A stretch of 64,000 nt of DNA, taken from sequence record MT446392.1; one strand, given 5' to 3'. Below are positions 1 through 64,000 of the stretch, one piece after another; within the stretch, counting starts at the first letter, position 1; every line of letters starts with the position of its first letter. The DNA is from Escherichia virus TH15. Below the pieces are notes generated by a model. It was given only the letters and a program-made list of their open reading frames with translations, had not been told where the DNA came from and did not search any database. Made by a program: the position numbers and the translations under genes.

Positions 1-72
1 ACTGTTTGTTCTGGATTGTTGCTCAAGAACAGTACCATCCGATTTGAATAAGGCCTTATTGCTTTAAAATAT

Positions 73-798
73 GTGACTTATAATACCTCCATGAACTTAA
101 AACAATTTATTGAAGAAAATCTTTTAACTAAAAATCCGAATAGACTAAACGGAAATTTATTTAAAAATGATTTAGAATTTGCAAAGAAATTTTGGGAAAA
201 ACATCCCGAGGAAGCAAATGCCTTTAGAGCAGAAGCACTGGAATGTCAGGGAGGTAAAAGAGAACAACATCCGTATAACGAGGTCTGTTATCGTATTTTA
301 CATGATATAAAAGGGAAAGTCCTGTGTAAGTGTGGCAAGCCTGTTAATTATCATACATTCGCGACCGGTTACCATGAATTTTGTTCAGTTAAATGCCAGG
401 GTGGTGGGGTATTTGAGGAAAAACGTATTTGCTCCATGTGTGATATTAAGTATACGGCGACTAATAGAACTCAAAAATATTGTTCAGATTCTTGTTGTCA
501 AAAGGCAAGGGATGCCAAATTGCTGGACTTATCATACAGTCATTCTATAAAGATGAAAAGACGGGATGTTCTGAAGTTAATTGAGGATACTCCGTATTGT
601 GAAATTTGTAAAATAAAACTAACAAACAATTCGTCTTCTTTATCAAAAAGCACTTGGTTCAATGTTGACCATTGTCACTCGACTGGTAAAGTCCGTGGTA
701 TTTTATGTTCAAAATGCAACATAGGACTAGGAATGTTTAAAGACAATATTGCTTCATTAGAAACCGCGATAGAATACTTGAAACAAAGCAAGGAATAA
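73..798 (+). CDS. Free-standing HNH endonuclease (endonuclease VII-type HNH motif, several Cys clusters)
   Basis: C-terminal motif VDHCHSTGKVRGILCSKCNIGLG resembles the T4 endo VII HNH core; multiple CxxC pairs. Track start 73 is GTG; first ATG at 91 has no clear SD. Confidence 0.6.
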   Translation: MTYNTSMNLKQFIEENLLTKNPNRLNGNLFKNDLEFAKKFWEKHPEEANAFRAEALECQGGKREQHPYNEVCYRILHDIKGKVLCKCGKPVNYHTFATGYHEFCSVKCQGGGVFEEKRICSMCDIKYTATNRTQKYCSDSCCQKARDAKLLDLSYSHSIKMKRRDVLKLIEDTPYCEICKIKLTNNSSSLSKSTWFNVDHCHSTGKVRGILCSKCNIGLGMFKDNIASLETAIEYLKQSKE

Positions 799-804
799 TT
801 GATT

Positions 805-2637
805 ATGATTGAAAATAAAATTGAAATGCTTTCAGATAAAGACCATTGTTTGAAACGTCCGGGAATGTACATAGGAAGTGTTTCATATGAAGAATACGAA
901 AGATTTTTATTTGGTGAATATACTAAAGTATCTTATGTGGCGGGTGTATTAAAACTAGTTGATGAGATTATTGACAACTCGGTTGATGAAGCTATACGTA
1001 CAAATTTCAAATTTGCCAATAAAATTTCCGTTGATATTTCTTTGACTGATAACAAAGTTACTGTTGAAGATAATGGCCGTGGTATTCCACAAGCTGTTGT
1101 CGTAACCCCAGAAGGGGAAGAATTGCCTGGACCGGTGGCGGCATGGACGAAAACCAAAGCGGGTGGGAATTTCGGTGATGACAAAGAACGTGTGACCGGT
1201 GGCCAAAATGGTGTGGGTTCAAGTCTTACTAATATTTTTTCAATCCTTTTTACGGGGACCACATCTGACGGTAAAAATGAGCTTCGTGTAAGTTGTTCAA
1301 ATAACGCCGATAATGTATCATGGAAAACCAAACCGACCAAATCCAATGGCACCAAGGTTGAGTTTATTCCAGACTTTAGCCATTTTGAAATGAACAGTTT
1401 TGATAAAATTTATCTGGATATTACTCTTGACCGTCTGCAGACTCTTGCTGTTGTTTATCCTGATATTGAATTCAAATTCAATGGTAAAAAGGTACAAGGT
1501 CAGTTTAAAAAGTTTGCTAAACAATATGATGATGAAATCATTATCCAGGAACAAGATAATTGCTCAATTGCAATCGGTCGGTCACCTGACGGATTCAGAC
1601 ATCTGACTTACGTCAACAACATCCACACAAAAAATGGTGGTCACCATATTGAATGTGTTATGGATGAAATGTGTGATGTGTTAATCCCAGCAATTAAACG
1701 CAAGTATAAAATTGAAGTAACCAAAGCACGCGTTAAAGAATGTATTACATTGTTGATGTTTATTCGCAATATGAAAAATATGCGGTTTGATTCCCAGACT
1801 AAAGAGCGATTGACTTCTCCGGCTGGTGAAATTAAATCACATATCCAGGTTGATGGCAAAAAGTTGGCGGGCTCGCTGTTAAAAACAGAAGCTATTCTGA
1901 TGCCCATTATTGAAGCTGCATTGGCTCGTAAATTGGCCGCAGAGAAAGCTGCAGAGACTAAGGCGAATAAGAAAGCTTCGAAGGCCAAGGTACAGAAACA
2001 TATCAAGGCTAACGAATGGGGCAATGACAAGCTGGAAACGACTCTGTTCCTGACCGAAGGAGATTCTGCAACGGGGCCATTCATCAAGGTTCGTGACCGT
2101 GAATTGCAAGGCGCTTATCCGTTACGCGGTAAGTTCAAAAACACATGGGGTCTGAAAGCTATTGAAGTTATGAAAAACGCAGAAGCCTTTGATGTGTGTG
2201 CGATTACTGGATTAACGATTGGACAACCAGCCGAGAATATGAATTACCGAAATATCGCTATCATGACAGATGCAGATGTGGATGGTGTTGGTAGTATCTA
2301 TCCATCGTTATTGGCATTTTTCAGTAACTGGCCGGAGCTGTTCCATGAAGGACGTATTCGCTTTGTGAAAACTCCTGTTATTATTGCACAACTCAAAGAT
2401 AAACAAGAATGGTTCTATTCTCTCCCTGATTATGAAGAAGCTAAGGATAAACTTCCAAAGCATACCATCAGATATATCAAGGGACTGGGTTCTCTGGAAG
2501 ATTCCGAGTACAAACGAGTATTACTCGAACCAGTATTCGAAGTTGTTCAATTACCTGACAACTGGAAAGAACTGTTCGAAATGCTTTTCGGTAAAGAACC
2601 GAAGCTGCGCAAAGATTGGATGAATGCGACGCTATAA
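805..2637 (+). CDS. 39: DNA topoisomerase II large subunit (gp39), uninterrupted
   Basis: N-terminus MIENKIEMLSDKDHCLKRPGMYIGS matches T4 gp39; GyrB-like motifs throughout; AGGA SD upstream. Track start 799 is TTG, trimmed to ATG 805. Confidence 0.9.
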   Translation: MIENKIEMLSDKDHCLKRPGMYIGSVSYEEYERFLFGEYTKVSYVAGVLKLVDEIIDNSVDEAIRTNFKFANKISVDISLTDNKVTVEDNGRGIPQAVVVTPEGEELPGPVAAWTKTKAGGNFGDDKERVTGGQNGVGSSLTNIFSILFTGTTSDGKNELRVSCSNNADNVSWKTKPTKSNGTKVEFIPDFSHFEMNSFDKIYLDITLDRLQTLAVVYPDIEFKFNGKKVQGQFKKFAKQYDDEIIIQEQDNCSIAIGRSPDGFRHLTYVNNIHTKNGGHHIECVMDEMCDVLIPAIKRKYKIEVTKARVKECITLLMFIRNMKNMRFDSQTKERLTSPAGEIKSHIQVDGKKLAGSLLKTEAILMPIIEAALARKLAAEKAAETKANKKASKAKVQKHIKANEWGNDKLETTLFLTEGDSATGPFIKVRDRELQGAYPLRGKFKNTWGLKAIEVMKNAEAFDVCAITGLTIGQPAENMNYRNIAIMTDADVDGVGSIYPSLLAFFSNWPELFHEGRIRFVKTPVIIAQLKDKQEWFYSLPDYEEAKDKLPKHTIRYIKGLGSLEDSEYKRVLLEPVFEVVQLPDNWKELFEMLFGKEPKLRKDWMNATL

Positions 2638-2679
2638 ATAGATGTGGGAGAATATTCTCCCGTCTTATAGGAGAAGTCC

Positions 2680-2832
2680 ATGAAAAAGTGGTGGGTTACG
2701 TTGTCAAATGGCGAATACGGTTATCTGTGGGCCGATACTAAACCCTTGTTTGCATCCTTTGTCACCATTATGTGTGAGACCTGGGATGGTGAATACTATA
2801 CCGCATATGGGCAAGTCTATAAAGTTGAGTAA
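2680..2832 (+). CDS. Small hypothetical protein (50 aa, Trp-rich)
   Basis: ATG preceded by AGGAG; flanked upstream by a perfect 16-nt palindrome and downstream by an intrinsic terminator. Confidence 0.3.
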   Translation: MKKWWVTLSNGEYGYLWADTKPLFASFVTIMCETWDGEYYTAYGQVYKVE

Positions 2833-2834
2833 CC

Positions 2835-2859
2835 AAAGGACCTTCGGGTCCTTTTTTAT
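2835..2859 (+). terminator. Intrinsic terminator (UUCG tetraloop hairpin plus T-run)
   Basis: aaaggaccttcgggtccttttttatt. Confidence 0.7.
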
Positions 2860-2907
2860 TATGTACAGGCCACAAAAATTGTGTTAAGATGTCCTTGAGG
2901 TGAAAAT

Positions 2908-3207
2908 ATGATTATGTCTGACGGAAGTTTAGTTAATCTGCAGAATGTCGCGCGATGCATTATGGAAGCTGGTCTGAGGAAGGTACAGGAGCTCCCAGAT
3001 AGCGACAGGAAGCGAAGTTACTTGTTGGCTGTAAGAACATCAGCCATGAGCATAAAGGATGGTCAGAAGGTCCCAGAGGAGCGAATTGAAGCACTCCTTG
3101 CATTGATATACCATGACCAAGAACATAAAGCTACCATGCGTAGTATGAGAAAAATATTGCAGGAGATTGGAAATGACGAACTTCAAAGTGAATCTGGAAC
3201 TGTTTGA
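2908..3207 (+). CDS. Hypothetical early protein
   Basis: ORF with GAGG SD; positional analogue of T4 rIIA.1-region ORFs. Confidence 0.4.
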   Translation: MIMSDGSLVNLQNVARCIMEAGLRKVQELPDSDRKRSYLLAVRTSAMSIKDGQKVPEERIEALLALIYHDQEHKATMRSMRKILQEIGNDELQSESGTV

Positions 3208-3376
3208 CAAGGTTGTCCATAAAGAATACCGTGTTATCCAACGATTTTTTGATATAAGAGAAGCTGAAGAGTTTAAAGAACGCTTCAAAGAAATCCGTAT
3301 TAAAATAGCTTCAGACACCGCAACAAAGGATGAACTTCTTGAAGTTGCAGACTTATTCAAACGTAATATAAAGTGA
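3173..3376 (+). CDS. Hypothetical protein (67 aa)
   Basis: ATG at 3173 with AGGAG SD 7 nt upstream (track start 3167 is TTG); overlaps previous ORF. Confidence 0.35.
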   Translation: MTNFKVNLELFDKVVHKEYRVIQRFFDIREAEEFKERFKEIRIKIASDTATKDELLEVADLFKRNIK

Positions 3377-3383
3377 GAAAAAC

Positions 3384-5618
3384 ATGATTTTAGAAACTGA
3401 AAAAGAAACAATCCTTGGTAATGGTGCCAAGGCATCAGCATTCACAATCCAGGCATCTCCAAAGGTGTTTAAGATTCTGACCAGCGACCTTTACACAAAT
3501 AAGGTGCGTGCAGTTGTTCGTGAGCTGATTACCAATATGATTGATGCTCATATGCTCAATGGCTGTCAGGATAAATTCATTGTTCAAGCTCCTGGTGAAC
3601 TGGACCCACGCTTTGTGTGTCGTGACTTTGGCCCAGGTATGAGTGATTTCCAGATTCGTGGTGATGAAAATACCCCAGGTCTGTATAACAGTTTCTTTGC
3701 ATCATCCAAGGCTGAATCCAATGATTTTATTGGTGGCTTTGGTCTGGGTTCTAAATCTCCGTTCAGTTATACAGAGACGTTTAGCCTGATTTCGTATCAT
3801 GATGGTCAAGTTAATGGTTATGTCGCTTATATGGATGGTGATGGTCCACAGATTAAGCCAACCTTTAGCGAACCAATGAAACCTGGCGACCGCACAGGGA
3901 TTGAAGTTGTTGTCCCGGTTGATAGTAATGATTTTGGTAAGTTCCGCCACGAGATTGCATATATCATGCGCCCATTTGCTGGACTGGCTGAAGTACAAGG
4001 CGTAGGCGAAATTAATTATTTCCCGGAATTTGATGATTATTATGCTCCAGAGCGTATTAATTATAGCAGCCCAGAACGTTATGGTCTTTATGCAATTTAC
4101 GGTGGAATTGTTTATCCAATTGCCGACGGTTATACAAAGAAAACCTGGATGACTGCCAAAAATGATGTTGTCTTTATTAAGTTCCCGATGGGTTCGTTGG
4201 ATATTGCGCCTTCTCGCGAAGCATTATCACTGGATAAACGTACGGTCGCAAATATCGTTGAACGTATTGAATCCCTTGATAAGAAAGTCATGGAAGATGA
4301 TTGTAAGAAATGGCAGGAATCAGAATGTATCCGCCACACGTATCGCGAATTACAGAGTCTGAGTTATGAAGCTCGTAATTTTCTGAAAGCTCGTAATGCT
4401 GAAACGAAATTTACGAAATCGCAATTGACCTTTAACCAGATGTATGAAATGTTCGAGCTGGACAAAGACCTTATTAATGCCGGGGTTGTCTATGATATCT
4501 ATAGCACTACCCGTCTGAAACGTCTGCGTAACTCAAGCTCGAACACGAATACTGCAAGCCTGACGAGCATGTTTGGTATTCAGAATAATACCTTGAACAT
4601 TGTTATTGACGATGCTAAAGGGCGAATTGCGATGATTCGGGGCATCAGTTCAATGCTGTATGACACCAGCGCGAAAGCCAAAAAGCTCAAAGCATCTGGT
4701 AAAGTCCCGACTGTACAAGGTAGTAGCCTATTGTTCGTTGACCCAACCAGCGAAATTCAAACACGTCTGATGGTTCAACTCCAGGAACGATTTAAAGGCG
4801 ATACAGTTAATATCTATCGTACGTCTGAACTGACTGCCCTTGTAAAAGATTGGATTCCGGTTGCGGACCCGAAAGAGCGTGTTAAGTCAAAGACTCCATC
4901 GGTGATTCGTTGGACTAAAACTAATGGTCGCTGGCAGGCTGTTGAAGAATTTACATGTGCAGCTGATGCAGAGGAAATCGATGGTTATGCTGTATTCATT
5001 AACCGCAGTAGCATTTCCCCGTTGAATCAGGATTATGGCGTCACGAACTTCGGGACCCAGACATTGTGCAAACTGGCGAATCTACTGGAAATCAATGAAT
5101 TCTGCGTTATTCGTCCACAGCTTCAGAAAAAGGTTACTAAGCTGGCGCAGTGTGATTGTTTGATTGAAGCTGCAGTCAATCGTTATGTGGAATTGATTGA
5201 TGCGGTTGATGCGGACCAGTACATTGCCGCTTCAAGCCGTTCGCGTTATTATATTCCTATCCTGTCTGAATATGCAGAACTGAATTTTATGTTCAAGTAT
5301 TTTTATGCAAAAGACGTTCAGAAAGATGTGAATACTGACTATGCCGAACTAATGCAGTTCAATAAGTTCTTTTCTTATAACGCATATAACAGCGGAACGG
5401 TTGACAAGACCATGCAGGAAACTCTGGTCCTTTGTAATAAGATTTATGACGACCTGACCAAAAACGCTTCAGTAACAAGCGATAAAATGGTTTTTGAATT
5501 TGAAAAGAATCACCCGATTGTTTCACACTTTTTATATAATCGTAACGCTATGTCAACTGAACAAGTACAGAACGTTGCTCAAATCATGAAGGCCGTGGAA
5601 GCGGCCAATAAGGAATAA
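3384..5618 (+). CDS. rIIA: rIIA membrane-associated protein (lysis-inhibition / Rex exclusion target)
   Basis: 744 aa versus T4 725 aa; position between 39 and rIIB matches T4 synteny. Confidence 0.85.
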   Translation: MILETEKETILGNGAKASAFTIQASPKVFKILTSDLYTNKVRAVVRELITNMIDAHMLNGCQDKFIVQAPGELDPRFVCRDFGPGMSDFQIRGDENTPGLYNSFFASSKAESNDFIGGFGLGSKSPFSYTETFSLISYHDGQVNGYVAYMDGDGPQIKPTFSEPMKPGDRTGIEVVVPVDSNDFGKFRHEIAYIMRPFAGLAEVQGVGEINYFPEFDDYYAPERINYSSPERYGLYAIYGGIVYPIADGYTKKTWMTAKNDVVFIKFPMGSLDIAPSREALSLDKRTVANIVERIESLDKKVMEDDCKKWQESECIRHTYRELQSLSYEARNFLKARNAETKFTKSQLTFNQMYEMFELDKDLINAGVVYDIYSTTRLKRLRNSSSNTNTASLTSMFGIQNNTLNIVIDDAKGRIAMIRGISSMLYDTSAKAKKLKASGKVPTVQGSSLLFVDPTSEIQTRLMVQLQERFKGDTVNIYRTSELTALVKDWIPVADPKERVKSKTPSVIRWTKTNGRWQAVEEFTCAADAEEIDGYAVFINRSSISPLNQDYGVTNFGTQTLCKLANLLEINEFCVIRPQLQKKVTKLAQCDCLIEAAVNRYVELIDAVDADQYIAASSRSRYYIPILSEYAELNFMFKYFYAKDVQKDVNTDYAELMQFNKFFSYNAYNSGTVDKTMQETLVLCNKIYDDLTKNASVTSDKMVFEFEKNHPIVSHFLYNRNAMSTEQVQNVAQIMKAVEAANKE

Positions 5619-5619
5619 T

Positions 5620-6594
5620 ATGTTTAATATCAAATGTATGTCTAAAGCCGAACAAGCTGATGTGGTCCAGATGTATTCAACGGGCAATTATACCCAGCCT
5701 GAATTGGCAGAATATTTTGCTGTGTCCGTTGACACCATTCGCCGCGTTTTGAAAAATGATAAAGAATCAAAATTAGCTAAAACCATTTCTGCATCACTGA
5801 AAGCAGCTGTTGGTGTGGCGATTAATGCTCCGGTGACAGTAACGGTTGAAGTTCCGGTTGTTGAAGATACAATCGGTGGAAGCCGCCCGGAAATCGTATG
5901 GAACGCATCGAGTAAATTCGTTTCCATCACTGAAGGCCGTACAGTCTGGAACGCAACAAAAGACCATAAACACTTTGATGATATTATTCAGGCATTGATT
6001 GAATTCCGTTATGAAGATGCTATTGAGTATATCTCAATCAAAGCCGCAGTGCAAAAATATGTGAAAGGTGATGTGCGTATCGAAGGCGGTAGTTTGTTCT
6101 ACCAGGGAATTGAACTGCGCTCTGGTCTGGTTACTCGTATCATCGATTCAATGCAAAATGGCGAAGACTTTGAATTCTATCTGCCATTCCTTGAGAATCT
6201 CCTTGAGAACCCGAGCGAGAAAGCCGTACAGCGTTTGTTTGACTTCCTGGTTGCGAATGATATCGAAATCACCGAAGACGGTCATTTCATCGCCTGGAAA
6301 ATGGTTCGTTCAACCTACAAAGATTGTCACTCAAACACATTCGACAACAGTCCTGGTCAATATGTTAAAATGCCACGCTCTCGTGTGAATGACAATGACG
6401 AACAGACCTGTTCAACCGGGCTGCACGTTTGTTCTAAAGGTTATATCGGAAGTGGTTTTGGTCATGGTGATGGGCGCATCGTATCCTGTAAAGTTCACCC
6501 GCGTGATGTTGTAAGCATCCCGGTGGATTATAACGATTCCAAAATGAGGGTTTGTGGTTACCTGGTTCTTGACGATGTAACTGAACAATTCTAA
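5620..6594 (+). CDS. rIIB: rIIB protein
   Basis: N-terminus MFNIKCMSKAEQADVVQMYSTGNYTQPELAE and C-terminal HPRDVVSIPVDYNDSKMR closely match remembered T4 rIIB. Confidence 0.85.
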   Translation: MFNIKCMSKAEQADVVQMYSTGNYTQPELAEYFAVSVDTIRRVLKNDKESKLAKTISASLKAAVGVAINAPVTVTVEVPVVEDTIGGSRPEIVWNASSKFVSITEGRTVWNATKDHKHFDDIIQALIEFRYEDAIEYISIKAAVQKYVKGDVRIEGGSLFYQGIELRSGLVTRIIDSMQNGEDFEFYLPFLENLLENPSEKAVQRLFDFLVANDIEITEDGHFIAWKMVRSTYKDCHSNTFDNSPGQYVKMPRSRVNDNDEQTCSTGLHVCSKGYIGSGFGHGDGRIVSCKVHPRDVVSIPVDYNDSKMRVCGYLVLDDVTEQF

Positions 6595-6627
6595 ATTAAT
6601 CGGGGCTTCGGCCCCTAATGAGGCTTT

Positions 6628-6825
6628 ATGTTAGGTTTCCAAGCACGTGTAGTTGAAGAATATGACCAACTGGTCCTAAAAATCAATGCTCTTGAAGAGT
6701 TTATTAAAGGTGGTATTTTTGAAACTCTTGATATCCGTCAACAAGGGTTACTGATTGCACAGCTGGATGCGATGGGTGCTTATGCTCATTGTTTAGCAGT
6801 TCGTATTTCTTATTTTGGTGAATAA
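6628..6825 (+). CDS. Hypothetical protein
   Basis: ORF with GAGG SD, directly after a GC hairpin downstream of rIIB. Confidence 0.3.
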   Translation: MLGFQARVVEEYDQLVLKINALEEFIKGGIFETLDIRQQGLLIAQLDAMGAYAHCLAVRISYFGE

Positions 6826-6828
6826 ATT

Positions 6829-7098
6829 ATGATTAAGCATTTCAATGTGTCAGACCGTGACATCAAAGTTTCAAATCTCCGGGGTCATCATTATGCAGGA
6901 ACAGTTTACTGTGGTAAGCTCATCAAGCATGAAGGTGATGTTCACTATGGCTGGTTGGAATGTGATGAAGTAGTTGTTGGGGAATTTCCTGACCCAGATT
7001 CTGATACATTTGATGCTAATGACCGTTTGTACTATGGCGAGCTTCATATCCGAGGAATCGTCGGTATCGATGAGGTTCAAGATGATTCAGAAGAGTAA
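6829..7098 (+). CDS. Hypothetical protein (acidic C-terminus)
   Basis: ORF of 89 aa, tightly packed after the previous ORF. Confidence 0.4.
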   Translation: MIKHFNVSDRDIKVSNLRGHHYAGTVYCGKLIKHEGDVHYGWLECDEVVVGEFPDPDSDTFDANDRLYYGELHIRGIVGIDEVQDDSEE

Positions 7099-7675
7099 AA
7101 CATGGGAGCATCTGAAAAAGATGCCCTCCTTTCTTTATACAAAGGAAGACTTAACACCCGAATCCATGCAAAAGATTGTAGACACTGCCAGGTATTCATT
7201 GCGTAAAGACCCAGCCCAGGACCGCGAGCAAGTCATGCAAAGATGTATGGTGGCTACAATGGCCGAACAAGCTATTGCCAAATGGACCTCCGGTTTCTTA
7301 TGTGGCGGCGATGAAGATTACAATAACCCGTTCTCTTTTGCATTCGATGTAGTCTCCCAGGAAGGGGTAAGAATCGAAGTTAAGACTCACCAATCTGGCT
7401 CCAAATGGATATCCGTGCATACTGGTCACCAGGGCGATTATCCACGTGGTTACGGAGTTAATCTTGGGCCCTTTATGCAACACAAGCTTGCTGACCTTAT
7501 GATTATGTTTAATGTAAAAGAGACTATCAAAGGTTATAGATTTAAACCAAAATTCCTTGCTGGACCTGGTGCTTTCGTTCCTGAGTCTGGACTTGTGCAG
7601 AAGTCACAAGGGGATGGCTGGTACCTCCGTTCTTGTTCAGAAGAAAAATTTCCCTATCACCGGTTTACAAGCTGA
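7082..7675 (+). CDS. Hypothetical protein; positional candidate for denB (endonuclease IV)
   Basis: About 197 aa from the internal ATG with GAGG SD; lies between rIIB and ndd where T4 carries denB (185 aa). Identity not verified by sequence. Confidence 0.4.
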   Translation: MIQKSKTWEHLKKMPSFLYTKEDLTPESMQKIVDTARYSLRKDPAQDREQVMQRCMVATMAEQAIAKWTSGFLCGGDEDYNNPFSFAFDVVSQEGVRIEVKTHQSGSKWISVHTGHQGDYPRGYGVNLGPFMQHKLADLMIMFNVKETIKGYRFKPKFLAGPGAFVPESGLVQKSQGDGWYLRSCSEEKFPYHRFTS

Positions 7676-7720
7676 ACCAACTGTGTAATAATGTCCTCAT
7701 ACCAACAAATGAGGACATTA
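7663..7720 (+). promoter_or_regulatory. Putative early promoter plus 12-bp SD-sequestering hairpin upstream of the ORF at 7723
   Basis: GTTTAC 7663-7668; AT-rich -10 near 7686-7691; perfect stem 7689-7700 / 7709-7720 containing GAGGA. Confidence 0.45.
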
Positions 7721-7722
7721 TC

Positions 7723-7998
7723 ATGGAACACGTTACTACTCATCACATCAAACAAATTCTTATTCAAGCACTCAAAAACAACAACATCAATTTTCCAACC
7801 CATGAAATTTTTGATGTGGTATTCAACGAAGTCCAGGGCCAAGTTGCATATTATGACGTTATCGTTTATCTTTCAGAATTTGAAGTCTACCACTTGACTG
7901 AAATCGCCTTCTATCTCTATCGCGGAACAGCAGATTTTACTGGGGTCGTGAATGCAGTTGGTGCATATAAAGAAGTTAAAGAACAAATGCACAATTAA
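7723..7998 (+). CDS. Hypothetical early protein
   Basis: ATG 3 nt after a 12-bp perfect hairpin that contains the GAGGA SD; track start 7633 is upstream of the predicted promoter. Confidence 0.45.
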   Translation: MEHVTTHHIKQILIQALKNNNINFPTHEIFDVVFNEVQGQVAYYDVIVYLSEFEVYHLTEIAFYLYRGTADFTGVVNAVGAYKEVKEQMHN

Positions 7999-8000
7999 TC

Positions 8001-8056
8001 AAAAAGTAGTGTACATCAGTATGGAGTCTATGTATAATGATTCCATACTGAGTTAC
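8001..8056 (+). promoter_or_regulatory. Early promoter cassette copy 1 (TGTACA -35, 17-nt spacer, TATAAT -10, conserved leader gattccatactgagttac)
   Basis: -35 at 8010-8015, -10 at 8033-8038; 9-bp inverted repeat (8018-8026 / 8042-8050) encloses the -10. Confidence 0.6.
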
Positions 8057-8072
8057 CAAACTGGAGAATAAA

Positions 8073-8228
8073 ATGAAACCTGCTCAATATGCAATGACTT
8101 TATACCTTGAAGTTAATGGCGATATTACTGAATTTTTTAAATTAATGCAACAGCGTGGTAAAAGTTTTGCAGTTACCGAGCGTCAATTTTACGCTTGCCG
8201 TAAAAATACATACAATCGTTACGCGTGA
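8073..8228 (+). CDS. Small hypothetical protein (51 aa)
   Basis: First ATG downstream of promoter cassette copy 1, with GGAG SD. Confidence 0.3.
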   Translation: MKPAQYAMTLYLEVNGDITEFFKLMQQRGKSFAVTERQFYACRKNTYNRYA

Positions 8229-8238
8229 GGAAAACAGA

Positions 8239-8505
8239 ATGGATATTAAATTATACTACGCCAAACACAAAGTTACAGGTATGGTTGTTGCCGCTATGTA
8301 TGATGCGTCAGGCGATGGTGATGATGTTACTACAGAATTGTCTCTTTCTGAATGTAAATTTCTTCGCCCGCTAGTTGCATCAAAGTGTGATTTAGAAAAG
8401 CTTATTGATGGAAAACTGGATAATGTTGATGGCATAGATATTCTTTATGACCTTCGCACTGCATTGCACAGGGGTCTGATTGAAATAAAAGAGGTGATAT
8501 TTTGA
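8239..8505 (+). CDS. Hypothetical protein (88 aa)
   Basis: Internal ATG with GAGGA SD; track start 8155 is probably not used. Confidence 0.4.
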   Translation: MDIKLYYAKHKVTGMVVAAMYDASGDGDDVTTELSLSECKFLRPLVASKCDLEKLIDGKLDNVDGIDILYDLRTALHRGLIEIKEVIF

Positions 8506-8596
8506 GCAGCAAAACCTGGTGCCTTATCTGGATGCTGTGTATCCCAGTAATTTGCGTTTGTTTTAGTTTATTATTAATGAAACTTGCATAAAAGAG

Positions 8597-8642
8597 TGTA
8601 CATCTCCAGTGGTTGTAGTATAATGAACCTATCAACTACTGG
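8597..8642 (+). promoter_or_regulatory. Early promoter with a hairpin whose 3' arm covers the SD
   Basis: TGTACA 8597-8602, TATAAT 8619-8624; inverted repeat ctccagt (8604-8610) / actggag (8636-8642) spans the -10 and the GGAG SD. Confidence 0.5.
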
Positions 8643-8650
8643 AGATGATT

Positions 8651-8767
8651 ATGAAAAAGTTACTTAAAGCCATTTGGAACATGTTTGTACTGTTTGTTGT
8701 CCTGAGCATTTTCCCAATTGTTTTTATGATTGACCATGTACGTGTTTACTTTAACTATTTCTTTTGA
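8651..8767 (+). CDS. Small hydrophobic peptide (38 aa, one predicted TM segment)
   Basis: ATG follows an early promoter and GGAG; hydrophobic core FVLFVVLSIFPIVFMI. Confidence 0.3.
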   Translation: MKKLLKAIWNMFVLFVVLSIFPIVFMIDHVRVYFNYFF

Positions 8768-8777
8768 GGAAAATATT

Positions 8778-8900
8778 ATGCGGTATAGTTCAAACTTTCA
8801 GAAATCCAATCGTCGCTTTGACTTTATGTTCAAGTTTATTGTGGCGATGATTATCCTGATTTTCATTGGTGCTATTGCAATGATTGGTTTCCAGGTCTAG
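8778..8900 (+). CDS. Small hydrophobic peptide (40 aa, one predicted TM segment)
   Basis: GAGGA SD; hydrophobic core FIVAMIILIFIGAIAMIGF. Confidence 0.3.
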   Translation: MRYSSNFQKSNRRFDFMFKFIVAMIILIFIGAIAMIGFQV

Positions 8901-8980
8901 ATTGCTGCTGAAGTGTTCACGCAAATCCAGGATAATGGTCTGAAGTCTGTTGTTGACGTAATTTGGAATGGAGCTAAGCA

Positions 8981-9226
8981 ATGAAACTTTTTAAAGACAT
9001 TGTAGTTGGTGAAAAATTTGTCCTTGGTAATGGTCAACAATTGATTCGCATTTCACCTTTGATGGATAACAGCGAGCGTCCTGTGCGCACTGAAAACTGT
9101 TTGGATTATCCTTTTTATCAGAAGCGTTTTGCAATTGAAAATAATACTGAGTGCTTCACAGTTGATGAACTGATGGAATCATCAGAAGAAGTTGACTTGT
9201 GGGATGGCGCGGTAGACCCTGAATAA
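8981..9226 (+). CDS. Hypothetical protein
   Basis: ORF with GGAG SD in the ndd-proximal hyperplastic region. Confidence 0.45.
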   Translation: MKLFKDIVVGEKFVLGNGQQLIRISPLMDNSERPVRTENCLDYPFYQKRFAIENNTECFTVDELMESSEEVDLWDGAVDPE

Positions 9227-9242
9227 AATTGAGGAAATCATT

Positions 9243-9587
9243 ATGTCTAAAGTCTTTTTTGGTAATCGCAACATTATGTTCTTTAAACAAATTAGCGTAT
9301 CAGAAGCATTTGATTTAAGTTATTCAGGTGGCACAAAAGTTGTTCACCTTAAAAATTTGATGTCTGCAGAATTTGCGTTCTATCAGGACCCTGAAACTGG
9401 TTTCTATAAATTTATTAAATTCCGTATGACTATGGACCGTGATTATCGCGATGTTTATTATACAAGTTATGAAAGTGTTGTGAATGCAATTCGTGAAGCT
9501 TATGGATTGGATTCATTGTCTCTTGACCGCCTGTATAATGCAAGCCTTTATACTTCTGGATTTATTTTAGAACAGCTACAAAAATAG
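9243..9587 (+). CDS. Hypothetical protein
   Basis: ORF with GAGGA SD. Confidence 0.45.
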   Translation: MSKVFFGNRNIMFFKQISVSEAFDLSYSGGTKVVHLKNLMSAEFAFYQDPETGFYKFIKFRMTMDRDYRDVYYTSYESVVNAIREAYGLDSLSLDRLYNASLYTSGFILEQLQK

Positions 9588-9630
9588 TATACAAACTCTT
9601 GGGGTCAGAGTATAATGACCCCACTGGAGC
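9588..9630 (+). promoter_or_regulatory. Early promoter (TATACA -35 / TATAAT -10) with flanking inverted repeat
   Basis: -10 at 9611-9616 flanked by ggggtca / tgacccc. Confidence 0.45.
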
Positions 9631-9660
9631 ACAAAACTTTAACTTACTGAGGAAATTAAT

Positions 9661-10110
9661 ATGACTACTTACATGACTCGTCGTGACGTACTGAATGCTG
9701 GCGCTACCACTATTGCTTACATCCATAATGGTAATTATGTTGCGGGGCGTCCAACTAAAGAAGCTATCACCCAACCAGGTTTTTATTTCGTGGTCAAAGG
9801 TGAAGGCGAATCACGTATTGTTGCCGCACGTTTTTATGTTGGTAACCAACGTTCACAACAAGGGTTTGACACTGTATTAAGTCACATCCGCAAACAGCGT
9901 TCTCAACTGTCTCGCACAATGGCGAACAATGGGGTTATCTATGAAGTCCTGTTTGTCCCGGTTTCTAAAATGAAACCTCTGACAACTGGTTATGGTAAAG
10001 GTCAAATTGCGATGGCGTTCACTCGCTCGCATAGTTCTGATTGTCAGACCCTTTCAGAAATGAATCGCATGCTTGCTGATAACTTTAAATTCATTCTGCA
10101 GAGCTATTAA
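9661..10110 (+). CDS. ndd: Nucleoid disruption protein Ndd
   Basis: 149 aa; motifs [39 protein letters not shown] and C-terminal [12 protein letters not shown] match remembered T4 Ndd. Confidence 0.8.
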
Positions 10111-10199
10111 TATGAGTAATTTCCATAACGAACATGTGATGCAATGGCATCGTCATAATCTTAAATTAACTGGCGTCTTTGGACGCCCTTGAGGAAAAT

Positions 10200-10367
10200 A
10201 TGACATCAGTCTTTTCATTCATTTATCTAGTGGCGGTCATTGTTTTAGTAACTCTTTTTGTCGCAGGTGTCTTCATCCCGCCTATGTGGTTTGTTTATTT
10301 CTTGTGTGGATGGTTTGTACTGGATGCCTTAGTTAAATTTATGGTTTCCGCGGTGAGCAATGATTAA
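10200..10367 (+). CDS. Small membrane protein (55 aa; ac/stp-region analogue)
   Basis: ATG with GAGGA SD (track start 10179 is TTG); two hydrophobic segments. Confidence 0.35.
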   Translation: MTSVFSFIYLVAVIVLVTLFVAGVFIPPMWFVYFLCGWFVLDALVKFMVSAVSND

Positions 10368-10450
10368 GAAAATCTTGGGCTACTCGTTAGCCCTTGCTGC
10401 CTTATTGGTGGCGCTGTATTATGGAATTGTGTTTGCATTAGTGCAGGTTG

Positions 10451-10475
10451 TGCTTTTTATTTCTGATGCTATAAT
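10451..10475 (+). promoter_or_regulatory. Middle promoter (MotA box TGCTTT plus TATAAT) for gene 52
   Basis: TGCTTTTTA at 10451-10459, TATAAT at 10470-10475; T4 gene 52 is also middle-transcribed. Confidence 0.5.
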
Positions 10476-10504
10476 GGCAGTACATTCACTGATATGGTAA
10501 AAAT

Positions 10505-11836
10505 ATGCAACTGAATAAACGTGATTTAAAAGACATTATTGACGTGGAAGCATTGTCATATGCTATCTACACTGTGGAAGGTCGTGCCATTCCAAACATG
10601 ATTGATGGTTTTAAACCAGTTCACAGATTTGTTATGGCGAGAGCATTAGACCTGGCTCGTGGTGATAAAAATAAATTCCATAAGGTTGCATCCATCGCAG
10701 GTGGCGTAGCTGATTATGGTTATCACCATGGTGAAGCATCAGCTGAAGAAGCAACTTCTGGTTTGGTCGCAACATATAAAAATGAATACCCTATGTTTGA
10801 TGGGCAAGGTAACTTTGGTTCCAGAATGGTGCCAGAAGCATCATCAGCTCGTTATGTATTCGCAAGGGTTTCAAAGAACTTTTACAACTTGTTTAAGGAT
10901 ACAGAATATGCTCCGGTCCATCCTGATGAAGAACATAAGCCTCCTGCTTTTTATCTTCCTGTTATTCCTACTGTATTACTTAACGCCACTTCTGGGATTG
11001 CTGTTGGCTTCGCTACTGATATTCTTCCTCATTCGTTCCAGGACGTCAAGGAAGCTGTTAAAGCTATCGTGGAAGGTCGTGAGCCGGTTGCTCCGAAAGT
11101 AAAATATCCAGAATTCCGTGGTGAAGTTGTTGAGCTGGAAGAGCCTGGTAAGTATGAGCTTCATGGCACGTACAAAATGACTTCCAGAACTCAAATGGAA
11201 ATTACTGAAATTCCAGTCCAATGGAACCTGGAAAAGTATACAAGTAAAATCCTGGACCCGCTGGAAGAGAAAGGTTTTATCACCTGGAAAGATAACTGCG
11301 GCGAACATGGTTTTGGGTTTAAGATTAAATTCCGTAAAGAATACAAGCTGGACGGCACTGAAGAAGAGAATCATGAGAAAATCATGAAAGACTTTGGTCT
11401 GATTGAAAAGCTCTCCCAGAACTTAACAGTGCTTAATCACAAAGGTAAACTGGCTGAATACACCAACACGCTTGACTTGATTCGCGATTTCGTTGATGTC
11501 CGTAAGACTTATGTCCAAGTGCGAATTGACAGTAAGATTAAAGAAACTGAAGCAGCATTTAAACTGGCCCGAGCGAAAGTTTTCTTTATTAAAGAAGTTA
11601 TTGATGGCAAGGTTGTTATCCAGGGTAAACCTCGTAAGAAGTTGATTGAGGAGCTCCAGGCAAGCGAAATATATGGCGATTATGCAGAGAAGTTAGTGGC
11701 GATGAACATCTACCATATGACCTCTGACGAAGCCAAGAAGCTTGCAGACGAAGCAAAGGCTAAGAAAGCTGAGCATGAGTACTGGAAGGCAACTGATGTT
11801 AAAACTGAATACCTTAATGACTTGGAGGCTCTATGA
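10505..11836 (+). CDS. 52: DNA topoisomerase II medium subunit (gp52, GyrA-like)
   Basis: 443 aa versus T4 442 aa; N-terminus with the active-site tyrosine region (SYAIYTVEGRAIPNMIDGFKPVHRFVM). Confidence 0.9.
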   Translation: MQLNKRDLKDIIDVEALSYAIYTVEGRAIPNMIDGFKPVHRFVMARALDLARGDKNKFHKVASIAGGVADYGYHHGEASAEEATSGLVATYKNEYPMFDGQGNFGSRMVPEASSARYVFARVSKNFYNLFKDTEYAPVHPDEEHKPPAFYLPVIPTVLLNATSGIAVGFATDILPHSFQDVKEAVKAIVEGREPVAPKVKYPEFRGEVVELEEPGKYELHGTYKMTSRTQMEITEIPVQWNLEKYTSKILDPLEEKGFITWKDNCGEHGFGFKIKFRKEYKLDGTEEENHEKIMKDFGLIEKLSQNLTVLNHKGKLAEYTNTLDLIRDFVDVRKTYVQVRIDSKIKETEAAFKLARAKVFFIKEVIDGKVVIQGKPRKKLIEELQASEIYGDYAEKLVAMNIYHMTSDEAKKLADEAKAKKAEHEYWKATDVKTEYLNDLEAL

Positions 11837-11927
11837 GCATAGAAAATGAATACGCAGTGATTTGTGCTGCTGTAGTTGGCCTGTTGATTGCCTGGGTTAT
11901 TGGCAAAGTGATTGATTCTTAAAAACT

Positions 11928-11951
11928 AGGACCCTTCGGGGTCCTTTTTTA
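11928..11951 (+). terminator. Intrinsic terminator downstream of gene 52
   Basis: aggacccttcggggtcctttttt. Confidence 0.7.
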
Positions 11952-11955
11952 TTTT

Positions 11956-12011
11956 AAAAAGTAGTGTACAAGTCCCTTGACCTGATGCATAATGATTCCA
12001 TACTGAGTTAC
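11956..12011 (+). promoter_or_regulatory. Early promoter cassette copy 2 (terminator-proximal)
   Basis: -35 TGTACA 11965-11970, -10 CATAAT 11988-11993, same 18-nt leader as the other copies. Confidence 0.6.
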
Positions 12012-12039
12012 CAAATGAATCAAACTACGGGAGAATAAA

Positions 12040-12255
12040 ATGTTTACTGCACAACAGAATGAAGGTCAAGAATACATCAACGCTAAATTCAAATCTAACA
12101 AAGAAGCTTGCTATTACTACTTTGACATGTTCAAACTGGCGAATTCTAAAGAAGAACGTAAACAAGCGATTGATGTTATTGTTTCTACTTCCCATATGAA
12201 GCGTACTGTGGTACAATCATATGCATCCAATTACATGAAATCTATTAAGGGATAA
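12040..12255 (+). CDS. Hypothetical early protein
   Basis: First ORF after promoter cassette copy 2; GGGAGA SD. Confidence 0.45.
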   Translation: MFTAQQNEGQEYINAKFKSNKEACYYYFDMFKLANSKEERKQAIDVIVSTSHMKRTVVQSYASNYMKSIKG

Positions 12256-12257
12256 TT

Positions 12258-12866
12258 ATGAACAAGTTAAATTATATCGTTAAATGCTCCCAGAACGCTC
12301 TACACGAGACTGATGTCAATGCTCTGGTGTTTGTATACAAAAACAACTTTGTTCGTCCTGAGGTTGTTTTAGACCAGCAGAACACATCAATTGATAGCGT
12401 ACAGACATTGTTGAATAACAACTATGTTGAAGCTTCTGGTGATGGTTTGATGATTACAGAAAAGGGTGTTGACCTTATTCTGGATGCAGCTGAACTTTGG
12501 GCAAATGAAAATAATCCTGACCTTCTGGAAGTAAAGAAGACAAGAACAAAACGCGGTGTGACTGATGAAATGGAAGCGACTGCAGAATATATCAAAGAGC
12601 AATTGTTGTCCATTGGTATTGACTTTAAGAGCATTTCAGAAGACCGCAGTAATTTGATTGTGAAGTTCAAGCGTGTCAAGACATTAAAACAGATTGATGT
12701 GCGCCGCGATGGTCAGATTCGTGTGCATGCGTATAATACTGAACAAAAGATAGTAAAACAGTTTACAGACGTGGGATTTAGTGTTAAAGTAGGTGGATTG
12801 AATACCTACATTGACAATCATATGTCAACTGAAAACATTCAACATGTTATTAACATCTTAAAGTGA
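12258..12866 (+). CDS. motA: Middle-transcription activator MotA
   Basis: 202 aa; segments EASGDGLMITEKG and ELWANENNPDLL parallel remembered T4 MotA; position between 52 and asiA. Confidence 0.8.
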   Translation: MNKLNYIVKCSQNALHETDVNALVFVYKNNFVRPEVVLDQQNTSIDSVQTLLNNNYVEASGDGLMITEKGVDLILDAAELWANENNPDLLEVKKTRTKRGVTDEMEATAEYIKEQLLSIGIDFKSISEDRSNLIVKFKRVKTLKQIDVRRDGQIRVHAYNTEQKIVKQFTDVGFSVKVGGLNTYIDNHMSTENIQHVINILK

Positions 12867-12873
12867 GGAAATT

Positions 12874-13206
12874 ATGAATAAGCTGAATATTGTTAATGAA
12901 TTGCGCGCTTGTGTAGAACCTACTCAAGAGGGTTGGGATGTTTGGTATCATGGCGCTTATCTTGGAACTATTATCAAGGTCAAAGCTGGTCAATATCTTA
13001 TCCATCGCCAAGATGATGCAGCAGCTCCGTTTGGTGTTCGCAAGAACTTCATGGCGGCAATTGGTGCCTTTGTTCCAGCAGCATATGAAGTCTATAAAGC
13101 TGACTACAAAGAATACCAGGAATCACAACCAGTTATTCGCTCAATTGGTGTTAATAAAGCTCAACAGAAAAGTCTGTGGCAACGTGTTAAAGGTTGGTTC
13201 AAATGA
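12874..13206 (+). CDS. Hypothetical protein
   Basis: ORF with GAGGA SD in the motA-asiA interval. Confidence 0.45.
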   Translation: MNKLNIVNELRACVEPTQEGWDVWYHGAYLGTIIKVKAGQYLIHRQDDAAAPFGVRKNFMAAIGAFVPAAYEVYKADYKEYQESQPVIRSIGVNKAQQKSLWQRVKGWFK

Positions 13207-13541
13207 TTCCTATGGAGCTAAACTGGGATGGCGAAGGCCATTCCCTTAAATTGATTGAAGAACAACGTAACGCTTGGGATGAGCGCTGCGCCCTGGTGAA
13301 TGGTATTAAGGTAATTTATAACCTTCATCTCCAGATTGATAATGTTTCTCTTGAGTTTGGTATGCAGTTATCACGTTTTCTTGAGATTATTACTATAGAA
13401 AAAGTATCTATAACTTCGTTTGGTGTATGCCAAACAGTTGATATCAAATTGACTTCTTCTGACAAAGGCGAGCTGATTGGTATTGGTGATAAAATTCATG
13501 AATTCGTGAAATATAATGGTTATAAGGTGATTATTAAATGA
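13203..13541 (+). CDS. Hypothetical protein
   Basis: ATG overlapping the previous stop (ATGA); track start 13194 is TTG. Confidence 0.4.
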
Positions 13542-14026
13542 ATCCATTAAAAGGTAAAGAATTATCCTTTAAAGACCGTATGGCCTTGTTAGATAAAGCT
13601 CTTTCTCGGGAGACTCCTGAAAGTCTCGCTGCTAAATTACAGGCATACGGTGATTACACCGAATATTCTGAACAAGATGTTCTAAAAGAAGTCCCAGAAA
13701 TCTGTTGGCAGATTGCTCATTGGAACAATAATGAAAAATATCAGCGACGGATTGTATGTGCAGCTAACCGCTTTAAGCTAAAAGATGGTGGGACTCTGGT
13801 TATTCCTGGAGCCAGACATTATTCAAAAGATATGGCAGAAGTGCTTGACCAGGTAAGTGATAAACTTGTGTCAGACCATGTTTGTGGTGATAATCAAGGA
13901 TTCATTGACCAGTACAGCAATTACTGGACTCGCGAAGAAGCAATGATTATTGCGACTTATGCAAATCAGGTGCGTATTGAACGGGGTGGTAGTGAGAAAG
14001 AACTTTATTCAGAGGACCTTTACTAA
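13538..14026 (+). CDS. Hypothetical protein
   Basis: 162-aa ORF, translationally coupled to its neighbours. Confidence 0.45.
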
Positions 14027-14304
14027 TGAACCTTAAACAACTCCAAATTGATGCGATTGAAAACCATATTAATCATATCAAACGTCTGAATACTATGATG
14101 GAAGAAAACTGGGGAACTTATGTCAACCAACCTGGTTGGGATGCTTTGGACCATGAATATATAAAGGATATTAGTGATAACACGTATAGAGTTAGAGAAG
14201 GCCTGAAGCCGTTCCTGCGTGATATGTATATCGCAACAAATAAAGCAATTATTAATTATCTTGAATACAAATTAAGGGAATTGCATGAACAACCTGGTAG
14301 CTAA
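14026..14304 (+). CDS. Hypothetical protein (92 aa)
   Basis: ORF overlapping the previous stop (TAATG). Same size as T4 Arn but no sequence evidence, so not assigned. Confidence 0.45.
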   Translation: MNLKQLQIDAIENHINHIKRLNTMMEENWGTYVNQPGWDALDHEYIKDISDNTYRVREGLKPFLRDMYIATNKAIINYLEYKLRELHEQPGS

Positions 14305-14616
14305 GCACGATTTCAATAAGGCGTCTGTCCATAAGGACAAGAAGAAAAACTTTAAAGAATCCAATCGCAAACAGAAACATAAGGGTAAAGGCTATGAGTC
14401 ATAACTTAGAGAACACCGTTACTGGTCAGCGTACACGCGAGCAAGCTTGCTTTGAGGAATTCCTTGGAGCTGATTTTAAGTTCCAGGAACCAATTGAAGA
14501 TATGTATCAGACATATGTTGTACAGATGGAAAATCATGTGTACAACCCCGAAGAATAATAGTACAATATCCTTACTGAATAATTGAATGTCTTATTGAAT
14601 ACTTGAGTAAAATAAA

Positions 14617-14892
14617 ATGACTAAATTTGAAATCGTTTCTGAAATTGTTACCGTTACTTCAATTTTGATTAAAACCGACCGGGAAGATATTACGATGAAG
14701 CGTGATGTGTTTATCGCGTTTTTGAATGAGTTGGGATTGAGGAATGAGAATGGGAATGAGTTAAACAATGTATCGTTTAACAAGTTGTTTAAAAGTTTAT
14801 CTGAAGATGAAATTGAACAAATCATTGAACAATTTAACGAAGGATTCGAAGATATACACCGATATCTGATGATGTATACCTCCGGATTCTAA
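14617..14892 (+). CDS. asiA: Anti-sigma70 factor AsiA
   Basis: 91 aa; EIVTVTSILIK, FIAFLNELG and FNEGFEDIHRYLMMYT match remembered T4 AsiA. Confidence 0.85.
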   Translation: MTKFEIVSEIVTVTSILIKTDREDITMKRDVFIAFLNELGLRNENGNELNNVSFNKLFKSLSEDEIEQIIEQFNEGFEDIHRYLMMYTSGF

Positions 14893-15542
14893 CGTGTACG
14901 CCCGAGCGTACGACCTGCTTGTCCACACATAGCAGAAAGTCTATCAAAACCAAGGTCTGGTTTCTGAACGTACCAATACAAAGAAACTGTACCTGCGTAA
15001 ACGTTCTCTAGATTAAAGAATGGGCAGCTGAACATATATGCGAAGCTGCTTTTTTTCTTTGTTGGTAAGAATACAAATTCATTACTGGATTCAAAATAAT
15101 TACCATTAACCCCCGCCAAATATTCCGCTGAAGTCTTATCTATTGGAAACCCACCCAAATTTTTCTCGTCAACTGTATCAGGCAATCTCCCTTCGTATCC
15201 AACCATATCCACAAAGTAATTAAGGTTAGTTGGTCTGAAGGAATAAATGGCTGTAAAGTCAGCTCCACTTGATGAATGGACTATCTGGATTTGCTCGATA
15301 GCTGCAATTTTAAATCTGTTGTCCTGGTCTTGCCTTATCATTTCAGTGTACGAGGCATATGAAGCATCCCTGTATGCATCTAAAATTGCATCACCTTTAT
15401 ACCAGATTACCGCCATTAAAAATAATAGAACAATAACTAGTACCCGGGAAAAGACAACTTTCCCGGTCGCATTATCTTTAAAAATTCTATCAAGAAGTCC
15501 AAAAAGTAGGTCGGGGATTGAGATTCCTACTTTTGGTTCCAT
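14889..15542 (-). CDS. t: Holin T
   Basis: 217 aa; DLLFGLLDRIFKDNATGKV, SGADFTAIYSFRPTNLNYFVD and YMFSCPFFNLENVYAGT match remembered T4 holin. Confidence 0.9.
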   Translation of the reverse strand: MEPKVGISIPDLLFGLLDRIFKDNATGKVVFSRVLVIVLLFLMAVIWYKGDAILDAYRDASYASYTEMIRQDQDNRFKIAAIEQIQIVHSSSGADFTAIYSFRPTNLNYFVDMVGYEGRLPDTVDEKNLGGFPIDKTSAEYLAGVNGNYFESSNEFVFLPTKKKSSFAYMFSCPFFNLENVYAGTVSLYWYVQKPDLGFDRLSAMCGQAGRTLGRTR

Positions 15543-15560
15543 ACTTTTCTCCTTTAAAGA

Positions 15561-15568
15561 TATTTATA
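15561..15568 (-). promoter_or_regulatory. Late promoter TATAAATA for holin t
   Basis: Minus-strand TATAAATA 18 nt upstream of the t start, followed by AGGAG. Confidence 0.55.
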
Positions 15569-15579
15569 GCGCAAAAGTA

Positions 15580-16380
15580 TTATAGCCATGGTCCATAGAT
15601 AGTACCTGTTGCTCCCCACATCGGGGATGACACTGCAACAGCTGCACCAGAACCGCCGCCGTCACCTCTTTTAAGGACAGAACCACCGTCGGACCATGCG
15701 TTTTGACCTGCGCCGCCAGCATCACCACCTCGTCCTGAGTGGGCGTTACCGTAATCATATCCGCCACCTGGGCTTTCATAAGAAGCGCCACCGCCAGAAG
15801 AACCGCCCCCACCGCCGGGGCCGAATGGTCTTCCGCCGCCGCCGCCAATATCCTGCCAGTTGGCACCAGAGTGTACTCGATAGGCAATGCCGCCACCGCC
15901 ACCGCCGCCACCGCAGATAACACCATAGTTCCAAATACGGAGTCTATGTCCTATATGGTTAACAATACAATCACCACCCCATTGCCCGTTGCCGTCACCG
16001 CCGGAGTGTGTCCAACCACCTTGCCCACCGCGTCCCCACATGTGAACTCCACCATGAATATTCAAAGTAACATATTCGTTAGGAGTATCTCCATTCATAA
16101 AGAATAACGGAACATCACGGGTATAAGATACTAAATCACCTGTGATATTAAACACTATAGGAGCACCACCGGCTTCAAAACAACGGTCACGGAACCATTG
16201 ACCATTAAAGTTATGGTCAGCTCCAAGCGTATGAATAATCTCACGAGAACGACCCGCGAATTGTGACATCCATGAAGGGTTTCCTAAACGAAGTTCCCTC
16301 GAAGCGGCCGACATCCATCTTTGCCCGGTTTCAGCGACGGCTGAAGTCCCAATCCAACCAGGAATTCCTACTACTGCCAT
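15580..16380 (-). CDS. 38: Tail-fibre adhesin gp38 (T2/S16-type, glycine-rich receptor-binding domain)
   Basis: 266 aa directly downstream of gene 37; repeated poly-Gly blocks separated by short variable segments. Confidence 0.75.
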
Positions 16381-16391
16381 ATAAACCTCCA

Positions 16392-16415
16392 GGGCCCGAA
16401 GGCCCTTTTATTATT
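16392..16415 (+). terminator. Plus-strand-oriented intrinsic terminator inside the minus-strand late operon (between 37 and 38)
   Basis: gggcccgaaggccc followed by ttttattatttt on the plus strand; the opposite strand lacks a U-run. Confidence 0.5.
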
Positions 16416-19400
16416 TTATCAATGATTTAATTAATGCTTTCAATTCAGCAATTTCAGATTTCAATTCCTTGATTTCGTCAGTATGCTCGTTGATAGTAGC
16501 AGTATTTAAACCGATAATACCGTTATAGTTTAAACGAAGTAAGCCGGTCTCTTTATCTTCAGAAACAAGTTCAGGCAATATTTCTTGAACTTCTTGAGCA
16601 ATTAAACCTGCAGATGGTTTAACTTCGTCTGTAACAGAGTTTTTAAGCAGATAAGTATAACCACCTAAGAGTTTAGATTTCTCTTGAGCGTTATCGATAA
16701 GCTTAATTTCCGACTTACAACGAATATCAGAACGGATATAAACGTCGTTAACGTCGATATTATCACGAACATACATACCAGCGTTAACGTTAAGGGCGAC
16801 GTTGCCGAATGTCTGAGCAAGCCCAGCACGGAAACTGAATACACCTTGGCCATTAGCATACGCGTTGAAAATACCGTCTGCTTCCCATACCAATCCAGTG
16901 TCGTTATCACCAATAACAATACAAGGGCCCGTCCATACCGGGTCACCGCCACCTGCTGATACTCTGTTGCTCTTAAGTAGGCTAGGGGCATAAAAAGTAC
17001 CGTTACTGTGGAATTCATAGATGGCTTGTGGGTCTGAACCGTTTTCCTGGTTGCCTACACGGATAATACCTTGTGCCCATGTATTAGTGATACGGCGCAT
17101 ACCAAAATCTACACCAGATACATAACCTTCATTAGTAATACCAGATCTTCCTTTAATAATAGGATAATAACTATCATTACCGACATTACCAAAATCCACA
17201 AACACAGGAGCTTCTTGACGCCATTGGTTTATCCAATCGCCAGCCTGGTGCGCAGCCCATTGCGAACCCTTTATATAAAGACGGTCCCTATTAAAATAAA
17301 AAGTATCCGACCCTTGAGGAGCTAAAGCAATTTCCCCACTATTATGAATATTAACGCCTGAATTGGTTCTGAAACTATAAAACGATAGAGCATTATCGGC
17401 GCCACCATTACCTACATACCAGTTATCAACGCCTGCTTTTTGTCCTTTCACATAACCAGATTCGGTTGCAGCACTGTTAATAACAATAGCATCCGAGTTG
17501 GCATTAATAGTTAAGCGACCAGTCATCGTATCGCCTTCTTTAGCCACACGGGAGGCAATAGCATCGCGAATATTTGTAGTGTCTCCTGCTGAAGTGAACG
17601 TTTTCCAGATATCAGAGAAGATGTTACCATTTTTAGCAATAGTAGCTTCGCCGCCCCCAACTTGCACGTTATCCGGGAAGTTAACTGTACCATCAGCATT
17701 AAATCTTGAGGTATGGGCTTGTGAACCATCTTCTTTCAAATGATGTAAAACAAATGTACCTGAATTAATTTCAGTACCCAAAGACCAGACAGCTTTACCA
17801 TTTAAAAACTTCTGTTTAACAATAGGATAATATTTGCTTACAGCATCATCATCAATTTCCTGGAAAATAGGAGCAGCTTGTGAATACTGAATATCATAAC
17901 CACCAGCACCCGCACCGTGTCCACCAAATTTAATAAAACCATTTTCAGCAAAAGTTGTATGGCTCAAATCCAGGTCCGGAATAACCACCTTACCGGTATC
18001 TAAAGCCAAACTAAACGGGCGAAGTGGACCGATGTCCCCAGTTTTACCTTCACCAAAGGCGGTAGGAATAATATGAAGACTTCCTTCTGAACGACGGAAA
18101 ATAGCGGCGTAATCGTCGTTCCAAATTCTAAGAGCATTGACCGCATTACCAGCAATAGTGCCGGAGACGTTAACTTCCTGACCGACATTTATACTTTCGT
18201 TTACGCCCAAAGTTCCATTTAAATGACTTTGAATAGCACCTGAAGACAGACGTTGATAATATTGAATCCAGCTAGTTGCATCAGATATTTCCATTACGTT
18301 TTTACGGTCGCCATCAACATTAGTAAAGGTATTACCCCAAACGGCGATAGTCATATTATCAACTGAACTACTTCCTGTAGTATTTCCTCTAAACATTAGT
18401 GTAGAAGCATTGTTGCGGCCGTCGATATTAACCGAACCGCCGATAACATTAATATCACCTGGGGTAACTAACAACCCACCAGCGGTGTTAACGTTTGTAG
18501 TGCCTTTACCACGGAAATAGTGGTGATAATTACCACCTTGATAATATCCTAAAAGGGTTTGACCGTCGCCGTATGCGTTATTATCGTGGTAGGTAACTAC
18601 AGTTGCCAGGGCATAGTTTTCTGCCGGTGGCGTTGTCATAAGAACCCCATCTGGAGAATATCCCATTACCATTTTTCTAAGGCTTTGGGTTTCTTCTGGG
18701 CCATAGATGAAAGTTCTTATGCCGTTGTTTACTGTATGGAAATATCCATCTTGGTGCCATTTTAAGCCTGTATCATTATCACCAAGGGCAATTGAAGCTG
18801 TTCCTAATTCGGAATATCCTTTAGGACCGTGTGGAAGACCTACAGAAACAGAATGACCCGCTTTCAACCCACCAGACCAAGTAAACGACCAAAGATATGC
18901 CTCTAATCCGTCGCCAGCATACCAGGTTATCCCATCATTGTCTTTAACCTCATGGAATATGCCAGCGCCTACAGCATTTCTCATAACACGAAGATGGTTA
19001 ATTGCTGTTTCGCTTTCGGTTAAAGGAGCATTATCAGCCATTGAATAGATGTCATAATCACCCGCCTTCTTGCCGTTGGTAATAACTTTATCGGTCAGAA
19101 TTTGTGGCGAAGAAATAGATTTCCACGCTGATACCTCAGGAGCTGTGAAAAGACCATTACCTGAAAACGCGTAAGTGCTTTCACTTCCTGCAGCGTAATC
19201 TTGGACGCGAATATTAACTACTTGATTGGTAAGACCTGCATTATTTGGCGAAAAGATAATACCGCGTTCTCGGTCATCGCCATCAAAGAAACGAAGGTGA
19301 GAAGTTGAGGCGCTCTTAGAAATCAGTTCGCCGCCTTCAGTCATTATCTGACCTGCAGCAATAATATCGCGAGTTACACGAGCAATTCCGGTTAAATTAA

Positions 19401-19656
19401 AATTACCTGTCTGAGTGAAGGTGCCATTGAGGGTATAATCGCCCGTTTGGTTGTAATTGCCTTTATGGATAACGTTACCATCAATATTGCCACCCTTAGC
19501 AAAACCAAGGTCAATAATAGCTCCGGTATCATCCTTTGTGAATAACAAGCGGTCTTTCAAGTTAATTGCGAGTTCACCTTCAGCCAATACAGTTGGGGTT
19601 GGGCGGACACCAGCAATTTTACTTCTTTTAAATTGTATTTGTTTTAAAGTAGCCAT
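16411..19656 (-). CDS. 37: Long tail fibre distal subunit gp37 with C-terminal intramolecular-chaperone-like domain
   Basis: 1081 aa, position between 36 and 38; C-terminus DIRCKSEIKLI...GLIAQEVQEILPELV plus coiled coil resembles S74-type auto-cleaving chaperone domains. Confidence 0.85.
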   Translation of the reverse strand: MATLKQIQFKRSKIAGVRPTPTVLAEGELAINLKDRLLFTKDDTGAIIDLGFAKGGNIDGNVIHKGNYNQTGDYTLNGTFTQTGNFNLTGIARVTRDIIAAGQIMTEGGELISKSASTSHLRFFDGDDRERGIIFSPNNAGLTNQVVNIRVQDYAAGSESTYAFSGNGLFTAPEVSAWKSISSPQILTDKVITNGKKAGDYDIYSMADNAPLTESETAINHLRVMRNAVGAGIFHEVKDNDGITWYAGDGLEAYLWSFTWSGGLKAGHSVSVGLPHGPKGYSELGTASIALGDNDTGLKWHQDGYFHTVNNGIRTFIYGPEETQSLRKMVMGYSPDGVLMTTPPAENYALATVVTYHDNNAYGDGQTLLGYYQGGNYHHYFRGKGTTNVNTAGGLLVTPGDINVIGGSVNIDGRNNASTLMFRGNTTGSSSVDNMTIAVWGNTFTNVDGDRKNVMEISDATSWIQYYQRLSSGAIQSHLNGTLGVNESINVGQEVNVSGTIAGNAVNALRIWNDDYAAIFRRSEGSLHIIPTAFGEGKTGDIGPLRPFSLALDTGKVVIPDLDLSHTTFAENGFIKFGGHGAGAGGYDIQYSQAAPIFQEIDDDAVSKYYPIVKQKFLNGKAVWSLGTEINSGTFVLHHLKEDGSQAHTSRFNADGTVNFPDNVQVGGGEATIAKNGNIFSDIWKTFTSAGDTTNIRDAIASRVAKEGDTMTGRLTINANSDAIVINSAATESGYVKGQKAGVDNWYVGNGGADNALSFYSFRTNSGVNIHNSGEIALAPQGSDTFYFNRDRLYIKGSQWAAHQAGDWINQWRQEAPVFVDFGNVGNDSYYPIIKGRSGITNEGYVSGVDFGMRRITNTWAQGIIRVGNQENGSDPQAIYEFHSNGTFYAPSLLKSNRVSAGGGDPVWTGPCIVIGDNDTGLVWEADGIFNAYANGQGVFSFRAGLAQTFGNVALNVNAGMYVRDNIDVNDVYIRSDIRCKSEIKLIDNAQEKSKLLGGYTYLLKNSVTDEVKPSAGLIAQEVQEILPELVSEDKETGLLRLNYNGIIGLNTATINEHTDEIKELKSEIAELKALIKSLIK

Positions 19657-19664
19657 AATGCCTC

Positions 19665-20312
19665 TTAATAATATCCAAAGTCTTGTACGGAGTCTTTAAG
19701 AACGATTTGGTCAAAACGAGGCACGTGAGCCGGGTCTGATGCAGGGTTCCTAGAGAAAAAATTGGGCGCTGACAAGTTTCCTGTCATTGATTGTAATGTA
19801 CTATTATTTAGTTCTACCTGTTGCTGGTTAGTTACATTACCAAGACCAACTTGAGCTTTCGACGGAGTGTTCCCTGGGGAAAATACACGACCCGAATCAT
19901 CATAAACTTGACGAGCCAGCGTATCACCCATAACAGTAAAACGTTTTGCTCCTGTTGTTGTATCGGGGTCAAAAATAATAAATGGTGTTCCTACTTCAGT
20001 TTCAAATCCAAACGGACCTTTTATACGGAATGAAGCCGTAAACGGTGCACCACCAGTTCTTGCTCCCAACTTAATTCCATAACCATTTGAATCGTTAAAT
20101 GTCAGACCTTGTTCGAAATATACGTTTGCTTTATAATTACCACCAAGAGCCTTTGAAACGAAATCGTTATCTACTGCCTGTGGCTTATTATATTCGGAAT
20201 AAATTTTATAAGTTTTGTAATATACATCATTACTAACTGGTGTTAAAGGGAAATTACCCTGATGCCAAAGGACTGAACCTCCAGCGGTTGAACCTAATTT
20301 TAAATCAGCCAT
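19665..20312 (-). CDS. 36: Long tail fibre distal connector gp36
   Basis: 215 aa versus T4 221 aa; synteny between 35 and 37; late promoter upstream. Confidence 0.75.
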   Translation of the reverse strand: MADLKLGSTAGGSVLWHQGNFPLTPVSNDVYYKTYKIYSEYNKPQAVDNDFVSKALGGNYKANVYFEQGLTFNDSNGYGIKLGARTGGAPFTASFRIKGPFGFETEVGTPFIIFDPDTTTGAKRFTVMGDTLARQVYDDSGRVFSPGNTPSKAQVGLGNVTNQQQVELNNSTLQSMTGNLSAPNFFSRNPASDPAHVPRFDQIVLKDSVQDFGYY

Positions 20313-20348
20313 TTCAAATCCTCTTCGGTCAGCTTATTCATTATTCAA

Positions 20349-20356
20349 TATTTATA
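20349..20356 (-). promoter_or_regulatory. Late promoter TATAAATA for genes 36-37
   Basis: Minus-strand TATAAATA immediately after the gene 35 terminator. Confidence 0.55.
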
Positions 20357-20382
20357 ACGAAAAAAGGACCCGAAGGTCCTTA
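20357..20382 (-). terminator. Intrinsic terminator downstream of gene 35
   Basis: Minus-strand reading: aggaccttcgggtccttttttcg. Confidence 0.65.
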
Positions 20383-21510
20383 TTGTTTTTCTCGAAGTTC
20401 GGCTGCATAAATCTTGCCTGCACGTGGAGCTTGTGCATCCGGGAATGTTACAATTGTATTGCCTGTATTTGTTGCATCGTTTGCATATGACATCCTTATG
20501 CCGTTGACACCAAATTCAGCTGGTTTGAAAGCAGAGTCACCTCTAGTTATCTCACCAATAACAATATTACGTATTGACCCAGTTCCGGTAGCTACAGTCC
20601 TTGATGTTACTACTGTAAAACCATCGGCACCTGCTGGAATCTCGACATATCTTTCAAAACTCGCCCATGCACCAGCTGGAACGTTTGTTGCAATATCGAT
20701 GTTTGTATTTGATATAGGAGAAGTGCTAGGGCTTTTAAAGAATCGAACCGAAGTCCTTACAGTCCCGGCAGCTTTCAGAGCAGCATCAAATGACATCTGA
20801 AACTTCAAGTAAAGCACATCCAAAGGCAAAAGGTTGTAGCCAGCCATAGGAGTCACCAGGTCCTCTCTAGGGAACCTTTTAATTGTGGTTGGTGTTCCAT
20901 CACCTGTTGATGAATACGTGCTCTCGTCTTCCGTTATGCGCACAGGATAGCCTGTTGCTCCTATATCACTAAAGGTATCATAAACAACTTCTAATGGGGT
21001 GGATACATCTTCAACAAATTTGCCATCGTTATATTTTACATGCTCGGAGACGATTACATTTCGACCAGAGATATAGAATGCCGAGTAAGATGTGTCAACT
21101 TTGTCGATTAACCATTTCTCAGGGAATGCTTTTGACCCCTTTAATCGCATCCAGTCAATTAATGTCTGTGAAGCATTTAGCTTACCGGAAGAAATAAATG
21201 CAATTAATCTTCCGGCTGGAACAGATTCCACAAAGGTAATTAATGCCTGACTGATTGCATCGTGTGTGCTGGTTAATGAATAGTTTTTCGTGTTAACAAT
21301 TTTATTCGTAGTTGTATCAATTTCCAATAGAGTCAGACCATTACCGAAGGTAGTTGGCCCGATTCGTTCGTCTTGAAATTTGATATACGATTTCACCGTG
21401 GAAAGAGTACAGCTCCCTGCTATACTCATTTTAAATTTAACGGCATTATTTTCTGATATAACTGGCGTTTGGACATATCCTTGTCCAAACTCTGCCATAA
21501 ATTTTTCCAT
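20380..21510 (-). CDS. 35: Long tail fibre hinge protein gp35
   Basis: 376 aa versus T4 372 aa; synteny. Confidence 0.75.
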   Translation of the reverse strand: MEKFMAEFGQGYVQTPVISENNAVKFKMSIAGSCTLSTVKSYIKFQDERIGPTTFGNGLTLLEIDTTTNKIVNTKNYSLTSTHDAISQALITFVESVPAGRLIAFISSGKLNASQTLIDWMRLKGSKAFPEKWLIDKVDTSYSAFYISGRNVIVSEHVKYNDGKFVEDVSTPLEVVYDTFSDIGATGYPVRITEDESTYSSTGDGTPTTIKRFPREDLVTPMAGYNLLPLDVLYLKFQMSFDAALKAAGTVRTSVRFFKSPSTSPISNTNIDIATNVPAGAWASFERYVEIPAGADGFTVVTSRTVATGTGSIRNIVIGEITRGDSAFKPAEFGVNGIRMSYANDATNTGNTIVTFPDAQAPRAGKIYAAELREKQ

Positions 21511-21518
21511 ATTACCTC

Positions 21519-24500
21519 TTATTCAACCCATTCAAACTTAACGGATTTAGTGGTCGGGTCTGGGATGATACGCACGTTACCGATACGTAACCAATCAAGA
21601 ATGGTCAAGTTCCCCATTGTTGTGTTGTCAGCCGGTAATGCACCAACATCCTCTGCAGACGGAGGGTTATCCGCGGTGTAAACCATTGCGAAAGTCGTCC
21701 AGGCTGATTTATTTTTCTGCCATGTGCGAGTATAACGAATAGTACCACCGTTTAATCCAGTAGGATAGCAAACCCAATCTTGATAGCATGAATCCAGCGT
21801 ATTACCAAACTGAGTTAATGTACCAGGATATTTAATTTGTTTATCACGAACCGAATAGTCAAACCAAGTACCACGTAATTTCTGCCCAGACGTACCAAGA
21901 ACTTCATCGCCGAAAGAACCATCATCCAAACGATAACGAATAGCAGGAGAAGCAAAAGTTCCGTTTTCAGTTAACCAACCAGAGGCATTCCAAACTTCAT
22001 CAGTCACCCCAGCAGGTTTGGTTTGAACTGTATCAATGTTTACCTGACGTTTTAACTTCATTGTCCAATAACCAGGGAACTGACTGTAAGTCGGTTCATC
22101 ATTAATATCAACAGACCAGAAGCCAACAGTATCAGCAGTTGGGGCTTGTGCGATAAGACTTGGTTTCGTACCGAATACACGGACCGGAGCATTCACACGG
22201 AGCACACCAGACATTGTATCGCCCGCTTGGTTAACAAAGTTTCTATCAACAATCTCAACAGCGTTTTTCTCGGTCAGGACTTTAAATGCACCGCCACCAT
22301 TTGCTATGATATTACCAGCATCAAGAGTTTTGAGCACCAAATTCTGCGAGTTATCACCCAGGGCCAGAGTTGCACCAGAAGCTTCACCGGTCGTGGTTGC
22401 AATAGTACGACCGTTTAGAACGTAATTATTTTTGGCTTGAACATCGTTTCCGGCACTAAGGTTGTTCAATACAGCAACATTACCCGAGGCGGTGTTTAAT
22501 GTCAATACGTTAGTCGTATCACCAATAGTCATTGTCGTTCCGGTGGAAGGAGCAGTGATTTTCCACTTGTTGGTTCCATTAACAACATTCACAGTTCCGA
22601 ACGTCGAAGTGTCAGCCGTTACATCAGTAAACACTGCAGTGCTCGTTGATACAACCGGAGCAGAGATATTTGTCTGTTTGGTGAGAGTTAACACACCTTC
22701 AACAGTCTGAGCAATATCACGACGAATAAACTGGGTCGAGTCGAGACTATCAAGTTTTTCGGCATTAACAGCCATCGCATTTATCGGTAAGAAGTTTTGC
22801 AATACGCGGTTTAATTCATAAGGCGAAACTGCATAGCCAGATTTTACATAGTTAACCAGTTTACTTGGGTCTGGGGTATATGCACCATTCTCATATGTAA
22901 ATCCTGCACCAGTCGTTGTAGTTGCGGCCGAAGTAGCTGTACCAGAAGATAAACGAACAAATCCACGCAGTGTTTCAGATGCTTCCCAAGTTGTTTCTGT
23001 TTGTGCAATATATTTCAGCGCAGACGGACTGATGGCCAGGACTTTCGATGTACCGGCAGTTGCTTCTGCATTTGTCGCGATACGAACAATACCTTCGGCA
23101 TTTTCAGTGGCTTTTTTCGACATCAATTTAAGCGGAGTAACGATTGTTTTATCGTCAGTACCGGTATTAACTTCGCCCTGAGTTGCTAATCTTGCTGTAC
23201 CACGTTGAGTCTCATTTGCTTCAAGAATATTCAGGTTATAATGGTCCCAGAGCGTCCCTGTTTCTACTAAACCACTTAATGCATTAACAGAAGTACGAGC
23301 AGTATTATTAAATCTAGTTTTAACTTTTAATGGAGTTGAGATACGAGTATCATCAGTTCCAGTATCAAATTCTGATTGCGTAGCAATCTCGGCTATGCCG
23401 GTTAACGTTTCTGATGCTTTACGGTCATTTAACGTTTTAGGAGTCACGGCTCTGGTATAATCGGTTCCTGCATTTGTTTCTGTCTGAGTAGCAATTTCGA
23501 TTAAACCGATACGGGAATCAAGAGCTGTTTTACGATGCAACATCTCCGGAGTAACAACAGCGTTTGACCAGCCAGCTTGCGATGTACCTGCAATTACTTC
23601 ACTTTCAACGGCCAGAATAACTGCGCCCTGCTGAGTGTAAGTAGCTTTGTATTGGTCAAGAGCTTTCGGAGAAATTACCAGATTAGTGGTATTCTTATTA
23701 TAAACGTTTGTACCATTTAATTCACGCGAAGTAGCTGGAGTTGCACCAGTGGTCGGGACGTAAGTCACGATACCGGACAGCGATTCTGAGCCCTGACGCG
23801 CTTGCAGTTTCTTTGGAGTGATAATTGTGGTATCATCTACACCTGCATCAGTTTCTTGCTGTGTGGCGAGTTCTGCGAGCCCACGTCTCGTTTCTGTTGC
23901 CGTACGTTCATTGAGTTTTTTCGGAGAAATAATTACATCATCAACAAATGCAAAATCACTGTTCTGATTTACTTGGGCAGTTGTTGCGATTCTGGCAATG
24001 CCTCGTTGGTTTTCTTTAGCAACACGGTTAGCCAAAGTCTGAGGAGTAATTGCTAATTCTTTTTCTGGGTTATTTTCATGGTCAACGTTTGCCTGAGTCT
24101 GGTTTGCCAGAGCAATAACACCAAGACGAGCACGCGTGGAATCATTTAATGAGTCAACTCGCTCAACAGTCGGAACGTTTTGAGCAACAACCCAATAACT
24201 TGTTCCAGACAATTTATCTTCTGCATAAGACAATTCAATAACTGGAGTATAACTGATGTTACCATTAAAGGTCAATGAATCAACCAATACCCAAGTTGAA
24301 TCTGGTGGATACTCGGAGCGTTTAGGAAATTGCAACAATTTAATGTCAGATGCAATCTTATCACCAGCAGCAGCTCTTATATTAACAGTCTGTGATTTGC
24401 GGAGATAGTTCAGTGCAATTTTAACAATGTCACCTTGCAAAACATCCGTTGGCAAATCGATATTAATCGTCGCTGGAGTTGAGTTATCTTCACCAAATAC

Positions 24501-25475
24501 AATGACACTTTCGTTCGGTAAAAGTTTAACGTTATCACGAATAACGCGAAGACGAGTTTTAAAATCACCGTCCCAAACATACCAGAGTTTTTCGGCGGCA
24601 TTATAAACAAAGAAGCCATCGCCCGTGGTGCGGAATTCCATTTGATGCTGTCCAGCTTTACCAAGACTAGAACTGGAGTCAAAGGTTTCAACCATCAGGT
24701 GGAATGTTGGCCCCAGGCCATCGATATCAACAGATTTGACAATATCGCCCTGGTTTGCATACTTAGGAAGAATGAAAGTAATCGGTGCACCAGTTGTATA
24801 ACGACGCATAATAAAGTCGCCGGCTTGTGCATGGAAACGACCAGTTGATGGTTCTACTCTGATGCCACGTTCTTCGTTGCCAGCTTCCCAAAATTGCCAT
24901 AAGCGGTTTGAAAAGATAAGCATGTTATAAGAGAACGGTTTGGTAATTAAAACTTCTGAATACTGATTACCAAAACGAACAATCTTTTGGTTACCGCCGC
25001 CTGGTACGTTGCTTGACTGCACTTTAATTTCGTTGTAACCAACATTGCCGCCGATATCTTTAATAACGATGGTATCGCCATCGACCGGGTTTGTAGGCAA
25101 TGTAAATGTGGTAAAGCTTGCAGCAGAGTCAACTGCGATAAATTCACCCGAATTAAGCTGACGAGTCGGAGATGCAACAGTTTCCCATTTAGGGTCAGTA
25201 CGAGTTGCTAACCAATACTGAGGGGTAAATGCTCCTGCTGGAGCATCAATATCACGTTGAGCAACCCAAATACGGTTATCATTAATAACTGCGAAGTTCT
25301 TTTTGTATCCACGCGTTGCATCATATTGTTGAACTGTGTTTTCTTCTATAAAGAAATCTACGTTAACGCCGTCTGACAAAACTGAGTAATCAGCTTTCGC
25401 GACATTAATGACTTTCTCACCAGCGGCATCGAGACCGGATGTTGCTCTGAATGCTGGTTTTAAAATATCGGCCAT
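21519..25475 (-). CDS. 34: Long tail fibre proximal subunit gp34
   Basis: 1318 aa versus T4 1289 aa; repetitive beta-rich sequence; late promoter upstream; adjacent to rnh as in T4. Confidence 0.85.
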   Translation of the reverse strand: MADILKPAFRATSGLDAAGEKVINVAKADYSVLSDGVNVDFFIEENTVQQYDATRGYKKNFAVINDNRIWVAQRDIDAPAGAFTPQYWLATRTDPKWETVASPTRQLNSGEFIAVDSAASFTTFTLPTNPVDGDTIVIKDIGGNVGYNEIKVQSSNVPGGGNQKIVRFGNQYSEVLITKPFSYNMLIFSNRLWQFWEAGNEERGIRVEPSTGRFHAQAGDFIMRRYTTGAPITFILPKYANQGDIVKSVDIDGLGPTFHLMVETFDSSSSLGKAGQHQMEFRTTGDGFFVYNAAEKLWYVWDGDFKTRLRVIRDNVKLLPNESVIVFGEDNSTPATINIDLPTDVLQGDIVKIALNYLRKSQTVNIRAAAGDKIASDIKLLQFPKRSEYPPDSTWVLVDSLTFNGNISYTPVIELSYAEDKLSGTSYWVVAQNVPTVERVDSLNDSTRARLGVIALANQTQANVDHENNPEKELAITPQTLANRVAKENQRGIARIATTAQVNQNSDFAFVDDVIISPKKLNERTATETRRGLAELATQQETDAGVDDTTIITPKKLQARQGSESLSGIVTYVPTTGATPATSRELNGTNVYNKNTTNLVISPKALDQYKATYTQQGAVILAVESEVIAGTSQAGWSNAVVTPEMLHRKTALDSRIGLIEIATQTETNAGTDYTRAVTPKTLNDRKASETLTGIAEIATQSEFDTGTDDTRISTPLKVKTRFNNTARTSVNALSGLVETGTLWDHYNLNILEANETQRGTARLATQGEVNTGTDDKTIVTPLKLMSKKATENAEGIVRIATNAEATAGTSKVLAISPSALKYIAQTETTWEASETLRGFVRLSSGTATSAATTTTGAGFTYENGAYTPDPSKLVNYVKSGYAVSPYELNRVLQNFLPINAMAVNAEKLDSLDSTQFIRRDIAQTVEGVLTLTKQTNISAPVVSTSTAVFTDVTADTSTFGTVNVVNGTNKWKITAPSTGTTMTIGDTTNVLTLNTASGNVAVLNNLSAGNDVQAKNNYVLNGRTIATTTGEASGATLALGDNSQNLVLKTLDAGNIIANGGGAFKVLTEKNAVEIVDRNFVNQAGDTMSGVLRVNAPVRVFGTKPSLIAQAPTADTVGFWSVDINDEPTYSQFPGYWTMKLKRQVNIDTVQTKPAGVTDEVWNASGWLTENGTFASPAIRYRLDDGSFGDEVLGTSGQKLRGTWFDYSVRDKQIKYPGTLTQFGNTLDSCYQDWVCYPTGLNGGTIRYTRTWQKNKSAWTTFAMVYTADNPPSAEDVGALPADNTTMGNLTILDWLRIGNVRIIPDPTTKSVKFEWVE

Positions 25476-25506
25476 GTGCTTTATCCTTATTGATTTGGTA
25501 TATGTG

Positions 25507-25514
25507 TATTTATA
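25507..25514 (-). promoter_or_regulatory. Late promoter TATAAATA for gene 34
   Basis: Minus-strand TATAAATA about 32 nt upstream of the gene 34 ATG. Confidence 0.55.
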
Positions 25515-25571
25515 TTGCTTTAAAATTTTTATGCTAATATAATTGAGTTAACTACTTGTACAGAGGTACAT

Positions 25572-26516
25572 ATGAATTTAGATTTCTTACTCCCTGAAGA
25601 AGACCGTCAAAAAGAAGGTTTTCAGTTACTCGATTTTAGTCAGCTCATCATGGCTGCAGCCTTCCAGGAATTCGGCAAAGACGCTGGTTATCCAAAGGTA
25701 ACAACCGCAATGACCCGGCACCTGGTTCTGAACTCCATCAGAAAAAATATTGTGCAGTTCAAGAAGCTCGGTTATACGATTCCAATTATTTGTGTTGATA
25801 ACTCGAAGAATGGTTATTGGCGTCGAACAAAATCTTATTATTATAAGAAAAACCGTGCGAAAGCTCGTGAAGAGTCCCAATTCGATTGGGAAGGTCTACA
25901 TGCTGCCATGCACATCATCATTGATGAAATGGAAAAATACATGCCTTACATCTTGATGAATATGGATAAAGTTGAGGCAGACGACCATATTGCAGTCTTA
26001 ACGAAGTTGCTCACCGGTCTCGGACATCCGGTTATGATTGTTTCTTCGGATGGTGACTTTACCCAGTTGCATAAATTCCCTGGGGTAAAACAATGGTCCC
26101 CGATGCAGAAAAAATATGTAAAAACAAAATCTGGCGATGCTCTTATGGATTGCGTAACAAAAGTTGTTAAAGGCGACAAAAAAGATAACGTGTCAAGCAT
26201 CAAAGTTCGTGGTGATTTTTATTACACTCACGAAGAAGGTGAACGTACTCCACCGACCCGTGCTGCTGAACTTGAGCAAATTGCACTCAACTATTACGAC
26301 CACGATGTTTTGAAAACGCTTTTAACGGAAGAGCAATATAATAGATTCTGTGAAAACCAATTGCTGATTGATATGGACTTTATCCCAACGGAAATATCCG
26401 CTTCAATCTTAGAACGATATAATAACTACGTTATTCCAGCAAAAAGTAAAGTTTATCCTTACTTTGTTAAGTCTGGTCTGTCTAAACTAACTGCAAATAT
26501 TGCTGAATTTTATTAA
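25572..26516 (+). CDS. rnh: RNase H (5'-3' exonuclease / FEN family)
   Basis: 314 aa versus T4 305 aa; N-terminal LLDFSQLIMAAAFQ and acidic metal-binding motifs; AGAGG SD. Confidence 0.85.
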   Translation: MNLDFLLPEEDRQKEGFQLLDFSQLIMAAAFQEFGKDAGYPKVTTAMTRHLVLNSIRKNIVQFKKLGYTIPIICVDNSKNGYWRRTKSYYYKKNRAKAREESQFDWEGLHAAMHIIIDEMEKYMPYILMNMDKVEADDHIAVLTKLLTGLGHPVMIVSSDGDFTQLHKFPGVKQWSPMQKKYVKTKSGDALMDCVTKVVKGDKKDNVSSIKVRGDFYYTHEEGERTPPTRAAELEQIALNYYDHDVLKTLLTEEQYNRFCENQLLIDMDFIPTEISASILERYNNYVIPAKSKVYPYFVKSGLSKLTANIAEFY

Positions 26517-26524
26517 GGTATATT

Positions 26525-26794
26525 ATGAAAGAGAAAAAAGTGAAAGTTGAATTTTGTCCTGATACCCACGGCGCTGAACTGGCCAAGCTGATTAAAGCTG
26601 CTTCCGATACTAAATTAAAAATGGAAGCATACGCGGACGAAATTAAAGACCTTAAAGATAAGGCAAAAACTGAATTAGGTGTTGACGGCAAGATGTTCAA
26701 TACGCAGCTCGGCCTGTATCATAAAGGCACTCGTGAACGTTTTGAAGATGAAAAAACCGAAGCTGTGGAGCTCTATGATGTCCTCTTTAGTTAA
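26525..26794 (+). CDS. dsbA: dsDNA-binding protein DsbA (late transcription enhancer)
   Basis: 89 aa, same size as T4 DsbA, located between rnh and gene 33. Confidence 0.6.
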   Translation: MKEKKVKVEFCPDTHGAELAKLIKAASDTKLKMEAYADEIKDLKDKAKTELGVDGKMFNTQLGLYHKGTRERFEDEKTEAVELYDVLFS

Positions 26795-27068
26795 TTTCGA
26801 TACACAGAAAACTGAATCGCCTTCCGGGGCGATTAGTAAACAGCAAAACGGGCTTGATATTGAAGCCATGGTTGAGTCAACTGAAATGTCTTATCTGGAA
26901 GCTACGACTGCCTGGTTGGAAGAACGTGGTGTTCCTGAGGGTAATTTTGCTCGATATATCCCGGCAGGAATCATTGATAAGATTATGAATGAAGCATATG
27001 ATGATAACCTGCTTCGTCCGAGTATGTCTCGTACACAGAAAACTAATACGCTGGACTTTTTGTTATGA
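26775..27068 (+). CDS. 33: Late-promoter transcription co-activator gp33
   Basis: Internal ATG with GGAG SD; C-terminus EATTAWLEERGVPEGNFARYIPAGIIDKIMNEAYDDNLLRPS...KTNTLDFLL matches remembered T4 gp33. Confidence 0.8.
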   Translation: MMSSLVNFDTQKTESPSGAISKQQNGLDIEAMVESTEMSYLEATTAWLEERGVPEGNFARYIPAGIIDKIMNEAYDDNLLRPSMSRTQKTNTLDFLL

Positions 27069-27718
27069 TTACGATTCGCATGCCTCCAAATAACAACCGA
27101 TACATAAATGGTAAATCAGTATATCAACTGTACTTATCCATCAAACAGCATTTTTCGGGTCGTTATGATATTATCAAATATAACTGGACCATGCGAATCT
27201 CCGATAGTGCTTATCAAAAACGTCGTGACAAGTATTTTTTCGAAAAGCTTAGCGATAAGTACACTCTCAAAGAATTAACGTTAATATTCATGTCAAACCT
27301 GGTCGCGAACCAGGATGCATGGATAGGTGATATAAGTGATGCCGATGCTCTTATATTTTATAGGGAATACATCGGCAGACTTAAAAGAATTAAACAAGTA
27401 TACGAAGATGATATAAAGAACATCTATTACTTCAGTAAGAAAGTCGAAGTCAAATCGCTTCAAGAGATTTTCGAGTATAATACTAAAGTGAACACAAGTT
27501 ATATTTTCAAACTTCTCCAATCAAATGTTATTTCATTTGAAACGTTTTGTTTGCTTGATTCATTTTTAGACATTATAAATAAACATGATGAACAGACTAA
27601 CGACTTGGTTTGGGAAAAGTATTCGACCAAACTAACTGCCTATAAGAAAATCTTAAATATAGATTCTCTTGAAGCTCGTAAATTGTTCATCGAGACCGTT
27701 AAAGGGTGTAAGTTTTGA
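27065..27718 (+). CDS. 59: Helicase loader gp59
   Basis: 217 aa as in T4; DKYFFEKLSDKYTLKELTLIFMSNLVANQDAWIGDISDADALIFYREYIGRLK is near-identical to remembered T4 gp59. Confidence 0.9.
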   Translation: MITIRMPPNNNRYINGKSVYQLYLSIKQHFSGRYDIIKYNWTMRISDSAYQKRRDKYFFEKLSDKYTLKELTLIFMSNLVANQDAWIGDISDADALIFYREYIGRLKRIKQVYEDDIKNIYYFSKKVEVKSLQEIFEYNTKVNTSYIFKLLQSNVISFETFCLLDSFLDIINKHDEQTNDLVWEKYSTKLTAYKKILNIDSLEARKLFIETVKGCKF

Positions 27719-28386
27719 ATGTTGTATATTGGTTTACATTTGAAACTCGTCTGAAAAATAAAACGCCTCCTTATTTTTACATTGGGTCAAAGCATAATTG
27801 TGCTTTTGAAAATGGTGTTATAATTGATTTGAAATACACGTCAAGAAGAGAATATTGGTCCTCCTGTGAGCAACCTGATTTTCTTGAAGCTATTCAACTC
27901 GAAAAGCCGACAGTCAAAATACTTGATGTCTGCGAAGATGTTTTGGACGAGGAAGAGTGGTACCACGCCCATTATAATATACCAAAATCCCCGCTATTCT
28001 TTAATAAAGCAACGGCTCGTGGTGTATTCGGTGGTGCTGGTGAACGTGCTCCAAGATATGGAATGAAAAATTCCGCACATACAAATAAATGCATTTCGGA
28101 AGCACAAAAAGATGTTCCAAAAAGTATGGAGCATAAGAAATCAATTTCTGAAGGCCTAAATCGCTTTTATGAAAAAGATGATAAAATAAATAACATCAGA
28201 GGTAATGAAGTGATAAAAACTCTTAGTGATTCTGCTAAGCGTCGTTACTCAAACCCTGATAATATTCATCCCAAAGGGTTTAAAGGTAAAAAATTACCAA
28301 GAGTTATTTGTGATTTATGTGGATATGAAACATCTATAAATCATTTAAAACGTCATCGTGATAAATGCGCTTTAAATAAAAAGTAA
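27715..28386 (+). CDS. GIY-YIG homing endonuclease (segG-like, free-standing) with NUMOD-like repeats and C-terminal zinc finger
   Basis: N-terminal VYWFTF...YFYIGSK (GIY-YIG); repeated (I/L)SEAQK-type helices; CDLCGYETSINHLKRHRDKC. Sits between 59 and 32 as T4 segG does. Only in-frame start is TTG. Confidence 0.7.
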   Translation: MNVVYWFTFETRLKNKTPPYFYIGSKHNCAFENGVIIDLKYTSRREYWSSCEQPDFLEAIQLEKPTVKILDVCEDVLDEEEWYHAHYNIPKSPLFFNKATARGVFGGAGERAPRYGMKNSAHTNKCISEAQKDVPKSMEHKKSISEGLNRFYEKDDKINNIRGNEVIKTLSDSAKRRYSNPDNIHPKGFKGKKLPRVICDLCGYETSINHLKRHRDKCALNKK

Positions 28387-28444
28387 TATAATTAATACGT
28401 AATCAAAACAACTGTTAAAAATCAAATAATCTAAGGAAAATCAT

Positions 28445-29356
28445 ATGTCTATGTTTAAACGTCGTAACCCAGCTGACCTCGCCGCTTCCCTGAATGCACT
28501 TAAAGGTGGTTCTGGTTTCTCTTCTGACGATAAAAAAGAATGGAAACTGAAAGATACTGATGGCGTCGGCTCTGCGGTTATTCGTTTCCTGCCTTCCAAG
28601 AATGAAGAAAATCCATCTCCGTTCATCAAGCTCGTTAACCACGGCTTTAAAAATGGCGGTCAATGGTATATTGAAAACTGTACTTCCACTCACGGCGATT
28701 ATGAAAACTGCCCTGTGTGTGCGTACATGAATAAGAATGACCTGTACAACACAAACGAATCCGAATATCGTAAACTGAAGCGTAATACTTCTTACTGGGC
28801 TAACATCCTGGTCATTAAAGACCCTGCTGTTCCGTCTAACGAAGGTCAAGTATTCAAATATCGCTTCGGCAAGAAAATCATGGACAAAATCAACCAGATG
28901 GTTGAAGTCGATGTTGACATGGGCGAAACAGCTATTGACGTAACTTGTCCTTTTGAAGGTGCAAACTTTGTACTGAAATCTAAACTGGTTTCCGGTTATA
29001 AAAACTACGATGATTCCAAATTCATGAACCAGTCCGAAATCGCTGGTATCAATGATGAAGCATTCCAGAAAAAACTTTGGGACGAAATGTCTGACCTGAA
29101 TGAATTGCTGGTGTTTAAATCCCTTGAAGAGAATCAGAAGAAATTCTCTAAAGTAATGGGTACGGCTGCTCTCGGCGGTGCTGCTTCTAAAGCTGCTGCA
29201 CAAGCTGATAAACTGGGCGCTGACCTGGACGATTTTGATAAAGATATGGAAGATTTCACTTCCAGTAAACCTGCTAAGTCTGAACGCACTGCGACTGCTC
29301 CAAGCACTCCAGAGCCTTCTGATGATGGTCTTGACGACCTTCTGGCTGGCCTTTAA
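28445..29356 (+). CDS. 32: ssDNA-binding protein gp32
   Basis: 303 aa; [24 protein letters not shown], zinc-site region [10 protein letters not shown], and acidic C-terminus ending DDLLAGL match T4 gp32. Confidence 0.95.
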
Positions 29357-29360
29357 TATA

Positions 29361-29390
29361 AGGGGACCTTCGGGTCCCTTTTTTATTTTC
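29361..29390 (+). terminator. Intrinsic terminator downstream of gene 32
   Basis: aggggaccttcgggtcccttttttatttt. Confidence 0.8.
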
Positions 29391-29446
29391 AAAAAGTAGT
29401 GTACAAGTCCTTTGAGCTAAGGCATAATGATTCCATACTGAGTTAC
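29391..29446 (+). promoter_or_regulatory. Early promoter cassette copy 3 (after the gene 32 terminator)
   Basis: aaaaagtagtgtacaagtcc...gcataatgattccatactgagttac; -35 29400-29405, -10 29423-29428. Confidence 0.6.
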
Positions 29447-29471
29447 ACGATAAACAACCGAGGAAATTAAA

Positions 29472-29843
29472 ATGATGGAAACTGGTAAATTTTATACATT
29501 AGACCCTGCTGCCAAAAAACAATTCATCGCTGGTAGTCCTGATGACAATTCGCGCATGGTCAAGCTGATGGGACAACATGGCAGTTCCTTCAAAGTCCTG
29601 GATATGTGCTATATTGATGGCGATTATTTTGTCGAAAAAGTTGAAATGAAAGATGGCACCATCCTTGATAGTATGGATGGTGCTGATGAGTACTTTGAAC
29701 TCGCTGAGTGGGAATTCCGTCACTTCCTGGAAGTGGATGAAGCTCCAGCTCCTGTTGTTGACACGCAAACCATTCATGTGCAAGTCAATCACAAAAATGC
29801 TGCTGAAGTCATTGCCCTGATTAAAGCTACCTTTGGAATTTAA
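29472..29843 (+). CDS. Hypothetical early protein (paralog family member A)
   Basis: GKFYTLDPAAKKQFIAG and DEYFELAEWEF shared with the ORFs at 30166 and 43181; own promoter cassette upstream. Confidence 0.5.
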   Translation: MMETGKFYTLDPAAKKQFIAGSPDDNSRMVKLMGQHGSSFKVLDMCYIDGDYFVEKVEMKDGTILDSMDGADEYFELAEWEFRHFLEVDEAPAPVVDTQTIHVQVNHKNAAEVIALIKATFGI

Positions 29844-30106
29844 TATGACTAAAGATGATTTCCTGGATGCAGTAGAAAAAGCCAGCGAACAGTTTGAAGT
29901 GATGGGTGTACGTGTCCATAAAGACCGAAATTACGGACTTGATGTTCAAACGTATTCTCTATGGCTTGTAGGGCGAGCATAGTCTTGTAACCACTTTAGT
30001 TATGGGTGTAGATACTTATCCTTTGTTAGTCAAGTTCAGAAGTCTGGAAAAAGCTACTAAAGAAATGACCAAACTTGGTAAATGGCTCGACAAAATTTAA
30101 AAAGTT

Positions 30107-30135
30107 GTTTACAATATCTTTAAACATGATATTAT
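30107..30135 (+). promoter_or_regulatory. Early promoter (GTTTAC -35, 17-nt spacer, TATTAT -10)
   Basis: Matches the T4 early-promoter -35 consensus; followed by the agacctatcaa leader also seen at 30562. Confidence 0.55.
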
Positions 30136-30165
30136 AGACCTATCAAAACAAATGAGGAAATTAAA

Positions 30166-30528
30166 ATGGAAATCGGCAAAAAATATGAGTTCAATCCACA
30201 TCGTATTAAATCTTTCATTGATATTAGTTCATCAAATGCTAATATGGTCGACATCATCCAAGAAAATGGCGGTTGGTTTGAAGTTAAATCAATATCAAGT
30301 GCAGACGGTTATGATTATGTAACCGAAGTCATTTTTGCTAATGGCACAATCTATAATGATGATGGTATGGGTGACGAGTATTTTGAACTTAGTGAAGAAG
30401 AGTTTTATTGCTTCCGCGAATACTCCAGTTATACAAAAACACCTTCAGGAGCGGTTTCTATTAATTGTGTTGTAGATGCTAATAACGTTGACCAAATCAT
30501 TGAACTTCTACAAAAAGCTTTCAAATAG
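30166..30528 (+). CDS. Hypothetical early protein (paralog family member B)
   Basis: GKKYEFNP...DEYFELSEEEF and C-terminal IIELLQKAF parallel the ORF at 29472; own GTTTAC/TATTAT promoter. Confidence 0.5.
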   Translation: MEIGKKYEFNPHRIKSFIDISSSNANMVDIIQENGGWFEVKSISSADGYDYVTEVIFANGTIYNDDGMGDEYFELSEEEFYCFREYSSYTKTPSGAVSINCVVDANNVDQIIELLQKAFK

Positions 30529-30530
30529 CA

Positions 30531-30561
30531 GTTTACAAAGGGTCTATGGTTGAGATATTAT
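30531..30561 (+). promoter_or_regulatory. Early promoter (GTTTAC / TATTAT) with inverted repeat ggtctat / atagacc
   Basis: Sequence gtttacaaagggtctatggttgagatattatagacc. Confidence 0.5.
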
Positions 30562-30590
30562 AGACCTATCAATTACATGAGGAAAATAAA

Positions 30591-30818
30591 ATGGCTAAAG
30601 TTAATATTGATATCGTTGATTTTGAATACACTTATGAAGTTATCCGTAATCGTTATCCTTCTTTGAGTATGACTTACATCAAAGATACCCAATTCTTTAG
30701 TATCCAAATTGAAATCCAAGGTCCTCTTGAAGACCTGACTCGTTTTATGGCTGACGAGTATTGTGATGGTATGCATGCTGAAGATGCTGAATTTTATATG
30801 GGCTTAATCCAAAAATAA
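30591..30818 (+). CDS. Hypothetical early protein
   Basis: ORF with GAGGA SD and its own early promoter. Confidence 0.45.
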
Positions 30819-30820
30819 AT

Positions 30821-30851
30821 GTTTACAACAGGGCTATGGTAGTGATACTAT
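30821..30851 (+). promoter_or_regulatory. Early promoter (GTTTAC / TACTAT) with inverted repeat ggctat / atagcc
   Basis: Sequence gtttacaacagggctatggtagtgatactatagcc. Confidence 0.5.
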
Positions 30852-30877
30852 AGCCTTACCAACTTGAGGAGAATAAA

Positions 30878-31117
30878 ATGAAATTAAAACGTGAGAGCAT
30901 CAAAGATTCAGAAGTTAAAGGTAAATGGTACTTCACAATCCAGGGTAACAATCCTGAAGCTCTGGAAAAAGCAGAAGAAACTTTGTGTGCAATGGGTTGG
31001 AAAGATGAGTGTGATGGTTGTCCTCTTTATGAAGATGGTAGCTCATCTGGTTTCTGGATTCACCACTCTGATGTTGACCAATTTAAAGCTGACTGGAAAA
31101 TCGCTAAGAAAGCGTGA
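30878..31117 (+). CDS. Hypothetical early protein
   Basis: ORF with GAGGAG SD and its own early promoter. Confidence 0.45.
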   Translation: MKLKRESIKDSEVKGKWYFTIQGNNPEALEKAEETLCAMGWKDECDGCPLYEDGSSSGFWIHHSDVDQFKADWKIAKKA

Positions 31118-31127
31118 GGAAAATATA

Positions 31128-32903
<1,776 letters not shown>

Positions 32904-32904
<1 letters not shown>

Positions 32905-33107
32905 TGAATATTCGTATAGTAAACAATAGATACGGCACCCGTGAGGTGCTGTTTGAAAAAATGAATATAAGTCTCGATGAACTGCCTAAAGAGAAAACAA
33001 CGATTTTTGTTCAGGGTAAAGAACTTTATGTTATGCGTGTGATTAAATCATATGAATATCACGATTTAACCCAGCACCAGTCTATCTGGTTTATTGTCGA
33101 GGTCTAA
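32904..33107 (+). CDS. Hypothetical protein
   Basis: 67-aa ORF coupled to the td stop. Confidence 0.35.
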
Positions 33108-33168
33108 TGAAAATTCAAATTGCCGGTATTTTATTTCTGGTCGTAATGGTCGGACTTAACTTCCTACT

Positions 33169-33468
33169 ATGAAAGCCTGTCGGGTTGTTAACAAATATCA
33201 ATCCGACTTTGATGTGAATATTCAACGGGGTACCATGTGGGGAAACCCATATAAAGATGGTACCCGAGAAGAAAACATAAAGAACTTTAAAGAATATTTC
33301 ATATCAAAGATTAAATCGGGTGAAATCAAAAGAGAACACCTTGAAACCCTACGCGGAATGCGATTGGCCTGTACATGCAAACCAAAAGCATGCCATGGCG
33401 ATGTTATCGCCCTGGTCGTTAACAAACTTTTCAAAGATACCTTTTCGCTCGAGGATTTGGGAGCATAA
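33169..33468 (+). CDS. Small conserved protein with CTC...CHGD motif (possibly DUF4326-like)
   Basis: 99 aa; RVVN...GTMWGNPY...LACTCKPKACHGDVIALV pattern recalled from DUF4326-type proteins; assignment from memory only. Confidence 0.45.
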   Translation: MKACRVVNKYQSDFDVNIQRGTMWGNPYKDGTREENIKNFKEYFISKIKSGEIKREHLETLRGMRLACTCKPKACHGDVIALVVNKLFKDTFSLEDLGA

Positions 33469-33527
33469 ATACGATTCCGCTTCAGGGCACTGTGATATAA
33501 TTATTTAAAATTTAATGAGAGGAAATT

Positions 33528-33773
33528 ATGAATTTACGATTTAAACGCCAGACTGGCGAAGTCATTTTTGAAATGCTGCAATTTACCGAACAGGATTTAC
33601 CGGCACCAAATTCTTATATCACTATTGACGGAATCAAATTTCTGGCCAAACGTCATGAACGTGTCTACTGTCATGATTCAGCCGGTGACGTCCAGTCATA
33701 TTTTGACATCACCATCCAGTCAGAAGAAGAATATAATGATGAAATGTCTTCGGAACTGCCAGAGTCAATTTAA
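33528..33773 (+). CDS. Hypothetical protein (acidic)
   Basis: ORF with GAGAGG SD. Confidence 0.45.
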   Translation: MNLRFKRQTGEVIFEMLQFTEQDLPAPNSYITIDGIKFLAKRHERVYCHDSAGDVQSYFDITIQSEEEYNDEMSSELPESI

Positions 33774-33806
33774 GGTTCCCAACCCTTTTGAACTATAGAG
33801 GAAAAC

Positions 33807-36062
33807 ATGCAAGTACAAAAAAGTAGTGGTGTCTCTCAAGATTTTGATGGCCAGAAAATTATTAAAGTTCTTTCCTGGTCATGTGAAGGAACTAATATCG
33901 ACCCGTATGAATTATACGAAACAATCAAACCACATCTGCGCGATGGTATGACTACCCGCGATATTCAGACGGTTATCATCAAAGTGTCTGCTGGGCTTAT
34001 TTCGGTCGAAGAACCGGATTATCAATATGTTGCAGCGAAGGCTACGATGTTTGCTCTGCGTAAAGATGTTTATGGGCAATTCGAGCCACGTTCTTTTATT
34101 GACCAGATTTCTTATTGTGTTAATGAAGGCAAATATGACCCGGAACTGTTGTCAAGCTACTCCGCCGAAGAGATTACTTATCTGGAATCTCGTATCAAGC
34201 ACGAACGCGATTTTGACCTGACTTATGCAGGCGCGATGCAGTTGAAAGAGAAATACCTGGTTAAAGATAAAACCACTGGTAAAATCTACGAGACTCCACA
34301 ATTCGCTATCATGGCTATCGGCATGGCACTGTACCAGGATGAACCAACGGACCGTCTGAAGCACATTTGCCGTTTTTATGATGCAGTATCCACAAGACAG
34401 GTTTCGTTGCCCACACCTATCATGGCGGGCGCCAGAACACCCACCAGGCAGTTCAGTTCCTGCGTGGTTATCGAAGCTGCAGACTCCCTGAAGTCAATCA
34501 ATAAGACTGCCAATTCAATCATCGAATATATCAGTAAGCGTGCGGGTATCGGCATCAACGTTGGTATGATTCGTGCTGAAGGTTCGAAAATCGGTATGGG
34601 TGAAGTTCGTCATACTGGTGTTATTCCGTTCTGGAAACATTTCCAAACGGCTGTTAAATCCTGTTCACAAGGTGGAATCCGTGGCGGCGCTGCTACTGCT
34701 TATTATCCTTTATGGCATTTGGAAGTTGAAAATTTACTCGTTCTGAAGAACAACAAGGGCGTTGAAGAAAACCGCATCAGACATATGGACTATGGTGTCC
34801 AGTTGAATAACATGATGATGGAACGTCTGGCTAAGAATGATTACATCACTCTGTTTAGTCCACATGAAGCTGGTGGTGAATTGTATTATTCATATTTTGA
34901 TAACCCGGATAAATTCCGCGAGTTATATGAAGCCTTAGAAAAAGACCCGACAGTTCGTAAGAAACGTATCAAAGCAAAAGACCTGTTCGAATTATTCATG
35001 ACCGAACGTTCCGGCACTGCCCGAGTTTATCCACAGTTCGTTGATAACGTGAATGACTATACTCCGTTCATCCGCGATAAGGCTCCGATTCGTCAATCAA
35101 ACCTTTGTTGTGAAATTGCAATCCCGACTACTGATGTAAACAGCGAAGATGCTGAAATCGGATTGTGCACATTGTCTGCATTTGTTCTGGATAGTTTTGA
35201 CTGGCAGGACCAAGATAAGATTAACGAGCTGGCTGAAGTTCAAGTTCGTGCTCTTGATAATCTGTTGGACTACCAAGGTTATCCGGTTAAAGAAGCTCTG
35301 AAAGCCAAAAAACGTCGCAACTTGGGCGTTGGTGTTACCAACTACGCTGCATGGCTGGCAAGCAATTTCGCTTCCTACGCCGATGCAAACGATTTAACCC
35401 ATGAATTATTTGAGAGATTACAATATGGCCTTATCCGAGCATCCATCAAGCTCGCCAAAGAAAAAGGACCTTGCGAATATTATTCAGACACTCGTTGGGC
35501 TCGAGGCGAATTACCTATCGACTGGTACAATAAAAAGATTGACCAAATCGCAGCTCCAAACTACGTTTGTGACTGGGCGCAGCTGCGGGAAGACCTGGTT
35601 GCACATGGCATCCGTAATAGCACCTTATCTGCGCTCATGCCTTGCGAGTCGAGCAGCCAAGTTTCAAATAGTACCAACGGTATCGAACCTCCGCGTGGTC
35701 CAGTAAGTATTAAGGAAAGTAAAGAAGGTTCCTTTAACCAGGTTGTTCCAAATATCGAGCATAATAAAGGATTGTACGATTACGCATGGGTACTGGCTAA
35801 ACAAGGTAATAAACCTTATCTGACTCAAGTCGCGATTATGTTGAAATGGATTTGTCAGTCAGCATCAGCAAACACTTATTATGACCCGCAGAATTATCCG
35901 AAAGGAAAAGTTCCGATGTCAGTTATGCTTGACGACTTGATGTACGGTTGGTATTATGGAATCAAGAATTTTTACTATCACAATACTCGTGATGGCTCGG
36001 GAACTGACGATTACGAATTGGAAATGCCAAAAGCTGATGATTGCTCGGCATGTAAACTGTAA
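33807..36062 (+). CDS. nrdA: Ribonucleotide reductase class Ia large subunit
   Basis: 751 aa versus T4 754 aa; ATP-cone N-terminus and catalytic-site motifs (NLCCEI, PCESSSQ). Confidence 0.95.
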   Translation: MQVQKSSGVSQDFDGQKIIKVLSWSCEGTNIDPYELYETIKPHLRDGMTTRDIQTVIIKVSAGLISVEEPDYQYVAAKATMFALRKDVYGQFEPRSFIDQISYCVNEGKYDPELLSSYSAEEITYLESRIKHERDFDLTYAGAMQLKEKYLVKDKTTGKIYETPQFAIMAIGMALYQDEPTDRLKHICRFYDAVSTRQVSLPTPIMAGARTPTRQFSSCVVIEAADSLKSINKTANSIIEYISKRAGIGINVGMIRAEGSKIGMGEVRHTGVIPFWKHFQTAVKSCSQGGIRGGAATAYYPLWHLEVENLLVLKNNKGVEENRIRHMDYGVQLNNMMMERLAKNDYITLFSPHEAGGELYYSYFDNPDKFRELYEALEKDPTVRKKRIKAKDLFELFMTERSGTARVYPQFVDNVNDYTPFIRDKAPIRQSNLCCEIAIPTTDVNSEDAEIGLCTLSAFVLDSFDWQDQDKINELAEVQVRALDNLLDYQGYPVKEALKAKKRRNLGVGVTNYAAWLASNFASYADANDLTHELFERLQYGLIRASIKLAKEKGPCEYYSDTRWARGELPIDWYNKKIDQIAAPNYVCDWAQLREDLVAHGIRNSTLSALMPCESSSQVSNSTNGIEPPRGPVSIKESKEGSFNQVVPNIEHNKGLYDYAWVLAKQGNKPYLTQVAIMLKWICQSASANTYYDPQNYPKGKVPMSVMLDDLMYGWYYGIKNFYYHNTRDGSGTDDYELEMPKADDCSACKL

Positions 36063-36790
36063 TGAATTATCAAAACATTTATAATAATTTAATATCCCGG
36101 GGTAAAACCCGGGAACCTTTAGCCGAATATAAAGAGATTCATCATATTATCCCAAGATGTATGGGTGGTACTGATGAAAAGACAAACCTTGTCGAGTTAA
36201 CAGCTCGAGAACATTTTATTGCTCATTTACTTTTATGCAAAATAAATCCCGGTCATTTTGGATTAGTCTCGGCCCTAACTTTAATGGCAACAGATAAAGC
36301 TGGAAATCGTATTAATAATAAATTGTATAGTTTCCATCGAAAGCTATTTGCCAAAGCAAATTCCGAATTCTTTAAGGAACACTGGAAAAATAACCCACAC
36401 CCCCGCGGTATGTTGGGTAAGCATCACAGTGAAGAATCTAAACAAATTGTAAGCGAAAAGAATAAGTTAGCTGTTCCATCTACAGAAATTTATCAATTTA
36501 CTCTCGATGGTGAATTTGTTGAAAAATTTAGGTCATTACAAGAGGCGGCGAGGACTGTAAATGGAAACGCGTCAAACATCAAGTATTGTGCAAGTGGAAA
36601 ATTTCAATATGCGTATGGATTTAGATGGTCATATTCGCTTCAACCCACATTTGATAAAATAACTCCACGACAATATAAAGGTGCCCGTGGTAAAATCTGT
36701 ATTAATGACGGGTTTACAAATAAATTAATTGAATCCTCTGAAATTATCCCCGATGGATGGGTCAGAGGAAGGATAAAGGTTAATAAATGA
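36062..36790 (+). CDS. HNH homing endonuclease (mobE-like, free-standing between nrdA and nrdB)
   Basis: HHIIPRCMGGTDEKTNLVELTAREHFIAH HNH motif near the N-terminus; C-terminal DNA-binding-type repeats; same location as T4 mobE. Confidence 0.7.
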   Translation: MNYQNIYNNLISRGKTREPLAEYKEIHHIIPRCMGGTDEKTNLVELTAREHFIAHLLLCKINPGHFGLVSALTLMATDKAGNRINNKLYSFHRKLFAKANSEFFKEHWKNNPHPRGMLGKHHSEESKQIVSEKNKLAVPSTEIYQFTLDGEFVEKFRSLQEAARTVNGNASNIKYCASGKFQYAYGFRWSYSLQPTFDKITPRQYKGARGKICINDGFTNKLIESSEIIPDGWVRGRIKVNK

Positions 36791-37965
36791 GTACAGTTTT
36801 TAACACCAAACAAGTCGATGTTTTGGAGGAGCCGATGTTCTTCGGTTCCGGATTGGGCATCGCCCGTTATGATATCCAACGTCATAAGGTATTTGAAGAA
36901 CTTACTGAAAAATCCCTCTCATTTTTCTGGCGGCCAGAGGAAGTCAACCTGATGATGGATGGAGCCCAATTTAATAAGCTTCCTGAACATCAACAAAATA
37001 TTTTTACCAACAACCTGAAATACCAATCACTTCTGGATAGTATCCAGGGTCGTGCTCCAGCTGCAGCATTAGCCGCATTAGTTTCCGACCCAAGTCTTGA
37101 TACATGGATTCAGACCTGGACATTCAGCGAGACAATTCACTCTCGTTCTTATACGCACATAATGCGAAATCTCTATACGGACCCGGCGAAGGTATTCGAC
37201 GAAATCCTGTTAGATGATGCAATTATGAAGCGCGCAGAATCTATCGGTCATTACTATGATGATGTTCTGAATAAAACTCGTCAATGGCAAAACCAGATTG
37301 CTTTTGTTGAACTGGCCAAAGAAACTCCCGAAGCGGACGAACGTTTGGAACGAGCTATCAAACAAGAAGCTATTGCCAAACGAGCATTGATGAAGTCTCT
37401 TTATCTCTGTCTGCACGTTATTAACGCCCTGGAAGCTATTCGTTTTTATGTATCTTTTGCTTGTACTTTCAACTTCCATAAAAACATGGAAATCATGGAA
37501 GGTAATGCGAAGATAATGAAGTTCATCGCCCGTGATGAACAGCTCCACCTTAAGGGGACCCAATATATTCTTCGTCAGTTGCAGACTGGCACCGACGGTG
37601 ACGAATGGGTTAAAATTGCTCAAGAATGTGAAGCAGAAGCCGCAGCTATTTTCATGGAAGTTAATCGCCAGGAAAAAGAATGGGCCGTGCATCTGTTTAA
37701 AGATGGTGGACTCCCTGGGCTGAGCGTCGAGATTCTTAACCGGTTCATCGATTACCTGACAGTTTCTCGTATGAAGCAATGCGGTCTCCCTTGTGAAATC
37801 GTGTTAGAATCTACTAAGCACCCGATTCCATGGATTCGCGAATATCTCAATTCTGATAATGTGCAATCAGCACCACAAGAAGTTGAGTTGTCCGCTTACC
37901 TGGTAGCCCAGATTGACAATGACGTCGATGAGAATGTTCTTGCTGGTTTCCGTAAATATCTATAA
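36787..37965 (+). CDS. nrdB: Ribonucleotide reductase small subunit, intron-less
   Basis: 392 aa versus T4 388 aa; di-iron ligand motifs (E..H) and conserved C-terminus. Confidence 0.95.
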   Translation: MSTVFNTKQVDVLEEPMFFGSGLGIARYDIQRHKVFEELTEKSLSFFWRPEEVNLMMDGAQFNKLPEHQQNIFTNNLKYQSLLDSIQGRAPAAALAALVSDPSLDTWIQTWTFSETIHSRSYTHIMRNLYTDPAKVFDEILLDDAIMKRAESIGHYYDDVLNKTRQWQNQIAFVELAKETPEADERLERAIKQEAIAKRALMKSLYLCLHVINALEAIRFYVSFACTFNFHKNMEIMEGNAKIMKFIARDEQLHLKGTQYILRQLQTGTDGDEWVKIAQECEAEAAAIFMEVNRQEKEWAVHLFKDGGLPGLSVEILNRFIDYLTVSRMKQCGLPCEIVLESTKHPIPWIREYLNSDNVQSAPQEVELSAYLVAQIDNDVDENVLAGFRKYL

Positions 37966-37967
37966 GG

Positions 37968-37988
37968 AAAGGGCTTCGGCCCTTTTTG
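37968..37988 (+). terminator. Intrinsic terminator downstream of nrdB
   Basis: aagggcttcggccctttttg. Confidence 0.65.
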
Positions 37989-37991
37989 TCT

Positions 37992-38402
37992 ATGAAACAA
38001 ATCGCTGACGAATACAGTTTTATAAAATATGCGGAGTTAGAGTTAGTCGATGGTAAAATCCCTATCCTTACTCTCGCAAACAAGAAAAATGTTATCTACG
38101 CTATTTCAGTTGACGACGAACTAGTGTATATTGGTAAGACGAACAACCTGAAGAAGCGAATCAATTATTACCGGACTGCAATCAATCGTATAGAACAAAC
38201 GAGTGATTCAAACAAATCCCGGATGATACATGAAGCTTTACAAGAAGGCAAAAAGGTGGTATTCTATGCACGACAATGTTTCAATCTGTCAATGACCAAT
38301 GAACTTGGTACGATGTCAGTCGAAACGATGTCTCTGGAAGAGCCGATGTTCATCAAGCTTTTTAATCCCCCGTGGAATTACCAACATAAGGTGAAGAAAT
38401 GA
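37992..38402 (+). CDS. denA: Endonuclease II (GIY-YIG)
   Basis: IADEYSFIKYAELEL, VIYAISVDDELVYIGKTNNLKKRINYYRTAINR and FYARQCFNLSMTNELGT are near-identical to remembered T4 DenA. Track start 37986 is TTG. Confidence 0.9.
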   Translation: MKQIADEYSFIKYAELELVDGKIPILTLANKKNVIYAISVDDELVYIGKTNNLKKRINYYRTAINRIEQTSDSNKSRMIHEALQEGKKVVFYARQCFNLSMTNELGTMSVETMSLEEPMFIKLFNPPWNYQHKVKK

Positions 38403-39535
38403 TTGAATTATATGATAACTTAATGAAGCTTTGCGCTGAATCCGATAAAGGTAAGTTTTTCTATACGGATTTTGTTTCTCCATTTGAAACTAAGTTCCGC
38501 ATCTTTAGCTATAACTATGCTTCCTATAGCGATTGGCTCCTTGATGATGCATTAGAGTGCCGCGGCATTATGTTTGAAATGGATGCAGATGGCCCAGTTC
38601 GTATTGCAGCTCGTCCTATGGAAAAGTTCTTTAACTTGGGCGAAAATCCGTTGACCATGGATATCAATATGGATGAAGTTGCGCTGGTCATGACCAAGGC
38701 TGATGGCTCTCTTGTCTCCACTTATATGGACCAGACCAACATTGCCTTTAAATCAAAGGGGTCAATCAAAAGCTCCCAGGCAGCAGAAGCACTACAGGTA
38801 TTCAAACAAGAACACCGTATAGCTTTCCGTGAGCGCGTAACTGAAATTACTGAAGCTGGTTATACATGCAATATGGAATATGTTGCACCAACCAACCGCA
38901 TTGTTTTGCCTTACCAGGAACGTGACCTGATTTTACTGAACGTTCGCCATAATGAAACTGGTGAATATATCCCTTATCAGGATTTGTTTAAAGATGCCGC
39001 GCTTCGCCCATTCCTGGTTGAAGCATATGACCCGGCTACAATTGAAAACGTCCGTGATATGAAAGAGATTGAAGGCTTTGTCTATGAGCTGGCTGACGGT
39101 CGCAAATTTAAAGTTAAGACAGAATGGTATTGTGCTTTACACCATACCAAGGATTCTGTTAACAATAACCAGCGTCTTTTTGAAGTTGTTGTTGCAGGCG
39201 GTGCAGATGATGTTATTGCCATGTTTACTGGCGATGATTATGCTCGTGAAAAAGTTAATGCCTTTACCATTGCACATCTGGATTATCTGTCCAATACCCT
39301 GGGACTGTTGCTTGATGCCCAGAAACAGTTGGCGGGAAAAGACCGACGCGAGTTTGCGATTAAAGGTCAAGAGTTGTGTAAACCATATCCGGGTTTGTTC
39401 TCCGTATTAATGAACACCTATCAACGTCCCCAGGAAACAGAGCAAACCATCGCTCAAATCAATAATGTTTTCCTTAAAAATCATAAACTTTACATCCCGG
39501 TGGACTACCAAGCGGATGTAATCCTGCCTGAATAA
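38399..39535 (+). CDS. 63: RNA ligase 1 (T4 gene 63 product)
   Basis: 378 aa versus T4 374 aa; FRIFSYNYASYSDWLLDDALECRGIMFEMD, lysine-nucleotidyl motif TKADGSLVSTYMD. Confidence 0.9.
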   Translation: MIELYDNLMKLCAESDKGKFFYTDFVSPFETKFRIFSYNYASYSDWLLDDALECRGIMFEMDADGPVRIAARPMEKFFNLGENPLTMDINMDEVALVMTKADGSLVSTYMDQTNIAFKSKGSIKSSQAAEALQVFKQEHRIAFRERVTEITEAGYTCNMEYVAPTNRIVLPYQERDLILLNVRHNETGEYIPYQDLFKDAALRPFLVEAYDPATIENVRDMKEIEGFVYELADGRKFKVKTEWYCALHHTKDSVNNNQRLFEVVVAGGADDVIAMFTGDDYAREKVNAFTIAHLDYLSNTLGLLLDAQKQLAGKDRREFAIKGQELCKPYPGLFSVLMNTYQRPQETEQTIAQINNVFLKNHKLYIPVDYQADVILPE

Positions 39536-39545
39536 TAAAAAGGGG

Positions 39546-39574
39546 TGTACAAGCCCCTTCTTTCTATACATAAT
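39546..39574 (+). promoter_or_regulatory. Early promoter whose -35 (TGTACA) lies in the loop of the preceding terminator hairpin
   Basis: Hairpin ggggtgtacaagcccc; CATAAT at 39569-39574 with 17-nt spacer. Confidence 0.5.
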
Positions 39575-39605
39575 GGTTCCATCAACTACTGATGAGGACC
39601 AAACC

Positions 39606-39839
39606 ATGTTAAACTTAATTACAAATGACAGAGTTACAAAGGCATATGGTGACAGAAATGATGGAATCTATGTCTACAAGGGAGACCGCCGGATTGGTTT
39701 CATTACTGACCTGAAGGCCAAATTGTTAAAAGAACTGAAAGACCAAACAGGTGATTCTGGGTTTAGAGCAAGAGCTAAAAAGAAAGATGAGCGCCTGGGT
39801 GCAAACTCTTTTGGTCCTAGAGGTTATAACCGCTATTGA
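39606..39839 (+). CDS. Small protein paralogous to the N-terminal segment of the downstream alc-position protein
   Basis: 77 aa; shares YGDRxDGIYVYKG...GF(I/L)TDL(K/R)xKL with the ORF at 39850; GAGGA SD; preceded by a promoter. Confidence 0.4.
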   Translation: MLNLITNDRVTKAYGDRNDGIYVYKGDRRIGFITDLKAKLLKELKDQTGDSGFRARAKKKDERLGANSFGPRGYNRY

Positions 39840-39849
39840 GGAAAATATT

Positions 39850-40353
39850 ATGAATATGCAACTGATTTCAAATGATATGATTGTTGATGTATATGGTGAC
39901 CGCCATGACGGAATCTATGTTTATAAGGGTTCCAAAAATGTTGGGTTCCTTACTGACTTAAGAAAGAAACTGGCGTCTGATAATAAGTTGAAGACCAAAC
40001 AGAAGGAATATCGCAATAAGAAATCAGAAGAGCGGAAAGAAGCCCTTCATGAATCTGTTCCAGAAATGGTTGACTTCTTAAAGAACCATTTGGTTAAATA
40101 TGATGCAGAAGTGTTCATCAATCAGACCCAACCTAATGTGCATATCAATGGATGTGTTTGTTATGTTGTGGTTGAACCCCTGACACTTCAACACCGCCTG
40201 GGAATTAAACACCCAGTGTTAACCCAGGATGATATGGCGGATGAAGTTGGTAATCAGTTCCGCATTTCAGCATCTGACAGTACAAATCACATCCTCCTGA
40301 ATGGTTTATCCCAGGATGATATTGTTGAGGTAATCATCAAGTTATGCAAATAA
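39850..40353 (+). CDS. alc: Alc-position protein (candidate host-transcription terminator Alc)
   Basis: Exactly 167 aa like T4 Alc and located directly after RNA ligase 1 as in T4; sequence identity not verified from memory. Confidence 0.55.
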   Translation: MNMQLISNDMIVDVYGDRHDGIYVYKGSKNVGFLTDLRKKLASDNKLKTKQKEYRNKKSEERKEALHESVPEMVDFLKNHLVKYDAEVFINQTQPNVHINGCVCYVVVEPLTLQHRLGIKHPVLTQDDMADEVGNQFRISASDSTNHILLNGLSQDDIVEVIIKLCK

Positions 40354-40697
40354 GTAATCTAACTGCAGGGCTTATGCTCGCCCTGGTAGTAACTGCTGGT
40401 AGTGGTTTCTATCTAAAAGCAAAAGTGGATAATCTCAAGACAGAGGTGGCTGCGGTCACCAAAGTTGCAGAAGATAACGCGAAAAATCTACAATCAATAA
40501 AAGACCAGGTTAATCAAATTAATCTCCTTGACCAGGAGCGCCAGGAATATGTTGAACTTCTGCAAAAGGAAAATGATAAACTTCGTGCAGACGCAAAACG
40601 TGCTAAGGTTGTGGCGGCTAAGCCTAAATTAGTTGAAAAACAGATTAATCAGTCCTTTGATAAGTTTGCCCAGGACTTCCAGGAGCTCACCAAATGA
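40344..40697 (+). CDS. i-spanin (Rz-like, pseT.3 analogue)
   Basis: N-terminal TM helix followed by a long charged coiled-coil; overlaps the following lipoprotein gene. Confidence 0.6.
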   Translation: MQISNLTAGLMLALVVTAGSGFYLKAKVDNLKTEVAAVTKVAEDNAKNLQSIKDQVNQINLLDQERQEYVELLQKENDKLRADAKRAKVVAAKPKLVEKQINQSFDKFAQDFQELTK

Positions 40698-40984
40698 TGA
40701 AATCTATCATGGCAGTATGTTTGGCTATTGGACTTGTTTCATGCGCCCAGAAGCCTGTTGTGGAGCCCACAATTCAAGTTCATCCTAATTGGCCACAGAC
40801 ATTAATGGAATACCGTCAGCAATGGGAAGTGAAGGTAATTGACGGTCAACCATGGGTTGGTATGCCTTTTGAAGCATCGCAAGAATTCCGGATTTGGATG
40901 AATGATGTAAAAAGGTATGTACATGACCAAAAAGGTATGTTATGTTATTATCGTTCTGAACTAAAAGAGGAGCGTTGCAAATGA
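40694..40984 (+). CDS. o-spanin outer-membrane lipoprotein (Rz1-like, pseT.2 analogue)
   Basis: Signal peptide with lipobox LVSC; small Cys-containing periplasmic domain. Confidence 0.6.
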   Translation: MMKSIMAVCLAIGLVSCAQKPVVEPTIQVHPNWPQTLMEYRQQWEVKVIDGQPWVGMPFEASQEFRIWMNDVKRYVHDQKGMLCYYRSELKEERCK

Positions 40985-41088
40985 TAGAGACCTGTAGCCT
41001 TGGTTGGGATATTGTTAGATTTGGTGCATTCTGTTTTTGTTTTGGGATTGCGGCCACTTTATGTGTTCAAGGTCTTTTTGGAAAGTAG

Positions 41089-41117
41089 TGTACAAACTCA
41101 TGGGAGCAGAGTATAAT
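41089..41117 (+). promoter_or_regulatory. Early promoter (TGTACA / TATAAT) with inverted repeat ggagc / gctcc around the -10
   Basis: 17-nt spacer; drives the ORF at 41149 and pseT. Confidence 0.5.
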
Positions 41118-41148
41118 GCTCCTACGGATAATAATTGAGGAAATAATT

Positions 41149-42364
<1,216 letters not shown>

Positions 42365-42365
<1 letters not shown>

Positions 42366-42565
42366 TGAACAATATCGAAAAGATTTTTCGCAAGATTGAA
42401 GAAATTGAAAAAGGTTATGAATACTTTTTCAGCGTATGGCCGCTAACTGATGGACGTATCGGTCTGGATGTGATGGACTATCAAGATGAAGACAAGGTTG
42501 ATGGCGGTATCTTTACCTCCGCCACGGCCCTCCTGGACTTCCTGGAAGAGCATTATGTACGATAA
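42365..42565 (+). CDS. Hypothetical protein
   Basis: ORF coupled to the pseT stop. Confidence 0.4.
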
Positions 42566-42770
42566 ACACGATGAAATTAAAGAGGAAGCATACGGCTTCC
42601 TTAACAAACTAGCTGGGCAAGGAATGTCACCTGCCCTGATTAATGAACTGGTAAAAATTCGTAATGATATGAACACAAGATATAAAGGTGAATATCATGT
42701 AGAGTTTGCACCGCTGGTCGAAATCACCGACCGATTCGTTGTTGATGTTCGGGTTCACACCGTTCATTAA
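42555..42770 (+). CDS. Hypothetical protein
   Basis: Internal ATG overlapping the previous ORF end. Confidence 0.35.
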   Translation: MYDKHDEIKEEAYGFLNKLAGQGMSPALINELVKIRNDMNTRYKGEYHVEFAPLVEITDRFVVDVRVHTVH

Positions 42771-42841
42771 CGCTTTAAAAATTTTATGTTATAATGGGTC
42801 TAGGTCCTTTGGATAACCCCAATAACTAAGCGAGAAAAGAA

Positions 42842-43120
42842 ATGTTTCCTACATATTCTGAAATTGTTAAAGTAGTTTTTAGTCAGATTGTATCTGACTA
42901 TCTATACGAAAGCGTCGACGTGTCGACTGAACTAAAAGTGCACGGTCGTTTGTCTGCTATTCTGGAAATCATGTTCCCGGATGCAGTTGATGCAATCACT
43001 GTTCAACTCACGCCTGGTGCGGCATTTGCAATTGTTCCATTTAAAATCGATAACCACATTTTGGCTATTTCATGCAAAATGGACTTCCAGAAACAAACGG
43101 TAGTTGTCGAAGCAATTTAA
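42842..43120 (+). CDS. Hypothetical protein
   Basis: ORF downstream of a middle-type promoter. Confidence 0.4.
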   Translation: MFPTYSEIVKVVFSQIVSDYLYESVDVSTELKVHGRLSAILEIMFPDAVDAITVQLTPGAAFAIVPFKIDNHILAISCKMDFQKQTVVVEAI

Positions 43121-43122
43121 GT

Positions 43123-43151
43123 GTTTACTTTCACCATGGATGGTGTATAAT
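43123..43151 (+). promoter_or_regulatory. Early promoter (GTTTAC / TATAAT, 17-nt spacer) with palindromic spacer caccatggatggtg
   Basis: Consensus -35 and -10 hexamers upstream of the ORF at 43181. Confidence 0.55.
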
Positions 43152-43180
43152 GAATTTCATCAACACATGAGGAAAACAAA

Positions 43181-43723
43181 ATGAGTAATTTCTTTGAAGA
43201 AGGTAAGTTTTACAAATTTGTATCTGAAAATGCCAAAAAACAGTTTGTCGCTGGTGGATGGGCAGCTAATTACCAAATTGCTAGATACATCGGTATGACT
43301 CCGTTTGAAGTTAAGATTGTCCCTGATAATATTAGCGGCGGAAGAAAGGTTTGTGAGATTCGTTTGATTGATGAAAATAATTTTGTGGATTTGGCAAAAA
43401 TATCTGATGCACAAAACAGACATCATGGAGCAATATTTGTTTCCAATGGTCCTTTGTCAGATGAATTTGAATATTTCATCCAGGTAGAAGTTGGTATTAA
43501 GCCAGAAGTTGAGCCTGTACCAGCGAAACTTGCATCAGTTTGGAAATTGCTTGTGGTTAAAAATGGCAAGATTGAGATTAACTCTCGTCATACGTCAAAA
43601 GAATACGCGGAAGACGAAGCAGAGCGGCTGTTAAACCGTGGTACTGCAGAAGATTGCTATATTATCAAGGGCGATATCACAAAAGCTTCTATCGTTAAAC
43701 AAGTAAAACAGGAGACAATCTGA
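43181..43723 (+). CDS. Hypothetical early protein (paralog family member C, extended)
   Basis: N-terminal GKFYKFVSENAKKQFVAG and DEFEYFIQVE resemble the ORFs at 29472 and 30166; own promoter with GAGGA SD. Confidence 0.5.
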   Translation: MSNFFEEGKFYKFVSENAKKQFVAGGWAANYQIARYIGMTPFEVKIVPDNISGGRKVCEIRLIDENNFVDLAKISDAQNRHHGAIFVSNGPLSDEFEYFIQVEVGIKPEVEPVPAKLASVWKLLVVKNGKIEINSRHTSKEYAEDEAERLLNRGTAEDCYIIKGDITKASIVKQVKQETI

Positions 43724-43956
43724 TGCTTAGCGAAACCCCAATTACTGTTGAAGAGTTTCACGAAAAAGTGAAGGCATTTGCTCAAGCGATGATTAACCAC
43801 GTATCACAGCGATTTCCTGATGCGACTCTGAAAGTTATTCAGGAATCTGCACGCAGTTTTATGATTGTCATTAATCCAAAAGATGGTGACCAGTTTACTC
43901 AATTGAAATTGGGTTCTGACGGTCTGGTTGAAGCACAGCGAGTGTACATTCAATGA
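43723..43956 (+). CDS. Hypothetical protein
   Basis: Translationally coupled ORF. Confidence 0.4.
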   Translation: MLSETPITVEEFHEKVKAFAQAMINHVSQRFPDATLKVIQESARSFMIVINPKDGDQFTQLKLGSDGLVEAQRVYIQ

Positions 43957-44288
43957 TGAATTTGATGGATATTTTCCAGGAAGCACTTAAAAATGATTTA
44001 GGTGACCATCGTAAGTTGGACCCGGAGACAACTGCATTTATCAAAGTAACGCTTGCAAATGATGCTCTGTTTAAAAGTATTCACCCAAGTAATTATGATG
44101 CGGTTGTTATTACAGAAGCTCCTGTAGAAATTGGTGAGCGAATGTTTGGGGTGATTTTTGATGATAAGAAAAAACGCTTCAGTGATGGTGATAGTATAAT
44201 TACAACACATGTTAAGAGCATTACTAAATTGCGACATGAATTATATCGTGTTGAAACTATTAAAACCAATTATCTCGTGGTGATGTAA
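43953..44288 (+). CDS. Hypothetical protein
   Basis: Translationally coupled ORF. Confidence 0.4.
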   Translation: MMNLMDIFQEALKNDLGDHRKLDPETTAFIKVTLANDALFKSIHPSNYDAVVITEAPVEIGERMFGVIFDDKKKRFSDGDSIITTHVKSITKLRHELYRVETIKTNYLVVM

Positions 44289-44870
44289 ATGAAACCAACT
44301 ACTGTTCTGCAAATCGCGTACCTTGTATCTCAAGAATCAAAATGCTGCTCCTGGAAAGTGGGAGCTGTTATTGAAAAGAATGGACGCATTATTTCTACAG
44401 GGTATAATGGTTCCCCTGCGGGTGGGGTCAACTGTTGCGAGCATGCGGAAGAGCAAGGTTGGTTACTGAATAAACCTAAACCTGTTCTCGTCCCCGGCCA
44501 CAAGCCAGAATGTGTGAGATTCAGTAAGGTTGACCGTTTTGTATTGGCGAAAGCCCATCGCGAAGAACATTCTGCATGGTCAAAGAACAATGAAATCCAC
44601 GCAGAACTTAATGCAATTTTGTTTGCGGCAAGGATGGGGTCGTCAATTGAGGGAGCGACTATGTACGTGACGCTTTCTCCTTGTCCTGATTGCGCAAAGG
44701 CAATTTCGCAATCAGGAATCAAGAAATTGGTTTACTGTGAAACGTATGACAAGAATATTCCTGGTTGGGATGATATCCTGAAGAATGCAGGAATTGAGGT
44801 GTTCAATGTGCCTAAGCGTAGTCTAGACAAATTGAACTGGGAAAACATTAACGAATTTTGTGGTGAATAA
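44289..44870 (+). CDS. cd: dCMP deaminase
   Basis: 193 aa as in T4; zinc-binding motifs HAE...E and SPCPDCAK. Confidence 0.9.
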   Translation: MKPTTVLQIAYLVSQESKCCSWKVGAVIEKNGRIISTGYNGSPAGGVNCCEHAEEQGWLLNKPKPVLVPGHKPECVRFSKVDRFVLAKAHREEHSAWSKNNEIHAELNAILFAARMGSSIEGATMYVTLSPCPDCAKAISQSGIKKLVYCETYDKNIPGWDDILKNAGIEVFNVPKRSLDKLNWENINEFCGE

Positions 44871-45103
44871 TGAAATTTCGATTAGTTAAGTTTTCAGGTC
44901 TGAACTCAAAAGGCGAAAGCTTAGTAGCCTATTCAGTAGAATACAAAAAGTACTTTTTCTCTCGCTGGAAATCGTACTATAAATCCGAGTGGGTTCGCCC
45001 CGAAATGAACTATAAAACGGTGCCTATTCTTGAAAATTGTCATAGCCTATTAAGAGCTCTAAAAGAGCGTAATGCAACAACCATTAAAACTGTTTTGGAA
45101 TAA
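44870..45103 (+). CDS. Hypothetical protein
   Basis: Translationally coupled ORF. Confidence 0.4.
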   Translation: MKFRLVKFSGLNSKGESLVAYSVEYKKYFFSRWKSYYKSEWVRPEMNYKTVPILENCHSLLRALKERNATTIKTVLE

Positions 45104-45105
45104 TT

Positions 45106-45405
45106 ATGATTTTAACTGAACAAGAAACAATTCGTCTCCGTGAAAAAGTCAAGACTATCTTGTCTGTTGGCTTTCACGAAGTTCTGTTTGAAAAAGCAGA
45201 TGGCAGCATCCGTCGTATGACTTGTACTCGCGACCTGGACCTGCTGCCGTATAAAGAAATCCAGGCCCCTGGGCCAGAAGCTAGTAAAGAACCGGTTAGC
45301 TATATCCGGGTATTTGATACCAAGCTTAATGAGTGGCGTTCATTTTGTTTCAATAAATTGGTTTCTGTGAATGGATTACAGACCGAGACTCTGCTCGTCC
45401 TTTAA
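45106..45405 (+). CDS. Hypothetical protein
   Basis: 99-aa ORF. Confidence 0.45.
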   Translation: MILTEQETIRLREKVKTILSVGFHEVLFEKADGSIRRMTCTRDLDLLPYKEIQAPGPEASKEPVSYIRVFDTKLNEWRSFCFNKLVSVNGLQTETLLVL

Positions 45406-45436
45406 TGCTTCAAACAACGCGTGTTATTATTAATAC

Positions 45437-45784
45437 ATGACCAAACAACATGGATTAAATATGGAATTACCAATTAAAGCAGTAGGTGAATATATTATTT
45501 TGGTTTCTGAGCCAAAGCAAGCTGGCGATGAAGAAACTACGGCATCAGGTATCGTTATCGGAAAACTCCATCAGGGTGAAATCCCAGAGATGTGTGAAGT
45601 ATTTTCGATTGGTCAAGATGTTCCTGAAGGCTTCTGTGAAGTAGGCGATTTGACTCCTCTTCCGGTTGGCAAGATTGCAAACGTTCCACATCCTCTGGTT
45701 GCTCTGGGGCTTAAGCAGGCTAAAGAAGTTAAGCAGAAATTTGTGACCTGCCATTATAAAGCTGTTCCTTGTCTTTATAAGTAA
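45437..45784 (+). CDS. 31: Co-chaperonin gp31 (GroES-like)
   Basis: [21 protein letters not shown] and C-terminus [51 protein letters not shown] near-identical to T4 gp31. Alternative start at 45461. Confidence 0.9.
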
Positions 45785-45941
45785 AATTAGCGTTATAAAT
45801 AATAATATGGATTGGCTGCCGGACCAGTTAGTTAACCGGAGAATCCTAAACGGTGGACTACAACTGAGAGACTTGCCGAAAGGAAGTGAAATTCAGAAGA
45901 ACGTGTCCACCAAATATTCACCTCATATTGAGGCTTCTAAA

Positions 45942-46196
45942 ATGTCTTTAAACAAACAATTACAACACGCTCTTGAACTGCAACGCACTGCATGGAATAA
46001 CGGTCACGAAAACTATGGCGCATCTATTGATGTTGAAGCCGAAGCACTGGAAATTCTGCAGTATTTCAAACATCTTAACCCGGTACAAACCGACCTTCGC
46101 GCTGTACTCGAAGCTAAAGATGAATTGAAATATGCTAAGCCGCTGGCATCTGCTGCGCGTAAAGCTGTTCGACATTTTGTCGTTACTCTGAAGTAA
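45942..46196 (+). CDS. rIII: Lysis-inhibition accessory protein rIII
   Basis: Internal ATG with GAGG SD; LQRTAWNNGHENYGASIDVEAEALEIL and C-terminus KYAKPLASAARKAVRHFVVTLK match remembered T4 rIII. Confidence 0.8.
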   Translation: MSLNKQLQHALELQRTAWNNGHENYGASIDVEAEALEILQYFKHLNPVQTDLRAVLEAKDELKYAKPLASAARKAVRHFVVTLK

Positions 46197-46594
46197 GTTT
46201 TAGGTGATTCGCTACCTTAAGTGCGGCTAGAAAATCGAGGAGCCGTCGAACTGTCTGATTAATGATTTGCGAATCATTATAGTTTTAAGACCCCGGCAGT
46301 TTTACGGTGTACCTCTTGAATGTTATTTTATAGCGGCAAGTGCATGCTACCCCGAGGTGATGGCCAATCGGGAGTACGCCTCAAGGCCTATATATCCATC
46401 AGTATATATCTTATCCTCGAGTAATCGGACCCGGAACCTTTAAGCTAACGGTGTGCAACAGATAAGAGCTATAAAGTATGATGGCGAGGTTTATGGTTAT
46501 CCTGCCGTTAAATATCCGAAACCTAATGTTCCCTTCGAGGGCTTGCGCAGGCAATGTCAATAAGTCCTGCATTCTATTTTAAAGAGAATTTAAT
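46197..46594 (+). other. ORF-free, relatively GC-rich structured intergenic region (candidate non-coding RNA or leader)
   Basis: About 400 nt with stops in all frames; several local inverted repeats (for example aatgatt-tgcg-aatcatt at 46261-46278, cccttcgaggg near 46540). Confidence 0.35.
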
Positions 46595-46756
46595 ATGGCT
46601 AAGAAAGAAGTTAAAGTTGTTGATGGCTCCTCCAAACGCGCTGGTTACAAGCGTGCGTCCAACAAGCGAATCAATCAGGTGGCTGATAAACTTCAGGCTC
46701 GTGCTCGTGCGGTATTGCGTGCCGATGCAGCTTGCTTTGGTAAGCCGAAAGCGTAA
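46595..46756 (+). CDS. Small basic protein (53 aa)
   Basis: ATG ORF rich in K/R/A, ending directly at a strong intrinsic terminator; codon usage typical of highly expressed genes (cgt, gct, aaa). Confidence 0.35.
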   Translation: MAKKEVKVVDGSSKRAGYKRASNKRINQVADKLQARARAVLRADAACFGKPKA

Positions 46757-46760
46757 GTTC

Positions 46761-46790
46761 AGGGACTCTTCGGAGTCCCTTTTTTTTATT
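46761..46790 (+). terminator. Intrinsic terminator downstream of the small basic ORF
   Basis: agggactcttcggagtccct followed by eight T. Confidence 0.8.
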
Positions 46791-46793
46791 TTC

Positions 46794-46849
46794 ATAAAAG
46801 AGTGTACAACAGGATTTGCCCAGTGCATAATGATTCCATACTGAGTTAC
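46794..46849 (+). promoter_or_regulatory. Early promoter cassette copy 4
   Basis: -35 TGTACA 46803-46808, -10 CATAAT 46826-46831, identical leader 46832-46849. Confidence 0.6.
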
Positions 46850-46872
46850 ACAATAAAACACTGGAGAATAAA

Positions 46873-47241
46873 ATGAAAATCAATCTTAACTCATACATCA
46901 AAGGCAAAGACCACGACGGTTACAAAGCCATTGAAACTAAAGAGATGCAATGGCACTTGTATAAAGAACAGTTTGAATTTGTTGGTTGCATGACTCCTGA
47001 AGGTCCTTCTGATGACTTCTCTTGGAAAATTATGGTAACAAACTTTTTTACTGGTGATACCTACGAACTGAAAACTTTGATTTTGGGTAAGATTCGTTGT
47101 AAGACCTATGAAGATGAAGAAACTGGTTATTCTGAAGATGTTACATGGTATCAAAATGGTCGCACTACTGCTGATGATTTGATTGAAAAAATGAAAGCTA
47201 ATGGTGAATTAAATTTAGATAATTGGATTAAAGTCGCATAA
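46873..47241 (+). CDS. Hypothetical early protein
   Basis: First ORF after promoter cassette copy 4; GGAG SD. Confidence 0.45.
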   Translation: MKINLNSYIKGKDHDGYKAIETKEMQWHLYKEQFEFVGCMTPEGPSDDFSWKIMVTNFFTGDTYELKTLILGKIRCKTYEDEETGYSEDVTWYQNGRTTADDLIEKMKANGELNLDNWIKVA

Positions 47242-47245
47242 AACA

Positions 47246-47274
47246 GTTTACTTTGGTACAGGTTATGATATTAT
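47246..47274 (+). promoter_or_regulatory. Early promoter (GTTTAC / TATTAT) with inverted repeat ggtacaggt / acctgtacc
   Basis: 17-nt spacer; hairpin arms flank the -10. Confidence 0.55.
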
Positions 47275-47312
47275 AGACCTGTACCAACAAATGAAAACAA
47301 CTGGAGAATAAA

Positions 47313-47678
47313 ATGAACTACATCAACTTTGAACGCAAATATGTTTCCAACTGCATCCCAGGTTCTTCTGAAGTTATTTGCTTGTGGAAACATCAAAACG
47401 GTTCAGTGTGTGAAATTGAACAATATATGACTCCTAACTACGTTTATATGCGATTTGAAAATGGTATCACTCTTTCAATTACTAAGGAAGGTTCCAACTT
47501 TAAAATCGCATTAGATGATGATTTCCGTGAACGTGATTTAGGGACTCATCCTTGCTGGAATGGTGTTAATCGCAAGCTCCTGGTTAAAACTTGGATTCGT
47601 CACATCCTGAGCAGCAAAGTAAAACCTGAACACCTGGAAGCAATCTTTGATGTAGTTCTTAATGAATTTGATATCTAA
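47313..47678 (+). CDS. Hypothetical early protein
   Basis: Own GTTTAC/TATTAT promoter; GGAG SD. Confidence 0.45.
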   Translation: MNYINFERKYVSNCIPGSSEVICLWKHQNGSVCEIEQYMTPNYVYMRFENGITLSITKEGSNFKIALDDDFRERDLGTHPCWNGVNRKLLVKTWIRHILSSKVKPEHLEAIFDVVLNEFDI

Positions 47679-47715
47679 TCTTAAATGGGGCGAAAGCCCC
47701 CTTGAGGAAAATACT

Positions 47716-48003
47716 ATGTTTATGACTACTTACTTTGATACACGTAAAAATTTCTGTGAAGTTGTTTTCTCTAAAGCTGGTCCAGGTGTACCTGCTGATA
47801 AGCAACCAACTAAAGAATCTATTAAAAACTATGTGGATATAGTTTGCCCGGTAGAATTTCGTACTGTTAATGGACGTGATACCCTGGCAATCACCAAGCT
47901 CAACCATGATATCAATATCGACTCAAGTGTTGCCCGTGAAGTCAATACCTCTGATATTAATGGCGGTAATGTTAAATCACACGGTTTCCAGATGAGGTTT
48001 TAA
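47716..48003 (+). CDS. Hypothetical protein
   Basis: ATG with GAGGA SD just after a GC hairpin. Confidence 0.4.
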   Translation: MFMTTYFDTRKNFCEVVFSKAGPGVPADKQPTKESIKNYVDIVCPVEFRTVNGRDTLAITKLNHDINIDSSVAREVNTSDINGGNVKSHGFQMRF

Positions 48004-48197
48004 TGCAACTATTCTTATCACAAACAGTTCAGTTAAAAGGTGTGGGTATTCCTGGAATGATTTCAAAGGTCCTGCCTGCGTTTAAATTAGACAATACCCA
48101 AATTAAAGAAGCATATGCAGTCTTGTGGGTTGACGGAACTGAAGACGTTCGCATGGGTGGTGAGTTGTCTGTAATCAAATGTTTAAAGCGAGGATAA
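48003..48197 (+). CDS. Hypothetical protein
   Basis: Coupled ORF (TAATG). Confidence 0.35.
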   Translation: MQLFLSQTVQLKGVGIPGMISKVLPAFKLDNTQIKEAYAVLWVDGTEDVRMGGELSVIKCLKRG

Positions 48198-48198
48198 T

Positions 48199-48411
48199 AT
48201 GTTTAAGAAACTGATTCAGAAAATTTTGGGAACAGAAATGGTTGAAGTGACTTATCGCGTGACTGACGTAAGTCCATGGGCCCGAAATACTGAACCATAT
48301 ACTAAAACAATTAAAATGCTGAAATCTGACGGCGGATTATCTATTAAAGACCGTCTACCTGGTTATGGTCATTGGGCTGATGTAGATATTATCAGTGTCA
48401 AAGATGTCTGA
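48199..48411 (+). CDS. Hypothetical protein
   Basis: ORF with GAGGA SD. Confidence 0.35.
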   Translation: MFKKLIQKILGTEMVEVTYRVTDVSPWARNTEPYTKTIKMLKSDGGLSIKDRLPGYGHWADVDIISVKDV

Positions 48412-48862
48412 GTTAGAAATCAGAAGTAATTTTCCGTGGCCATCATGTGCATTAAGCAACTTTGCTAAATGGCCTTTTGTTATGGAGGGTATCCAGTTTG
48501 GAGGTCTTGAAGGCTTCTTACAAGGGTGCAAGGTGAGAAATCATGAACAACAAAAACGTATATTTGGGATGTCCGGATTGGCCGCCCAGCAAAGTGGAAG
48601 AGCTTATGCAAGAGCTGCGGACCGTGGGACGCTTTTCTGGCTTGGAATTCCCTTTTCAAGATACTCTGCAGCATGGAAAGAGTTGTATACAAATGCATAT
48701 TTTGAAGCAGCGCTCCAGAACCAAGGATTCCGCGATGCGTTACAATCCACAAAAGGCAAAGTTTTAAAGCATTCGATGGCGAGTCACCTTACTGTTCATG
48801 ATACAATATTGACTGAACAAGAATTTATTGACATACTTAACCAATTGAGAGATGCATTATGA
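48404..48862 (+). CDS. NADAR-like (YbiA/DUF1768-like) protein, candidate ADP-ribose-processing enzyme
   Basis: SNFAKWP followed by E-x-F-x-Q-x-x-K resembles the NADAR signature recalled from E. coli YbiA (FSNFAAWP ... SEHYFQAQK). Track start 48395 is GTG. Confidence 0.5.
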   Translation: MSELEIRSNFPWPSCALSNFAKWPFVMEGIQFGGLEGFLQGCKVRNHEQQKRIFGMSGLAAQQSGRAYARAADRGTLFWLGIPFSRYSAAWKELYTNAYFEAALQNQGFRDALQSTKGKVLKHSMASHLTVHDTILTEQEFIDILNQLRDAL

Positions 48863-49683
48863 AACCCGTTATTTTAACAGATATTGATGGCGTATGTTTG
48901 TCATGGCAGTCTGGCTTGCCTTATTTCGCTCAAAAATATAATTTACCCCTGGAACACATCCTTAAGATGATTCAGGATGAAAAATTTGTGACCCCTGGTA
49001 AACTCTTCAATTGTGATGAAGAGTTGGGCGCGCAGTTGATTGAAAAATATAACTGTTCGGACTTTATTCGCTATTTGTCTCCTTATGCGGATGCATTAAG
49101 GGTTATTAATAACATCAAAGAGCAATATGATTTTGTGGCTGTAACAGCCCTGGGTGATTCTATTGATGCTCGCCTGAATCGTCAATTCAACCTGAATGCT
49201 TTGTTCCCTGGGGCATTTAAAGAAGTGATGATGTGTGGTCATACAGCCTCTAAAGAGGAGTTATTTCAGAAGGCAAAAGACAAATATAATGTCATTTGTT
49301 ATATTGATGACCTTGCGCACCATTGCGACCATGCGAGTGAAATTCTTGAGGTTCCGGTTTATTGGATGGCCCGCGGTGAACGTGATGCTATTCCTAAAAC
49401 AGCTTCCAAAGTTTTTAATTGGGACGATGTTGCCGGACAGCTTAAACTGAAACACAAAGATGAACCGGTCAAACCAGAATTCACCCCAGATGAACTCCGT
49501 AAACTGGAAGAGCTGTTTCGTGAAACTCGCCGTCTTCAACAACAAATGCAACAAGGCTGGCAGCCAGGTCAACAATGGACTCCTGGATATAATCCAGCAT
49601 ATCCATATCAATATGGTCAGCGCGTAGGTACTGGCATTGAATACTGGTACAATCAACCAACTGGTGGACAAGGGGGTAATTGA
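48859..49683 (+). CDS. HAD-superfamily phosphatase / nucleotidase-like protein with Q/G/Y-rich C-terminal tail
   Basis: N-terminal ILTDIDGV (HAD motif I); C-terminal 45 aa low complexity (QQQMQQGWQPGQQWTPGYNPAYPYQYGQ...GGQGGN). Confidence 0.55.
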   Translation: MKPVILTDIDGVCLSWQSGLPYFAQKYNLPLEHILKMIQDEKFVTPGKLFNCDEELGAQLIEKYNCSDFIRYLSPYADALRVINNIKEQYDFVAVTALGDSIDARLNRQFNLNALFPGAFKEVMMCGHTASKEELFQKAKDKYNVICYIDDLAHHCDHASEILEVPVYWMARGERDAIPKTASKVFNWDDVAGQLKLKHKDEPVKPEFTPDELRKLEELFRETRRLQQQMQQGWQPGQQWTPGYNPAYPYQYGQRVGTGIEYWYNQPTGGQGGN

Positions 49684-49961
49684 TGTTTGTCGTTCATACT
49701 ATTTCAGACCGTGGTCCTGTCACCACAATGGATTACGGTCATGTTAACCAGTTTATTCGTCATGTGAATCATAATTACTCGTTTGATATTAATCCGGCAA
49801 AAGATAATCCCGTTTGGCGTGAATGTGTTGAGCAAGGATTTATCTATGTTCACTTCATGACTAAAATGAAACCAGATGGTGCCACGAAATTTGTGTTCAC
49901 TTATCATAAGCGTCTGGATTTGCTTTTGGAAGACGTGGCATATAATAGAGCCAACGACTAA
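49680..49961 (+). CDS. Hypothetical protein
   Basis: Coupled ORF upstream of the ligase gene. Confidence 0.4.
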   Translation: MMFVVHTISDRGPVTTMDYGHVNQFIRHVNHNYSFDINPAKDNPVWRECVEQGFIYVHFMTKMKPDGATKFVFTYHKRLDLLLEDVAYNRAND

Positions 49962-49971
49962 GAGGTGATTA

Positions 49972-51504
49972 ATGATTTTAGATATTTTAAATGAAATTGC
50001 TGCAACCGATTCTACGAAAGAGAAACAAGCTATCCTGGAATCGTATTCTGAAAATGAAACGCTTAAACGTGTGTATCGTTTGACATATTCCAAAGGTATT
50101 CAGTTTTATATCAAGAAATGGCCAAAACCTGGGACAACGACTCAAAGCTTTGGCATGTTGAATATAAGTGATATGCTTGACTTTATCGAATTCACATTAG
50201 CACCTCGTAAATTAACAGGTAATGCTGCAATCGAGGAATTATCGGGTTATATTGCTGATGGTAAAAAAGCAGATGTTGAAGTCCTGCGCCGTGTGATGAT
50301 GCGTGACCTGGAATGTGGTGCATCCGTATCGATTGCGAATAAAGTTTGGAAAGGCTTAATTCCTGAACAACCGCAGATGCTCGCTTCTTCCTATGATGAA
50401 GCTGGTATTGCCAAGAACATTAAGTTCCCGGCCTTTGCGCAATTGAAAGCCGACGGCGCTCGGTGCTTTGCAGAAGTTCGTGGCGATGAGTTGGATGATG
50501 TTCGATTGTTATCCCGAGCCGGTAACGAATACCTCAAGCTTGACCTTCTTAAAAAGGAATTGATTGAAGCCACCCGTGAAGCGCGTGAGAGACATCCTGA
50601 GGGCGTTTTGATTGATGGCGAGTTAGTATATCATGAACAGAAAACAGTTGCCCAGGATGATGGTTTGGCCTTTCTTTTTGACGATACAGAGCAAGCCGAG
50701 ACTCAAATTGAATCTGCGGAATCTCGTACTAAGTCAAACGGTCTAGCGAACAAATCATTAAAAGGAACTATCACTGCGGTTGAAGCAGCTGGCATGAAAT
50801 TCCAGGTCTGGGATTATGTTCCGTTGATTGAAGTGTATTCAGATGTTAAAATTCTTAACCCTCTGAAATATGATGTGCGGTTCGCGGTATTAGAGAAGAT
50901 GATTGCAGATAACGTGGTGCTTCATGGCTACGACCGTATGATTCTGATTGAAAACCACGTGGTTAATAACCTCGAAGAAGCCAAAGCCATCTATAAGAAA
51001 TATATTGCTTTAAAGCTCGAAGGTATTATTCTTAAAAACACTGCAGCTCCTTGGGAAAACAAGCGCTCTAAGAATATGTACAAGTTCAAAGAAGTTATTG
51101 ACATCGCTTTGGAAATTATCGGATTCTATGAGCACGAGAAAGACCCAAATAAAATTGGTGGTGTTGTGCTTCAATCTTCTTGCGGTAAAATTGTTACCAA
51201 TTGTGGGTCAGGCTTCAAAGATACAACACAAGTCAAAGACCCGAAGACTAAGAAATGGACTATTATCCCAATTGATGAGCGTCATGAAATGGACCGCGAA
51301 GCTCTTATGATTAAGGCTTGCAAAGGTGAATTAGTTGGAATGATTGCTGATTGTGAATGTAATGGTTGGTTAACTTCTGAAACTCGTAAAGATAATACTG
51401 TTAAACTGTTTCTTCCGATTATCAAAGGGTTCAGATTCGATAAAGATAAGGCAGATACTTTCGAAGAAGTATTTGGCGACTGGTCACAGACGGGGTTAAA
51501 ATAA
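49972..51504 (+). CDS. 30: ATP-dependent DNA ligase
   Basis: 510 aa; long stretches identical to remembered T4 ligase, including adenylation lysine motif QLKADGARCFAEVRGDELDDVRLLSRAGNEYL. Confidence 0.95.
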   Translation: MILDILNEIAATDSTKEKQAILESYSENETLKRVYRLTYSKGIQFYIKKWPKPGTTTQSFGMLNISDMLDFIEFTLAPRKLTGNAAIEELSGYIADGKKADVEVLRRVMMRDLECGASVSIANKVWKGLIPEQPQMLASSYDEAGIAKNIKFPAFAQLKADGARCFAEVRGDELDDVRLLSRAGNEYLKLDLLKKELIEATREARERHPEGVLIDGELVYHEQKTVAQDDGLAFLFDDTEQAETQIESAESRTKSNGLANKSLKGTITAVEAAGMKFQVWDYVPLIEVYSDVKILNPLKYDVRFAVLEKMIADNVVLHGYDRMILIENHVVNNLEEAKAIYKKYIALKLEGIILKNTAAPWENKRSKNMYKFKEVIDIALEIIGFYEHEKDPNKIGGVVLQSSCGKIVTNCGSGFKDTTQVKDPKTKKWTIIPIDERHEMDREALMIKACKGELVGMIADCECNGWLTSETRKDNTVKLFLPIIKGFRFDKDKADTFEEVFGDWSQTGLK

Positions 51505-51507
51505 CAA

Positions 51508-51528
51508 AAGGGCTTCGGCCCTTTTTTA
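51508..51528 (+). terminator. Intrinsic terminator downstream of DNA ligase
   Basis: aaagggcttcggcccttttttag. Confidence 0.75.
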
Positions 51529-51529
51529 G

Positions 51530-51537
51530 TATAAATA
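51530..51537 (+). promoter_or_regulatory. Late promoter TATAAATA for alt
   Basis: TATAAATA directly after the ligase terminator, 25 nt upstream of the alt ATG. Confidence 0.6.
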
Positions 51538-51562
51538 CATCATATTTTATAAGGAACCTATT

Positions 51563-53614
51563 ATGTCTGAACAATTAAATGAACTCTTTGACAAATATAT
51601 CGAAACCTTCGGTTATCCTGTCATTAATATGAATCCAAAATACAAGGTCCCACAGGTTTGGCAATTCGGTGTTCCTGGGACCAATTCTCTTATGGCCCGT
51701 TTGATGCAATTCACGGGCAAAGAAACAGTTAAACAATATAAACGTGGTGATGCAATTGCCGAGGTATTCCTGCTCTCCGGGACTTCACACGGTCATGCTG
51801 TTCCTCTGAAGGGTGGCCTAGGTGAAAAACCTCTTGATGCGATTAACCTGATTTTTACCACAGTCTGGGAAAGTATCAAACTAGGCAAACCTGATGTAGT
51901 CTTGTTCCGTTTCCCCTCCAAAAAGATGAAAGGTCAAGAGCAAGCTGTTATTCGTATTATGAATCGACTGATTCAAATGAAAACTTCCGGGCGTTATCAT
52001 GTTCTTCCGAATGCATCTGGTCTCGGTAAAAAGAACGCTTATGTAATTATGTACAAAAAGGGTGTTGACCTACTGTCGGTTGATGGTATGCCTCCAGTCC
52101 CTGAGAAATATCAAAAAGTCACAACAAAAGTTGGCGACGTATTCACCAATAAAGATAACGGTGCACAAGTCTCCAAACAAGAAATCGCAGCCGAAGTTCT
52201 GATTGATGCCGCAAACAAAAAGACCGATGCTTCTGTTGCACAGAAAACTAAAATCAGTCGCCGAGCTATTGCACAAGCCCAGTATGCACCAAATGAGAAT
52301 GTCCCAGAAGGTTGGGATGAAATTGATGCAGAAGCTGCTAAATTTAGTCGACCTGCGACTGCTGAATTAATTGATGATGCCGAAGAACTGGAAATTTTTG
52401 TTCGACCTTCTGAAACGAATACTATGGCACGTATGCGCGCAGCAGATATGGCTATGCGAGCAAATGGTGTTTGGAAAGAAGAAATTCGTGTTGAAGACAC
52501 TGACCCAATTTTTAACCGTATGCACCGTGAACTTAAACGTGCTCCAGTCGGCAGTATGAAGCAGATGCAGATTTTTGCCGAATCATGTGCAGAAATTCTT
52601 AACCTTCGTAAAGCTGCATTTATCGAAAGAAAAATGAATGATGCTCCCCCTAACCTGGATGCAGCCACTTATGCAGCCACGCTCTGGGAAGAAGAATACA
52701 CAAGCGCCATTCGTGTTGCAGTTAAAGACTTTGCCGAAGAAGCATCAGAAAATACTCTTAATTTCACAGCAGGGTATACTGACAACCGTTTCCATTATGG
52801 CCAGCGAGAAGCAATTGCAGATTATTGTGGAGCAAACTATGTCGATATTAATAATTATTTGATGGGTAATTATTATGAAGAAGATGCTGAATTCCTAAAT
52901 CTGGACAGAGTTGTCGAAACAATTAAGGAATTGGATTCGGCCTTTGAAATTGGACATAAGTTGCCACCCGATACAACTCTTTGGCGTGGTCAATATTTAA
53001 ATGTTCCTACATTTAATAAAATTAAGCAATCGAAATTATTTTATTTCAGGAACTATGTATCAACGTCGTTTAAACCGATTATCTTTGGTGGCTGGGTGGC
53101 GAACGTTGCTATGGCCGCAGTTCATCAGGACTATCGTGATGGGACATCTTTCCAGGCTGATGACGAAATTGTTTTACCAAATATTCCGGGTGCAAACCCA
53201 GATAACGCAATGATTCATGTTGGTTGGAAAATTTCTGGGGCGGACTTAATTAACGTAATTGTTCCCGGCGAATTGTCAGGAAACCCGACCGAGCAAGAAG
53301 TTATTCTTCCTCGTGGAACTATAGTTAAGATTACAAAGATTACGGATGCGTCGTATCAAGGAAATGCGAACGTCAAAATGCTGGAAGCGGATATCCAGAC
53401 CACTGACCAACTGGATGAAAATGCAGTTATCTATGATGGTGATGTGTTGATGGAAACTGGCGAGCTTGTCGTTTATAAAGGCGAGGAACCAGAAGAATCT
53501 GTTGACTTCGCATCGTTTGCATCCTCCAGGGTGACGAAGAAAGTCAACCAAGGCCTTGGTATTCTTGCTAGTTGTATTAATTTGGAAAGTATTCCTCCTA
53601 AATTCCTTTCATAG
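51563..53614 (+). CDS. alt: ADP-ribosyltransferase Alt-like (virion-packaged ART)
   Basis: 683 aa versus T4 682 aa, adjacent to ligase as in T4; late promoter upstream; C-terminal ART-type R / STS / ExE motifs (FRNYVSTSF, EQEVILPRG). Confidence 0.75.
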   Translation: MSEQLNELFDKYIETFGYPVINMNPKYKVPQVWQFGVPGTNSLMARLMQFTGKETVKQYKRGDAIAEVFLLSGTSHGHAVPLKGGLGEKPLDAINLIFTTVWESIKLGKPDVVLFRFPSKKMKGQEQAVIRIMNRLIQMKTSGRYHVLPNASGLGKKNAYVIMYKKGVDLLSVDGMPPVPEKYQKVTTKVGDVFTNKDNGAQVSKQEIAAEVLIDAANKKTDASVAQKTKISRRAIAQAQYAPNENVPEGWDEIDAEAAKFSRPATAELIDDAEELEIFVRPSETNTMARMRAADMAMRANGVWKEEIRVEDTDPIFNRMHRELKRAPVGSMKQMQIFAESCAEILNLRKAAFIERKMNDAPPNLDAATYAATLWEEEYTSAIRVAVKDFAEEASENTLNFTAGYTDNRFHYGQREAIADYCGANYVDINNYLMGNYYEEDAEFLNLDRVVETIKELDSAFEIGHKLPPDTTLWRGQYLNVPTFNKIKQSKLFYFRNYVSTSFKPIIFGGWVANVAMAAVHQDYRDGTSFQADDEIVLPNIPGANPDNAMIHVGWKISGADLINVIVPGELSGNPTEQEVILPRGTIVKITKITDASYQGNANVKMLEADIQTTDQLDENAVIYDGDVLMETGELVVYKGEEPEESVDFASFASSRVTKKVNQGLGILASCINLESIPPKFLS

Positions 53615-53616
53615 GG

Positions 53617-53646
53617 GTTTACAAGCACAAGGAAGTGCGATACAAT
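53617..53646 (+). promoter_or_regulatory. Early promoter (GTTTAC / TACAAT)
   Basis: 18-nt spacer; upstream of the ORF at 53678. Confidence 0.45.
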
Positions 53647-53677
53647 GTTCATATCAATTGTACATGAGGAAAACAAA

Positions 53678-53968
53678 ATGAAATCATCTTTTCGCTTTAA
53701 TGGTCAGGAACTGGTAGTTGAGAATGTTATCCCAGCTTCAGAAGAGTTTGACAGCGCAGTGGGTAATGAATTACGCCGCGTGTTTGGTGAAGATAAGAAG
53801 TTTGACCTTCGCCCTGTTGAAAACTTTGTAAATTCTGAACAAACAGAAAATATTTTTAATGGTATAGTAACTGGGCAGCTTGAATCTGAAACGCCAATTG
53901 CGATTACAGTCTTTGTTAAGAAAGAAGCTGTAATGACTGTAGCAGGTTTCATTTCATTCCGCAAATAA
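53678..53968 (+). CDS. Hypothetical protein
   Basis: ORF with GAGGA SD ending at a bidirectional terminator. Confidence 0.45.
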   Translation: MKSSFRFNGQELVVENVIPASEEFDSAVGNELRRVFGEDKKFDLRPVENFVNSEQTENIFNGIVTGQLESETPIAITVFVKKEAVMTVAGFISFRK

Positions 53969-53998
53969 AAAAGGGACCTTCGGGTCCCTTTCTTTTTA
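53966..53998. terminator. Bidirectional intrinsic terminator between convergent plus-strand ORF and gene 54
   Basis: aaaaagggaccttcgggtccctttcttttt: hairpin flanked by A-run and T-run. Confidence 0.75.
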
Positions 53999-54955
53999 TA
54001 ATATACGTTGACTTCCACCAGAGACTGCTCTCCCAGAACCAGTGAACGTATTGTACAGACTTGTTAATCCAGATTGGGCACCAGACAGGCGACTCAATTT
54101 GGCAACTTCTGCGTTCAAGTTGTTATCTGAACTAATACCAGATACACCCTTAATAACCTTATCTTCCAACCATTCTAATGCAGCATTTCTTCCCACCGCC
54201 CCAGTTGACATAACGCGATAAGCAAAAGTCACATCAAATGTAGCTATCTGATTATCCCCTTCATAGCTCAATTCAGGCGCAGATACACTTACAGGAACAC
54301 AACCAGTTAACATAACAACCGTGTGTGGCAATCCATTACGTGAGTGAAGGTTGACCTGAATATCTGCTTCAACATCTTCAGGCAAAGCTCTTAGCTGGGT
54401 AACTGGGTCCTGTACAGAGTTAACCCAATCGTTAAATGCTCTGAAGTTCCCTGCCTCTGAATCCATTCTAAAGCTTAATACCAACGGAGAATATTCTCTC
54501 CCTGTTATCTTGATATTTGGTGCGTTATGGTTAAGGTCCATTTCGTAGTTCAATGTGTTGTCCGGAAGCTTAACGGAGTGAACTAATAGCCCGGCCGTTG
54601 GATAAGCCATATTAAAGAAATCAAGCAGGTAAGTACCAACCTCAAATTCCCCTAATAATGATTGCACAACACGGTTACTCATTGCCCCAATAAGATATTT
54701 GCTTATACCGGATTTACGAATAAGCTTTTGAGTTCCTGCAGTAACAAGAGTTGTTATTCCCTGGGTTAAGTCGCCTTGTGTTAAACCAAACCAATCCGAG
54801 TTAACAGGAAGGTTGCTGAATAATGCACCACCGAACTGGTCCAGAAGATTCTGGGATTTAGAGGAAGGCGCGGTCGCGAAGACCACGCTAAAAAGGTTAT
54901 TCCTCTGCAAGTCGATATTAATCGCTTGTGTTTGAAATTCTTGTAAAGTAAACAT
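53996..54955 (-). CDS. 54: Baseplate tail-tube initiator gp54
   Basis: 319 aa versus T4 320 aa; position downstream of gene 48. Confidence 0.85.
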   Translation of the reverse strand: MFTLQEFQTQAINIDLQRNNLFSVVFATAPSSKSQNLLDQFGGALFSNLPVNSDWFGLTQGDLTQGITTLVTAGTQKLIRKSGISKYLIGAMSNRVVQSLLGEFEVGTYLLDFFNMAYPTAGLLVHSVKLPDNTLNYEMDLNHNAPNIKITGREYSPLVLSFRMDSEAGNFRAFNDWVNSVQDPVTQLRALPEDVEADIQVNLHSRNGLPHTVVMLTGCVPVSVSAPELSYEGDNQIATFDVTFAYRVMSTGAVGRNAALEWLEDKVIKGVSGISSDNNLNAEVAKLSRLSGAQSGLTSLYNTFTGSGRAVSGGSQRIL

Positions 54956-56049
54956 TAGAAACCTTCCGCATATAATGAGCCACGGTTAAGCGTAATGATT
55001 TCACGGAAAGTGATTTCAAGTACAAAAGTCGATGGCAGGTTAGGAGCAATAGCTAATCCACCGAAATGACCATCCGGAGATTTATCGAATCTTATGCTCT
55101 GAATCTGACATGGCCCAAATAGCTCACCACGGCCATCGTATGAGCTTGTATCACCAAAGTTACGGATATACCAGATAGTAGGGTTAGAGACCACCAGAAC
55201 GTTCGTTAAGAAGCTTGTTATCTCTTCACCGAGCAACTTACCGTCAAAGTTATCGATTGCTTCCTTTTTGAAGGTGGATTTATACCACGTATCGATTTTA
55301 TCTTTCAGCTCGGAAGCAAACGAACTTTTACCGGTTTCCCCATATGAGTAATAGTTAAAAATCTCGTATATCTTCACTATCTGGATTAAGTCTTGCGCGC
55401 TACGTGGAGTCATTTCCCATGTGTAAACTTTTGTCCTGTTATCCGGACCAGCATACATGCTTCTTGCCGTTGTGTAAATCTGTTCGCCATGGTCGGCCAT
55501 TACACCGTTTGTAACTGATTCGAGTGCGCCAAAAACTGCAGTCGATGCGATGTTACTAAGAATACCAGTAGCTGAGCCGCCGCCTTTCGTAATAAGAGAT
55601 TCGCCAACATCATTGAATCGATGCGATACGGATTCTACATCAGACTTCGAACGAGGCAACAGGATATTTGCAACAGCGTTCGAATCAAAACTTTTACCTG
55701 TTGAACCGGAACCGGTTAATTTTGATTTAGCAAAAGATGTTAAACTTTTAACCGGGTTAAATGAAGCACCATTGGAAACTTTCTTTAATGAAGTCAATTG
55801 GCTTGACCGGTCTGAGCGTAATTCCGGAGATGTTCTTGAACTGAAATTGTATGCCGTGAATAACAGACCATTTTTATAAAGGTCATTAACTCGCATATCA
55901 TCTGAAGAATCATTACCGGAAGCTCGTTCTGCTGGATATTGTGCCACAATAGTAGCTTGAGTCTGGGCAGCTTTTGACTGCCCAGCGGAGGTCTTAGAAC
56001 CTCCGTTAAATAAACCCGCAATATCTAAATCGAGTTCTTTTACTTTCAT
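54955..56049 (-). CDS. 48: Baseplate tail-tube cap gp48
   Basis: 364 aa as in T4; synteny 29-48-54. Confidence 0.85.
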   Translation of the reverse strand: MKVKELDLDIAGLFNGGSKTSAGQSKAAQTQATIVAQYPAERASGNDSSDDMRVNDLYKNGLLFTAYNFSSRTSPELRSDRSSQLTSLKKVSNGASFNPVKSLTSFAKSKLTGSGSTGKSFDSNAVANILLPRSKSDVESVSHRFNDVGESLITKGGGSATGILSNIASTAVFGALESVTNGVMADHGEQIYTTARSMYAGPDNRTKVYTWEMTPRSAQDLIQIVKIYEIFNYYSYGETGKSSFASELKDKIDTWYKSTFKKEAIDNFDGKLLGEEITSFLTNVLVVSNPTIWYIRNFGDTSSYDGRGELFGPCQIQSIRFDKSPDGHFGGLAIAPNLPSTFVLEITFREIITLNRGSLYAEGF

Positions 56050-56057
56050 GTTATTCC

Positions 56058-57803
56058 TTAGTTAATTCTCGTGGCCTGTCTCATGCCAGGGGCAGGGGTT
56101 GAACTTTGAGGAGGCATATTGTATTGCGTCCTGGAAGTCTTCTGAATATTATTGACTGTGTTAATTTGGGCCTGAGCCGGTGCATCCTTGTATTTATTTT
56201 CTTTGGCCTTCATACCTTCGTCAACCTTCGCAGCTTGTTGTGCGTCCGGAGAAGTCTTAACATCTGGCGGTTTAACTTTCGGTTCGTCTTTGAACTTCTC
56301 AAGAGACTTATCGAGTTTTTCCAACAGGGCGCGCATATTCAGGTCTTTCGGAGCTCCACCTTTTGCCATAGCAGGGTCAGCTAATTGTTTTTCAATGTTA
56401 GCTCTCATTTCCAGCGCATTCTTTTTATCGGTTGCGTCTGGCTTCATTAGGTTGTCGGCAGTTTGGGTCAAACGAATAATATCAGCCTGCGCTTTGTCAC
56501 GCTTCTTGAAATAGTCCAGACGTTCTTCTTCCGGAAGGTCTCTGAAGCTTGTGTCAATACCACCCGCGCGAAGCTGGTCAGCTTGTTCCTTGGTAAGGTT
56601 ACCATATTTTTCGGCTTGATTAATTAGTTCAGGTTTATCCTTATACTTCTTATTCATCTTCTCTGCAGCTTCCATTGCTTCGGCCGAACGTTTGTCATGA
56701 TATTTTGCTATCTTGGTTTGGTCTTCATCATCCAGAGTTGCCCCTGTATTTTGCTGATAAGACATCAAAGCTGAGGCCTCCACATTATCTGCTAAATCGC
56801 CCATCCCAGGGATTTTACTTAAGATAGCCGAGATTAATTTTGAAATACCAAGCATAAGAAGTTGAGCCATATTCTTCGTTAAGTTAACCATCCCACGGAT
56901 AATAGCTTCTGCCAGCCCAAGCCAATTTCTTTCACTAAACATTGCTTCAGCATTCTTAGCCCAAGTCATTAATCCTTCGAGTAATGGCCCCCATTCTTTG
57001 AACTTATCATTAAATTCTTTCCAACCAGCTTCAAATTGCTTCATGAAATACTGGAAGTAAACTCGTATTGCATCGATGCCGAATACCAACAACAATAATC
57101 CGCCTATTAATTTAGCTGCTTCAGCTGCCGCAGTTATTGTGTATTTGAACAACATCCCTGAGATTCGGTCGGCTACAGAAACCGATGCCTTAAATCCTTT
57201 TTCGGTTATCTTCGAAAGAGTGTCAAGCTTATCGCCGAGAGACCAAGTATTAGTCTCTTTACCTTCTGCATCATTCTTTGGCTGCTCCGGTTCCGGTATG
57301 AAGTCTGCATCTGGCTTTTGTTCTTCGGGTGGTATAAGCGCTGGAACGCTCGCTGTGGGCTTATTCTCTTCAGGCTCTGGTAATGCATCCTCAACGGGTT
57401 TAAGGCTTTCAGAACCAGCCATAGGAGACGTGACGCCTATTTTACCGCTTATCATTGCGCTGAGTTTGTCGAGCTTATCCGAGAGAATATCCGTGAGGTT
57501 TTTAATCCCTTGTTGAGTCTTCTCGGTGGCTTCAGCCGTCAGTTCGACCCCAGCACTGATATCCTGGAGGACTCCATTATTGGTTTGGATATTCTCGATA
57601 ATCTGATTACCCTTATCCTCAATAGCTTCCGATACAAGTTCGGTCGCAGCCTGAGTATTTGTAAGAGTCGTATTCAGATTCGATAGTTCATCATTCTGTT
57701 CAGCAGAGAGGGCTTCCGCCCTCCTTTGTGGTGCTAATTCTTCGATAAGCTTTTTATTCGGTCCACCGCGTCTGAAGCTCGTTTGTTCGGAGTTCTTATT
57801 CAT
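56058..57803 (-). CDS. 29: Tail tape-measure / baseplate hub protein gp29
   Basis: 581 aa versus T4 590 aa; extended alpha-helical repeats with a central hydrophobic segment. Confidence 0.8.
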   Translation of the reverse strand: MNKNSEQTSFRRGGPNKKLIEELAPQRRAEALSAEQNDELSNLNTTLTNTQAATELVSEAIEDKGNQIIENIQTNNGVLQDISAGVELTAEATEKTQQGIKNLTDILSDKLDKLSAMISGKIGVTSPMAGSESLKPVEDALPEPEENKPTASVPALIPPEEQKPDADFIPEPEQPKNDAEGKETNTWSLGDKLDTLSKITEKGFKASVSVADRISGMLFKYTITAAAEAAKLIGGLLLLVFGIDAIRVYFQYFMKQFEAGWKEFNDKFKEWGPLLEGLMTWAKNAEAMFSERNWLGLAEAIIRGMVNLTKNMAQLLMLGISKLISAILSKIPGMGDLADNVEASALMSYQQNTGATLDDEDQTKIAKYHDKRSAEAMEAAEKMNKKYKDKPELINQAEKYGNLTKEQADQLRAGGIDTSFRDLPEEERLDYFKKRDKAQADIIRLTQTADNLMKPDATDKKNALEMRANIEKQLADPAMAKGGAPKDLNMRALLEKLDKSLEKFKDEPKVKPPDVKTSPDAQQAAKVDEGMKAKENKYKDAPAQAQINTVNNIQKTSRTQYNMPPQSSTPAPGMRQATRIN

Positions 57804-58356
57804 TTAGGAGTTCCATTATTTTCAGTAACCCCTTAACAGGACCATTCGGGCCCGGGATTGCTAATGTGCTTGTGATATCGTCTGCCCACTTAGCAACAAA
57901 AGCAGGCATATCCAGAAAGTCTGGAACATCTTCCCCGAGATAAAGAGTCTCCAGAAGATTGTCAACTGGTCCGAATTCTTCATACGGTTTATTCGAGCGG
58001 AATTTAAATGTCTTTCCTTGATAAGAGAATTCAAGACGCTGGCAGATATAAACATCATCCAGCTTATATGTAAATCCATTAATCTCGCGTTTGTCTTTTA
58101 GCTTACCATTGAATTCCAGAAGATGTAAGGATACAAAGTCGGATTCGGCTGCTGTAAGATTAGGGAATATCGATTGCATAACCTTTCTTAATGCAGCGTA
58201 AGGGTTGGCCTCGTTTTTAATCAGATTGTGATGCTTGAGTCCAAGCTTAGGAACGTGAATCTCTTTATCACCCAGCTGTATTTTCTTCGTCGGCAGAATC
58301 AGTTTTAAGTTCATTTTTAACCTTCGGTGGTTCTTCAACTTCGATAGGCTTACCAT
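57796..58356 (-). CDS. 28: Baseplate hub distal subunit gp28
   Basis: Synteny between 27 and 29; likely true start at internal Met (about 58314), giving about 172 aa versus T4 177 aa. Confidence 0.7.
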
Positions 58357-59437
58357 TGGTAAACATATAGAGGTTTGTAATTGATGTATTGTTACTCACT
58401 TCATGAATAACTTCGTCTACGTAAAAATCATATTTGAATTGGTTCTTAGGGTCAAAGAAATTTATCTTATCACCCGGGGTTAATTCAAAGTTCCCGTACG
58501 TTTTGCAATGTGCGTAACCGTCATACTGAGACATGGTTATTAATCGTTGTGCTTCCTCGAAACCATTTCGGTACGTGTAATCCGAATAGCCTCCGGAACG
58601 AGATACCAGAATACTGTTTTGACCTTCCCCAAAAGTTATTCTGGTTGCATTCTTGTCAAGGAATGAATGTGCATACACGGTTGCGTTTTCGTATGGTTTT
58701 CTTGTGTGTTGGTTTGCCTTTGTTAACCATTCAAAATCGAAGGCTAACGGAGCATCGAGGTTTTGCACGAATTGGCCAATCAATCGAGGTTCACCCACCA
58801 CAAAATTAATTGGCTCTTGGGCGGTTAACCATTCATAATCCTGGATACTTATGCCATCGATATCTTCCCATACAAAAACAAATTTATCGGTTTCTACGGC
58901 CAGGCCAACTTCCCTTATGAATTCCATATATTGGTTCATCGAATCACACCATGGAACATTAGGAGCATAAACGTTTATGCCGTTTATCGGAGGAGCAAGT
59001 AATGGTCGGTCCTGATAAATTACCCCGGTCATTTCGACTAATGTTTCTTGTACACTCGGGTAAAACATACGACTAAATTTCAGGTCTTCAATTTCGTGAA
59101 TCGGCGCCAGTTGAATTGTAATTATGTTATCACCCTTTGAATCCACAGAAACCGCAAAGTGCTTGCTTCCGTATATCCTGGATTGGGTTCGGTCAGAGTT
59201 GGCATTCTTAACAGAAATCTGAATAATTTGTTCACCATTCATTTTTGTATGTAAATTCTTTGTGTCGTAGAATTGCAACAGCCCTTCGTTTCTTCCATAA
59301 AGGGAATCACGCATGGTTAACGTTGTAAATGTTGCAGCCAGTTCTACAAAACGGTGTTCAAGCCAGGCATCATAATCTTCATAAAGGCGTATGCTGATAT
59401 TAGGAAAGCCTTCGCGCTGCATAGATTTAGCTGTCAT
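58268..59437 (-). CDS. 27: Baseplate hub protein gp27
   Basis: 389 aa versus T4 391 aa; synteny. Confidence 0.85.
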
Positions 59438-60186
59438 TTCTTCAAGTCCTTCTCAACTAACGATAAAGCGATACCTCGCTCGATAGGAATCATGTGCATG
59501 ATGCTATCCAGTGAATATTGATTCTTTACCAGCAAGTGGTTAATTTGATAAAATACAAAGACTTCATCCGGGTTAAGGATAAGCTTAAAGACATCAATCA
59601 AGTCTGTATATTCGGTTTTGTGCTTTTCGCAACAACCATATGTAAATGGAAGATAAATCGAGTGCATTTTCTTAAGGAGCTCTTCGAGACTCTCTATATC
59701 AATTGCATCGATAACTTGCATCTTCGTTTCTTCAGGAAGGTCTTCCCAATTGTACTTTTGTTCTGAGTCTTCGACAGTCTGGATGGTGTTTAGAACAAGC
59801 TCCGACTTATCTTTATATTCCACTTCAGGGAACTTAAATTGTATTTTTATCCCTGCGGTTTCCATCGTTGGATTTATCAATGGACCTTGACTCATGTTAA
59901 ACAAAGTCTGCTTTGTCTTTTTACATTTTTGACATTCGAACGCTACCGGGACTTTTGTCTTGCCGATAGAGGAAGTGAATACCTTCAGGAATATGTAAGG
60001 TCTCCATGCTTTCGGATACTCTCCAAAATAATCTTCTAACAGTTCGTCTAATAATTGTTTTTGTTCTTCGACGGGTTTGTTGTTCATGTCGTTTCGCACA
60101 AGCAGTAAATCACGGTAATCAGCGACTGTAAACGGTTTGAAACGATGAACTCCGTCTGGCATTTCACATCTTACGATATTGGCCAT
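59434..60186 (-). CDS. 51: Baseplate hub assembly catalyst gp51
   Basis: 250 aa versus T4 249 aa; first gene of the minus-strand hub operon, with a late promoter immediately upstream. Confidence 0.8.
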
Positions 60187-60210
60187 AGAATCCCCTTTTA
60201 TCTTTATTGA

Positions 60211-60222
60211 TATTTATAAATA
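60211..60222. promoter_or_regulatory. Overlapping divergent late promoters (TATTTATAAATA) for gene 51 (minus) and gene 26 (plus)
   Basis: The 12-mer reads TATAAATA on both strands, offset by 4 nt. Confidence 0.6.
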
Positions 60223-60239
60223 CAGTAAAGGAGCAAATT

Positions 60240-60863
60240 ATGACTTATGAATTTATTGTCCAAATTAAAAATAAAACTATAAATTGTAGGGCTTTTACCT
60301 TGCGCGAATATAAAGATTTGCTTCAGGCAAAATTAGAAAAGCGTATGGAACCTGCAATAATTGAACTGCTTAATAAATGCACTGATGCTAAAGGGTTAAA
60401 CAAACAGGAAGCCGAGCTGCTTCTTATTAATCTCTGGGCAAATAGTCTCGGAGCTGTCAACGTCGAGCATACATGGGTATGTGAGTGTGGAAAGGAACAA
60501 GATATTCCGGTAACGATTAGCCGTGCGAGCATCGTGGACGAGTCTGAAGTTATTCGTGATTTTGGGTCGTTTAAAATTAAATTCCGTTATCCTGGACTGT
60601 TTGAAGACGGTGATAAAGGAAAAATGATTGCTTGTTGCATTGAATATATTATCACGGAAGGTGGCGAGCGCATCGTGGTTGATGACTTAAATGAAGCCGA
60701 AATCGAGGACCTGTACAACGCAATTACCCTCGATGATATCAATGCACTAACGGAAGAACTTCTCAAGCCACAGGTCCAAATGGCTATTCCTATCTCTTGT
60801 GAGTGTGGAGCGCATTCTGTCCATGTAATTAAGGGGCTTAAAGAATTCTTTAAGTTTATGTAA
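60240..60863 (+). CDS. 26: Baseplate hub subunit gp26
   Basis: 207 aa versus T4 208 aa; ATG with AGGAG SD downstream of a late promoter; track start 60207 is TTG upstream of the promoter. Confidence 0.8.
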   Translation: MTYEFIVQIKNKTINCRAFTLREYKDLLQAKLEKRMEPAIIELLNKCTDAKGLNKQEAELLLINLWANSLGAVNVEHTWVCECGKEQDIPVTISRASIVDESEVIRDFGSFKIKFRYPGLFEDGDKGKMIACCIEYIITEGGERIVVDDLNEAEIEDLYNAITLDDINALTEELLKPQVQMAIPISCECGAHSVHVIKGLKEFFKFM

Positions 60864-61253
60864 ATGAATATAAACAAAATGTATAGCGATGTGTCTCCTG
60901 ACTTGTCAATGAGTTGGGATAAAGACGTTGCTAAAGTAACTGGTGCAAGGTCTGTTAAGAACAGTCTTCTGGGAATAATCACCACAAGAAAAGGGTCAAG
61001 GCCTTTTATGCCTGAATTTGGATGTGATATAAGTAATCAGCTTTTTGAGAATATCACTCCATTAATCACAGATACCATTAAACGCAACATCGTCTCCGCT
61101 GTGCGGAACTTCGAACCAAGGATAAGCAATTTGCAGGTTGCAGTTGTCCCTATGTATGATGATAACTCCATCATCGTAACGGTTCAGTTCAGCATTGTTG
61201 ATGACCCTGACACCCTCGAACAAATCAGGATTCAGTTAAGTCAAAACGGTTAA
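60864..61253 (+). CDS. 25: Baseplate wedge protein gp25 (GPW/gp25 lysozyme-like fold)
   Basis: 129 aa versus T4 132 aa; conserved ITTRKGSRPFMPEFGCDI segment; between 26 and uvsY. Confidence 0.85.
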   Translation: MNINKMYSDVSPDLSMSWDKDVAKVTGARSVKNSLLGIITTRKGSRPFMPEFGCDISNQLFENITPLITDTIKRNIVSAVRNFEPRISNLQVAVVPMYDDNSIIVTVQFSIVDDPDTLEQIRIQLSQNG

Positions 61254-61278
61254 TGCTTTAATTTTATGGCTGTATAAT
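61252..61278 (+). promoter_or_regulatory. Middle promoter (MotA box aaTGCTTTA plus TATAAT) for uvsY
   Basis: MotA box 61252-61260, -10 61273-61278, 12-nt spacing. Confidence 0.6.
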
Positions 61279-61306
61279 GGTTCTAGACCCTTACATTGGA
61301 TACATT

Positions 61307-61741
61307 ATGAAAACAGAGATTGAATATAAGTTGGAAGTATTTCAGGATGAGTTGGATGCAGATTTAAAAATTGATGGTACACAAATTCAATATGAAACAC
61401 AAAACAACGTTTTGTTGCATAGCAAATGGTTGAGATTGTATACCAACTGCAAGAAAGAAATAATGCGTCTTGAGATTCAGAAGAAAACTGCACTGAAAAA
61501 ACGACTAGACCATTATACAGGAAGGGGTGACCCAGGGGAAGAAGTATGCATGGATGTGTACGAGAAGTCAGAATTGAAAACAGTCATGGCCGCAGATTCA
61601 AGCGTGCTTAAGATTGATACTTCAATTCAATATTGGGCACTGCTCCAGGACTTCTGTAGCGCTGCATTAGATGGTGTTAAGTCGCGAAGTTTCGCACTTA
61701 AACATATGTTAGAAATAAGACAATTCGAGGCAGGTAAATGA
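61307..61741 (+). CDS. uvsY: Recombination mediator UvsY
   Basis: LHSKWLRLYTNCKKEIMRLEIQKKTALKKRLDHYTGRGD and C-terminal ALKHMLEIRQFEAGK match remembered T4 UvsY; middle promoter upstream. Confidence 0.9.
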   Translation: MKTEIEYKLEVFQDELDADLKIDGTQIQYETQNNVLLHSKWLRLYTNCKKEIMRLEIQKKTALKKRLDHYTGRGDPGEEVCMDVYEKSELKTVMAADSSVLKIDTSIQYWALLQDFCSAALDGVKSRSFALKHMLEIRQFEAGK

Positions 61742-62099
61742 TTGGTTGTCGTAAAGCAAATATTAGAAAACCATTAAAACCTTCTGAAGAGAAGATGCGT
61801 AAATTTCAACAGTTTATTAATGCCGCATTAAAGAAGCACTAAATAGATATGTAAGTTTAACTGAGGAGACAATCATGTCAGATAAGATTTGTGTTGTCTG
61901 TAAAACTCCAATCGATTCTGCATTGGTTGTGGATACAGACCAAGGTCCGGTGCATCCGGGCGCCTGTTATAATTATGTTCAGAGTTTGCCAGTTACGGAA
62001 AATACAGAAGAGCAACTGAACGAGACCCAACTTTTAATTTAGCTAGTGTTGTTAACCATTTTGGTTTTGCCCCTTCCTTTTTGGTTGGGGCCTTTTTAT

Positions 62100-62327
62100 T
62101 TAGAAATCTTCGTCTTCTTCGTCGTCCATATCCTCAAGCTCGGCACGTTTACCTGCTAGAGCATCGCGAACACTGATATCATCGGAATCTTTCAATTCAG
62201 CTTCTTTGCTGCGCTTTTTATAATAACTTTCCAGCTCCTTCAGACCGTCCATAGTCTGACAAGAACCTATCTTAGACATGAAGCTTTCAATTGTCGCTTC
62301 ATACATAATTTCTTCAAATGACTTCAT
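62100..62327 (-). CDS. UvsW.1-like small acidic protein
   Basis: 75 aa immediately downstream of uvsW, as T4 UvsW.1 (76 aa). Confidence 0.6.
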   Translation of the reverse strand: MKSFEEIMYEATIESFMSKIGSCQTMDGLKELESYYKKRSKEAELKDSDDISVRDALAGKRAELEDMDDEEDEDF

Positions 62328-63826
62328 TATATTTCCACCTGTTTAATGATATAATTGAATTTTTCGTCTGCATACCGCTGAATACGTTCTAATGCATGTT
62401 TCAGTGCAAAGTTCAAGTGAACATATTTCTTTTTAGCGTTTGCTGTTTTAGGTTTGACCCCCATGTCGTCCACGATGTCCCACACGTTTGCGGTCGATTT
62501 GGATTCATGTTTTCGAAGTACACGACCAATTGTCTGGAGTACAATTACCTTTGACTTGACCGGGTGAGCGAAAATAATATGATGGAGGTTTTTAACGGAA
62601 ATCCCCGTCGAGAATACACCATATGAAGCTACAACGATAATTCCCTTTCCATTCTCTGCCATGACCTTTAATGCGTTACGTGTTTCTGTATCAACTTCCC
62701 CGGAAACATAATACACTTTCTCATGACCTGCTTCCTTAAGCATTTCAAACATCGATTTACCGTGCTCGATATTCTTAAACATCAAAAAGACGTTTTCATC
62801 TTTTTTAGCAAGCTTGAGCGCAAGGTTTGTTACCCATTTATTTCGGCGTGTAGCTTTTGTAATTACCTTGATTTCATCTTGGTAAGATTTGCCTTTCATT
62901 TTAACGGTGAATTCATCAGGGTAACGAAGGAAAATACTATTTATCTTAAGGTCAGTAACTTGGCCTTCATCCATTAATTGGGATGTGGATACTGGTTTAA
63001 AGATATCACCAAACAGACCCATATATTGCATAAGGTTTGCTTTGCCGTCACGGAGAGAACCAGAGAGACCAAATTTAAACATACAATTAGTCAGGCCTTC
63101 GATAACAGTCGAAATGGATTTACCAGTAGCCATATGGCATTCATCATTCATAAACTGACCGAACTGTGAAAACCATTCTTTAGGTTGTTTTACTGCCGTC
63201 TGATAAGTAGACACATAAATCATTGCATCCGAATCACGTTTAGTTCCGGAACGGATACCGAGACAAGCTTCTCGAGGGAACAATCTATAATCAACAAAGT
63301 CATTAATCATCTGGTCAACGAGCGCAGTTGTAGGTACAAGGATAAGAACCTTGCCTTCATAGTTCTCAAGATAATATCGCGCCAGAAGCGCCTGGATGAG
63401 GCTTTTACCTGCAGACGTAGGTAAGTTCAATATTTTTCTTCTGTTGACCAGACCGTCGTATACGGCGTCTGTTTGGTACCAATGGGGAGTAATCTTGGTA
63501 TGGCCTGAATAGATTTCTTTTGACTCGACCCATTTATCAAAATCCGCACGAGAGATTTCCTCTTTCTCGGTGATTTGAGGGTCAATCCAAAATGAATAAC
63601 CAAACTGGTCAGCGAATTTTTTAATCTGGTTAACTAAGCCGTACGGTAATTTACGGTTATAATCCAGGAGACGGATACGTCCGTCCCAAACTCCCGCTTT
63701 GAATTTAGGGTTAAACCGATAGTTTTCGGCTTCAAAACTGAAATAGTCACGGAGTTCATAGAAGATACTATCTTCACATTCAACATGTACATGACTAAAA
63801 TTTAAAAAGTTGATTTTGATATCCAT
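62327..63826 (-). CDS. uvsW: DNA/RNA helicase UvsW (SF2)
   Basis: About 499 aa versus T4 about 503 aa; helicase motifs (Walker A LPTSAGKS, DEAH-type MNDECH); start chosen at the Met downstream of a minus-strand late promoter. Confidence 0.9.
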   Translation of the reverse strand: MDIKINFLNFSHVHVECEDSIFYELRDYFSFEAENYRFNPKFKAGVWDGRIRLLDYNRKLPYGLVNQIKKFADQFGYSFWIDPQITEKEEISRADFDKWVESKEIYSGHTKITPHWYQTDAVYDGLVNRRKILNLPTSAGKSLIQALLARYYLENYEGKVLILVPTTALVDQMINDFVDYRLFPREACLGIRSGTKRDSDAMIYVSTYQTAVKQPKEWFSQFGQFMNDECHMATGKSISTVIEGLTNCMFKFGLSGSLRDGKANLMQYMGLFGDIFKPVSTSQLMDEGQVTDLKINSIFLRYPDEFTVKMKGKSYQDEIKVITKATRRNKWVTNLALKLAKKDENVFLMFKNIEHGKSMFEMLKEAGHEKVYYVSGEVDTETRNALKVMAENGKGIIVVASYGVFSTGISVKNLHHIIFAHPVKSKVIVLQTIGRVLRKHESKSTANVWDIVDDMGVKPKTANAKKKYVHLNFALKHALERIQRYADEKFNYIIKQVEI

Positions 63827-63854
63827 GATGATTCCAAGGTAATAAATATATCTA

Positions 63855-63862
63855 TATTTATA
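63855..63862 (-). promoter_or_regulatory. Late promoter TATAAATA for uvsW
   Basis: Minus-strand TATAAATA about 29 nt upstream of the uvsW ATG. Confidence 0.5.
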
Positions 63863-63880
63863 CAATAACCGAGGTTCATT

Positions 63881-64000
63881 ATGATTGATAAGAACTATAT
63901 TGAGGAAATTCGTGTCCTCGAGAAAAAAGAAGCCAAAGAAAAATTAGCTGAATATGCATCATCGCTTGGTGTTGATGTTAAGAAAACAAAAACTTTCGAT
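63881..64000 (+). CDS. Hypothetical protein, 5' fragment (runs off the window)
   Basis: ATG with GAGG SD; ORF continues past the window end. Confidence 0.3.
   Translation, partial: MIDKNYIEEIRVLEKKEAKEKLAEYASSLGVDVKKTKTFD

Follow-up and report, generated by a model that had tools for sequence, protein, structure and literature searches.

T4-like phages and the toxIN abortive-infection system are a leading model of phage–defence arms races, in which the ToxI RNA holds the ToxN endoribonuclease inactive. Some phages carry RNA anti-CRISPRs (Racr), solitary CRISPR-repeat mimics in which a short RNA copies the RNA component of a defence system. ToxI consists of 36-nt pseudoknots that inhibit ToxN (PMC3401426), whose cleavage motifs are GAAAU and AAAU (PMC10853763). 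T4 was restricted by toxIN in work from the Laub laboratory (PMC9391042), and wild-type phage PhiTE was reported to gain no protection from its single ToxI unit, escape requiring expansion (PMC3475682). Another RNA antitoxin, AvcI, is a non-repetitive RNA of about 171 nt that belongs to the AvcD deoxycytidylate deaminase defence system (PMC10511110).

The locus compared here is the gap between rIII and gene 30.9 (46197-46594) of a Gaprivervirus-type T4-like phage, Escherichia virus TH15, analysed within a 64,000-nt stretch of sequence record MT446392.1 (the window). The gap is made up of four or more modules, which are independent of one another, have been shuffled among phages and vary in order between genera; in other T4-like phages the same site holds an alternative cassette. 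We are highly confident of the structural and evolutionary description of these modules. Our best explanation, the chances of which we regard as evenly balanced, is that a composite cassette of co-transcribed non-coding RNA fills the gap, as opposed to a decayed gene or one single leader. The initial annotation had offered a regulatory 5' leader, a stable non-coding RNA or the remnant of an inserted element; of this, non-coding RNA sequence under strong selection stands, while the idea of a single element does not, and we infer that the gap is present as stable RNA. Literature searches returned no described RNA at the rIII–30.9 locus.

Upstream of rIII, an exact T4-type late promoter motif (TATAAATA, 45794-45801, + strand) is likely the source of transcripts through the gap to the terminator behind 30.9, and promoter calling gave nothing sigma-70-like within the gap itself. 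The gap does lie directly after rIII, the lysis-inhibition accessory protein gene, whose true coding sequence is 45942-46196 (+ strand), where the matching parts of close relatives carry an rIII annotation; the longer mechanical ORF from 45807 was rejected as the rIII start, being a leader artefact. The small basic ORF reported downstream proved to be real. It is gp30.9 (46595-46756, + strand; phrog_1427, E 4e-26), a conserved, basic 53-aa protein with 15 lysine and arginine residues, whose homologues occur only in T4-like phages and for which searches of Pfam and the PDB gave no match and no named homologue. Its codons are indeed of the highly expressed type: scored with a set of E. coli-optimal codons, the optimal-codon fraction is 0.73, the highest in the window and above that of each of the 57 + strand ORFs with 100 aa or more (mean 0.49, maximum 0.70). 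AlphaFold predicts a disordered basic N-terminus and helices at residues 14-21 and 23-48 (mean pLDDT 71), and this two-helix model is too simple for a fold search. The strong terminator expected after the ORF was also found, an intrinsic terminator (46761-46790, + strand) with an 8-bp stem (five G-C pairs), a UUCG loop and a T8 tract (z = -4.63) that ends the rIII–30.9 transcription unit and whose equivalent is annotated as a terminator in phage fPS-65.

Every frame of the gap contains stops, as first stated (5-11 per frame, both strands), and the longest open stretch over both strands and all frames is 70 codons. The mechanical ORFs of 58 aa (TTG start) and 34 aa (ATG), together with several GenBank records that annotate a "hypothetical protein" under the match, could point to a decayed or unrecognised protein-coding gene, but this explanation is essentially refuted. 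Besides the stops, a sole ORF runs through the conserved 145-nt core of the gap, and 10 of 20 homologues interrupt it within 3-7 codons; 1-nt frame-breaking indels occur, and core substitutions are compensatory in helices and do not fall at third codon positions. A search for an intact gene across the interval, proposed at the outset as the way to expose a decayed one, found none in any related phage. A scan of the window for tRNA and tmRNA genes was also negative. Other long ORF-free stretches of the window were rejected as comparable gaps, being clusters of small genes annotated in VR26.

The functional status of the gap is revealed by comparison among phages, its GC content and folding energy being unremarkable. 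The reported GC enrichment is weak: the gap stands at 0.43, the window mean is 0.405 ± 0.035, 26% of equal-sized windows are as high, and only the 145-nt core reaches 0.48. As a structured region the gap is not supported by folding energy (z = -0.24 for the gap, -1.2 for the core) but is supported by covariation. Folding energy is significant within the gap only for the hairpin at 46236-46318 (z = -3.6), and z-scores were not significant for the gap as a whole, the core on either strand, the ToxI-like unit, module M2 or the leader proximal to 30.9. The GC and hairpin arguments are not what makes the region real. The suggested Rfam check returned no match at E ≤ 10 in 46180-46610, none in the gap in a 3-kb scan and none at gathering level anywhere in the window. 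Searches with Rfam 15, in which the classes at issue were riboswitch, ribozyme, sRNA and CRISPR repeat, likewise gave no covariance-model match for the core, module X or M2.

One module can nevertheless be assigned to a known family, which the initial annotation had been unable to do from sequence alone: a pseudo-ToxI, that is, a single unit (AGGTGATTCGCTACCTTAAGTGCGGCTAGAAAATC, 46202-46236, + strand) resembling the ToxI RNA antitoxin of toxIN. Our reference was a plasmid array of the 36-nt ToxI repeat (5.6 copies, consensus AGGTGATTTGCTACCTTTAAGTGCAGCTAGAAATTC) directly upstream of an annotated ToxN/AbiQ toxin on the E. coli plasmid pNMEC-O75B, to which the unit is identical at 33 of 36 bases. 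Rfam gives no match even on a genuine ToxI array and could not have revealed this identity because it holds no ToxI model. Its two substitutions (T9>C, A25>G) fall at positions of paired changes in other variants; read from the sequences, the stem UUGC/GCAG becomes UCGC/GCGG in the window and UCAC/GUGA in T4, and the stem GGU/ACC becomes AGU/ACU in CIP9 and PEi20. These changes are consistent with the window unit keeping the two short nested stems of the ToxI pseudoknot (PMC3401426). Because it is a single unit, with no repeat family found and no toxN nearby, and so without the arrangement of tandem array, terminator and toxN, 46202-46236 is, judged by its sequence, an orphan ToxI mimic and not a toxIN locus. 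Its 3' flank reads GAAAAU, with an extra A, and its 5' flank (GUUUUAGG) lacks AAAU, while phage 7-11 has both motifs. The missing 5' ToxN-type cleavage site in the window counts against a role as a ToxN decoy.

We detected ToxI-like units in 198 phage records from several families, including 7-11-like, T5-like and PhiTE-like phages, which suggests that mimicry of type III antitoxin RNA is widespread in lytic enterobacterial phages. The literature examined contained no mention of such a unit 3' of rIII in T4-like phages. T4 itself carries a degenerate copy, and its restriction by toxIN despite this copy counts against a counter-defence reading. The unit (M3) also bears some resemblance to the MotA consensus and, in part, to a type I-F CRISPR repeat. 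A MotA middle promoter was rejected on the ToxI match and on the presence of the same sequence before a terminator in 7-11-like phages that lack MotA, and a type I-F CRISPR-repeat mimic was rejected on the same grounds, the unit being near-identical to ToxI.

The ToxI-like unit is followed by module X (46238-46315, + strand), a long irregular hairpin closed by GAGG...CCUC with an inner AAUGAUU-UGCG-AAUCAUU (MFE -25.9 kcal/mol, with z = -3.57 and equal stability in 1 of 200 shuffles), which is conserved in T4 and fPS-65 and found only in T4-like contigs. Module M2 (46481-46524, + strand), beyond the core, is an H-type pseudoknot with conserved loops (AUCCnnnCGUUAAAUA), in which stem S1 pairs 46481-85 with 46504-08 and stem S2 pairs either 46495-98 with 46520-23 or 46487-92 with 46519-24. 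S1 covaries (GGC/GCC, GAC/GUC, GUC/GAC, GUGG/CCAC), and 90.6% of alignment cells are paired, against 32-54% when the structure is slid. M2 is present in T4 too and was seen only in T4-like contexts, with no match in E. coli genomes. The proximal 30.9 leader (46531-46594, + strand), as read from the sequence, comprises a small hairpin at 46531-41, a second at 46547-70 with a U-rich tract behind it, and the region for ribosome binding; it is conserved with T4 though not thermodynamically significant (z = 0.07). The great stability of hairpin X, the start of the modules right behind rIII, whose stop codon is 11 nt away in the Moon type, and the small hairpins such as GUACCCUUCGAGGGCUUG that flank the core in many phages could all be read as RNA processing or stability elements, either protecting the rIII 3'-UTR or serving as RNase III/E sites that split the rIII and 30.9 messages, with no function in trans. 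We consider this quite improbable: such simple elements need no 20-nt invariant single-stranded stretches, four-way junction or cross-genus identity above 90%, and the move of the core, by itself, to another transcript setting, described below, would be hard to account for.

The core RNA (46324-46478, + strand; minimal 46330-46472) is a four-way junction of about 145 nt. Its terminal stem P1 pairs 46330-34 with 46468-72; the remaining helices are P1b (46335-37/46386-88), P2 (46346-57/46364-79), P3 (46389-95/46402-08), P4 (46409-15/46461-67), P5 (46417-20/46425-28, with the GNRA loop GUAA) and P6 (46429-33/46449-54). The covariation check that had been recommended was positive, as 19-20 of the 44 pairs called by RNAalifold are compensatory, a count that comes from modest sequence diversity, with EcS1 (71% identity) the most distant member, and that in part reflects few lineages. 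Alignment cells are paired at 98-99%, compared with 25-42% when the structure is slid, and none of 500 shuffles reaches the observed value. G·U pairs outnumber A·C mismatches 47 to 2, and therefore the + strand is the RNA. P1 covaries while its sequence is not conserved, and a 20-nt stretch (GCUAACGGUGUGCAACAGAU, 46444-46463, + strand), partly in P6 and the 3' arm of P4, is invariant in a 20-sequence alignment; phage dhaeg has one U>C within it. A covariance model scores the core at 186 bits and finds a single copy in the window. That the core is a structured RNA under strong constraint, uncatalogued until now, is well supported.

We found the core in 406 phage records spanning Tequatro-, Gapriver-, Dhaka-, Moon-, Karam-, Jiaoda-, Kanagawa-, Kagamiyama- and Muldoonvirus, about a third of the phages that contain rIII (1113 phage records by rIII tblastn), and always as a single copy per genome. 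Of seven phages compared, six have a core 82-99% identical to that of the window and EcS1 one at 71%, while gp31, rIII and 30.9 range from 56 to 82%. The T4 sequence aligns on either side and is missing precisely the core, so the earlier suggestion of an inserted-element remnant holds for the 145-nt core only, which is present here and absent there, and the covariance model found no copy in CHI14, CkP1, AB-Navy71, TG1 or T4. The two-block core pattern and a 19-mer gave no match in pattern scans of 185,579 representative bacterial and archaeal genomes, from which the invariant 20-nt stretch is likewise absent, nor did the core match any of 5,426 E. coli genomes and 72,556 plasmids. In IMG/VR a relaxed pattern recovered only T4-like matches and chance matches in coding DNA, a metagenome G-variant pattern returned nothing, and the general pattern yielded only T4-like contigs. 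Because no host counterpart was found in the genomes and plasmids searched, mimicry of a host RNA by the core, after the logic of ToxI, is unsupported.

The 7-11-like podovirus PKM.Lu.22.1 carries the core as a clean 148-nt insert relative to both phage 7-11 and its 98%-identical sister PKM.Hi.22.6. The insert came alone, with no protein gene, and lies immediately beside the phage's own ToxI mimic; the remaining differences between the sisters are HNH endonuclease genes. The insertion shows no target-site duplication, and no terminal inverted repeats of conserved sequence were found. Presence or absence at one site, and an insert whose companion differences are homing endonuclease genes, are what a selfish or catalytic RNA might leave, whether a self-cleaving ribozyme or a small element moved by recombination or collateral homing, with any benefit to the phage secondary. 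The perfect four-way junction, internal loops and GNRA loop recall ribozyme architecture, and edge cleavage could free the ToxI-like unit in the several phages where the core abuts it. We give this explanation a slim chance, since the core matches no Rfam ribozyme family, lacks terminal repeats and a duplicated target site, and occurs once per genome; its long persistence at a single locus across many genera argues for selection at the level of the phage. A MITE was rejected because P1 covaries, target-site duplication is absent and there is one copy per genome.

The PKM.Lu.22.1 insertion also bears on whether the core and the other modules form a cis-acting 5' leader of 30.9, a riboswitch-like aptamer or a gp30.9 autoregulatory site that controls translation or read-through. 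In T4-like phages the core is always upstream of 30.9 on the same strand, its anatomy is aptamer-like (P1 as a closing stem that varies, nucleotides of the junction and loops that do not, and a GNRA loop), a hairpin that possibly occludes the 30.9 ribosome-binding site (AUGUAUUUCUCCAAAAUGGAAGA) is kept in many genera, and the basic, helical gp30.9 of the model could bind RNA. In PKM.Lu.22.1, however, the core precedes a terminator and a sigma-factor gene and not 30.9, and the identical terminator is present in the core-less sister. T4 and many other phages have no core yet retain 30.9 and its proximal leader; where the core is present, other modules intervene and it ends anywhere between about 45 and about 200 nt before the start codon; and it matches no Rfam riboswitch. 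We therefore consider such a leader unlikely, and a purely cis role for the core in particular, as first envisaged, is hard to square with a core that varies in position and has been transferred next to other genes.

Under the preferred reading of a composite RNA cassette, transcription would start from the rIII late promoter or promoters further upstream and end at the 30.9 terminator. The ToxI-like unit may then decoy ToxN, or it may seed repeat expansion of the kind known from Pectobacterium phage PhiTE, while the core would be a trans-acting, host-directed RNA, most likely a decoy or inhibitor of a conserved enterobacterial RNA-binding defence or host protein. The rIII–30.9 locus would in this case be a small "RNA counter-defence island". 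A counter-defence function of the core is a tentative proposal, to which we give somewhat less credence than doubt. Points against the cassette reading are that the core does not always adjoin a ToxI-like unit (the two are 90 nt apart in the window, and Moon and PG7 types have no such unit beside the core), that its folding energy is unexceptional and that the searches revealed no host counterpart. With its exceptional conservation, absence from the bacterial genomes searched and direct evidence of transfer between families, the core offers a concrete candidate, open to testing, for a functional RNA class that is new to phages among the best studied. The locus also shows that un-annotated "gaps" of T-even phages can be mosaics of exchangeable RNA cassettes.

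Among larger and regulatory RNAs, riboswitch aptamers, ROOL and GOLLD have features in common with the core: a closing helix that covaries, junctions that are invariant, a tetraloop of the GNRA type, very high sequence constraint and phage association. ROOL and GOLLD are far larger, however, and riboswitches have a constant downstream gene and expression platform, which the core does not. T4 rnaC and rnaD (species 1 and 2) are stable RNAs of 120-140 nt encoded by T-even phages, but their locus is the tRNA cluster, and homology to the core was rejected because an unfiltered cmsearch did not rise above noise (5.4 bits at best). Compared with the Racr mimics, the ToxI-like unit is near-identical to ToxI, and the core resembles no Rfam CRISPR-repeat family. 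The window unit resembles the PhiTE pseudo-ToxI, which is likewise phage-borne without toxN, of the TT variant and with one extra A before the cleavage-site U (PMC3475682). Whereas ToxI of toxIN is a tandem array, the window has one unit (about 1.1 repeats), without the upstream AAAU, in a T4-like phage 3' of rIII, and by analogy with wild-type PhiTE this single unit may be insufficient against ToxN.

For the core, AvcI offers a precedent in which a single structured RNA, of similar size class to the 145-nt core, keeps a defence effector inactive. AvcI-type systems are triggered when phages shut off host transcription, which a phage-supplied RNA could conceivably counter. The core has no sequence likeness in E. 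coli genomes, plasmids or representative genomes, and mimicry of AvcI by the core is only an analogy. Reasoning from these parallels, it is possible, though on the doubtful side, that the core is the founder of a new class of phage-borne, horizontally mobile RNAs that neutralise RNA-regulated or RNA-binding defences. The rIII–30.9 gap of T-even-type phages would then be an island that collects decoys (the ToxI mimic, the core, M2 and alternative cassettes) exchanged across unrelated phage families, and its RNAs would hold defence effectors in check much as ToxI or AvcI do.

The phage is T4-like, with Escherichia phage VR26 and Shigella phage SP18 (Gaprivervirus) as nearest relatives, and the interval between rIII and gene 30.9 (46197-46594; hereafter the gap) is 97.7% identical to that of VR26. 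Along the + strand, cd, two small genes and gene 31 precede rIII and the gap, which is followed by a 53-aa ORF and then a terminator; T4 has the same arrangement, cd-31.2-31.1-31-rIII-30.9. The gap has no open frame, as the initial annotation had proposed, each of the six frames carrying 5-11 stops; the ORF it described is real (gp30.9, phrog_1427), and the strong terminator behind it was upheld. The ORF's highly-expressed-type codon usage was also borne out, its optimal-codon fraction of 0.73 being the highest among ORFs tested in the window and above all 57 of 57 larger + strand ORFs. Two arguments fell away: the gap is not distinctively GC-rich (0.43, equalled by 26% of same-size windows), and predicted folding energy is ordinary both for the whole gap and for its central RNA. 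Rfam scans, one of the checks it had suggested, gave no match in the gap and no gathering-level hit in the window, and a tRNA scan of the window found none. The mechanical rIII ORF (45807-46196, 129 aa) is too long, as homologous rIII begins at 45942; in the 157-nt gene 31-rIII interval (45785-45941) lie a ~140-nt leader and, at 45794, the late-promoter motif TATAAATA. Three further long stretches of the window lack an ATG ORF of >=60 aa (8506-8980, 10111-10504 and 61742-62099), but are probably not non-coding, because VR26 annotates clusters of very small genes there (ndd.x, uvsY.-1/-2).

About 1000 phage records matched the gap, with stepped coverage, and we aligned it with those of fPS-65, T4 and Klebsiella phage KP01. 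T4 lacks exactly ~150 nt from the middle, and KP01 shares only the middle part (~95% identity) between diverged flanks. Comparison of the whole intergenic region across 15 phages revealed recurring + strand blocks that differ in order and presence: M3, a ToxI-like unit (46202-46236); X, a stable hairpin (46238-46315; z = -3.6); the core (46324-46478); M2, an H-type pseudoknot (46481-46524) whose stem S1 covaries and whose loops are conserved; and the proximal 30.9 leader. Sequence searches confined X and M2 to T4-likes, and M2 had no match in E. coli genomes. That these modules serve processing or RNA stability is quite improbable. In seven T4-like contigs (L053, L070, L072, L073, L075, L078 and L079) an alternative ~55-nt cassette (…ACTATCACGCGTCAGAAAAAGGTTATCTGTCTAAGTCGTGGTTGG…) occupies the core's position between X and M2, making the site an apparent hot spot for alternative non-coding inserts. 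The interval is a mosaic of selected RNA modules, among which the core stands out as mobile and highly constrained.

The core, present once in the window, is a new structured RNA. From a MAFFT alignment of its 20 distinct copies, RNAalifold derived 44 consensus pairs, and compensatory changes are present in 19; a second alignment of 35 sequences was fitted to the covariance model and is therefore biased towards structure. Standard pairs filled 98.3% of cells in the MAFFT and 99.3% in the model-fitted alignment, falling to 26-42% and 25-42% when partners were slid by 1-3 columns; compensatory pairs numbered 19 and 20, against 2-6 and 2-5 when slid, and 0/500 shuffles in either alignment reached the observed value. 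The predicted fold is a perfect four-way junction, comprising a closing stem (P1) that covaries; an arm in which P1b and an internal loop lead to the long hairpin P2; a hairpin P3; and a P4 arm, inside which lie hairpin P5, with its GNRA cap, and the invariant region ACCCGGAMCC...GCUAACGGUGUGCAACAG. The helices P1b and P6 lack covariation support because they never vary. G·U pairs outnumber A·C pairs 47 to 2, which places the functional RNA on the + strand, in the sense of the neighboring genes, and in half of the copies the sole ORF crossing the core is left with 3-7 codons. The covariance model matched neither rnaC, rnaD nor the gap of T4, and since the core belongs to no known family its kind cannot yet be named. 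In phage dhaeg (L065:1340-1498) a U>C change within an otherwise invariant 20-mer (GGUGCGCAAC) breaks a predicted P6 pair. A ToxI-bearing contig gave a weak match to the model (L050:3371-3505; 15.6 bits, E 0.08). The 5' junction of the core (46338-46351, AAGUGCAUGCUACC) reads as the ToxI segments AAGUGCA and UGCUACC, as if 19 nt of an array had been deleted, though the resemblance may be coincidence because the G-variant cores (PKM.Lu.22.1, EcS1, COW86c) differ there.

We detected the core in 406 phage records, compared with ~1100 for rIII, spanning many Tevenvirinae genera and Muldoonvirus; it was absent from T4, T2, T6, CHI14, CkP1, TG1 and Acinetobacter phages. Core identity to the window was 82-99% in six of seven phages, in which gp31, rIII and 30.9 reached 56-82%; the outlier was EcS1 (71% versus 64-69%). 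Searches of E. coli genomes and plasmids, with pattern scans of representative genomes and metagenomes, did not find it in bacterial genomes, plasmids or non-T4-like metagenome contigs. The exception to its T4-like range is PKM.Lu.22.1, a 7-11-like podovirus bearing both core and M3. Compared across the whole genome with PKM.Hi.22.6, a sister 98% identical to it, PKM.Lu.22.1 shows a clean 148-nt insertion directly 5' of the native ToxI mimic, so the core moved by itself between phage families. Otherwise the two genomes differ in a pair of HNH endonuclease genes and in small ORFs. Free-standing HNH genes setting the sisters apart lie at 43856-44560 and 52360-52821 in PKM.Lu.22.1 and at 54176-54558, among others, in PKM.Hi.22.6, whose DNA polymerase gene is split. 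We consider it very unlikely that the core is itself a selfish or catalytic element.

By sequence comparison, M3 is a ToxI mimic, that is, of the RNA antitoxin to ToxN in the type III system toxIN. Rfam holds no ToxI model, hence the absence of an Rfam match. Small E. coli and Salmonella plasmids carry the M3 sequence at 3-10 places per record; in pNMEC-O75B, 5.6 tandem 36-nt repeats (AGGTGATTTGCTACCTTTAAGTGCAGCTAGAAATTC), corresponding to the ToxI antitoxin of PMC3401426, lie immediately upstream of a gene annotated as "type III toxin-antitoxin system ToxN/AbiQ family toxin". The window unit matches this repeat at 33 of 36 bases, and its two substitutions, T9>C and A25>G, lie at sites that change in pairs in the other variants. 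Two further features, the TT variant and an additional A ahead of the cleavage-site U, are those reported in PMC3475682 for the PhiTE pseudo-ToxI. T4 itself carries a degenerate copy whose changes look compensatory (UCAC/GUGA). Exact copies of ~32 nt occur in unrelated IMG/VR viral contigs (L050, L051/L052/L056/L057/L058), including two tandem ToxI-like copies in a 5' UTR (L050:1865-1950), with a consensus sigma-70 promoter ~20 nt upstream of them. M3 is native to PKM.Hi.22.6 and phage 7-11, where it is flanked by an SSB-like gene and one for an ECF sigma factor and lies directly before a terminator. At least 198 phage records (PhiTE-like, T5-like, 7-11/phiEco32-like and Klebsiella T4-like) contain ToxI-like units, which are also listed for Vibrio phages; our literature search found no report of one in T4-like phages.

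Homologues of gp30.9 (46595-46756; net charge ~+11) were found in T4-like phages only, and it matched no family or structure; in its predicted model (mean pLDDT 71) the basic N-terminus is disordered and two helices come after it. Set against the general description of TifA, a small basic RNA-binding ToxN inhibitor with a C-terminal basic helix, gp30.9 is similar but lacks the "PT" motif. Loci from outside the T4/Gaprivervirus clade (L003, L004, L005, L014, L016, L022, L024 and L025) strongly conserve the final ~30 nt ahead of the 30.9 start (CCCAUGUAUUUCUCCAAAAUGGAAGA), downstream of a long GGGAGC…GCUCCC helix. This stretch could fold over the 30.9 ribosome-binding site and occlude it. A cis-acting leader or riboswitch role for the core itself is unlikely; the core is not tied to any single downstream gene, which favors an RNA acting in trans on the host. 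Its patchy, accessory-like distribution, its horizontal transfer, its tendency to adjoin the ToxI mimic and its conservation across phages whose hosts share common core machinery favor the same trans-acting, host-directed role.

Transcripts would run from the late promoter at 45794, or from promoters upstream, to the 30.9 terminator. By analogy with PhiTE, the ToxI-like unit would most likely serve either to decoy ToxN or to seed an expansion, and one unit may be insufficient for protection. Counter-defense is the favored purpose for the core, though tentative and somewhat short of probable, its main weakness being that no host counterpart was found in E. coli genomes, plasmids or representative genomes; AvcI offers a precedent, in which a defense toxin is restrained by a non-repetitive structured RNA (PMC10511110). 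The ToxI-like unit is a fresh example of the already known phage RNA mimicry of ToxI, and the locus as a whole is best described as a phage RNA mimicry cassette, with a substantial chance that its core is something new.

Follow-up and report, generated by a model that had tools for sequence, protein, structure and literature searches.

The window, as we call the whole 64 kb stretch of Escherichia virus TH15 DNA that was analysed, belongs to a Gaprivervirus/VR7-type, T4-like phage. Based on Pfam and PHROG matches, together with synteny with the annotated VR7 and T4 genomes, the genes around the locus run in the order gp31, rIII, 30.9, 30.8, 30.7, 30.6, 30.5, 30.4, 30.3, 30.2, 30.1, ligase, Alt. 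Gene 30.3, or adfN (48404..48862, plus strand), encodes a 152 aa protein that is assigned by orthology as a NADAR-fold DNA ADP-ribosylglycohydrolase, from its PF08010 match, T4 identity, AF2 model and Foldseek matches. Gene 30.2 (48859..49683, plus strand) encodes a 274 aa protein with a HAD phosphatase core and a C-terminal extension, identified through phrog_420 and T4 identity. Both ORFs lie where an earlier, sequence-only reading had put them, and the features placed within them below are on the same strand. That reading had also described the two genes as translationally coupled and located between rIII and DNA ligase, upstream of Alt. Direct reading of the sequence bears out the first point: an ATGA at 48859..48862 joins the stop codon of 30.3 to the start codon of 30.2, a layout also annotated in T4 and VR7. 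The gene order agrees with the second, with DNA ligase at 49972-51504 (PF01068) and Alt at 51563-53614 (PF03496). Genes 30.4 and 30.3 overlap by 8 nt and genes 30.2 and 30.1 by 1 nt; since adjoining genes overlap or abut all through the 30.8-to-30 cluster, the ATGA coupling is not specific to 30.3/30.2. Identity to T4 at third codon positions is 0.64 within the overlapping 30.3' frame, compared with 0.70 and 0.45 in its flanks.

The adfN ORF opens with MSELEIRSNF; a GTG upstream, at 48395, offers an alternative start, although the T4 ortholog uses the ATG. The protein is 84% identical to T4 gp30.3 in a gap-free alignment of 152/152 residues, and it matches Pfam PF08010 (Phage_30_3) with E=3.6e-63. 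Its NADAR signature (48455..48532) extends from S18-N19-F20 to E36-G-F-L-Q40-G-C-K43 and contains the catalytic E36 and K43, as indicated by homolog conservation, the YbiA alignment and T4 mutants. Within it, S18-N19-F20-A-K-W-P24 and E36-G-F38-L-Q40-G-C-K43 reproduce exactly the SNFAKWP and E-x-F-x-Q-x-x-K spacing (residues 18-24 and 36-43) from which a NADAR protein had been proposed. E36, S18, N19, F20, F38 and Q40 are invariant among 43 AdfN homologs, with conservation of 90% or more for K43. The profile search that had been suggested as a check gave a split outcome: the protein itself has no match to Pfam NADAR PF08719 at E<=1 and none to the NCBIfam NADAR or PADLOC models, and a single-sequence PDB search with gp30.3 returned no match, but the 43-sequence family profile matches E. 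coli YbiA with E=0.0036, placing the signature on YbiA residues 29-83. Several of the homologs match both PF08010 and PF08719.

The predicted structure points the same way. The AF2 model (pLDDT 94.1, pTM 0.89) has as its top three Foldseek matches in the PDB 2b3w (YbiA), 8bau (PnNADAR) and 8bat (Geobacter lovleyi NADAR), with probabilities of 0.97-1.00, and beyond these three NADAR structures nothing in the PDB had an E-value below 3.5. YbiA is the best match (E=2.6e-4, TM 0.68). The NADAR fold is present, and so are the catalytic Glu and Lys, which in this superfamily contact ADP-ribose. The two proteins (YbiA belonging to PF08719, NADAR/DUF1768) have the SNF...E.FQ..K segment in common, but they are only 18% identical. 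The DarG1-type NADAR from Geobacter lovleyi and the Phytophthora NADAR (8bau) resemble AdfN in fold and, according to the literature, remove ADP-ribose from guanine. They differ from it in sequence (~16% identity) and size (189-219 residues, compared with 152), and adfN does not sit beside a DarT toxin gene. AdfN is therefore placed in the NADAR superfamily by its fold, by orthology and by sequence links of a transitive kind.

The window protein belongs to the AdfN orthologous group by its high identity, its gene position and a full-length alignment that takes in the C-terminal helix. The T4 protein (Johannesman, Carlson & LeRoux, Nat Commun 2025; PMC11825919) likewise has 152 aa, E36 and K43, the C-terminal helix and a place between 30.4 and 30.2; the window protein differs from it by 24 substitutions, most of them conservative, and comes from a Gaprivervirus-like lineage. 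Work published in 2024-2025 has shown that, genetically, T4 AdfN is both required and sufficient against DarTG1 and that it strips ADP-ribose from DNA in vitro (PMC11257639, PMC11825919), and the substitutions E36A and K43A impair it (PMC11825919). In RB69, a frameshift in adfN cuts off the last 15 residues and lowers activity; this phage is sensitive to DarTG1 and is rescued by ectopic AdfN alone (PMC11257639, PMC11825919). The helix lost in the inactive RB69 allele is intact in the window (residues 138-151/152, 48815..48859; AF2 helix H138-151, full-length T4 alignment), and the ORF is without the RB69-type frameshift, whereas several database adfN alleles are truncated. In the HIDEN-SEQ preprint, transposon insertions in T4 30.3 have a log2FC of -7.25 (adjusted p = 0) under DarTG1. 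Judged by its sequence, the ORF at 48404-48862 is thus an intact adfN ortholog, for whose T4 counterpart the anti-DarTG1 role is already published.

Given the 84% identity to T4 and the intact catalytic residues and C-terminal helix, we infer the same mechanism for TH15. AdfN would act as a small NADAR-fold N-glycosidase that takes off the ADP-ribose put on guanine of phage DNA by host DarT1, which would allow phage replication to proceed in DarTG1 cells, and it would do so by itself, as an "orphan antitoxin". T4 AdfN differs from DarG1 in that it is unable to replace DarG1 as the antitoxin in uninfected cells (PMC11257639, PMC11825919). The counter-defence role against DarT that had been suggested from the sequence was therefore right, but it is not new, because it had been demonstrated experimentally for the T4 ortholog (PMC11825919; HIDEN-SEQ preprint). 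The alternative offered with it, ADP-ribose recycling, found no support. A related possibility is that the protein acts mainly on soluble ADP-ribose derivatives or riboflavin-pathway intermediates in the manner of YbiA, reported to be a riboflavin-intermediate N-glycosidase (PMC9503650), as opposed to ADP-ribosylated DNA. YbiA is indeed the best structural match of the model, and TIGR02464, a model for riboflavin N-glycosidases, is matched weakly by AdfN (E=0.13). However, the T4 ortholog, with which the window protein has its catalytic residues in common as well as 84% identity, takes ADP-ribose off DNA in vitro and determines DarTG1 resistance, and we regard a mainly soluble substrate as very unlikely. 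On the DNA-directed reading, the intact adfN predicts that TH15 resists DarTG1, which is of practical value for the selection and engineering of T4-like phages.

Gene 30.2 opens with MKPVILTDIDGV. Its product matches phrog_420 with E=2.3e-78 and is 66% identical overall to T4 gp30.2. The two have the same gene position, and their first 195 residues align gap-free and at much higher conservation than the tail. It has 114 homologs; those named by source are all from T4-like phages except one, an Acinetobacter baumannii record. The catalytic core and helical cap occupy residues 1-199 (48859..49455), as delimited by the AF2 model, PDB structure matches and NT5C matches of distant homologs, with AF2 block-mean pLDDT of 91-98 over residues 1-190. 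The model has 108 PDB matches at E<=0.001, and all 50 of those listed belong to the HAD superfamily. The best is cytosolic 5'(3')-deoxyribonucleotidase 2jao (E=2.4e-8), with 3bwv, 2i7d and 1q92 also among the matches. All four HAD motifs can be located. Motif I is D8-I-D10-G-V12 (48880..48894), whose nucleophile and acid/base aspartates, D8 and D10, show no variation in sets of 52 and 47 sequences. The near-invariant T96 at the end of the VTALG strand (49144..49146), with a putative structural role, and the invariant K132 (49252..49254) were assigned as motifs II and III by position, not by superposition, and the invariant D150-D151 (49306..49311) forms motif IV. Across 142 distant homologs, conservation of D8, D10, K132 and D151 is 90% or higher. 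The HAD assignment made from the ILTDIDGV segment alone is thereby borne out in both motifs and fold, and the first ~200 residues would make up a HAD phosphatase that carries a helical cap.

Profile searches gave this assignment a less direct backing. Neither gp30.2 nor its family profile has a Pfam, NCBIfam or PDB-profile match to HAD or NT5C, and the PADLOC models gave no HAD match for gp30.2 either, so that the proposed search of HAD families failed at the level of curated models. Only distant relatives have such matches: among the 141 proteins retrieved with the gp30.2 core profile at E<=1.7e-17, 40 match Pfam NT5C (PF06941; best E=4.2e-10), and some match HAD_2 or Hydrolase. The full gp30.2 profile matched only an amidase in the PDB, a spurious match that runs through the low-complexity tail. 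Many neighbours of gp30.2 in BFVD are annotated as 5' nucleotidase. In a phmmer alignment with 2jao (E=0.41), D-I-D-G-V-x-x-x-W16-Q-S-G-L pairs with N(D12N)-M-D-G-V-L-A-D-F-E-S-G-L, setting the invariant W16 opposite the Phe after DMDGVLAD in cdN, which we take to be the base-stacking residue in mdN/cdN structures. The top structural matches, cdN (2jao/2i7d), mdN (1q92; NT5C PF06941) and the bacterial 3bwv, thus resemble gp30.2 in DxDGV, an aromatic residue eight positions after the first Asp and then SGL. They differ from it by their low identity (15-18%) and in that gp30.2 adds a 75-residue helix-plus-disordered extension.

The predicted structure of gp30.2 is closest to the 5'(3')-deoxyribonucleotidases (NT5C), a link that is structural and transitive. 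From this likeness, gp30.2 would most likely take the phosphate off a nucleoside monophosphate or some comparable small phospho-metabolite; Mg-dependence is the norm for HAD phosphatases. A dNMP phosphatase of general specificity would seem counter-productive in T4, which reuses dNMPs. Our literature search found nothing relevant on the function of gp30.2 orthologs or on phage deoxyribonucleotidases. With DNA ligase two genes downstream, gp30.2 could instead be a polynucleotide 3'-phosphatase (a PNKP-type HAD) that heals nucleic-acid ends for its neighbour; a weak match to the polynucleotide-kinase PHROG phrog_415 (E=0.0037), a HAD_PNKP match of one distant homolog and the presence of PNK phosphatase domains among the BFVD neighbours would all fit such an enzyme. 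PNKP-type HADs are not known to carry a cap, whereas gp30.2 has a helical insert straight after motif I (helices at residues 16-65 in the AF2 model), which we read as a cap over the active site of the small-molecule-HAD type. Moreover, NT5C nucleotidases are its closest relations both in structure and through transitive sequence matches, and T4-like phages already have PseT. We regard end healing as very unlikely.

The sequence-only reading had implied a functional link between the two genes, in which the phosphatase would process the ADP-ribose released by AdfN or a phosphorylated derivative of it, or otherwise be needed in counter-defence. Besides the ATGA coupling, such a pair would be consistent with the distribution of the two genes, both of which are found in about 1,440-1,510 phage records that cover the same hosts, and with their adjacency in T4, VR7 and fPS-90. 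However, the two genes behave differently under selection: in the HIDEN-SEQ preprint, T4 30.2 is non-essential (72/72 sites hit) and its insertions are neutral under DarTG1 (log2FC -0.12, p=0.61), whereas insertions in 30.3 are lost. The rescue of RB69 by AdfN alone shows that the NADAR protein suffices. The homologs of 30.3 and 30.2 are also ~96 kb apart in KVP40 and distant in EcS1, as judged there by locus tag (gp227 vs gp293, a gene numbering), and overlap or abutment throughout the 30.8-to-30 cluster makes the coupling unspecific. ADP-ribose, the NADAR product, is no obvious substrate for a HAD phosphomonoesterase, and no HAD link was found in the NARP3 paper. The implied link is thus not supported, and we regard a functional pair as very unlikely. 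In T4, gp30.2 is dispensable in the laboratory and lies outside the anti-DarTG1 function. The adjacency of 30.3 and 30.2 would instead reflect membership of the tightly packed early 30.8-to-30 cluster, with no dedicated two-gene module. For a protein found in about 1,400 sequenced phages, the evidence narrows gp30.2 to a probable NT5C-like small-molecule phosphatase outside DarTG1 counter-defence.

The C-terminal extension of gp30.2 starts with a predicted helix (residues 210-232, PDELRKLEELFRETRRLQQQMQQ; 49486..49554; AF2 helix H210-232), for which AF2 gives pLDDT block means of 94 and 91 across residues 211-230, falling to 72 for residues 231-240. As read from their sequences, the tails of other clades open with a comparable charged/aliphatic stretch. 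Residues 233-274 (49555..49680) form a Q/G/Y/P/W-rich tail that is predicted to be disordered from its composition and low pLDDT (block means of 72, 60, 48, 53 and 48 over residues 231-274; residues 249-255 are below 50). In the last 45 residues, Q, G, Y and P make up 67% (Q9, G10, Y6, P5; also W3), the richest such 45-residue stretch among ORFs of at least 100 aa in the window. Composition and model therefore agree with the low-complexity tail noticed from the sequence, though it had been called unusual, and within the gp30.2 family such tails are common, if variable, in enterobacterial T4-like phages.

The tail is hypervariable and missing from many orthologs; its length ranges from 0 to 148 aa, with several mutually unrelated tail types, which can be classed as GIEYL, LRAYY and LLNKVxNDS beside orthologs that have none. 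Since two close relatives (P0006 and P0010) are entirely without it, it is dispensable. Compared with T4 gp30.2, the architecture with W-x-T-P-G and GIEY-x-Y-N-x-P-T is retained, but the linker is largely rewritten and Q/G-rich in the window protein. Two elements stand out from this variation. The upstream one, W240-T-P-G243 (49576..49587; family pattern W-[RKTV]-x-P-G), is found again in tails of the T4 type, of the Klebsiella type and of further kinds. The second, G257-T-G-I-E-Y-W-Y-N-Q-P-T268 (49627..49662; family pattern GTGIEY[LW]xxQPT), was identified from its conservation in divergent tails and occurs once in the window: 13 such tails all have its E, Y and T, and conservation of G and P among them is 90% or more. 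Its codons differ synonymously between lineages, and because the synonymous sites differ, a conserved DNA-level element under the motif was ruled out.

The motif also occurs at the extreme C-terminus of several unrelated small proteins whose N-terminal parts differ. These matches outside the family were retrieved via shared 5-mers and have weak individual E-values (0.56-8.5); where the contig is long, as it is for two of the motif-bearing small proteins, the surrounding DNA is an early-type region of a phage or prophage. A scan with the back-translated motif gave no match in 185,579 genomes, 6 contigs in IMG/VR, T4-like only, and 4 metagenome contigs with members of the small-protein family, so the motif is rare outside gp30.2. 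A literature search for the peptide GIEYL returned nothing relevant. These observations bear on whether the tail is simply labile low-complexity sequence with no specific function, contributing at most generic solubility or condensate behaviour. Its range of lengths, its unrelated types, its absence from close relatives, its low pLDDT and the non-essentiality of gene 30.2 are what such sequence would show. Against this, the 12-residue motif and the upstream W-x-P-G are kept, with synonymously changed codons, in lineages whose cores are only ~50% identical, and a near-identical peptide (13/14 residues, P0026 vs P0238) is present on unrelated small proteins. We consider a tail without function somewhat unlikely.

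We favour the reading in which the extension consists of a helix, a disordered linker rich in aromatic residues, proline and glutamine, and then the 12-residue GTGIEY[LW]xxQPT. The tail would act as a tether whose end, a putative docking peptide, brings the enzyme to a partner. GTGIEY[LW]xxQPT may thus be a portable candidate docking peptide. A locus made up of an anti-DarTG1 AdfN ortholog and an NT5C-like HAD protein with such a tether/docking tail, adjacent through their common gene cluster, is in our judgement the likely explanation. A further step, to a portable C-terminal docking peptide by which gp30.2 and unrelated small early phage proteins reach one conserved hub (the sliding clamp, a replisome component or another host machine), is more speculative, and we hold it to be doubtful.

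The most specific form of this proposal is that the motif binds a sliding clamp of the T4 gp45 type and so tethers the phosphatase to the replisome. Clamp epitopes are short, hydrophobic and acidic, and carried on variable unstructured linkers (PMC2988020), and the gp30.2 motif resembles those of T4 (gp43, gp55, gp33) as a short hydrophobic/acidic peptide near the C-terminus. T4 gp43 ends in ...ASLDFLFG and gp55 in ...PSLDFLYEAND; GIEYLY in T4 gp30.2 and GIEYWY in the window follow the same aliphatic-acidic-aromatic-L/W-aromatic pattern, which among 408 T4 ORFs is found in the last 30 residues of only gp43, gp55 and gp30.2. In one prophage, the gene for a motif-bearing small protein is accompanied by a beta-clamp gene of the prophage's own. 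However, the pattern was defined post hoc from both sequences, with a probability of ~0.2 for a chance extra match. The gp45 epitope [ST]-L-D-F-L-[FYL] at or near the C-terminus is not found in gp30.2, where G-I-E-Y-[LW]-Y is alike by residue class; when LDFL[FYL] is set against IEY[LW]Y, only the L is identical. Most clades are without the fifth aromatic residue (GIEYLN/T/S), and nothing in known clamp epitopes corresponds to the invariant QPT. In gp30.2, 6-12 further residues separate the motif from the extreme C-terminus, and the recovered stretches of the non-T4 contigs with the motif contain no gp45-type clamp. Binding to the clamp is thus improbable. Mimicry of the FtsZ C-terminal peptide (YLxRQ vs FLRKQ) and of the GroES mobile loop (the TGGILPP stretch in the small proteins) was dropped as well, both comparisons being loose similarities to a consensus sequence. 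The residual novelty of the locus is the conserved tail motif common to unrelated small phage proteins. If the docking reading is true, the phosphatase gp30.2 would be directed to one particular place in the cell and the motif would define a new class of short linear motif in phage biology, and the conserved peptide could be used directly as a pull-down handle.

We found both ORFs of the sequence-only reading, at 48404-48862 (+) and 48859-49683 (+), with the motifs quoted for them, and the overlapping stop and start codons read ATGA. They are 30.3 (adfN) and 30.2 of a region that, to judge by sequence, belongs to a T4-like phage: the surrounding 1.76 kb is 94-97% identical to VR7-type Escherichia/Yersinia phages (Gaprivervirus), and genes are ordered as in the T4 early cluster (gp31, rIII, 30.9, 30.8, 30.7, 30.6, 30.5, 30.4, 30.3, 30.2, 30.1, DNA ligase (gene 30), Alt). 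The genes 30.4/30.3 and 30.2/30.1 overlap as well (8 nt and 1 nt), so tight coupling marks the cluster as a whole and is not special to the 30.3/30.2 pair. Directly 3' of the 30.9 homolog lies a strong terminator-like hairpin (46761-46780 (+); stem of 8 bp with 5 GC pairs, plus a T-run), an indication that rIII/30.9 and the stretch from 30.8 to 30 are separate transcription units. Among relatives of 47313-49961 are two natural chimeras. P0245 fuses the gp30.7 N-terminus with the final ~20 residues of the gp30.2 tail, implying that everything from 30.6 to 30.3 and most of 30.2 was lost, and P0021 is a gp30.2-gp30.1 fusion. This cluster seems prone to internal deletions.

The 152-aa product of 30.3 matches PF08010 (Phage_30_3; E=3.6e-63) and aligns gap-free with T4 gp30.3 at 84% identity. 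A Pfam scan gave no direct match to the NADAR model PF08719, although several family members carry both domains. A profile of 43 family sequences found E. coli YbiA (PDB 2b3w) at E=0.0036; the match covers S-N-F ... E-x-F-x-Q-x-x-K, the same stretch singled out earlier as NADAR-like. The AlphaFold model is confident (pLDDT 94.1, pTM 0.89), and a PDB comparison ranks YbiA, a Phytophthora NADAR with ADP-ribose and a Geobacter lovleyi NADAR first to third, with no other close match. The literature on the T4 ortholog settles the gene's function. T4 gp30.3, renamed AdfN, is required and suffices for DarTG1 resistance, strips ADP-ribose from DarT1-modified DNA in vitro, and requires E36, K43 and a C-terminal helix that is missing in the frameshifted RB69 allele (PMC11257639; PMC11825919, Nat Commun 2025). 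NADAR genes of T4-like phages were noted in a 2022 survey to be expressed early alongside phage ADP-ribosyltransferases (PMC9503650). The proposal that the phage NADAR counters DarT was therefore correct, matching the published T4 AdfN function, and is not new. Since the window's AdfN retains E36, K43 and the complete C-terminus, we predict an active enzyme; the gene is an ordinary, intact adfN ortholog.

Five clusters of database homologs (P0118, P0127, P0129, P0130, P0133; 27 member sequences) hold broken adfN alleles. N-terminal truncation has shortened some to 126, 109 or 91 aa, with loss of SNF and/or E36/K43; another has lost its C-terminal part (89 aa), and a frameshift has made a further one into a chimera of 30.3' with 30.3. 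Sensitivity to DarTG1, as in RB69, is possible for the phages that carry them; alternatively, the ORFs may have been called wrongly. The reading frame 30.3', annotated in T4 and VR7 as 'internal translation in a different reading frame', is present inside adfN as a 74-aa ORF (48543-48767 (+)). At third codon positions the window and T4 share an identity of 0.64 within this overlap, 0.70 upstream and 0.45 downstream; dual coding constraint does not clearly show in this comparison.

The evidence says that 30.3 and 30.2 are not a functional pair, at least for DarTG1. Expression of AdfN by itself is enough to rescue a sensitive phage (PMC11257639; PMC11825919). In an independent T4 transposon screen (bioRxiv 10.1101/2025.11.20.689424), 30.2 is non-essential (insertions at 72/72 sites) and neutral under DarTG1 (log2FC -0.12, p=0.61); the only genes significant under DarTG1 are 30.3 (depleted, log2FC -7.25, adjusted p = 0) and the overlapping upstream 30.4 (log2FC -1.79, adjusted p = 0.014). 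The 30.4 homolog (48199-48411 (+)) shares 8 nt with the start of adfN, so its depletion may reflect polarity on adfN translation and not an independent role. The two genes are neighbours in T4, VR7 and fPS-90, are separated by ~0.5 kb in a Klebsiella phage and by ~96 kb in KVP40, and are distant in EcS1, judged by locus-tag number.

The 274-aa gp30.2 falls in phrog_420 (unknown function; E=2.3e-78), and Pfam, NCBIfam and PADLOC scans returned no match. The HAD assignment made from sequence alone holds for fold and catalytic motifs and finds no curated profile in Pfam or NCBIfam. Close homologs (n=114) come from T4-like phages wherever the source is named, except for one Acinetobacter baumannii record, and tblastn with the core retrieved 1,439 phage records. 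In the alignments D8, D10 (motif I), K132 and D150-D151 are invariant, as are W16, R108, N111 and R172, and T96 is nearly so. The core of the AlphaFold model has a block-mean pLDDT of 91-98 over residues 1-190, and Foldseek gave 108 PDB matches at E<=0.001, the 50 listed all being HAD superfamily members. Cytosolic 5'(3')-deoxyribonucleotidase 2jao ranked best (E=2.4e-8), and the related nucleotidases 3bwv, 2i7d and 1q92 also appeared. phmmer aligns gp30.2 weakly to 2jao across the motif-I block, with W16-Q-S-G-L falling opposite F-E-S-G-L. Viral structural neighbours are often labelled 5' nucleotidase. An exhaustive profile search over 1.84 billion representatives yielded 1,300 matches; among the best 141 outside the T4-like set, Pfam NT5C is matched by 40, HAD_2 by 24 and Hydrolase by 23. 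Motifs, fold, structural matches and distant-homolog Pfam matches therefore place gp30.2 among HAD enzymes, with NT5C nucleotidases its closest resemblance by fold and by distant homologs. We narrow it to a putative NT5C-like HAD phosphatase outside DarTG1 counter-defence, otherwise uncharacterised.

The only new point is a conserved tail peptide common to gp30.2 and unrelated small proteins. Q, G, Y and P make up 67% of the last 45 residues of gp30.2, extreme for the window, which bears out the low-complexity tail described earlier. In the model, residues 210-232 form a helix of high confidence, and the segment after them scores low. Extensions range from 0 to 148 residues across orthologs, fall into several unrelated classes, and are absent from distant lineages (Acinetobacter, Serratia, others) and some close relatives. 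In the window's class, W-x-x-P-G and G-T-G-I-E-Y-[LW]-x-x-Q-P-T stand out as conserved islands, both retained across T4 and the VR7, Klebsiella and Citrobacter types of phage, at a core identity of only ~50%. Since the motif codons vary at synonymous positions among lineages, it is the peptide, not the DNA, that is under selection.

One conceivable partner is the sliding clamp. T4 clamp epitopes (...SLDFLFG in gp43, ...SLDFLYEAND in gp55, ...TLDFLL in gp33) sit on variable unstructured linkers (PMC2988020), and GIEYLY of T4 gp30.2 and GIEYWY of the window share their residue-class pattern, which among 408 T4 ORFs occurs within the last 30 residues of gp43, gp55 and gp30.2 only. However, this pattern was defined post hoc (probability of a chance extra match ~0.2), its last aromatic is absent from most gp30.2 clades, and the invariant QPT has no counterpart among clamp epitopes; we consider a T4-type clamp-binding epitope improbable.

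Searching the tail profile against 5.8 billion proteins, with candidates picked through shared 5-mers, retrieved split gp30.2 fragments and also small proteins (73-96 aa) with differing N-terminal parts. These end in ...LTGGI[LW]PPSEPxxxPxxGTGIEYLx[RH]QPTSK or near variants. Individually the matches are weak (E 0.56-8.5); a Klebsiella-type gp30.2 tail, GTGIEYLTRQPTSK, matches the small protein GTGIEYLSRQPTSK at 13 of 14 residues. In all eight small proteins the motif is <=13 residues away from the C-terminus, and six of them end in QPTSK. Five of 76-96 aa, with unrelated N-terminal parts and GTGIEYLxxQPT(SK) ends, are encoded on contigs L003 (1698-1928), L018 (643-888), L020 (327-563), L006 (8001-8282) and L022 (387-677). 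L003 is a phage and L006 a prophage, and in both long contigs the motif gene sits amid small early-type genes; L006 also encodes a beta-clamp and an SSB of its own, a few kb downstream. The short L018, L020 and L022 hold only runs of small genes. Scans with the back-translated motif found none in 185,579 genomes, four metagenome contigs, and in IMG/VR T4-like contigs only: the small-protein family is rare. We interpret the tail motif as a putative portable C-terminal peptide; on its flexible tether it would most plausibly serve for docking.

Second in the window for G/Q/Y/P richness is a 266-aa ORF with poly-glycine runs (15580-16380 (-)), directly adjoining a 1,081-aa ORF that resembles a long-tail-fibre protein. 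We take it to be a putative T2-type gp38 adhesin with glycine-rich motifs, ordinary in this phage group.

Follow-up and report, generated by a model that had tools for sequence, protein, structure and literature searches.

A probable T4-type alt orthologue with a predicted late promoter and two predicted prohead-protease sites in a Gaprivervirus-like phage

Bacteriophage T4 gpAlt (NP_049811, UniProt P12726) is a NAD+--arginine mono-ADP-ribosyltransferase (ART) and an internal head protein. Its minor targets are numerous, MazF among them. It mainly modifies one RNA polymerase alpha subunit, at Arg265, and its target range is promiscuous (PMC2988021), with more than 30 targets cited for the three T4 ARTs (PMC10468400). 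T4 Alt is known to reside in the virion head and to be ejected into the host (PMC9958956, PMC9026906). Its number of copies and the processing of its N-terminus have also been described (PMC9958956), and cleavage at ITE-6 and LTE-619 was mapped by mass spectrometry (PMC5694885; reviewed in PMC9026906). Transcriptomes and proteomes place T4 alt among the late genes (PMC9697503), and it is non-essential (PMC9026906). [quoted passage not shown] T4 also encodes ModA and ModB, ARTs of the R-S-E clade to which Alt belongs, whose substrates are proteins of host transcription and translation (PMC5512222, PMC9503650).

Here we describe a 683-aa reading frame downstream of the DNA ligase gene in a 64-kb stretch of phage DNA, which in its full length we call the window. 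We put the probability at about 0.9 that the phage is a VR7-like T4-type phage (Gaprivervirus) and this gene its alt orthologue, a figure that covers the whole explanation offered below, including the steps carried over from T4. The gene is already known, being annotated as alt in the near-identical published genomes of VR7 and its relatives. The features of the locus are as follows.

49972-51504, same strand as alt: DNA ligase (gene 30), with its stop codon TAA at 51502-51504
51506..51527, + strand: intrinsic terminator of gene 30, with an 8-bp stem, a UUCG tetraloop and a T-run
51530..51537, + strand: late promoter box TATAAATA of the T4 type (gp55/gp33-dependent class), which precedes the alt ATG by 25 nt
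51551..51556, + strand: Shine-Dalgarno AAGGAA, 6 nt before the alt ATG, read from the sequence
51563..53614, + strand: alt CDS, 683 aa, 76.2 kDa precursor, with ATG at 51563 and stop TAG at 53612-53614
53678..53968, + strand: alt.-3 (DUF5498), matching PF17602 at E 1e-33 from residue 12 of the mechanical ORF and named after the VR7 annotation
53970..53991, + strand: strong UUCG-loop terminator with 9 pairs and a T-run, predicted to close the alt/alt.-3 transcription unit and common to the convergent gene 54
53996-54955, - strand: gp54 (baseplate tail-tube gene 54)
54955-56049, - strand: gp48 (baseplate tail-tube gene 48)

The order ligase, alt, alt.-3, gp54, gp48 in the window matches that of T4, VR7 and RB69. 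The reading frame, its length and the upstream elements are present as claimed in the first-pass annotation. Upon folding, the ligase terminator hairpin (AAAAGGGC-UUCG-GCCCUUUU, 51506-51525, then UU) has an energy of -11.2 kcal/mol (z = -3.0), and an equally good fold was obtained in 0 of 200 shuffles. The A/T arms of this hairpin are symmetric, and the terminator scanner, which ran the stem into them and so left no T-tail, listed it solely on the - strand; its presence on the + strand was therefore checked by folding. The terminator at the far end of the unit is at -15.2 kcal/mol (z = -3.8) by the same approach. Because no terminator lies between alt and alt.-3, the two genes are probably co-transcribed.

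The late box begins 2-4 nt past the ligase hairpin and its T-run and is a perfect match to the T4 late promoter, as expected upstream of a late-expressed gene. The late promoter was thus rightly described as adjoining the ligase terminator, but the arrangement is nothing special: T4 alt has the same module downstream of alt.1, and it is the lack of alt.1 alone that brings the promoter next to the ligase gene here. T4, VR7 and the Klebsiella phage PKO111 also have hairpin, TATAAATA and alt in this arrangement, with an identical box at an identical position. An equivalent hairpin lies 5' of alt in T4, VR7, PKO111, RB69 and QL01, the box before alt being cATAAATA rather than TATAAATA in RB69 and QL01. 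Across the window TATAAATA occurs 10 times versus 4.4 expected, a count reached in 2 of 100 shuffles, and at least 5 of the 10 sites are just 5' of a same-strand ORF start; taken alone, this enrichment is modest.

The assignment to the Alt family is supported by several profiles and alignments. The protein matches PHROG 802 ('Alt-like RNA polymerase ADP-ribosyltransferase') over residues 1-682 with an E value of 2e-225, and BLASTP aligns residues 3-682 with residues 2-680 of T4 Alt (E 1e-129, 36 % identity). Residues 413-606 match Pfam PF03496 (ADPrib_exo_Tox) at E 3e-19, an alignment that spans positions 19-189 of the 196 in the profile. This profile search against the ART superfamily, which had been proposed as a check of the first-pass annotation, scored 69.6 bits, above the curated cut-off of 23.4. 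No NCBIfam model matches the 683-aa protein. Solved ARTs were reached through the family profile, since a single-sequence phmmer search against the PDB was insufficient for the purpose; the ribosomal protein match that it returned (E 0.62) is spurious. An HMM of the Alt ART domain run against six-frame ORFs found no second ART in the 64-kb window (next best E 0.079), and the Alt-ART profile likewise found no ModA or ModB there.

The domains and the catalytic residues are distributed along the protein as follows.

51608..52282, + strand: N-terminal alpha/beta domain, Alt-specific, about residues 16-240
52295..52777, + strand: helical, poorly conserved linker, about residues 245-405, all-helical in the model
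52790..53398, + strand: ADP-ribosyltransferase catalytic domain of R-S-ExE type, about residues 410-612
52985-52987, + strand: R475 codon (R of R-S-ExE), in predicted strand 473-480 and aligned with the YR of C3-like ART and Certhrax
53060-53068, + strand: S500-T501-S502 codons (STS motif), in predicted strand 499-502 and aligned with the StS of Certhrax
53291-53299, + strand: E577-Q578-E579 codons (ExE motif), at the start of predicted strand 579-582 and followed by an invariant LPRG

The R, STS and ExE motifs, proposed earlier as candidates, are real and align with those of solved ARTs. In alignments of 18 and of 25 sequences R475, S500, S502, E577 and E579 are invariant and T501 is kept in at least 90 % of the sequences, while FYFRN, LPRG and the helix residues Y421, Y426 and N430 are intact across 25 homologues. 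The HMM alignment pairs EqEviLPR with QyELLLPR (the QxE of C3-like ART) and with EyEVLI (the ExE of CPILE-a). An AlphaFold model, for which the input alignment was built without the T4 row, has a pLDDT of 77 and places the catalytic motifs on the canonical strands of an ART fold. By analogy R475 would contact the NAD phosphate. In an ExE motif the catalytic residue is the second glutamate, whereas the first is typical of arginine-specific ARTs; its presence favours a predicted arginine specificity for this protein. Taken together, family profiles, full-length homology to T4 Alt, synteny, motif alignment and predicted fold agree on an Alt-like ADP-ribosyltransferase.

Searched with Pfam at E 10, neither the N-domain (1-245) alone nor the linker (246-406) alone has a match, and the sole match of the C-tail, to GST_C_4, is due to chance. 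The linker has 22 % identity to T4 and its column conservation is the minimum of the whole protein. The Alt N-domain occurs only at the N-terminus of Alt-like proteins and contains a conserved glycine-rich loop, K83-G-G-L-G87..P90, just before a long helix (18- and 25-sequence alignments). The GCN5-related N-acetyltransferase (GNAT) superfamily was considered for this domain, and the loop is at most a candidate counterpart of its acetyl-CoA-binding motif A (Q/R-x-x-G-x-G/A). That the N-domain might be a swappable delivery module, fused also to effectors of other kinds, was considered and rejected: among 10 atypical members of the family, a scan found PF03496 in 7, and the remaining 3 (P0085, P0090 and P0088) have degenerate or no ART-like motifs.

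Both ends of the protein carry motifs of the T4 prohead-protease type.

51563..51583, + strand: MSEQLNE, residues 1-7, a predicted N-terminal propeptide with the prohead-protease motif LNE at its end
53411..53419, + strand: L617-D618-E619 codons, predicted C-terminal prohead-protease site, aligned with T4 LTE-619
53420..53611, + strand: predicted C-terminal propeptide, residues 620-683, 6.9 kDa, acidic

LNE-7 and LDE-619 coincide with the ITE-6 and LTE-619 sites of T4. An N-terminal (L/I/M)-x-E and a C-terminal (L/I)-x-E are each present in 25 of 25 homologues, with E7 and E619 invariant. In the model, pLDDT is below 50 for residues 1-15 and falls below 50 again at residue 619, residues 619-653 being predicted as disordered. 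The predicted C-terminal propeptide is the best-conserved part relative to T4 (55 % identity versus 36 % overall) and contains a conserved motif, YDGD..(M)E(T/S)GEL. The predicted mature mass is 68.5 kDa, compared to 68.2 kDa for T4. An N-terminal region consistent with capsid targeting had been suggested before; by homology to T4 what stands of it is the 7-residue propeptide ending at LNE-7 and only that, while the C-terminal propeptide 620-683 had been overlooked. We found no Gaprivervirus virion proteomics in the literature searched.

Placed ahead of the late box, the ligase terminator should insulate alt from ligase transcripts of the early and middle periods. By analogy with T4, the following course of events can be proposed. 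The alt gene would be transcribed late by the gp55/gp33-modified RNA polymerase. The 76 kDa precursor would be incorporated in the scaffolding core of the prohead (about 40 copies in T4), where the gp21 protease would cut off residues 1-7 and 620-683 to leave a 68.5 kDa enzyme amid the packaged DNA. In the next infection mature Alt would leave the head together with the DNA and, using NAD+, mono-ADP-ribosylate host proteins on arginine ahead of all phage gene expression.

Conceivably, read-through of the ligase gene could instead bring about expression of alt in the early or middle period, with a product that acts like ModA and ModB without being packaged. The gene directly 5' of alt is an early/middle gene read in the same direction, and the T-run of the hairpin is short and interrupted (TTTTTTAG). 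We nonetheless regard such read-through as very improbable: a stable UUCG hairpin with a T-run separates the two genes, the late box is perfect and conserved in position, T4 alt mRNA and protein are late (PMC9697503), and the two conserved gp21 motifs are sensible only in a prohead-core protein. At 683 aa the protein is moreover of the size of Alt and not of ModA or ModB, and it has the Alt-specific N-domain. Even if packaged, the protein might be a catalytically dead or purely structural component of the head core with an ART-like fold, an idea compatible with the non-essential nature of Alt in T4 (PMC9026906) and with the degenerate motifs of some distant members of the N-domain family (P0085 has TSCS and NSE; P0090 and P0088 have no recognisable motifs). 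Here R475, S500, S502, E577 and E579 are intact and invariant, T501 is found in at least 90 % of homologues, and FYFRN, LPRG and Y421/Y426/N430 are likewise intact across 25 homologues. These motifs are kept at an overall identity of about 36 %, which argues for purifying selection on catalysis and makes a dead enzyme extremely improbable.

A packaged and active enzyme could still have a different job. The host target range may plausibly differ from that of T4 Alt, and equating the targets of the two proteins is weak because the ART domain is 39 % identical and groups with a different Dhakavirus paralogue. In its stronger form, the proposal is that the sub-lineage made of Gaprivervirus Alt and the second Dhakavirus copy shares fold and delivery with T4 Alt and modifies substantially different host targets, for example defence or translation factors instead of alpha Arg265, acting mainly as an anti-defence effector. 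The ART domain is closer to the second QL01 copy than to T4 Alt (76 % versus 39 %), the STS-ExE loop is hypervariable (13.5 % identity), and the retention of three diverged copies in QL01 suggests non-redundant specificities. The evasion of Mokosh type I by T4 Alt, which Bas37 Alt does not replace (10.1101/2025.11.20.689424), points in the same direction. Against this, conservation extends to gene position, regulation and processing signals, and T4 Alt is already promiscuous, so that 'different targets' may be a matter of degree (PMC2988021; PMC10468400). We see a substantially different job as possible, though on balance unlikely. More speculative still, and in our view doubtful, is the idea that Gaprivervirus Alt is a functionally distinct 'type' of Alt, orthologous to Dhakavirus copy 2 and not to T4 Alt, with another target spectrum or an anti-defence role; its conserved, possibly GNAT-like N-domain and its C-terminal propeptide might then act beyond packaging, for instance in substrate recruitment, cofactor binding or in-head control of latency.

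The reading we favour remains an alt orthologue that is expressed late and delivered from the head. As a discovery it carries little weight, since architecture, regulation and processing signals replicate those of T4 Alt. Its comparative value is modest and lies in the terminator/late-promoter module and both propeptides being kept at 36 % protein identity. Alt proteins form diverged sub-lineages, of which some phages keep several together, and these sub-lineages are relevant now that variants are reported to differ in counter-defence (Mokosh: T4 Alt yes, Bas37 Alt no).

Among known systems, the C3-like and binary-toxin ARTs that share PF03496 (C3bot, Certhrax, Vis, Vip2, iota Ia, CDTa and CPILE-a) are 10-23 % identical to this protein. 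They are secreted bacterial toxins directed against eukaryotic actin, Rho or vinculin, with neither the Alt N-domain nor phage-head propeptides nor the context of a late promoter. T4 ModA and ModB, which we set apart by their description, are early, unpackaged proteins of roughly 200 aa without the Alt N-domain or propeptides. Outside the genus, the nearest relative among the proteins compared is the second alt paralogue of the Dhakavirus QL01 (AKU42857, QL01_200), with 63.6 % identity overall and 76 % in the ART domain. QL01 has three tandem alt genes behind one hairpin-promoter module, whereas this phage has a single alt, and the T4 ART domain, at 62 % identity, groups with the first QL01 copy, a different paralogue from that of the Alt described here. 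Within Gaprivervirus, the Alt of VR7, VR25 and VR26 (HM563683 / NC_014792, YP_004063894) is 96.3 % identical in nucleotides and 96.5-96.9 % in amino acids (96.5 % for VR7). Length (683 aa), the neighbours 30, alt.-3, 54 and 48, and the upstream hairpin with TATAAATA are all as here, the proteins differ by a few percent of substitutions, and the records are annotated by similarity. T4 has alt.1 upstream of alt and remnants of alt.-1 and alt.-2 downstream, all three of which this phage lacks, and identity to T4 Alt varies from 39 % in the ART domain to 22 % in the linker and 13.5 % in the STS-ExE loop (511-553). Nevertheless the two proteins (682 aa in T4 versus 683 aa) are collinear throughout, with the same order of N-domain, helical linker, R-S-ExE ART domain and conserved C-tail, and the two genes share their position, the terminator/late-promoter module and both gp21 motifs.

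The 683-aa ORF at 51563..53614 (+) claimed in the first-pass annotation is real, and its reading as an Alt-like ADP-ribosyltransferase (ART) is supported. In Pfam, PF03496 (ADPrib_exo_Tox) matches residues 413-606 at 69.6 bits (cut-off 23.4 bits; E 3e-19), PHROG 802 ('Alt-like RNA polymerase ADP-ribosyltransferase') matches the protein end to end (E 2e-225), and BLASTP aligns residues 3-682 collinearly, in a single alignment, with residues 2-680 of phage T4 gpAlt at 36% identity (E 1e-129). The alt DNA is 96.3% identical to that of Escherichia phage vB_EcoM_VR7 (VR7, Gaprivervirus), and about 30 relatives share 93-96% DNA identity with the region, which most annotated records label alt or ADP-ribosyltransferase. 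By tblastn, 1,221 phage records contain an alt homologue; almost all belong to T4-like phages that infect enterobacteria, Acinetobacter or Aeromonas. The gene order is DNA ligase gene 30, alt, alt.-3 (DUF5498), followed by gp54 and gp48, which are encoded on the other strand; T4, VR7 and RB69 have this same neighbourhood. In sum, this locus is the alt gene of a VR7-like phage, annotated before and with nothing new in kind. A 185-aa antisense ORF inside alt (52111-52668, -) is low-complexity, Ser/Ala/Ile-rich and unannotated in VR7, and is most likely a chance ORF.

Candidate R, STS and ExE motifs had been proposed, with failure to align with ART active sites named as the outcome that would count against them. 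The Alt family profile matches the solved structures of C3-like ART, Certhrax, CPILE-a/BECa, Vip2, SpvB and C3, and in the profile alignment the family's yR, StS and EqEviLPR fall onto the corresponding motifs of those enzymes; such a failure was therefore not seen. Vis was also matched, at E 2e-7. When 18 or 25 homologues are aligned, R475, S500, S502, E577 and E579 never vary, and T501 is kept in at least 90% of sequences. The neighbouring FYFRN and LPRG stretches are likewise invariant, as are Y421, Y426, N430, L433 and G435 in the helix. The first position of ExE here is Glu and not Gln, as in arginine-specific ARTs. A profile of the Alt ART domain found no further ART in the 64-kb window.

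Divergence from T4 is uneven along the protein.

Identity of the alt protein to T4 gpAlt by region
Residues 1-235, N-domain: 36%
Residues 236-409, helical linker: 22%
Residues 410-606, ART domain: 39%
Residues 511-553, loop between STS and ExE: 13.5%
Residues 607-683, C-tail: 55%

T4 gpAlt is present at about 40 copies in the prohead core and is trimmed by the gp21 prohead protease (PMC9958956, PMC9026906). Mass spectrometry placed the cuts at ITE-6 and, unexpectedly, LTE-619, with 63 C-terminal residues lost and 68.2 kDa left (PMC5694885). The aligned positions here are LNE at 5-7 and LDE at 617-619; all 25 homologues have (L/I/M)-x-E at each site, with E7 and E619 themselves unchanged throughout. 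The mature protein is predicted to span residues 8-619 (68.5 kDa). Model confidence collapses at residue 619, with pLDDT <50 for 619-653. The 64-residue acidic C-tail behind LDE-619 (cleavage site and tail together: window 53411-53611, residues 617-683) is predicted to be disordered, yet it is the part best conserved against T4 (55% vs 36% overall), a combination that fits a functional propeptide. It carries a near-invariant YDGD..LME(T/S)GEL motif with another LxE inside (LME 629-631). The N-terminal capsid-targeting region proposed earlier is right in part: a predicted 7-residue N-propeptide (LNE 5-7) stands beside a C-propeptide behind LDE-619 that had been missed, and either may target the protein to the core.

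Modelled alone, the N-terminal domain folds confidently (pLDDT 85.7, pTM 0.85). Our Pfam search of this domain gave no match, although PF26846 is listed in the precomputed annotation. The Alt N-domain family is a small one, with 67 clusters in a set of 1.84 billion representative proteins, and the domain is N-terminal in every case. Among ten atypical members scanned, seven have a detectable ART domain; in the other three, P0085, P0090 and P0088, ART-like motifs are degenerate or absent. P0085 and P0090 resemble degenerate Alt relatives that have been shortened. P0088, a distant member (1142 aa), carries about 650 extra residues without a Pfam match, with NAS in place of STS and AEVLYP in place of ExEvxLP.

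A late promoter abutting the ligase terminator had also been predicted, and the elements are found as claimed.

Signals flanking alt (first five lines read from the sequence)
51502-51504 (+), ligase stop codon TAA
51506-51525 (+), hairpin AAAAGGGC-TTCG-GCCCTTTT, then TT, with two more bases before TATAAATA
51530-51537 (+), late-promoter box TATAAATA
51551-51556 (+), AAGGAA
51563 (+), alt start ATG
53970-53991, strong hairpin with a UUCG tetraloop, flanked on each side by a T-run, between convergent alt.-3 (+) and 54 (-), -15.2 kcal/mol

The upstream hairpin has a predicted RNA folding energy of -11.2 kcal/mol (z = -3.0), matched by none of 200 shuffles. The pattern scanner reported it on the minus strand alone because symmetric A and T runs flank the stem. 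The window holds 10 copies of TATAAATA against 4.4 expected, a count reached in 2 of 100 shuffles; taken alone, this enrichment is weak promoter evidence. At 15561, 20349, 25507, 51530 and 60211, however, the box directly precedes the start of an ORF on its own strand. The perfect minus-strand copies at 15561, 20349, 25507 and 60211 stand 19-35 nt before large same-strand ORFs starting at 15542, 20312, 25475 and 60186, a placement that fits late promoters of tail-fibre and baseplate genes. Two copies, 60211 (-) and 60215 (+), lie back to back and overlap each other within a divergent intergenic region.

Downstream, no terminator lies between alt and alt.-3 and the next strong one is at 53970-53991, so the late transcript probably covers both genes. 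This hairpin, likely a bidirectional terminator, shares the GC-stem/UUCG design seen at 51506-51525. A sigma-70-like promoter match in the 63-nt alt/alt.-3 gap (53618-53646, +; TTTACA-17-TACAAT, 10/12 positions) might let alt.-3 be expressed early and independently of alt. Translation of alt.-3 probably begins at ATG 53678 and not at 53645, where the mechanical ORF opens, since the Pfam match starts at residue 12 and VR7 is annotated in the same way.

Other phages share the hairpin-promoter arrangement. In the T4 alt.1-alt gap a UUCG hairpin (AGGCCTTCGGGCCT) is followed after a few bases by TATAAATA, and alt starts 28 nt beyond it. T4 alt transcript and protein are late, appearing after gp33, gp45 and gp55 (PMC9697503). 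The module recurs unchanged in VR7 and Klebsiella phage PKO111; RB69 and Dhakavirus QL01 carry cATAAATA in place of TATAAATA. T4 and RB69 have the small gene alt.1 between ligase and alt; this phage and VR7 lack it (window 51505-51562 vs 7504-7749 of the T4 sequence L001), so here the module directly follows the ligase gene. Missing too are the alt.-1/alt.-2 remnants that T4 has downstream of alt. QL01 has three tandem alt genes after one such module (1966-8226 of its comparison sequence, L007). The ART domain encoded in the window matches the second copy (76% identity) and that of T4 the first (62%); Alt has therefore split into sub-lineages, and this phage's differs from T4's. Which sub-lineages are kept varies between genera. 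Functional differences among Alt variants are documented, and the earlier suggestion that this Alt may have different host targets is plausible.

Follow-up and report, generated by a model that had tools for sequence, protein, structure and literature searches.

Divergent transcription from overlapping late promoters has reportedly been mapped in the baseplate gene cluster of bacteriophage T4 by Scarlato et al. (1989, Virology 171:475), in a paper said to be entitled 'Bacteriophage T4 late gene expression: overlapping promoters direct divergent transcription of the base plate gene cluster'. In the T4 GenBank record M77695.1, the title of which reads 'Bacteriophage T4 base plate protein (25 and 26) and DNA repair protein (uvsY) gene', gene 51 is assigned a TATA_box at 768-774 and gene 26 another at 772-779, the two forming an overlapping pair. 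A title that matches this record is carried by the paper of Gruidl et al. (1991, Virology 184:359), and it is through the titles that we connect the record with the paper. The same promoter pair, composed of 8-bp boxes with an offset of 4 nt, has been annotated independently in Lutter, SA35RD and Pm5461; the SA35RD annotation cites the T4 late-promoter consensus and the Pm5461 pair was found with MEME. A literature search for genome-wide mapping of transcription start sites in T4 returned nothing relevant.

The T4 late-promoter consensus occupies positions -13 to -6 relative to the start site, and the late promoters predicted in T4-like genomes are found only 5' of the orthologues of late genes (Nolan et al. 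2006, PMC1524935). Activation of these promoters is brought about by the gp45 clamp, which acts at the upstream end of the polymerase, and the orientation of the clamp, set by the strand that carries the nick or primer end, decides which promoter polarity is activated (Geiduschek review, PMC2988020). The same review points out that activity in vivo has not been shown for all 50 of the T4 late sites that it lists, and that primer extension cannot separate initiation from processing. A second class of described elements, the bidirectional promoters of Escherichia coli, has been characterised by Warman, Grainger and colleagues, who found that binding in one orientation prevents binding in the other and that the divergent start sites of bacterial bidirectional promoters are commonly spaced by 10, 18 or 23 bp (PMC12825309).

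We describe here a 12-mer, TATTTATAAATA, that lies between genes 51 and 26 of Escherichia virus TH15, in a stretch of 64,000 nucleotides (MT446392.1) which we call the window. The 12-mer very probably represents two overlapping, back-to-back late promoters of the T4 type, driving genes 51-27-28 in one direction and genes 26-25 in the other. Judged by sequence and setting, it is the orthologue, in the VR7 group of phages, of the long-annotated P51/P26 pair of T4, and as such it is an already known and ordinary element. The features of the locus are collected in Table 1.

Table 1. Features of the 51/26 locus, with positions given in the numbering of the window
Feature	Position	Strand	Basis or remark
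Palindromic 12-mer TATTTATAAATA, with both late-promoter boxes inside	60211..60222	none	Pattern search, conservation
P26 box TATAAATA, gene 26	60215..60222	+	Private bases 60219-60222; homologous 8-mer is the gene 26 TATA_box in T4 M77695.1
P51 box TATAAATA, gene 51	60211..60218	-	Private bases 60211-60214; homologous site is the gene 51 TATA_box in T4 M77695.1
Gene 51, baseplate hub assembly protein, 250 aa; heads the minus-strand hub operon	59434..60186	-	VR7 record, PHROG scan
Genes 27 and 28, each overlapping end to start with gene 51 or with each other; gene 29 further down	57796..59437	-	VR7 record
Gene 26, baseplate hub subunit or chaperone, 207 aa; paralog of gene 51	60240..60863	+	VR7 record, PHROG scan
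Gene 25, baseplate wedge subunit	60864..61253	+	VR7 record
Shine-Dalgarno AAGGAG of gene 26, 6 nt before the ATG at 60240	60228..60233	+	Sequence read; a Shine-Dalgarno-like purine run stands there in relatives
Shine-Dalgarno-like AAGGGG of gene 51	60192..60198	-	Sequence read; relatives have CTCC/CCTC here on the plus strand
Predicted start of the gene 26 late transcript, at AAGGAG; leader about 12 nt	60228 (about +/-2 nt)	+	Inferred from the -13 to -6 rule, PMC1524935
Predicted start of the gene 51 late transcript; leader about 19 nt	60205 (about +/-2 nt)	-	Inferred from the -13 to -6 rule, PMC1524935

Positions 59900-60560 of the window are 99.8% identical to Escherichia phage vB_EcoM_VR7, a T4-like phage (Straboviridae, Tevenvirinae, Gaprivervirus), and the order of the genes is 28-27-51 <> 26-25-uvsY, the two groups diverging from the 51/26 spacer. 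Gene 25 begins one base past the stop codon of gene 26 and is therefore probably co-transcribed with it. Genes 51 and 26 are placed head to head around the palindrome, and their products are paralogs that share 24% identity over 181 aa (E = 3e-8) and both match phrog_150. Gene 26 measures 624 nt in the window and 630 nt in the VR7 record, HM563683.1, which marks the window as a very close relative of VR7 and distinct from the deposited sequence. The VR7 record has no promoter features in the stretches that we examined, so that the marking of P51 and P26 represents a small gain for annotation.

The 12-mer is a perfect palindrome, being its own reverse complement, and is housed in the 53-nt spacer that separates the start codon of gene 51 (60186, minus strand) from the ATG of gene 26 (60240, plus strand). 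A pattern search places one exact copy of TATAAATA on each strand within it, the two copies being offset by 4 nt and having in common the self-complementary TATA at 60215-60218. Since the consensus opens with this self-complementary TATA, two perfect boxes can share four bases, and the outcome is a palindrome of 12 bp in which each box retains four private bases. From the end of the P26 box to the ATG of gene 26 there are 17 nt, and from the end of the P51 box to the start codon of gene 51 there are 24 nt. A first-pass annotation of this DNA had reported the motif on both strands with the 4-nt offset, had assigned gene 51 (minus strand) and gene 26 (plus strand) to the baseplate hub, and had proposed that the motif encodes overlapping divergent late promoters. 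The pattern search confirms the arrangement of the motif, the gene assignments agree with the VR7 record and with the PHROG scans, and the proposed promoters are supported both by the match to the T4 consensus and by a T4 12-mer, identical to this one, that bears the annotated overlapping TATA boxes.

This T4 12-mer lies in the orthologous 51/26 spacer, within the context ttattcTATTTATAAATAtgataaat. The two loci thus agree in the 12-mer itself, in its place between orthologous genes, in the offset of the boxes and in the gene order 27-51 <> 26-25-uvsY, and their predicted leaders are similarly short. They differ in the length of the spacer, which is 50 nt in T4 as against 53 nt here, and in the spacer sequence that flanks the 12-mer.

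The window as a whole offers a view of how TATAAATA is used in this phage. Ten copies are present where 4.4 are expected, a total of ten being reached in 2 of 100 shuffles, and eight of the ten end 17-39 nt before a start codon. The genes behind these eight boxes are those for the holin, the tail-fibre hinge, a proximal tail fibre like that of gene 34, alt, uvsW, 51, 26 and an ORF of 50 aa. The T4 counterparts of the holin, the tail-fibre genes, alt, uvsW, 51 and 26 are late genes. Genes for the corresponding machinery are likewise observed: the window contains a gp33-like ORF at 26679-27068 (phrog_254, late promoter transcriptional regulator, E = 3.4e-28), and the VR7 record, with its 99.8% identity to the window across the stretch compared, has annotated genes for gp55, the gp45 clamp and the gp44/62 clamp loader. 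The locus therefore resembles a generic T4-type late promoter in its perfect consensus, here on both strands, in its position just 5' of late-gene orthologues and in the presence of the machinery genes; unlike a generic late promoter, it consists of two back-to-back promoters that share four bases, whereas the other boxes of the window are single.

Several of these other boxes merit a brief description. That at 63855-63862 on the minus strand leaves 28 nt between its end and the ATG at 63826 of uvsW, a helicase gene, which therefore probably has a late promoter of its own; the TTG start at 63865 in the ORF list, which overlaps this box, is probably spurious. The copy at 27574-27581 (plus strand) lies inside a gene 59-like ORF (27065-27718); about 130 nt further on there begins a homing-endonuclease-like ORF (27715-28386), situated between genes 59 and 32. 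The copy at 45794-45801 (plus strand) has no convincing ribosome-binding site or gene start within the 80 nt downstream of it, and may be either a chance match or the driver of a non-coding or antisense RNA. A dsbA-like ORF (phrog_639, transcriptional regulator) runs into the beginning of the gp33-like ORF, the pair spanning 26525-27068 on the plus strand; a conserved overlap of dsbA and gene 33 is mentioned in a review of T4 late transcription. We also searched around the 51/26 site for promoters of the sigma-70 type and for terminators and rejected both, no signal being seen; the 14 promoter-like sites are not above the background of 18.8 expected. One of the sigma-70-like sites, at 60163-60191 (plus strand), points towards gene 26 and is indistinguishable from chance.

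The conservation of the 12-mer was surveyed in two collections of relatives. The first is a panel of named phages, in which the region upstream of gene 51 was examined and which, together with the window and T4, covers 13 genera with the divergent 51/26 layout. Exact TATTTATAAATA is present in the 51/26 spacer of 11 of these 13 genera, namely Gaprivervirus, Tequatrovirus, Dhakavirus, Kanagawavirus, Mosigvirus, Jiaodavirus, Moonvirus, Marfavirus, Hadassahvirus, Bragavirus and Muldoonvirus, of which Hadassahvirus is represented by an Acinetobacter phage. The second collection is IMG/VR, which is less selective than the phage panel; a scan with an alignment of 15 gp51 sequences gave 64 loci with 45 distinct upstream sequences, and it supersedes a scan with a single gp51 protein that gave only 4 loci. 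The exact 12-mer stands in 32 of the 38 distinct IMG/VR spacers with the divergent layout, at gp51 identities that range from 100% down to 43%.

Around the 12-mer this constancy is quickly lost. When 24 distinct spacers with the exact 12-mer were anchored on it, the four bases to either side carried only 0.14-0.47 bits each and, beyond these immediate flanks, only the ribosome-binding sites stood out. The 12-mer is separated by 15-24 nt from the start codon of gene 51 and by 16-21 nt from that of gene 26, with one case of 30 nt, and these short distances can accommodate little beyond a start site and a Shine-Dalgarno sequence. The survey is perhaps of modest value in its own right, as it shows the exact palindrome to be kept in most of the sampled Straboviridae genera with the divergent layout, including one genus of Acinetobacter phages, and brings out the small number of departures from it.

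The exact 12-mer is missing from L055, L064, L065, L066, L069 and L071 among the IMG/VR sequences and from L017, L019 and L023, and the departures are of four types. A perfect minus-strand box is retained in four of the six variant IMG/VR spacers, two of which (L055 and L064) have in addition a perfect plus-strand box elsewhere in the spacer. In L064 there is one perfect box per strand, the two being separated and crossed; in L055 the last A of the 12-mer is replaced by G. Phages of the RB49/JSE type have TATTTATAAAATA, in which a single additional A interrupts the plus-strand box and leaves the minus-strand box whole, and Aeromonas phages of the 44RR/25 type have a shorter palindrome, TATTTAAATA. 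As Krischvirus and the Aeromonas-phage lineages manage without a perfect pair, the exact 12-mer is not indispensable. The RB43-like phages (Lw1, Miro and seven IMG/VR sequences within L076-L087) carry genes 54-51-26-25 in tandem, and before gene 51 in these phages there is no late box, a terminator hairpin being found there instead. Taken with the small variants seen elsewhere, the absence of the box from the tandem phages indicates that the paired boxes accompany the divergent gene layout.

These variants bear on the possibility that only one of the two boxes works as a promoter and that the other is a passive by-product of it, with its operon fed by read-through or by another promoter. The interrupted plus-strand box of the RB49/JSE type, next to an intact minus-strand box, is what such a reading would lead one to expect, and in this same lineage the depositors of the RB49 record (AJ489481.1; L023 1528-1554) marked -35 and -10 signals that lie in the 5' portion of gene 51 and are directed towards gene 26. 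In T4, M77695.1 gives gene 26 two more TATA boxes, the downstream near-consensus GATAAATA and TATGAATA, which are absent here, and the title of Gruidl et al. (1991) places genes 25 and 26 in overlapping transcription units, from which it follows that gene 26 may have additional promoters. Against this, the private bases of both boxes (60211-60214 and 60219-60222) do not vary in any of the spacers with the pair, 32 of the 38 distinct ones, and this is not how a by-product would behave. The window holds no further exact box close to either operon, the next TATAAATA on the minus strand beyond genes 51, 27 and 28 being at 25507, and L055, in which the plus-strand box of the 12-mer is damaged by its last base, possesses a second perfect plus-strand box 10 nt upstream. 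On balance we consider it very unlikely that just one box is active.

The perfect two-fold symmetry of the 12-mer could also be taken to mean that it is conserved not as a promoter pair but as the site of a dimeric DNA-binding protein, for example a late regulator similar to DsbA, or as a cruciform. T4 DsbA does bind A/T-rich sites that overlap two late promoters (Geiduschek review), and a dsbA-like gene lies within the window. However, the binding of DsbA was reported to be weak, and no effect on late transcription was seen in vitro (PMC2988020), the symmetry ends exactly at the edges of the 8-mers, beyond which the flanks are asymmetric, and the same 8-mer precedes other late genes in a non-palindromic form. 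We rejected a hairpin or cruciform, the single strand of the spacer folding at -3 kcal/mol with z = -0.48, which is no better than shuffled sequences. A role in protein binding would, moreover, add to a promoter role and not replace it, and conservation for binding or extrusion instead of for transcription is accordingly an extremely improbable account of the site.

The 12-mer is the sole match in the 64-kb window when one mismatch is allowed, and the number of exact copies predicted by a first-order Markov model fitted to the window is 0.017 per 64 kb, or about 1e-5 per spacer of similar size. Statistics internal to the window are not persuasive when one mismatch is allowed; the strongest case against chance is the conservation of the element, and the expectation for the exact match also carries weight. 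That the 12-mer is a functionless A/T-rich palindrome has next to no probability, for in spite of the A/T-richness of the spacer (75% A+T) and of the 47 in 100 window shuffles that hold a match somewhere with one mismatch, chance is effectively refuted by the finding that genera with no more than 40-70% identity between their gp51 proteins keep the 12-mer unaltered in the orthologous position, next to bases that vary.

We therefore return to the two overlapping late promoters and to the manner in which they could operate. Late in infection, the host RNA polymerase, equipped with the sigma-like gp55 and the co-activator gp33 and tethered to the gp45 sliding clamp, would recognise TATAAATA. Initiation on the plus strand would yield a 26-25 transcript from near 60228 and initiation on the minus strand a 51-27-28 transcript from near 60205; the requirement for gp55, gp33 and gp45, like the distance from box to start, is carried over from the work on T4, and it is this distance that gives the predicted starts. 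So calculated, from the positions -13 to -6, the starts of P51 and P26 would face in opposite directions at a separation of 23 bp. The open complexes for the two directions would occupy almost identical stretches of DNA, and hence only one should form at a time, so that the site would fire alternately in the two directions. Because the orientation of the clamp sets the polarity of activation, these two directions would draw on oppositely oriented clamps.

The first-pass annotation had further suggested that a single site couples both hub operons. That claim holds in part: the site is shared, but the two promoter complexes would overlap almost completely, so that each firing would serve one direction. 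It is conceivable, though rather unlikely, that the arrangement amounts to a switch of direction, in which occlusion and clamp polarity act together, the ratio of 51-27-28 to 26-25 is set by the strand that bears nicks or primer ends nearby, and so by the local direction of replication or recombination, and the 12-mer is kept in order to balance the paralogs 51 and 26.

As a discovery the 12-mer has little weight, given that the T4 pair is contained in a GenBank record whose title matches a paper of 1991, and in several modern phage genomes. It offers a clean natural case of a perfectly symmetric bidirectional promoter whose reader would be a minimal sigma factor, and competition between RNA polymerases and the effects of clamp polarity could be studied on it.

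The closest functional analogue of the 12-mer is to be found in the sigma-70 bidirectional promoters of bacteria. In common with that class (PMC12825309), a single short symmetric sequence contains the overlapping melting elements of both strands, and the two orientations would exclude each other. The separation of the starts, calculated at 23 bp, would equal one of the spacings common in the class. The bacterial promoters depend on sigma-70, often with modulation by -35 elements and site-specific regulators, and are only approximately symmetric; the 12-mer, by contrast, would be read by gp55 with no -35 element, its activation would come from a mobile clamp that determines the direction by its orientation, and its symmetry is perfect. 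Being, by homology with T4, a gp55-read element, it appears as a counterpart of the sigma-70 bidirectional promoters and not as a strict member of their class.
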